Positions 1-5,065 of a stretch of DNA of 5,065 nucleotides are shown in pieces. The stretch spans positions 1 through 5,065 of IMG/VR virus record IMGVR_UViG_3300010219_000015. One strand, 5' to 3'. Positions within the stretch are counted from its first letter, which is position 1. Each line of letters starts with the position of its first letter. The notes under the pieces are model-generated. The model searched no databases. It was not told the DNA's origin and was given only the letters and a program-made list of their open reading frames with translations. Source of the stretch: a virus. Both the position numbers and the translations under genes were made by a program.

Positions 1-55
1 ACCCATTCCTGAGATGCGCGGGCCGCAGGCCGGTTGAGCTGCGCTGCGGCTCGCG
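1..55. repeat. Terminal direct repeat, copy 1 (identical to 5011..5065); overlap from linearising a circular contig
   Basis: acccattcctgagatgcgcgggccgcaggccggttgagctgcgctgcggctcgcg was read at both ends of the window, base for base. Confidence 0.95.
36..52. other. GC-rich stem-loop (7-bp stem with one G-T pair, 3-nt loop) inside a GC-rich non-coding island at about 14..56; a second small ggcc-gca-ggcc hairpin lies at 21..31
   Basis: gagctgc (36..42) pairs with gcggctc (46..52). ggcc (21..24) pairs with ggcc (28..31). The region is non-coding and much more GC-rich than its surroundings. Confidence 0.5.
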
Positions 56-56
56 T

Positions 57-93
57 GGGGGCATATGACTCTCCTCGTTGTCTATATGCCCCC
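57..93. other. Perfect 10-bp inverted repeat with a 17-nt loop, 4 nt downstream of the VP3 stop on the coding strand; candidate terminator, complementary-strand origin or other structural element
   Basis: gggggcatat (57..66) is the exact reverse complement of atatgccccc (84..93). The loop is gactctcctcgttgtct. No T/U tract follows on the coding strand, so it is not a canonical intrinsic terminator. Confidence 0.6.
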
Positions 94-97
94 TGAC

Positions 98-559
98 TCA
101 GGCTTCCTTCGTCGGCTCCTGGACGATCACCCGAATAGGATCGGGTGTGATTTCTTTTTTCAGGAGTCCGATTTGTACCGCCTCCTCTAGGTTCTTCTCG
201 TTGTTTACGAACTCCCAGAGTTTCTGTGGATCGTGGTTGAACCTTTCGCGAATGTCCGCCGGTAGATCATTGAATCTTTCTTGTGCTACTCGTGCGGAGT
301 CTAGCATTTCCCTCAGGCTTCGTGCCTGTGTGAAATCTCCATAGTATCGTGGGTCTGTTACTCTCGGAAGATTTGCGTTTTCGTCCTCTAGTCCTAGCCT
401 TCGGGCAATTACGTTGATATCTACATCGTCCCTGAATTGCTGTTGTGCTCCCGTTGGTGATACGTCTTTTTCGTCTGGGATATTGTGTACTAAGCTGGCT
501 TCGCCTGCCTTGTCATCTTCCTTTGTGTCGTATTGGTCTCTGAATTTCGGTCTTGCCAT
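98..559 (-). CDS. VP3: Internal scaffolding protein VP3 (153 aa from the internal ATG)
   Basis: The tracked 177-aa ORF opens with GTG at 629..631. The ATG at 557..559 is preceded by GGAGG (565..569) with a 5-nt spacer and sits 2 nt after the VP2 stop (GGAGGTAAATATG). The motif FNDLPADIRERFNHDPQKLWEFV is what I recognise from gokushovirus VP3 (Chlamy_scaf-type) scaffolding proteins. The gene follows VP2 as expected. The stop is TGA at 98..100. Confidence 0.85.
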   Translation of the reverse strand: MARPKFRDQYDTKEDDKAGEASLVHNIPDEKDVSPTGAQQQFRDDVDINVIARRLGLEDENANLPRVTDPRYYGDFTQARSLREMLDSARVAQERFNDLPADIRERFNHDPQKLWEFVNNEKNLEEAVQIGLLKKEITPDPIRVIVQEPTKEA

Positions 560-561
560 AT

Positions 562-1233
562 TTACCTCCGGAGTGTGTGTGCTGCTGTTTTCGCGTCGTT
601 TAGGAAGGGTCTTACGTATTTTCCGTACCACGTATTTGCGATACGTGAGTCGTTTCTTAGTCCGGGTAATTCATATCCGGACGCTGTTGCGTTGTTCTGT
701 GCGTTCTTTAGGTCGGCTTCCATTTGCTGTATCATCATTCGGTATGTTTCGCCTCCGAATGCGTTTTCGCGTGATGCTTTTTTCAGTTCCTCCATTCTCA
801 TTTGCTGTGTTAGTGCCCACAGGCTTGTTTGTCTGCCTGTTTCGTTTGCTACTGATGCTCTTTGTGCGTCTGCCAGCTTTGCTTGATTTGCGATTAGGTC
901 GCGTTGTGCTATTCCATTTTGTAGTTCGTTATACATTTGTACGGCGCTTGCTGCGGCTGCCTGTGCTCCTCCCATTGGGTTTTGATATGTTGCTGTGTTT
1001 CCGCTTGGTGCTCCTGCGCCGTTTGCTACGGCCATTGCAGGGTTGAATCCTGCGGCTTTTAGGTCTGCTACTCGTCTTTGTACTTCTGTGTTGCTCATTC
1101 GTTCTTGAAAGCTTCTGTTTCGTGCTGCCTCTCGGGCGTTTGCTTCGTTGGCGCTCATTCCTCCGAATACGTTGAATGCGCCTCCTACTAGGTTTCCTAT
1201 GACGCCCGGTAGTGCGTCGGTTAGGATTCCCAT
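562..1233 (-). CDS. VP2: DNA pilot / minor capsid protein VP2 (223 aa)
   Basis: The ATG at 1231..1233 overlaps the VP1 stop (TAATG). A glycine-rich N-terminus is followed by SFQERMSNTEVQRRVADLKAAGFNPAMA, the conserved block I recognise from gokushovirus VP2 pilot proteins. The rest of the protein is Ala/Gly/Gln-rich. The stop is TAA at 562..564. Confidence 0.85.
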   Translation of the reverse strand: MGILTDALPGVIGNLVGGAFNVFGGMSANEANAREAARNRSFQERMSNTEVQRRVADLKAAGFNPAMAVANGAGAPSGNTATYQNPMGGAQAAAASAVQMYNELQNGIAQRDLIANQAKLADAQRASVANETGRQTSLWALTQQMRMEELKKASRENAFGGETYRMMIQQMEADLKNAQNNATASGYELPGLRNDSRIANTWYGKYVRPFLNDAKTAAHTLRR

Positions 1234-2870
1234 TAGAATCTCCCCAGTTGTGCGGGTGTGTTAAACATTGGCATGGGTCGCGTCGCTTCTACTTCGAAGA
1301 ATGCGTCCAGTAGTACGTTCATGTTTGCCTGTGCTGAGCTAAGCGCGCGTGTGATTGGTGTGCTCTGTTGGATGAACGCGCTGTTGAGTGACGGTGCCGC
1401 GCTGAATTGTTCTGCGAGGTGCCACTCGTCGATGTTGTTTGCGGTTGTGCTCTTGAAGTATCCCGTAATTCGGGACTGTTCGTACTTGTATTCGGCCCAT
1501 CGTTCCTGATATCCGAATACGGCTGTGTCGTTTGCGTTTCCTCGGACGAAGATTTCGTCCATTCTGATTGCCTGTTCGCCCAGATTTGCGAATGCGGGAT
1601 AGTAGTGATCTAGGCGTGTGCTGCGCGTCCACATACGGTGCATTCCCTGCTGGTACGTTACTTCTCCGTATGCGTTGCAGAGTCCGATAATAAATCCGTG
1701 TTCAGTTGCGTGGTAGCTGAATGAGTGGTTGTCGTTTGCGAGTGCGGTTGCGCCGAGCGATCCCAGTGGATTGTTGATTGTGTTGTCGCTGGATTTTCTG
1801 TCAACTGCGGTTTGCGGGATTGCCTGTGTTTGAATTGCCGTGGTTCCGCCTCCGATGTATTCCGGGCGTTGGAGTCGTACATCTTCTGGTGATACTCCGA
1901 AGTGCATTTGAAGTTGTTCGACGTACCTCGTACCGCCGCGCATATCGCGCTCCAGTAGTACTTGCGTTGCAAGTGCGGTGCGTAGTGCATTGATTGTTCC
2001 GCCTGTTCCGCTGAGGTCGGCGTAGATGTTTGGTACGAGTCCGGCCGTTGTTCCGCTTGCTCTGATTACGAGTTGGTTTACGTTGTTCGCCATGAAATAT
2101 CCGGGATATCCGGTGCTGCTGGTCCCGTCTTTTTCTATGGCGTTTGTGAATCCGCCTGTTACTGGTGCGATTGCGGCGTTGACTGCAAGTCCCTTTACTG
2201 GTGCTGTTCCGGCGAGGAATGCTACGTCGCTTCCCTTCTGTGGTGTCGGTAGTGCGCTCGTGAAATAGTCGTGTCTTTTGTTTCGCCGGAGTAGTACATA
2301 GTTTGTCGATCCGTCGATATCTCCGGTTGCTTCTACGACGCTGTTTTGTAGGTTTTGGTCTCTAAACCATTCGTTAAAGATTTTGTTGTATCCCCTGAGT
2401 GGTAGCGCGTTGATGTTTACACTATCTGTGCCCGTTACGCCTGTTCCGGGTGTTGGGAGTCCGAAGTAATCGAATATGCTGCATACTCCGAATCCGGCTG
2501 CGGCGTTGTTGCTGTTGATTGTCGGGATTGTATAGCTGATGCTGTCCGATGGGTTTGCTCGTTCTCCCATCATTTTTTTCCAGTTTGACCATACGATTCT
2601 GTTCGGTACGAAAAAAAAGAACGTGTCTAGGTATGCTCGGTCCATTAGTGGGAAGATTAGGCTACTTCCCAGTCGGGCGAATACCTGTACGCGTCCTCTG
2701 ATTGAATCTGCCGGTAGTACTTCTTTGCAGTAGAAGGGAATTAGGTAGTTGAAGTCGAATGTTGTCTTTAGTGTGTGTTCGTTTCTGAATGATGCCCGTG
2801 GAATGTCGCTTCGGTTCGTCATTGCGAACCGTGACGTGTTGATGCGGCCTACGCGTTGGTTGAGATCCAT
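1233..2870 (-). CDS. VP1: Major capsid protein VP1 (545 aa, Microviridae F-protein family)
   Basis: ATG at 2868..2870 with GAGGA 4 nt upstream. The N-terminal block TTFDFNYLIPFYCKEVLPADS...FARLGSSLIFPLMDRAYLDTFFFFVPNRIVWSNW matches the hallmark N-terminal motifs of microvirus capsid proteins. The length is typical of gokushovirus VP1. Confidence 0.95.
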   Translation of the reverse strand: MDLNQRVGRINTSRFAMTNRSDIPRASFRNEHTLKTTFDFNYLIPFYCKEVLPADSIRGRVQVFARLGSSLIFPLMDRAYLDTFFFFVPNRIVWSNWKKMMGERANPSDSISYTIPTINSNNAAAGFGVCSIFDYFGLPTPGTGVTGTDSVNINALPLRGYNKIFNEWFRDQNLQNSVVEATGDIDGSTNYVLLRRNKRHDYFTSALPTPQKGSDVAFLAGTAPVKGLAVNAAIAPVTGGFTNAIEKDGTSSTGYPGYFMANNVNQLVIRASGTTAGLVPNIYADLSGTGGTINALRTALATQVLLERDMRGGTRYVEQLQMHFGVSPEDVRLQRPEYIGGGTTAIQTQAIPQTAVDRKSSDNTINNPLGSLGATALANDNHSFSYHATEHGFIIGLCNAYGEVTYQQGMHRMWTRSTRLDHYYPAFANLGEQAIRMDEIFVRGNANDTAVFGYQERWAEYKYEQSRITGYFKSTTANNIDEWHLAEQFSAAPSLNSAFIQQSTPITRALSSAQANMNVLLDAFFEVEATRPMPMFNTPAQLGRF

Positions 2871-2877
2871 ACTTTCC

Positions 2878-3162
2878 TCACTTGGTTTTGTTTTTGTTCC
2901 AAATGATCTGCGCGACTATCTTGCCGATTTCTAGTGCGAGTAATACTCCGCTGGCGATTTTGTTCCGCCACTTCTTATCGCTGGCTCTGCGTTTCGGCTT
3001 CTTCGCGTGTGCTTGGATCGCGGTTTCGATCGTATGGTGTTGGATCGTCTCGTCTGAATTCTCCTCGTGGGTTGTTGATGAAGGCCCATTCTTCTCCGGT
3101 TGCGATGATTTGGATATCGGCCGGGTAGAGTTTTCCGGTTCGGTCATCCTGTGCTCCGACAT
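2878..3162 (-). CDS. Candidate overprinted ORF (94 aa from ATG 3160..3162; 89 aa from ATG 3145..3147), hypothetical, with a basic cluster and hydrophobic helix at the C-terminus
   Basis: It overlaps the 3' part of the VP5-like gene in another frame and then fills the otherwise unassigned gap 2878..2974. GGAG (3154..3157) lies 6 nt before the second ATG. The TGA stop is part of the VP1 ribosome-binding site (TGAGGAAAGTATG). In the non-overlapped 32 codons only 1 ends in T, matching the coding signature of this genome. The C-terminus reads AKKPKRRASDKKWRNK-IASGVLLALEIGKIVAQIIW-NKNKTK. Caveat: the T-poor strand generates spurious same-strand ORFs, and the N-terminal half looks low-complexity. 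Confidence 0.35.
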   Translation of the reverse strand: MSEHRMTEPENSTRPISKSSQPEKNGPSSTTHEENSDETIQHHTIETAIQAHAKKPKRRASDKKWRNKIASGVLLALEIGKIVAQIIWNKNKTK

Positions 3163-3412
3163 ATAGGAGTTCGTAGTCTTTCGGGTGTTTGCCCGGTGTG
3201 GTCTGTTTGTTGCCTAGTACATCTTCGAATTCTCGGATTGCGGCTTGGTGGCTGCGGTAGTCTAGTGCTGGTCCTAGCAGCATGTTTGCGACTTTATCGC
3301 GGATTTGGTATAGTCCTCTGAGGCTTAAGTGTCTATATTTTGCGAAGTCGTTCGGCTCGCTCGTGGTGTTGTCGGTGGATGATTTCGGCGGCTGCGAGTC
3401 GTTCGGGTTCAT
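2975..3412 (-). CDS. VP5: VP5-like (ORF5-type) non-structural protein, 145 aa as drawn; start uncertain
   Basis: The core LYQIRDKVANMLLGPALDYRSHQAAIREFEDVLGNKQTTPGKHPKDYELLYVGAQDDRTGKLYPADIQIIATGEEW matches the pattern I remember for gokushovirus VP5 (A-x-R-x-F ... hP-x-D[FY]-x-L ... G-x-x-D-x-x-TG). It lies between VP4 and VP1 as in gokushoviruses. The only in-frame ATG upstream of the conserved core is at 3410..3412, which is 80 nt inside VP4 and has no obvious SD. Confidence 0.65.
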   Translation of the reverse strand: MNPNDSQPPKSSTDNTTSEPNDFAKYRHLSLRGLYQIRDKVANMLLGPALDYRSHQAAIREFEDVLGNKQTTPGKHPKDYELLYVGAQDDRTGKLYPADIQIIATGEEWAFINNPRGEFRRDDPTPYDRNRDPSTREEAETQSQR

Positions 3413-4247
3413 TTTTGTCTGTTGGCTTGAGTGACTGTTTGTACTTTCGGTGGTCGATGTTCTCGGCTAGCTGTGGTTCGGTCTTTTTGAGGTTGCGTAG
3501 GTATGTTCTGGGTATCTTGGTTTTCCTCCCGTTTAGGGTGACTAGGAATCCGTCTGTGAGGTCTGTTTTGTTCTCTTTTAGCCATCGTAGGCCGATGGCG
3601 GGTCGTCGGCTCATTCGTGCGAACGGTGGTGGTCTGTCGAACCATTCGCCGTTCTCGTCTATATATCCGTCGCCTTTTGTCCATCCCGCGCCCTTTAGCG
3701 CGTATTTTGCGATGTACGTTCCTGCTGCTGGTGTGAAGTTTCCTAGGTCTGTGATGCCTAGACCCCAGAGTTTGTGAAGTGTTTCGCTGGTATATCTTGG
3801 TAGTTCGTCGGTTCCTCCGATGCGTTGTTTGTCTTTAAAGTCGCAATTGAATAGGACGGCGTGATAGTGTGGTCGGTGTGTGTTGTGTGTTCCGTATTCT
3901 CCACAGGCGAAATAACTGAGGTTTTGCGTGTGGTCAGTGATGATGGTATCCACATCTCTAACTGTTGCGTTTCGGATTCTTTTGAGGAAGTTTCTGAGGT
4001 GTTCTGGTACAAGGTGTCCTCCTCGTGGTACGTTAGCGTCGTCGTATGTTAGCGTTACGAATATGTTGTACGGTGTTCTTCGCGCTTCGTGGGAACATCT
4101 GTGTCCCCATTCTGTGGCGCGGTCGGTACGGCATCCAATACATTTCCCGCATGGGAGTTGTAGGTTGGTTAGTCCTAGTTGTGGTTTGATGATGAGCTGT
4201 TTTCCGGGTGCCTCTTGGTATGCTGGTATTGGGTGGTAGCATGCCAC
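3333..4247 (-). CDS. VP4: Replication initiation protein VP4 (304 aa, HUH rolling-circle endonuclease), GTG start
   Basis: The start codon is GTG (plus strand cac at 4245..4247), bounded by an in-frame TAA two codons upstream (4251..4253), with GGAGG 9 nt upstream. Motifs verified at nucleotide level: CGKCIGC (4131..4151), FVTLTY (4044..4061), the HUH motif RPHYHAVLF (HYH at 3861..3869), and the double catalytic tyrosine YIAKY (3702..3716). The last resembles the Y-x-x-K-Y of phiX174 protein A. Confidence 0.95.
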   Translation of the reverse strand: MACYHPIPAYQEAPGKQLIIKPQLGLTNLQLPCGKCIGCRTDRATEWGHRCSHEARRTPYNIFVTLTYDDANVPRGGHLVPEHLRNFLKRIRNATVRDVDTIITDHTQNLSYFACGEYGTHNTHRPHYHAVLFNCDFKDKQRIGGTDELPRYTSETLHKLWGLGITDLGNFTPAAGTYIAKYALKGAGWTKGDGYIDENGEWFDRPPPFARMSRRPAIGLRWLKENKTDLTDGFLVTLNGRKTKIPRTYLRNLKKTEPQLAENIDHRKYKQSLKPTDKNEPERLAAAEIIHRQHHERAERLRKI

Positions 4248-4250
4248 TTG

Positions 4251-4361
4251 TTATAGCCTCCATCCTCCGCGCATTACTCGGACGTTGAATGCGTGGGTTT
4301 TCTGGCTGTTGCGGTTGAAGCTGTTTGCGCTCTTGCGGCGGTTGACGTTGCGGCGCTGCAT
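4251..4361 (-). CDS. Small arginine-rich DNA-binding/packaging peptide, J-protein / gokushovirus ORF8-like (36 aa)
   Basis: Hand translation gives ATG (4359..4361) ... TAA (4251..4253) = MQRRNVNRRKSANSFNRNSQKTHAFNVRVMRGGWRL. It has 10 Arg/Lys, no acidic residue, and a C-terminal RGGxRL-type ending that I recall from small basic gokushovirus peptides. No codon ends in T (0/36). A G-rich stretch (GGGGGA) lies 7 nt upstream. Its last codons carry the VP4 Shine-Dalgarno, and its stop is 3 nt before the VP4 GTG (TAACAAGTG). It is missing from the supplied track only because of its length. Confidence 0.7.
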   Translation of the reverse strand: MQRRNVNRRKSANSFNRNSQKTHAFNVRVMRGGWRL

Positions 4362-4404
4362 TTGTTGTTCCCCCGGGTTTTTTGAAAATTTTTTGGACGG
4401 ATGT

Positions 4405-4438
4405 GGAAAAGTCCCCGTTTTAGGACGGGTTCTTTTCC
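4405..4438. other. Intergenic stem-loop (7 bp + 2x2 internal loop + 5 bp, 6-nt loop) between ORF64 and the J-like gene
   Basis: ggaaaag (4405..4411) pairs with cttttcc (4432..4438), and cccgt (4414..4418) pairs with acggg (4425..4429). The loop is tttagg. It lies 15 nt after the ORF64 stop on the coding strand. No U tract follows directly. Confidence 0.55.
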
Positions 4439-4453
4439 GGTTGATGGTTTGTG

Positions 4454-4648
4454 TTAGTGCTGGAGTGCGGTGTTGAGGTATTCGATTGCGTCTGTTACGA
4501 AGTCGAATGCGAGTTTGAGATACTTCGCTTCCTCGGTGTCCGGCTTCGCTTCTGCGTGTAGCTTCGTGATTTCTATTCGTGCCTGTTGCATCTTGTAGCG
4601 CGCCTCTTTGGTGCGCGTGTCTGTGTCGATCTGCGCGGTCTGTCGCAT
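4454..4648 (-). CDS. Hypothetical small helical protein (ORF64, 64 aa), orphan
   Basis: The ATG at 4646..4648 is 2 nt after the ORF68 stop, with GAGGA inside the last ORF68 codons (GAGGAAGTAAACATG). Only 1 of 64 codons ends in T. The sequence is charged and amphipathic (…ARIEITKLHAEAKPDTEEAKYLKLAFDFVTDAIEYLNTALQH). I recognise no family. Confidence 0.6.
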   Translation of the reverse strand: MRQTAQIDTDTRTKEARYKMQQARIEITKLHAEAKPDTEEAKYLKLAFDFVTDAIEYLNTALQH

Positions 4649-4650
4649 GT

Positions 4651-4857
4651 TTACTTCCTCGTGTTGTTGGCCTTGGCGGCGTCGATCTGTTCGCGCTTCT
4701 GTGCGCTCTCGTCGTCGGTCTGTTTCTTCAGGGCCTTTACGGCTTCGATCATTTCTTCCGTGCTGGCGACTGCTCCGCGTTGCCGCGCGAGCTTGGTCTC
4801 GAGGTCGCGAATGGTCCGGTCAAAGTGCATGCTCGTGACGTTTGTCGTGGCGCTCAT
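4651..4857 (-). CDS. Hypothetical small coiled-coil-like protein (ORF68, 68 aa), orphan
   Basis: The tracked 121-aa ORF is trimmed to the internal ATG at 4855..4857, which has a strong AGGAGG (4864..4869) 6 nt upstream. The discarded N-terminal 53 codons are low-complexity T/H/R/N-rich. Only 2 of 68 codons end in T. Heptad-like hydrophobic spacing is seen in FDRTIRDLETKLARQRGAVASTEEMIEAVKALKKQ. I recognise no family. Confidence 0.65.
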   Translation of the reverse strand: MSATTNVTSMHFDRTIRDLETKLARQRGAVASTEEMIEAVKALKKQTDDESAQKREQIDAAKANNTRK

Positions 4858-4876
4858 GGTATTCCTCCTGTGGTTG

Positions 4877-4892
4877 CGAGCCCTTTTGCTCG
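4877..4892 (-). other. Short stem-loop (5 bp plus 2 possible G-T pairs, 6-nt loop) in the putative 5' leader of ORF68
   Basis: cgagc (4877..4881) pairs with gctcg (4888..4892). It lies between the candidate promoter and the ORF68 SD. Confidence 0.3.
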
Positions 4893-4900
4893 TGTCTGTA

Positions 4901-4921
4901 TCTATAGCAGGAGTCGTGCCA
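4901..4921 (-). promoter_or_regulatory. Candidate promoter for the ORF68-led transcript: a sigma-54-like -24/-12 element overlapping an extended -10-like TGCTATAGA
   Basis: The minus strand 4921..4906 reads TGGCACGACTCCTGCT, against the sigma-54 consensus TGGCACG-N4-TTGCW. The GG and GC are at the exact consensus spacing, with one mismatch (C for the first T of TTGC). The same bases give TG-n-TATAGA (4909..4901), an extended -10-like sigma-70 element with a poor -35. It lies about 45-65 nt upstream of the ORF68 ATG, in the only large non-coding region. Confidence 0.3.
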
Positions 4922-5010
4922 TGAGTTGCGTTTGTGTGTTGCGGTCTAACGCTGGCACGTTTCTTGGGTTTGTGGCTTGTGTGCCACATTGTGTTGCGTG
5001 TGTGTGCTAC

Positions 5011-5065
5011 ACCCATTCCTGAGATGCGCGGGCCGCAGGCCGGTTGAGCTGCGCTGCGGCTCGCG
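5011..5065. repeat. Terminal direct repeat, copy 2 (identical to 1..55)
   Basis: Same 55-mer as 1..55. Confidence 0.95.

Follow-up and report, generated by a model that had tools for sequence, protein, structure and literature searches.

The lysis protein E of phiX174 is the amurin of the Bullavirinae. It inhibits MraY, depends on the host protein SlyD, and is encoded wholly inside gene D; its N-terminal transmembrane domain contains an essential proline, while its C-terminal part is dispensable. The same phage encodes K, a small, hydrophobic, non-structural protein that is non-essential and separate from the lysis protein, and that is overprinted where the replication gene A meets gene C, the latter being the analogue of VP5. 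In the L protein of the RNA phage MS2, a hydrophilic, basic N-terminal part is followed by a C-terminal hydrophobic helix (PMC10688784), and leviviruses are known to have gained new lysis genes de novo in various parts of the genome (PMC7693330). Among ssDNA phages, the gokushoviruses rank with the most abundant. They have no recognized lysis gene and no homologue of phiX174 E (PMC7062461), and overprinted genes have been left out of large microvirus surveys (PMC9239249). For both of these reasons, a lysis or membrane role is a reasonable hypothesis for a small overprinted gene in this group.

In this study, we analyzed a window of 5,065 nucleotides, which covers positions 1 to 5,065 of the IMG/VR virus record IMGVR_UViG_3300010219_000015. 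The original prediction for this window had put forward a candidate membrane or lysis gene (amurin-like) that overlaps VP5 and continues into the space before VP1. On the basis of the sequence comparisons described below, this open reading frame (ORF) is the best candidate for a gokushovirus lysis or membrane protein.

Layout of the frame at the VP5-VP1 junction

The features of the locus, together with that of the VP8 gene, are as follows.

1233..2870, minus strand: VP1 major capsid gene, the downstream neighbor of the ORF
2875..2880, minus strand: ORF stop TGA (2880-2878), overlapping the VP1 Shine-Dalgarno sequence GAGGA (2879-2875)
2878..3162, minus strand: overprinted ORF, 94 codons plus TGA, in the +1 frame relative to VP5
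2878..3147, minus strand: likeliest translation product, which starts at the second ATG (M6) and has 89 aa, based on the GGAG 6 nt upstream and on the source's gene caller
2881..2898, minus strand: basic C-terminal tail NKNKTK (KKKCKL in the sister genome L011)
2899..2958, minus strand: predicted hydrophobic amphipathic helix IASGVLLALEIGKIVAQIIW, wholly within the VP5-VP1 gap
2959..3003, minus strand: basic cluster KKPKRRASDKKWRNK, just ahead of the helix, with 9 basic and 1 acidic among 15 residues (net +8)
2975..3162, minus strand: VP5-overlapping part, in which ORF codons 1-62 correspond to VP5 codons 84-145
2975..3412, minus strand: VP5, the overprinted gene (Pfam Phage_ORF5)
3154..3157, minus strand: putative Shine-Dalgarno-like GGAG for ATG 3147
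4251..4361, minus strand: VP8, a J-like DNA-binding peptide ending in RGGWRL, with homologues in L011, L012 and L013

The second minus-strand frame that had been proposed to run through the 3' end of VP5 and across a 104-nt gap was confirmed. The gap extends from the VP5 stop to the VP1 ATG (2871..2974) and is crossed by the ORF, the 94-aa product of which ends in KKWRNK-IASGVLLALEIGKIVAQIIW-NKNKTK. The Pfam domain Phage_ORF5 covers residues 34-106 of VP5, and about 60% of the overlap between the two frames lies past the domain, in a lineage-specific C-terminal tail of VP5. At its other end, the ORF terminates in a TGA that, as originally claimed, is part of the VP1 ribosome-binding site; it shares bases with GAGGA and lies 8 nt ahead of the VP1 ATG. 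Termination-reinitiation coupling of the ORF to VP1 is possible with this arrangement.

Translation of the ORF most likely starts at ATG 3147. The GGAG-N6-ATG motif described for the second methionine is present (GGAG at 3157-3154, ATG at 3147-3145, 6 nt apart), and sites of the GGAG/GAGG type are found at most real genes of the window genome, as at M6. In addition, exactly this 89-aa product (P0001) was predicted by the source's own gene caller. No canonical start was found inside the VP5-VP1 gap, either in the window or in L011.

Coding signature and conservation in a sister lineage

The gap had been claimed to carry the codon-position T signature of this genome in the ORF frame, and our counts bear this out. 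In the ORF frame, T occurs 4, 10 and 1 times at codon positions 1, 2 and 3 of the gap, as opposed to 1, 4 and 10 times when the VP5 frame is extended beyond its stop, and the known genes of the genome have 4-12% T at the third and 17-26% T at the second position. The third frame of the gap contains two stops, which rule it out as a coding frame. Also rejected was an Arg-rich peptide in the VP5 frame past the stop, which has no start in L011, has T at the end of 10 of 34 codons, and in which SNPs are non-synonymous. The caveat attached to the original prediction, that a T-poor strand lengthens ORFs, is valid in part. Synonymous resampling of VP5 codons preserves an open overlap in 16% of the window trials, but in only 1.2% of those for L011, and in known genes +1-frame stops occur once per 19-21 codons. 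The openness of the window ORF is by itself weak evidence (P=0.16).

The sister genome L011, the VP1 of which is 65% identical to that of the window, contains a homologous ORF of 81 codons (1737-1982) in an equal relative frame and position. Its start ATG lies within about 5 VP5 codons of that of the window and has no Shine-Dalgarno site. In either genome, the VP5 stop codon marks the beginning of the helix. The window helix aligns to IALAIIAAIEVAKVIADAIK of L011 with conserved A, E, K, A and I residues and a (G/A)xxx(G/A) repeat, and the basic cluster has its counterpart in RPRRK upstream of the L011 helix. The ungapped alignment of the two tails has a BLOSUM62 score of 50 (10 of 27 residues identical), which was reached by none of 100,000 composition-preserving shuffles. 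The nucleotide differences between the tails number 14, 9 and 17 at codon positions 1, 2 and 3, making position 2 the most conserved, and exchanges among I, V and L predominate; this pattern points to conservation at the protein level.

Polymorphism was followed in 12 L011-type genomes, consisting of L011 and 11 population variants, in all of which the ORF is intact and its start ATG invariant. SNPs in the ORF frame are 6 synonymous to 2 non-synonymous, compared with 9:77 when the known genes are read in their +1 frames (Fisher P=1.4e-4). All three SNPs in the gap are synonymous in the ORF frame, as are three of the five in the overlap (P about 0.01), and two AGA/CGA SNPs in the overlap are synonymous in both the VP5 and ORF frames. 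Suppression of synonymous changes in the overlapped part of VP5, which the original prediction had named as a mark of a real gene, was also observed, with 1 synonymous third-position SNP in 167 overlapped nt versus 5 in 154 non-overlapped nt, albeit with small counts and in the L011 lineage only. The frame is thus a coding frame and no accident of composition, as it is kept in L011 and shows the 6:2 ratio with the VP5 overlap included. We conclude that the ORF is very probably a real overprinted gene under purifying selection, although its conservation is drawn from just two lineages that together count as a single evolutionary event, and the polymorphism counts are small. It appears to be a lineage-specific, young overlapping gene with measurable dual-frame selection.

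Searches with the ORF in Pfam and PHROG at E<=0.1 gave only two sub-threshold unrelated families, and neither near and distant DNA searches of the phage collection nor tblastn against phage genomes gave a match. A word-indexed search of 5.8 billion proteins returned only the window's own 89-aa call, and an exhaustive phmmer search of 1.8 billion representatives returned only the ORF itself and a spurious repetitive 700-aa protein (P0122). No match in IMG/VR was obtained with a degenerate back-translated helix pattern or with the alignment of the two ORFs, a profile of the two tails found only the L011 population among six-frame translations of 193 loci (1.09 Mb), and a sequence search of the Protein Data Bank gave nothing meaningful. 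VP5 as a query had no match in IMG/VR or the protein database. The VP1 scans reached at most 45% identity in JGI metagenome contigs and, in GTDB genomes, at most 49% over the full length (up to 55% for short fragments); because of the low full-length identity in GTDB, no host is inferred.

The helix and the helix-bearing frames of relatives

The part of the ORF that overlaps VP5 encodes a hydrophilic, acidic segment rich in Ser, Thr, Pro and Glu that is predicted to be disordered. The 94-aa product has 17 K+R and 11 D+E residues in total, with a net charge of -5 in its N-terminal half. Its sole hydrophobic segment is C-terminal (residues 69-88), 20 residues long and without proline, and a single-sequence AlphaFold2 model places a helix at residues 60-92 (pLDDT 85-93), with low confidence for the N-terminal part. 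The description of this helix as mostly hydrophobic needs a qualifier. It is supported by a Kyte-Doolittle value of 1.85 over 19 residues, but the Hessa sum, a plain sum of scale values, is about +5 kcal/mol, and a conserved E and K occupy the center of the helix. The polar residues (S, E, K, Q and N) are confined to an 80-degree arc. Given this Hessa sum despite the Kyte-Doolittle value, the helix is, by prediction, amphipathic or marginally transmembrane and no classical anchor. Its insertion into the membrane is uncertain, and the double basic flanks seem ill suited to a simple membrane-spanning tail anchor.

Eight T-poor relatives lack the gap ORF (L012, L013, L025, L026, L027, L028, L113 and L114), and each of them has an ORF with a hydrophobic helix embedded in the +1 frame of VP4. 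In the four that were tested, none of 2000 synonymous-codon shuffles reproduced the helix (P<0.0005 in each), whereas neither the window nor L011 has such a helix in its VP4 +1 frame, the maximum Kyte-Doolittle values there being 0.09 and -0.62, respectively. The VP4-embedded ORFs encode 76-145 aa, with one Ala/Ile/Leu-rich N-terminal helix beside basic residues and a long disordered part rich in Ser, Thr, Pro and Glu; their hydrophobic character is plainer than that of the window ORF, and the Hessa sum falls as low as +0.4. In the literature searched, we found no description of these ORFs. They resemble the window ORF in belonging to one clade with a T-poor coding strand, in being overprinted in the +1 frame, and in having a helix near basic residues. 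On the other hand, they differ from it in the N-terminal location of the helix and their position inside a replication gene, and have no detectable sequence similarity to it.

When 80 gokushoviruses from IMG/VR were screened for hydrophobic ORFs in alternative frames, most genomes were T-rich and gave many spurious ORFs, and for this reason the argument is confined to the T-poor clade. Within this clade, no hydrophobic small ORF was found in L029, so such a gene is not universal. The original prediction had held that relatives without the gap would argue against it. Several relatives do lack the gap; however, we do not count this as a refutation because those relatives carry a helix gene elsewhere. 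The complementary distribution of the VP4 and gap ORFs strengthens the lysis or membrane hypothesis.

Proposed function and comparison with known systems

We propose that ribosomes would initiate within VP5, at ATG 3147 in the +1 frame, pass through the poorly conserved C-terminal tail of VP5, and continue into the gap, which would be there for the sake of the functional end that it encodes. The product of about 89 aa would consist of a disordered acidic part, a basic patch, the 20-residue helix and a short basic tail. The helix, which has a single narrow polar stripe (S/E/K/Q) and a repeat of small residues, both of them conserved, would be brought by its basic flanks to the anionic cytoplasmic membrane, where it would embed and self-associate, or dock onto a host membrane protein, and the envelope or cell-wall synthesis would be compromised late in infection. 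In this way, the protein would cause or assist lysis as the product of a single gene, with an architecture like that of MS2 L. In the relatives, the same role would be filled by the hydrophobic-helix ORF in the replication gene VP4, and the function would have shifted its position in the ancestor shared by the window and L011. A lysis role for the product, taken alone, is tentative, and we place it somewhat short of an even chance. The chances are about equal for and against the ORF product being an overprinted protein that is specific to this lineage and acts on membranes, probably in lysis, with an MS2 L-like build rather than that of phiX174 E. A more speculative and rather unlikely scenario is that the lysis gene of the T-poor clade moves. 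It would be mostly VP4-embedded, and the window and L011 would have lost the VP4 ORF and re-invented it at the VP5-VP1 junction through an out-of-frame tandem duplication of the VP5 3' end, the helix of which was then made hydrophobic.

The protein may instead be real but non-lytic, i.e., an accessory membrane protein such as a phiX174 K-like burst-size modulator, a factor for superinfection exclusion, or a protein that tethers replication or assembly to the membrane, with lysis achieved by other means. The evidence for coding and selection fits this explanation equally. It would also be consistent with the weakly hydrophobic, amphipathic character of the helix, with the ability of L029 to do without any such ORF, and with the precedent of phiX174 K as a small hydrophobic protein at a gene junction. 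However, there is no other candidate for the lysis function, as no peptidase or endolysin domain was found in any ORF scanned (Pfam, PHROG), and all other T-poor relatives examined retain a small hydrophobic-helix ORF, which suggests that the role is important rather than dispensable. We regard an accessory function as unlikely.

The possible origin of the L011 helix bears on another explanation, in which the helix is a soluble protein-protein module, amphipathic or coiled-coil, that functions in assembly or in VP5-related control of replication or packaging and descends from the C-terminal helix of VP5. The 94-nt gap of L011 is identical to the last 94 nt of VP5 at 42 positions on the diagonal (a level seen in 10 of 20,000 shuffles), and at 24 of 36 in the best 36 nt (0 of 300), with matching codon phases (LAEAKAEADRI in VP5, IEVAKVIADAI in the ORF). 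Thus, the L011 helix may be derived from a duplicated VP5 C-terminal helix. Such descent would allow for a role in protein-protein contacts instead of one at the membrane, in line with the conserved E/K/(Q,D) stripe and the Ala-rich face. However, the polar face of the VP5 helix has been swapped for I/V/A in the ORF helix, which is a shift towards hydrophobicity, and no trace of the duplication was found in the window gap. Moreover, the flanking poly-basic patches are typical of membrane-surface binding and the analogous ORFs of the relatives are more hydrophobic. A soluble role is therefore improbable.

That the peptide is non-functional is already disfavored and, in our view, very unlikely. 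The frame would then be open as a result of the T-poor strand, and the gap would be kept for a nucleic-acid role, or the peptide would merely couple translation to VP1. Long alternative-frame ORFs are indeed common on the window strand, that of the window is not unusually open, and its stop overlaps the VP1 ribosome-binding site. Nevertheless, the conservation at the amino-acid level with conservative substitutions, the SNPs that are synonymous in the ORF frame only, and the openness of the L011 ORF (P=0.012) all speak for a functional peptide. RNA structure or a terminator was rejected as the purpose of the gap, in which no significant RNA structure (fold z-scores of -1.3 and +0.7), terminator or coding-strand promoter was found.

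Programmed +1 ribosomal frameshifting, which would append the helix to VP5 and give a long VP5 isoform with no internal start, is highly improbable. Although the helix frame is +1 to VP5 and starts at the VP5 stop in both lineages, and the L011 ATG has no Shine-Dalgarno site and the gap no canonical start, the stop contexts (CGA-TAA-G in the window, AAC-TAA-A in L011) re-pair poorly after a +1 shift, as judged by eye. In addition, the ATG is found at almost the same point of VP5 in the two lineages and does not vary among the 12 L011-type genomes, and M6 of the window has a good Shine-Dalgarno site. To our knowledge, bacterial +1 frameshift sites are rare. VP8 and J are very basic short peptides (pI about 12-13) that bind DNA via basic residues, with C-terminal aromatic or hydrophobic residues buried in VP1 (PMC11281519). 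The ORF, with its basic cluster followed by a hydrophobic segment, bears a loose resemblance to them, but can be dismissed as a DNA-binding packaging peptide of this type with a hydrophobic C-terminal capsid anchor, as the bona fide VP8 is encoded at 4251-4361 and the ORF product ends in NKNKTK, with no C-terminal aromatic residue and an acidic N-terminal half.

Returning to the proposed membrane-active lysis protein, a concrete, clonable candidate of 89 aa is now available, and the VP4-embedded ORFs of the relatives provide a second, more widespread class of candidates. With both classes at hand, the question of gokushovirus lysis becomes directly testable. The findings suggest that small DNA phages, like the RNA leviviruses, may time and again evolve short membrane-active proteins in different parts of the genome. 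Any new single-gene lysis protein also has practical interest as a 'protein antibiotic'. If the ORF proves to be non-lytic, it would still be a clean case of a young overlapping gene under dual-frame selection. If, on the other hand, the lysis gene does move within the clade, the missing gokushovirus lysis genes would have been identified and the birth of one of them documented.

The term amurin-like is not upheld in the sense of phiX174 E. Both are small overprinted microvirus proteins with one hydrophobic helix and, for the window ORF, a presumed lysis role. In contrast to E, with its N-terminal transmembrane domain and proline-containing helix, the window ORF has a C-terminal, proline-free helix, and it overlaps VP5 before continuing into unique sequence. 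It has no sequence or profile similarity to E in Pfam, PHROG, protein databases or phage genomes. The K protein is likewise small, hydrophobic and overprinted at a junction that involves the VP5 analogue. However, it spans the A/C junction, rather than a junction of the C analogue and a capsid gene, and has no similarity to the window ORF.

The similarities to MS2 L are of a different kind. Both proteins have about 75-90 aa and are encoded in a +1 frame overprinted across the junction of two essential genes, with the intergenic gap included, and a low expression level is probable for both. They also agree in domain order, in that a basic patch precedes the helix, but the far N-terminal part of the window ORF is acidic and its helix, with a conserved E and K, is less hydrophobic than that of L and only marginally so. 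The Leu-Ser dipeptide of the MS2 L type is absent from IASGVLLALEIGKIVAQIIW and from the L011 helix, and the two proteins, one from an RNA virus and the other from a DNA virus, have no sequence similarity. MS2 L-like therefore denotes an architectural class and no homology family, and the lysis role of the window ORF is putative. The mobility of lysis genes among the leviviruses finds its parallel in the T-poor gokushoviruses, where the helix-bearing ORF is embedded in VP4 in some genomes and lies at the VP5-VP1 junction in others.

Genome organization of the window

A 55-nt direct terminal repeat (window 1-55 and 5011-5065) marks the window as a complete microvirus genome of the gokushovirus type, a circle of 5,010 nt. 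The minus strand carries all of its genes:

4251-4361, minus: VP8, a J-like peptide of 36 aa unlisted until now, sequence MQRRNVNRRKSANSFNRNSQKTHAFNVRVMRGGWRL
3333-4247, minus: VP4, replication initiator
2975-3412, minus: VP5
1233-2870, minus: VP1, capsid
562-1233, minus: VP2, pilot protein
98-631, minus: VP3, scaffold

The T content of the coding strand is only 13.5%, and in the known genes T is scarcest at codon position 3 (4-12%) and most frequent at position 2.

Several gene boundaries call for comment. VP5 is missing a start codon at the position used by its relatives, just before the LYQ motif; its sole upstream ATG, at 3412, is without a Shine-Dalgarno site, places 28 extra residues ahead of that position and creates an 80-nt overlap with the 3' end of VP4 (window 3333-3412, minus). 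Past the Pfam domain, VP5 extends for about 39 C-terminal residues, exceeding the tails of the aligned relatives by some 13-27. The probable start of VP3 is ATG 559, with CGGAGG upstream, rather than GTG 631 of the longest ORF (window 559-631, minus); the Pfam scaffold domain starts well downstream of both. The source's gene caller begins VP1 at Met17, giving 529 aa (window 2822-2870, minus); the 545-aa form from ATG 2870 is likelier, as the N-terminal segment MDLNQR...RF is kept in most relatives and a Shine-Dalgarno site precedes this ATG. Between VP3 and VP8 lie ORFs of 64 aa (4454-4648, minus, with a good Shine-Dalgarno site) and 121 aa (4651-5016, minus), for which no family match was found; the equivalent variable region of L011, an ENA contig, holds three small, non-homologous-looking ORFs.

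Coding evidence for the junction ORF

The sequence statements behind the original prediction, that an ORF overprinted on VP5 is a candidate membrane or lysis (amurin-like) gene, are all correct. The junction ORF (2878-3162, minus) has 94 codons in the +1 frame of VP5, spans the 104-nt VP5-VP1 gap and ends, as first read, in KKPKRRASDKKWRNK, IASGVLLALEIGKIVAQIIW and NKNKTK, with a TGA that overlaps the VP1 Shine-Dalgarno site. The codon signature claimed for the gap is also there: T at codon positions 1/2/3 is counted 4/10/1 times in the frame of the ORF versus 1/4/10 in that of VP5, and two stops interrupt the third frame. The second ATG, at 3147, does have GGAG 6 nt upstream, a type of site (GGAG/GAGG) common to most real genes of the window with the exception of VP5. 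Because no such site precedes the first ATG (3162), the 89-aa form initiated at 3147 is more likely; the source's gene caller predicted exactly this product and did not call VP5. The length of the ORF, taken alone, is weak evidence for coding: the +1 frames of known genes contain a stop about every 19-21 codons, and when synonymous VP5 codons were resampled, 16% of the window trials and 1.2% of the L011 trials left the overlap open.

The window is isolated among known genomes. No DNA match was found among 50,697 phage records, and the best VP1 identities were 50% in IMG/VR, 45% in JGI metagenomes and, in GTDB genomes, 49% at full length (up to 55% in short fragments only). A large protein collection yielded further VP1 relatives at 56-62% identity and one closer relative at 64-65%, L011 (5,573 nt), which is the sister of the window in a VP1 neighbour-joining tree. 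L011 has a VP5-VP1 gap of 94 nt and an 81-codon ORF at 1737-1982, likewise in the +1 frame of VP5, which ends in ...PTKIALAIIAAIEVAKVIADAIKKKCKL; the frame is kept in this relative, with a similar tail. In both genomes the helix starts at the VP5 stop codon, and the start ATGs are at most about five codons apart in the VP5 alignment. That the helix is made as a +1 frameshift fusion to VP5 is very improbable, as a conserved ATG is available and neither VP5 stop context looks slippery, judged by eye.

Aligned without gaps, the two 27-residue tails share 10 identities and score 50 in BLOSUM62, a value reached by none of 100,000 composition-preserving shuffles. K68, I69, A70, A76, E78, K81, A84, I87, K90 and K92 are conserved, as is a (G/A)xxx(G/A) repeat at residues 72/76/80/84. 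Nucleotide differences by codon position number 14/9/17, fewest at position 2, and the substitutions are mostly I/V/L/A exchanges, as fits selection acting on a hydrophobic peptide rather than on a nucleic-acid element. No significant RNA fold (z of -1.3 for the window and +0.7 for L011), terminator or coding-strand promoter was found in the gap.

Polymorphism was analyzed in L011 and 11 further L011-type assemblies, among which 4,095 nt contain 94 segregating sites. All twelve genomes keep the ORF intact. Six of its eight SNPs are synonymous and two non-synonymous in its own frame, versus 9 and 77 in the +1 frames of VP1, VP2, VP3, VP4 and the part of VP5 outside the overlap (Fisher P = 1.4e-4). 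Each of the three SNPs in the gap is a synonymous third-position change for the ORF and non-synonymous in both remaining frames. Two AGA/CGA SNPs in the overlap are synonymous both in VP5 (codon position 1) and in the ORF (position 3), a rare mutation class that dual coding leads one to expect. Synonymous variation in VP5 appears lower in the overlap, the pattern that the original prediction proposed to look for: third-position SNPs number 5 in 154 non-overlapped nt versus 1 in 167 overlapped nt. These counts, small and from the single L011-type lineage, all point the same way. We consider the junction ORF quite likely to be a real gene.

The L011 gap may also hint at its origin. It aligns to the preceding 94 nt of VP5 (L011:1810-1997) with 42/94 identities on the exact diagonal (shuffle mean 27.4; 42 reached by 10 of 20,000 shuffles), and a 36-nt core has 24/36 identities, reached by none of 300 shuffles. 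With an offset of 1 modulo 3, the copy keeps its original codon phase when read by the +1 ORF; the peptides are SGSQILARLAEAKAEADRIRNR (VP5) and IALAIIAAIEVAKVIADAIKKK (ORF). This suggests that the VP5 3' end was duplicated in tandem and out of frame to give the gap, and that the copied amphipathic helix later turned hydrophobic. No trace of such a duplication was found in the window gap, so this origin is only a lead.

Predicted product and its putative action

Residues 1-52 are S/T/P/E-rich, with a net charge of -5 and low AlphaFold confidence. At residues 54-68 there are nine basic residues and a single acidic one (net +8). AlphaFold2, run on the single sequence, predicts one unbroken helix at residues 60-92 (pLDDT 85-93). 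Its mean Kyte-Doolittle hydropathy is 1.85 in the window and 2.15 in L011. In both, a simple Hessa sum without position dependence is about +5 kcal/mol because of the conserved E78, K81 and Q/D85, which together with S71 and N89 cluster within 80 degrees on the helical wheel. The sum and the polar arc mark the helix, which basic residues flank at either end, as amphipathic and marginally transmembrane. It looks less like a classical tail anchor than like a helix that would bind the membrane surface and then insert as an oligomer, or would dock on a membrane protein. Searches of Pfam, PHROGs and PDB gave the product no family match.

As inferred from the sequence, low-level internal initiation at ATG 3147 would yield the 89-aa protein with a presumably disordered N-terminal part, and the stop, 8 nt ahead of the VP1 ATG, may allow translational coupling to VP1. 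The poly-basic flanks would pull the helix onto the anionic inner membrane, where it may embed and self-associate via its small-residue and polar faces or, alternatively, bind a host membrane enzyme that helps make cell-wall precursors; the envelope would then fail and release the progeny. Action at the membrane is slightly favored in our judgment, and the role of lysis effector is a tentative assignment with somewhat less than an even chance.

Two other identities were rejected. One is VP8/J: a true VP8 that ends in RGGWRL sits upstream of VP4 in the window, L011 (528-635) and the T-poor relatives L012 (183-293) and L013 (1543-1662), and the candidate is without the very high basicity and aromatic C-terminal residue of VP8 (PMC11281519). 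The other is an Arg-rich peptide that the VP5 frame would encode past its stop; Ile-Ala codons account for it, and in L011 it has no start.

VP4-embedded ORFs and likeness to known systems

T-poor relatives were scanned for coding-strand ORFs with hydrophobic 19-residue windows, a scan that is uninformative for T-rich gokushoviruses. The junction ORF is the sole small hydrophobic ORF in the window and L011, and is missing from eight relatives with VP1 58-62% identical to that of the window, in five of which VP5 abuts VP1. What all eight have instead is an ORF of 76-145 aa that runs in the +1 frame of VP4, begins around VP4 codon 57-80 and encodes an Ala/Ile/Leu-rich helix, then basic residues, then a long S/T/P/E-rich tail:

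L012:636-932, plus: VP4-embedded ORF
L013:1998-2309, plus: VP4-embedded ORF
L025:3688-4017, plus: VP4-embedded ORF
L026:3738-3968, plus: VP4-embedded ORF
L027:333-737, plus: VP4-embedded ORF
L028:8-295, plus: VP4-embedded ORF
L113:1201-1638, plus: VP4-embedded ORF
L114:3892-4236, plus: VP4-embedded ORF

Synonymous permutation of VP4 codons regained the hydrophobic stretch in 0 of 2,000 trials in each of the four genomes tested, so VP4 codon choice in these relatives seems shaped for a second-frame hydrophobic helix. The maximum hydropathy of this frame is 0.09 in the window and -0.62 in L011, both inside the shuffled range. Judging from these sequences, the VP4-embedded ORF looks like a conserved overlapping gene not previously described, and the window/L011 lineage has apparently lost the VP4-frame helix and gained the junction gene. 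This switch is one phylogenetic event, not multiple independent ones. L113 has an additional strongly hydrophobic ORF of 33 aa between VP3 and VP4 (689-790, plus; MTRILINAILSIVFVGLLVLFILWAVSVYQLTT), and in L029, also T-poor, no small hydrophobic ORF was found anywhere in the locus; such genes are thus variable in presence and position.

A recognizable lysis gene is missing in gokushoviruses (PMC7062461), and one survey left overprinted genes outside Bullavirinae out of its analysis (PMC9239249); in other small microviruses, one study found overprinted genes via conservation and microdiversity (PMC9865509). Our literature search found no published description of the junction gene or the VP4-embedded ORFs. 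We rate the junction ORF as encoding a small phage protein, overprinted and putatively membrane-active, that belongs to a new sequence family, in a new position and in a group without a known one. Its junction-spanning overprint and positional lability are those of the single-gene lysis proteins of the MS2 L type (PMC10688784, PMC7693330), not of phiX174 E, and its architecture also looks closer to theirs.

Follow-up and report, generated by a model that had tools for sequence, protein, structure and literature searches.

Few phages are more abundant than microviruses, whose 4–6 kb genomes are usually treated as six fixed genes read in one direction. The viral DNA analysed here (the window, 5,065 nt in full) carries two further small open reading frames, ORF68 and ORF64, which raise the question of whether they are one acquired module or two separate genes. 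An initial annotation, made from the letters of the sequence, had favoured a coupled pair of orphan helical genes. The analysis points instead, with a probability of about 0.72, to two real and evolutionarily separate genes: ORF68 would belong to a conserved family restricted to gokushoviruses, and ORF64 would be a lineage-specific gene in a variable slot behind it. That figure includes the coiled-coil mechanism proposed for ORF68 below.

Layout of the locus

The genome is a 5,010-nt circle, present in the window with a 55-nt terminal overlap, and every gene lies on the minus strand. It carries VP1–VP5 and a VP8-like gene, its own VP5 being PF20577 and its own VP8-like gene being ORF36 (phrog_10695). 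ORF68 is the first gene past a 250-nt non-coding region. The features of the locus are as follows.

4858–5010, continuing through 1–97 across the circle junction to the VP3 stop, minus strand: non-coding region 5′ of ORF68
4864–4869, minus strand: Shine–Dalgarno (SD) AGGAGG, 6 nt 5′ of the ORF68 ATG, read from the sequence
4651–4857, minus strand: ORF68, 68 aa, member of a gokushovirus family of small predicted coiled-coil proteins with no catalogue entry
4646–4660, minus strand: coupling junction GAGGAAG-TAA-AC-ATG (purine run, stop, 2 nt, ORF64 start)
4454–4648, minus strand: ORF64, 64 aa, lineage-specific singleton with a predicted two-helix hairpin, directly behind ORF68
4405–4438, inverted repeat: hairpin (14-nt arms, 6-nt loop) in the gap that separates ORF64 from the VP8-like gene
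4251–4361, minus strand: ORF36, VP8/ORF8-like basic DNA-binding peptide, the next gene downstream (phrog_10695, E 9e-11)
57–93, inverted repeat: perfect 10-bp hairpin directly past the VP3 stop

ORF68 is preceded by AGGAGG-AATACC-ATG, and AGGAG(G) occupies the equivalent place in its relatives. Measured as duplex energy with the anti-SD, this site is strong (−10.3 kcal/mol), but it is not uniquely the strongest in the genome, as had been claimed, because it ties with that of VP3 (GGAGGT, −10.8 kcal/mol). The SD-like purine run for ORF64 lies inside the last ORF68 codons, and the ORF64 ATG follows the ORF68 stop by 2 nt; this junction architecture is consistent with the proposed translational coupling of ORF68 to ORF64. 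On recheck, the coordinates, the AGGAGG-N6-ATG and TAA-AC-ATG arrangements, the avoidance of T at third codon positions and the hand counts given by the initial annotation were all exact.

A candidate promoter had also been placed before ORF68. A sigma-70 consensus scan of the window found none 5′ of the gene, although promoters of this kind are present in four relatives, where they lie 40–130 nt 5′ of the family gene on its own strand: L041 (11/12), L040 (10/12), L028 and L043. Hairpins are found 3′ of the family-gene stop in L041 and L043. In the window, the hairpin at 4405–4438 gives a terminator-like match on the plus strand and recurs, together with a neighbouring motif, in L028 and L033, as judged by eye from aligned non-coding regions; it is possibly a terminator or a regulatory element bounding the small-gene unit. 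The hairpin at 57–93 lies at the opposite end of the non-coding region that precedes ORF68 and is a candidate element for the replication origin or for termination; its loop motif AGACAACGAGG (coding strand) is conserved by eye in L028, L033 and L040.

The ORF68 family and its genomic context

A word-indexed homology search with ORF68 returned the query alone, a misleading result, because its relatives need an exhaustive profile search. Such a search, seeded with ORF68 and the L014 protein (two sequences were enough to recover the family), found 54 clusters of 35–90 aa at E ≤ 1e-3, five of them at E ≤ 1e-10, with the motif IRxLExKLARQxxAVxxTE. Independent members were recovered at E 6e-14 to 1e-3. 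The label ‘orphan’ thus fails for ORF68, whose family numbers at least 54 clusters at 50% identity and is carried by the window's closest relatives; it stands for ORF64, for which no relative was found.

Residues R25 and Q26 are invariant in the family alignment, with K22 at 98% and T33 at 96%. ORF68 contains the core K-L-x-R-Q-x2-A-V-x2-T-E, in which K22, R25, Q26, A29, V30 and T33 are all present. The core spans residues 12–44, beyond which comes a variable tail with K at its end; a K or R lies within the last three residues of every aligned member (46/46), and the ORF68 tail ends TRK. In size and shape ORF68 is typical of the family, with 68 aa, a single heptad-repeat helix and a variable tail. 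The helical nature predicted earlier for both proteins is borne out by AF2 models, which give one helix for ORF68 (residues 3–67, pLDDT 91) and a helical hairpin for ORF64 (helices 9–33 and 39–63, pLDDT 88).

The family gene has dN/dS values of 0.08–0.54, with dS saturated. Between the window and L033, L029, L036 and L035, the 33-aa core is 73–82% identical, compared with only 48–53% for VP4 of the same genomes; judged by these identities, the core is better conserved than Rep/VP4 within the clade. A family better conserved than the replication protein probably does something important. In L040 the VP4 is the closest to that of the window (58%) but the family core is distant (45%), a sign that lineages do exchange genes to some extent. 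In frame, ORF68 has a codon score of +0.06 bits/codon; the highest off-frame score is −0.20. The initial annotation had regarded both frames as real genes, a judgement now backed by conservation and selection for ORF68 and by codon periodicity for ORF64. It had also named lack of purifying selection, unremarkable GC3 or homology to a core protein as arguments against its reading; for ORF68, relatives show purifying selection, GC3 differs from that of the core genes, and no core protein matches.

Neither ORF68 nor ORF64 matched Phage_F, Chlamy_scaf, Phage_ORF5, REP_ORF2-G2P, the pilot-protein PHROGs or phrog_10695, in keeping with the view that the pair is distinct from the canonical VP1–VP5/VP8 set. 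Each of these profiles was assigned to another gene of the window. Sequence and profile searches of Pfam, PHROGs (v4), NCBIfam and the PDB gave sub-threshold coiled-coil noise alone for the pair, and tblastn against GenBank phages gave nothing for either protein. Whole-genome blastn against GenBank phages detected distant VP1 and VP2 similarity and nothing else. A motif search of 185,579 genomes for host or prophage copies produced one match, L044, which is a chance occurrence in an unrelated ORF, and L031 was the sole match to the family motif in IMG/VR. PHROGs v4, Pfam and NCBIfam have no entry for the ORF68 family, which was previously uncatalogued; one ‘hypothetical’ small ORF has thereby become a well-defined family under selection.

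All 13 lineages examined (13/13) are gokushovirus genomes. The family gene is co-oriented with the core genes in nine and reversed in four, where it is solitary and lies on the strand opposite VP1. Only one of 25 loci fetched through VP1 or VP4 has the gene. Its 5′ end always lies beside a promoter-bearing non-coding region, and it is placed at the head of a VP8–VP4 or VP5–VP1 operon or divergently from VP8–VP4. A VP8-like gene adjoins or overlaps it in several relatives, namely L035, L036, L039 and L040 (by tblastn for the first three). A 95-aa ‘gene’ annotated beside the reversed copy in L043 runs antisense to the VP8-like gene and was probably called in error. It is proposed that the family gene is a self-sufficient unit, usually with its own promoter and a strong SD, able to occupy either strand; when co-oriented, it would be the promoter-proximal cistron, joined to the next by a stop-N1-2-ATG junction.

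ORF64, codon usage and the origin of the pair

In the window, the cistron abutting the family gene is ORF64; three other lineages have an unrelated small ORF at this position, and elsewhere it is taken by a VP8-like gene or VP5. The stop-N1-2-ATG junction also occurs 3′ of the family gene in L028, L033, L032, L031 and L045. Compared by phmmer, the slot ORFs of L033 and L032 are related (dN/dS 0.28) and all others are unrelated, and a single family of slot genes was rejected. No slot gene is present in L035, L036, L039 or L040, and in L045 VP5 lies directly behind the family gene. On this comparison of loci, the position behind the family gene is a hot spot in which unrelated small genes come and go, and ORF64 may have arisen there recently or de novo.

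A word-indexed search of 5.8 billion clusters with ORF64 returned the self-match alone, and relatives were likewise absent from the fetched loci and GenBank phages. Fold searches of the PDB and BFVD with the ORF64 model gave generic helical hairpins, none at E ≤ 0.001 (best 1.1 and 0.22). Descent of ORF64 from a duplicated ORF68 was rejected (hmmsearch −0.8 bits, shuffle P = 0.83, hhalign probability 1%, no BLASTP alignment), as was the same origin for the L028 slot gene, in which a suggestive hhalign motif overlap gave a shuffle P of 0.09.

ORF64 might alternatively be a chance open frame in a non-coding stretch separating the family gene from the VP8-like gene, on a T-poor strand with few stops. 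The coding strand is 13.5% T and contains 23 stretches of 50 codons or more without a stop, so ORF length alone is weak evidence of a gene; homologues were found nowhere searched, the position is empty in several close relatives, and an AF2 model built on a single, helix-prone sequence counts for little. A chance frame is nevertheless unlikely, given that the in-frame codon score is gene-like: ORF64 scores +0.28 bits/codon in frame and −0.74 and −0.18 in the other two frames. Real-gene windows average 0.49 with a minimum of −0.01, so the in-frame value falls among them, and it exceeds all off-frame windows (maximum −0.20). Its T content at codon positions 1, 2 and 3 (0.09, 0.22 and 0.02) matches the periodicity of the core genes, its ATG has a well-spaced SD and stands directly past the upstream stop, and the same type of junction is repeated in lineages whose slot gene is under purifying selection. 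As a real gene, ORF64 is envisaged as a fast-turnover accessory factor whose translation would ride on ORF68 termination, with no need for its product to bind ORF68.

The codon usage of the pair sets it apart from the core genes. Third positions are A11 C32 G23 T2 in ORF68 and A19 C25 G19 T1 in ORF64, giving G3 values of 0.34 and 0.30, against whole-gene values of 0.14 (VP1), 0.13 (VP2), 0.11 (VP4), 0.14 (VP5) and 0.22 (VP3); the compositions of pair and core differ at a chi-square P of 2e-8. Conditioned on amino acids, ORF68 is expected to have 32.9 A-ending and 11.1 G-ending codons and has 11 and 22 (P < 1/3000), and ORF64 is expected to have 29.3 and 10.0 and has 19 and 18 (P = 0.003). The non-core usage first seen in hand counts, partial for the core genes, therefore survives whole-gene and amino-acid-conditioned tests. 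Lysine codons (AAG 10 and AAA 3 in the pair; 16 and 40 in the core) and leucine codons (CTC 6 and CTA 1; 30 and 49) confirm the preferences named at that stage, CTC and AAG in the pair and CTA in the core.

This shift extends beyond the pair, with a GC3 of 0.78 in ORF36/VP8 and a G3 of 0.39 in the last 33 VP3 codons; as ORF64, ORF36 and the last part of VP3 share it, a regional effect at this locus may be superimposed on a gene-specific one. The family genes of L028, L033, L035 and L040 show an amino-acid-conditioned GC3 excess (P ≤ 0.001), and the slot and VP8 genes of these genomes have near core-like codon usage. The G/C-ending signature of the family gene is repeated in five other T-poor genomes. 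In L045, the family gene lies between VP4 and VP5 with a GC3 of 0.78, and the flanking 60 codons have 0.23 and 0.54. Because the signature travels with the gene in L045, a positional gradient around the ori-like hairpin was rejected as the main cause, plausible as it is in the window alone. RNA structure was ruled out as the cause of the enrichment, the mRNA fold being ordinary (z = −1.2). Negative-sense packaging was unsupported as an explanation of the T-poor coding strand; by eye, a T-poor and a G/T-rich genome alike have an ori-like hairpin loop motif on the coding strand.

Recurrence in five genomes, the move in L045 and the saturated dS together suggest a maintained constraint rather than a recent import, and argue for the codon signature as a property of the family gene. 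The G/C-ending, A-poor usage would reflect a constraint on the family gene, possibly high expression or mRNA properties. Such a gene-specific synonymous-site bias, kept over saturated divergence, is a signal worth study.

These data bear on the initial model, in which ORF68 and ORF64 were acquired together, their products act together and foreign codon usage has been retained. The tight junction with an SD inside ORF68, the departure of both ORFs from core codon usage in the same direction, the predicted helicity of both proteins and the coupled small ORFs behind the family gene in L028, L033 and L031 all favour it. Co-acquisition is very unlikely, however, because those downstream ORFs are unrelated to each other and to ORF64, the slot is empty or holds VP5 in the five relatives named above, reversed copies stand alone, the ORF68 core co-diverges with the core genes at saturated dS, and the slot genes of L028 and L033 are core-like in codon usage. 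A check for the cassette found the ORF68 family gene in the window's closest relatives and ORF64 in no other fetched locus. The ‘two-gene cassette’ accordingly gives way to a family gene found alone or with unrelated or core cistrons downstream, and to an ORF64 without relatives.

As to acquisition of ORF68 by itself, its composition is atypical, as a foreign cassette would predict, but core identities track VP4 within the clade, with L040 as the one incongruent case, and no donor was found by homology search, in GenBank phages or in the motif search of 185,579 genomes. Separate acquisition of ORF68 is thus disfavoured on these comparisons. The earlier wording, ‘separately acquired or differently constrained’, is weakened in its first half for ORF68, which tracks the core genes with saturated dS, and keeps its second in the recurrent codon signature.

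Possible roles and likeness to known systems

In the ORF68 family, a heptad-repeat helix of about 33 residues is predicted to lead into a flexible tail ending in Lys or Arg. Two core ‘d’ positions of the helix are filled by Q26 and T33, and the same face also bears K22, R25 and A29. The heptad pattern and the monomer model suggest that the protein oligomerises as a coiled coil. Its invariant polar/hydrophobic face may engage a slowly evolving target, either the host replication/transcription machinery or the phage's own Rep or DNA, and as the product of the first cistron it would act early and abundantly. The best inference is that the ORF68 protein would be abundant, oligomerise as a coiled coil and bind a conserved target, with a variable accessory slot behind its gene. 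The value of the finding is a defined target for experiments rather than a mechanism.

Small Cop-type repressors such as CopG, a ribbon-helix-helix (RHH) dimer, are encoded just 5′ of rep in rolling-circle plasmids, and the ORF68 family could similarly be a copy-control or transcriptional regulator of replication or the late operon, acting on the adjacent non-coding region. Like the ORF68 family proteins, Cop-type repressors are 45–70 aa long and are encoded immediately 5′ of, or divergently from, an HUH Rep gene beside the main non-coding region. The invariable position of the family gene at an operon head or divergent from one, beside promoter-bearing DNA, fits this role; the protein is well conserved where present, and conserved exposed residues (K22, R25, R17 and R27) together with the basic C-terminus could touch nucleic acid. 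A Cop-like role is nonetheless improbable, since the model is one continuous heptad-repeat helix with neither a ribbon-helix-helix nor a helix-turn-helix, no DNA-binding family was matched, the basic residues fall within the heptad-repeat helix and do not form a basic region of their own, and most gokushoviruses lack the gene (one carrier among the 25 loci fetched through VP1 or VP4). CopG itself differs from ORF68 in being an RHH dimer rather than one long predicted helix, and no homology between them was found. An RHH Cop/Arc-type identity was rejected for both proteins, ORF68 being one helix and ORF64 a plain two-helix hairpin, with no RHH matches in Pfam or NCBIfam.

A bolder and rather doubtful proposal is that this is the first conserved protein-coding gene family found on either microvirus strand, making some gokushoviruses truly ambisense. 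The gene might then be an autonomous early or regulatory switch for replication, late expression or a carrier state, diverging from the VP8–Rep operon via a near-consensus promoter in reversed genomes; in the window, ORF68 would be the switch at the operon head and ORF64 a newly arisen add-on.

To return to the preferred coiled-coil reading, several other likenesses were considered. A phiX174 E-type lysis protein was rejected, as both proteins are hydrophilic along their whole length, lacking any run of some 18 or more hydrophobic residues, and their predicted helices are amphipathic and charged. SlyX (PF04102), THOC7 (PF05615) and an Rz-like spanin (phrog_214) were rejected at 13–17 bits against cut-offs of 29–30 (E 0.008–0.12); like ORF68 they are charged, helical, heptad-like and of similar length, a likeness of composition and not of homology. 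VP8/ORF8, a J-like DNA-binding peptide, and VP5 (Phage_ORF5) are small neighbours that in several genomes are coupled to the family-gene stop, but they have no sequence similarity to ORF68 or ORF64.

Kirchberger, Martinez and Ochman (2022, PMC9239249) described a set of uncharacterised small accessory proteins from microviruses, with a mean length of about 65 aa. That study removed genes opposite the VP1 strand by rule, and curated sets from which reverse-oriented genes are deleted in this way will have missed the family gene. The ORF68 family resembles these accessory proteins in size class, in its patchy gokushovirus distribution and in lying outside the VP1–VP5/VP8 core. It differs from them in being sharply defined (RQ invariant, K and T nearly so), in being under purifying selection, and in having opposite-strand copies in four lineages.

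Gene content and coding status

The window represents a circular gokushovirus genome (5,010 nt; terminal overlap, 55 nt) whose genes are all on the minus strand.

Genes of the window
98-559, minus strand: VP3 (Chlamy_scaf)
562-1233, minus strand: VP2 (pilot-protein PHROGs)
1233-2870, minus strand: VP1 (Phage_F)
2975-3412, minus strand: VP5 (Phage_ORF5)
3333-4247, minus strand: VP4/Rep (PF23343)
4251-4361, minus strand: VP8-like gene, ORF36 (phrog_10695)
4454-4648, minus strand: ORF64, under study
4651-4857, minus strand: ORF68, under study

The initial annotation correctly described the sequence AGGAGG-AATACC-ATG ahead of ORF68 and the ORF68/ORF64 junction, GAGGAAG-TAA-AC-ATG, and its third-position counts were exact (ORF68 A11 C32 G23 T2; ORF64 A19 C25 G19 T1). 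The ORF68 SD had been called the strongest in the genome, but it is not uniquely so: that of VP3 ties with it.

ORF length is weak evidence here: with T at 13.5%, the coding strand has 23 stop-free stretches of 50 codons or more. Reading frames were scored by a log-odds measure of codon usage, for which the core genes VP1-VP5 served as training set; 64-codon in-frame windows of real genes had a mean of 0.49 and a minimum of -0.01 bits/codon, and off-frame windows reached a maximum of -0.20. ORF64 scored +0.28 bits/codon in its annotated frame and -0.74 and -0.18 in the other two, and ORF68 scored +0.06, with -0.68 and -0.41 in its other frames. Both read as coding in these frames, and the ORF68 score is low only because its codon usage departs from that of the core. 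A further ORF of 94 aa, ORF94 (2878-3162, minus strand), overlaps the VP5 3′ end in another frame and reaches into the VP5-VP1 gap. Its C-terminus (IASGVLLALEIGKIVAQIIW) resembles a transmembrane segment and it could be an overprinted lysis-type gene; its codon score, however, is negative (-0.31 bits/codon), and tblastn found no relative in related loci.

Several non-coding elements recur in other genomes fetched for comparison (L-numbers). A perfect 10-bp hairpin at 57-93, directly after the VP3 stop, is a candidate origin/nick site or terminator, and its loop motif AGACAACGAGG (coding strand) is kept in L028, L033 and L040. A second, GC-rich hairpin (17-28/44-55) and the motif GCCTGCGGCCCGCGCAT are common to the window, L028 and L033. 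Upstream of the VP8-like gene, within 4362-4453, the latter two loci also keep a hairpin with 14-nt arms (4405-4438) and the adjoining motif GTCCTAAAAxGGGGACTTTTCCACAT…AAAAAATTTT, which may be a terminator of the small-gene unit, a VP8-VP4 regulatory site, or both.

A conserved family of heptad-repeat proteins

Word-indexed homology searches with ORF68 and ORF64 each returned self matches only. Permissive tblastn against loci fetched via VP1 or VP4 gave a single match to ORF68, a 52-aa ORF in L014 (39% identity) encoded on the strand opposite the L014 core genes. An exhaustive search of 1.84 billion representatives with a profile built from two sequences retrieved 54 proteins at E<=1e-3, including five at E<=1e-10. 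By this profile evidence ORF68, previously called an orphan, belongs to a conserved family that is uncatalogued: PHROGs, Pfam, NCBIfam and PDB contain no counterpart, and GenBank phages gave no match.

Family members are 35-90 aa long; the exceptions are a single repeat protein of 1,307 aa and a few proteins that are extended considerably at the N-terminus. In a 46-sequence alignment, R25 and Q26 are invariant, K22 is 98% and T33 96% conserved, and residues 12 to about 44 form an unbroken a/d heptad repeat. Residues Q26 and T33 occupy 'd' positions of this repeat and share a face with K22, R25 and A29. The variable tail that follows the heptad helix is rich in K, A, E, Q and P, and has K/R within its last three residues in 46/46 sequences. 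AF2 models ORF68 as one helix spanning residues 3-67 (pLDDT 91).

Pairwise dN/dS of the family gene is 0.08-0.54, a range that takes in 0.075 for the reversed copies of L014 and L027, which differ at 7 synonymous and 2 non-synonymous sites. Across a 33-aa core, the window shares 73-82% identity with L033, L029, L036 and L035, compared with 48-53% for VP4 and 55-63% for VP1. On these comparisons the gene is strongly conserved where present; it is accessory, as only 1 of 25 loci fetched via VP1 or VP4 has a copy. In the 9,963-nt contig L032, two genome copies that differ slightly are joined head to tail as a concatemer, probably through co-assembly of two strains, and the tails of their family genes are not alike (…EHGAKNGNPKK vs …AAHNTTTTKK).

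All 13 lineages examined are gokushovirus genomes or fragments. The gene is co-oriented with the core genes in nine (window, L028, L033, L035, L036, L039, L031, L040 and L045), ORF68 being a typical member of this group, and lies on the opposite strand in four (L014/L027, L041/L042, L043 and L046), where it is divergent from VP8-VP4 and convergent with VP3. L041 and L042 are independent assemblies.

Family-gene copies opposite VP1/VP4
L014: 4340-4498, minus strand
L027: 783-941
L041: 2596-2736
L042: 2691-2831
L043: 3859-4020
L046: 491-655

The usual position of the family gene is the gap between VP3 and VP8/VP4; in L045 the copy is between VP4 and VP5. In L041 (near-consensus TTGACA-17-TATATT, 11/12), L040, L028 and L043, a sigma-70-like promoter precedes the gene by 40-130 nt on the same strand as the gene itself, and one was seen by eye upstream in L045; none was detected upstream of the family gene in L014 or the window. 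In L028, a 58-aa ORF (3548-3724, plus strand) with a zinc-ribbon-like CxxC…CxxxxC pattern, perhaps a further accessory gene, is found within the long non-coding stretch that separates VP3 from the family gene. L040, closely related to the window (58% VP4 identity), has a weakly matching peptidase M15/VanY-like gene between VP4 and VP5 (3697-4086), a putative lysis enzyme that the window lacks.

The slot behind the family gene and the codon signature

Among co-oriented genomes, an ATG comes within 1-2 nt of the family-gene stop (…AAGTAA-N1-2-ATG) in the window, L028, L033, L032, L031 and L045. Reversed copies are solitary.

Occupants of the slot directly behind the family gene
Window: ORF64
L028: 81-aa ORF
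L033 / L032: 53- / 55-aa ORF
L031: 52-aa ORF
L045: VP5
L035, L036, L039, L040: VP8-like gene, abutting or overlapping the family gene

The small slot ORFs are mutually unrelated, save L033 with L032; the dN/dS of 0.28 for that pair indicates that at least this slot gene is real. Among all the collections and loci searched, none gave a relative of ORF64, and sequence and profile comparison rejected ORF64 as a diverged family-gene copy. AF2 gives a confident two-helix hairpin (pLDDT 88), for which fold searches returned generic hairpins only. ORF64 is quite probably a real singleton gene. Since the slot cistron changes from lineage to lineage and ORF64 lacks relatives, the proposed cassette resolves into a conserved gene and a lineage-specific hot-spot occupant. 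The observations of the initial annotation are confirmed and its interpretation is supported in part.

Whole-gene G3 is 0.11-0.14 in VP1, VP2, VP4 and VP5, 0.22 in VP3, 0.34 in ORF68 and 0.30 in ORF64 (pair versus core, chi-square P = 2e-8). The deviation persists when synonymous codons are resampled from core usage given each gene's amino acids (ORF68 P < 1/3000; ORF64 P = 0.003). In the same test, the family gene likewise deviates from its own genome towards high GC3 and low A3 in the T-poor relatives L028, L033, L035 and L040 (GC3 P<=0.001). The slot genes of L028 and L033 and the L028 VP8 are near core-like, the family gene of the G/T-rich genome L031 shows no deviation in the conditioned test, and the reversed gene of L041 mirrors strand skew.

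Within the window the shift extends to ORF36 and to the 33 codons at the end of VP3. From this genome alone a positional gradient around the non-coding region was possible. L045 argues against it: its family gene, between VP4 and VP5, has a GC3 of 0.78, compared with 0.23 and 0.54 for the 60 codons on either side. Among family-bearing genomes dS is about 1 or saturated, and the family protein tracks the core genes. Together with L045, this indicates a maintained, gene-specific signature and not the leftover of a recent import. Unusual mRNA structure was not seen (z = -1.2), and one inference is that selection on expression of a promoter-proximal cistron produces the signature. L040 has the closest VP4 to the window yet a distant family core, which shows that exchange between lineages happens occasionally.

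The last ~35-40 codons of VP3 reach a G3 of 0.28-0.39 in four T-poor genomes (window 101-199, L028, L035, L040) and 0.23 in L033, a local effect beside the non-coding region that is separate from the family-gene signature. Coding-strand T is 13-14% (A+C 0.62-0.66) in a tight group comprising the window, L001-L003, L028-L040 and L045, compared with 20-37% in other gokushovirus loci, a range that is classical for microviruses. An ori-like hairpin loop motif was seen by eye on the coding strand in one T-poor and one G/T-rich genome, which gives no indication that the other strand is packaged.

Possible roles and relation to known microvirus genes

The product of ORF68 is a helical heptad-repeat protein, conserved and under selection, whose tail ends in Lys; the gene is the first cistron after the non-coding region and has a strong SD for its expression. 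The protein would oligomerise as a coiled coil, and its invariant K-x2-RQ-x2-A-x3-T face may make a specific contact. Its target is probably conserved, as the gene is dispensable across gokushoviruses yet slower-evolving than Rep where present. The candidates lie in the host (replication/transcription machinery) or in the phage itself (Rep or DNA), and a fast-evolving defence system seems less likely. A Cop-like regulator of the adjacent operon would fit the positional logic, but not the fold that AF2 predicts for ORF68. ORF64 would be translated by termination-reinitiation coupling, and appears to behave as a fast-turnover, possibly young, accessory gene.

Kirchberger et al. 2022 describe microviral accessory links as mostly small proteins of about 65 aa and of unknown function (PMC9239249), a description that the ORF68 family fits: the kind of element is known, and the family itself is new and definable. 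The curation rule in the same work, that all microvirus genes face one way and reverse-oriented genes are deleted (PMC9239249), is contradicted by four lineages of this family, in which a conserved coding gene lies opposite VP1 and VP4.
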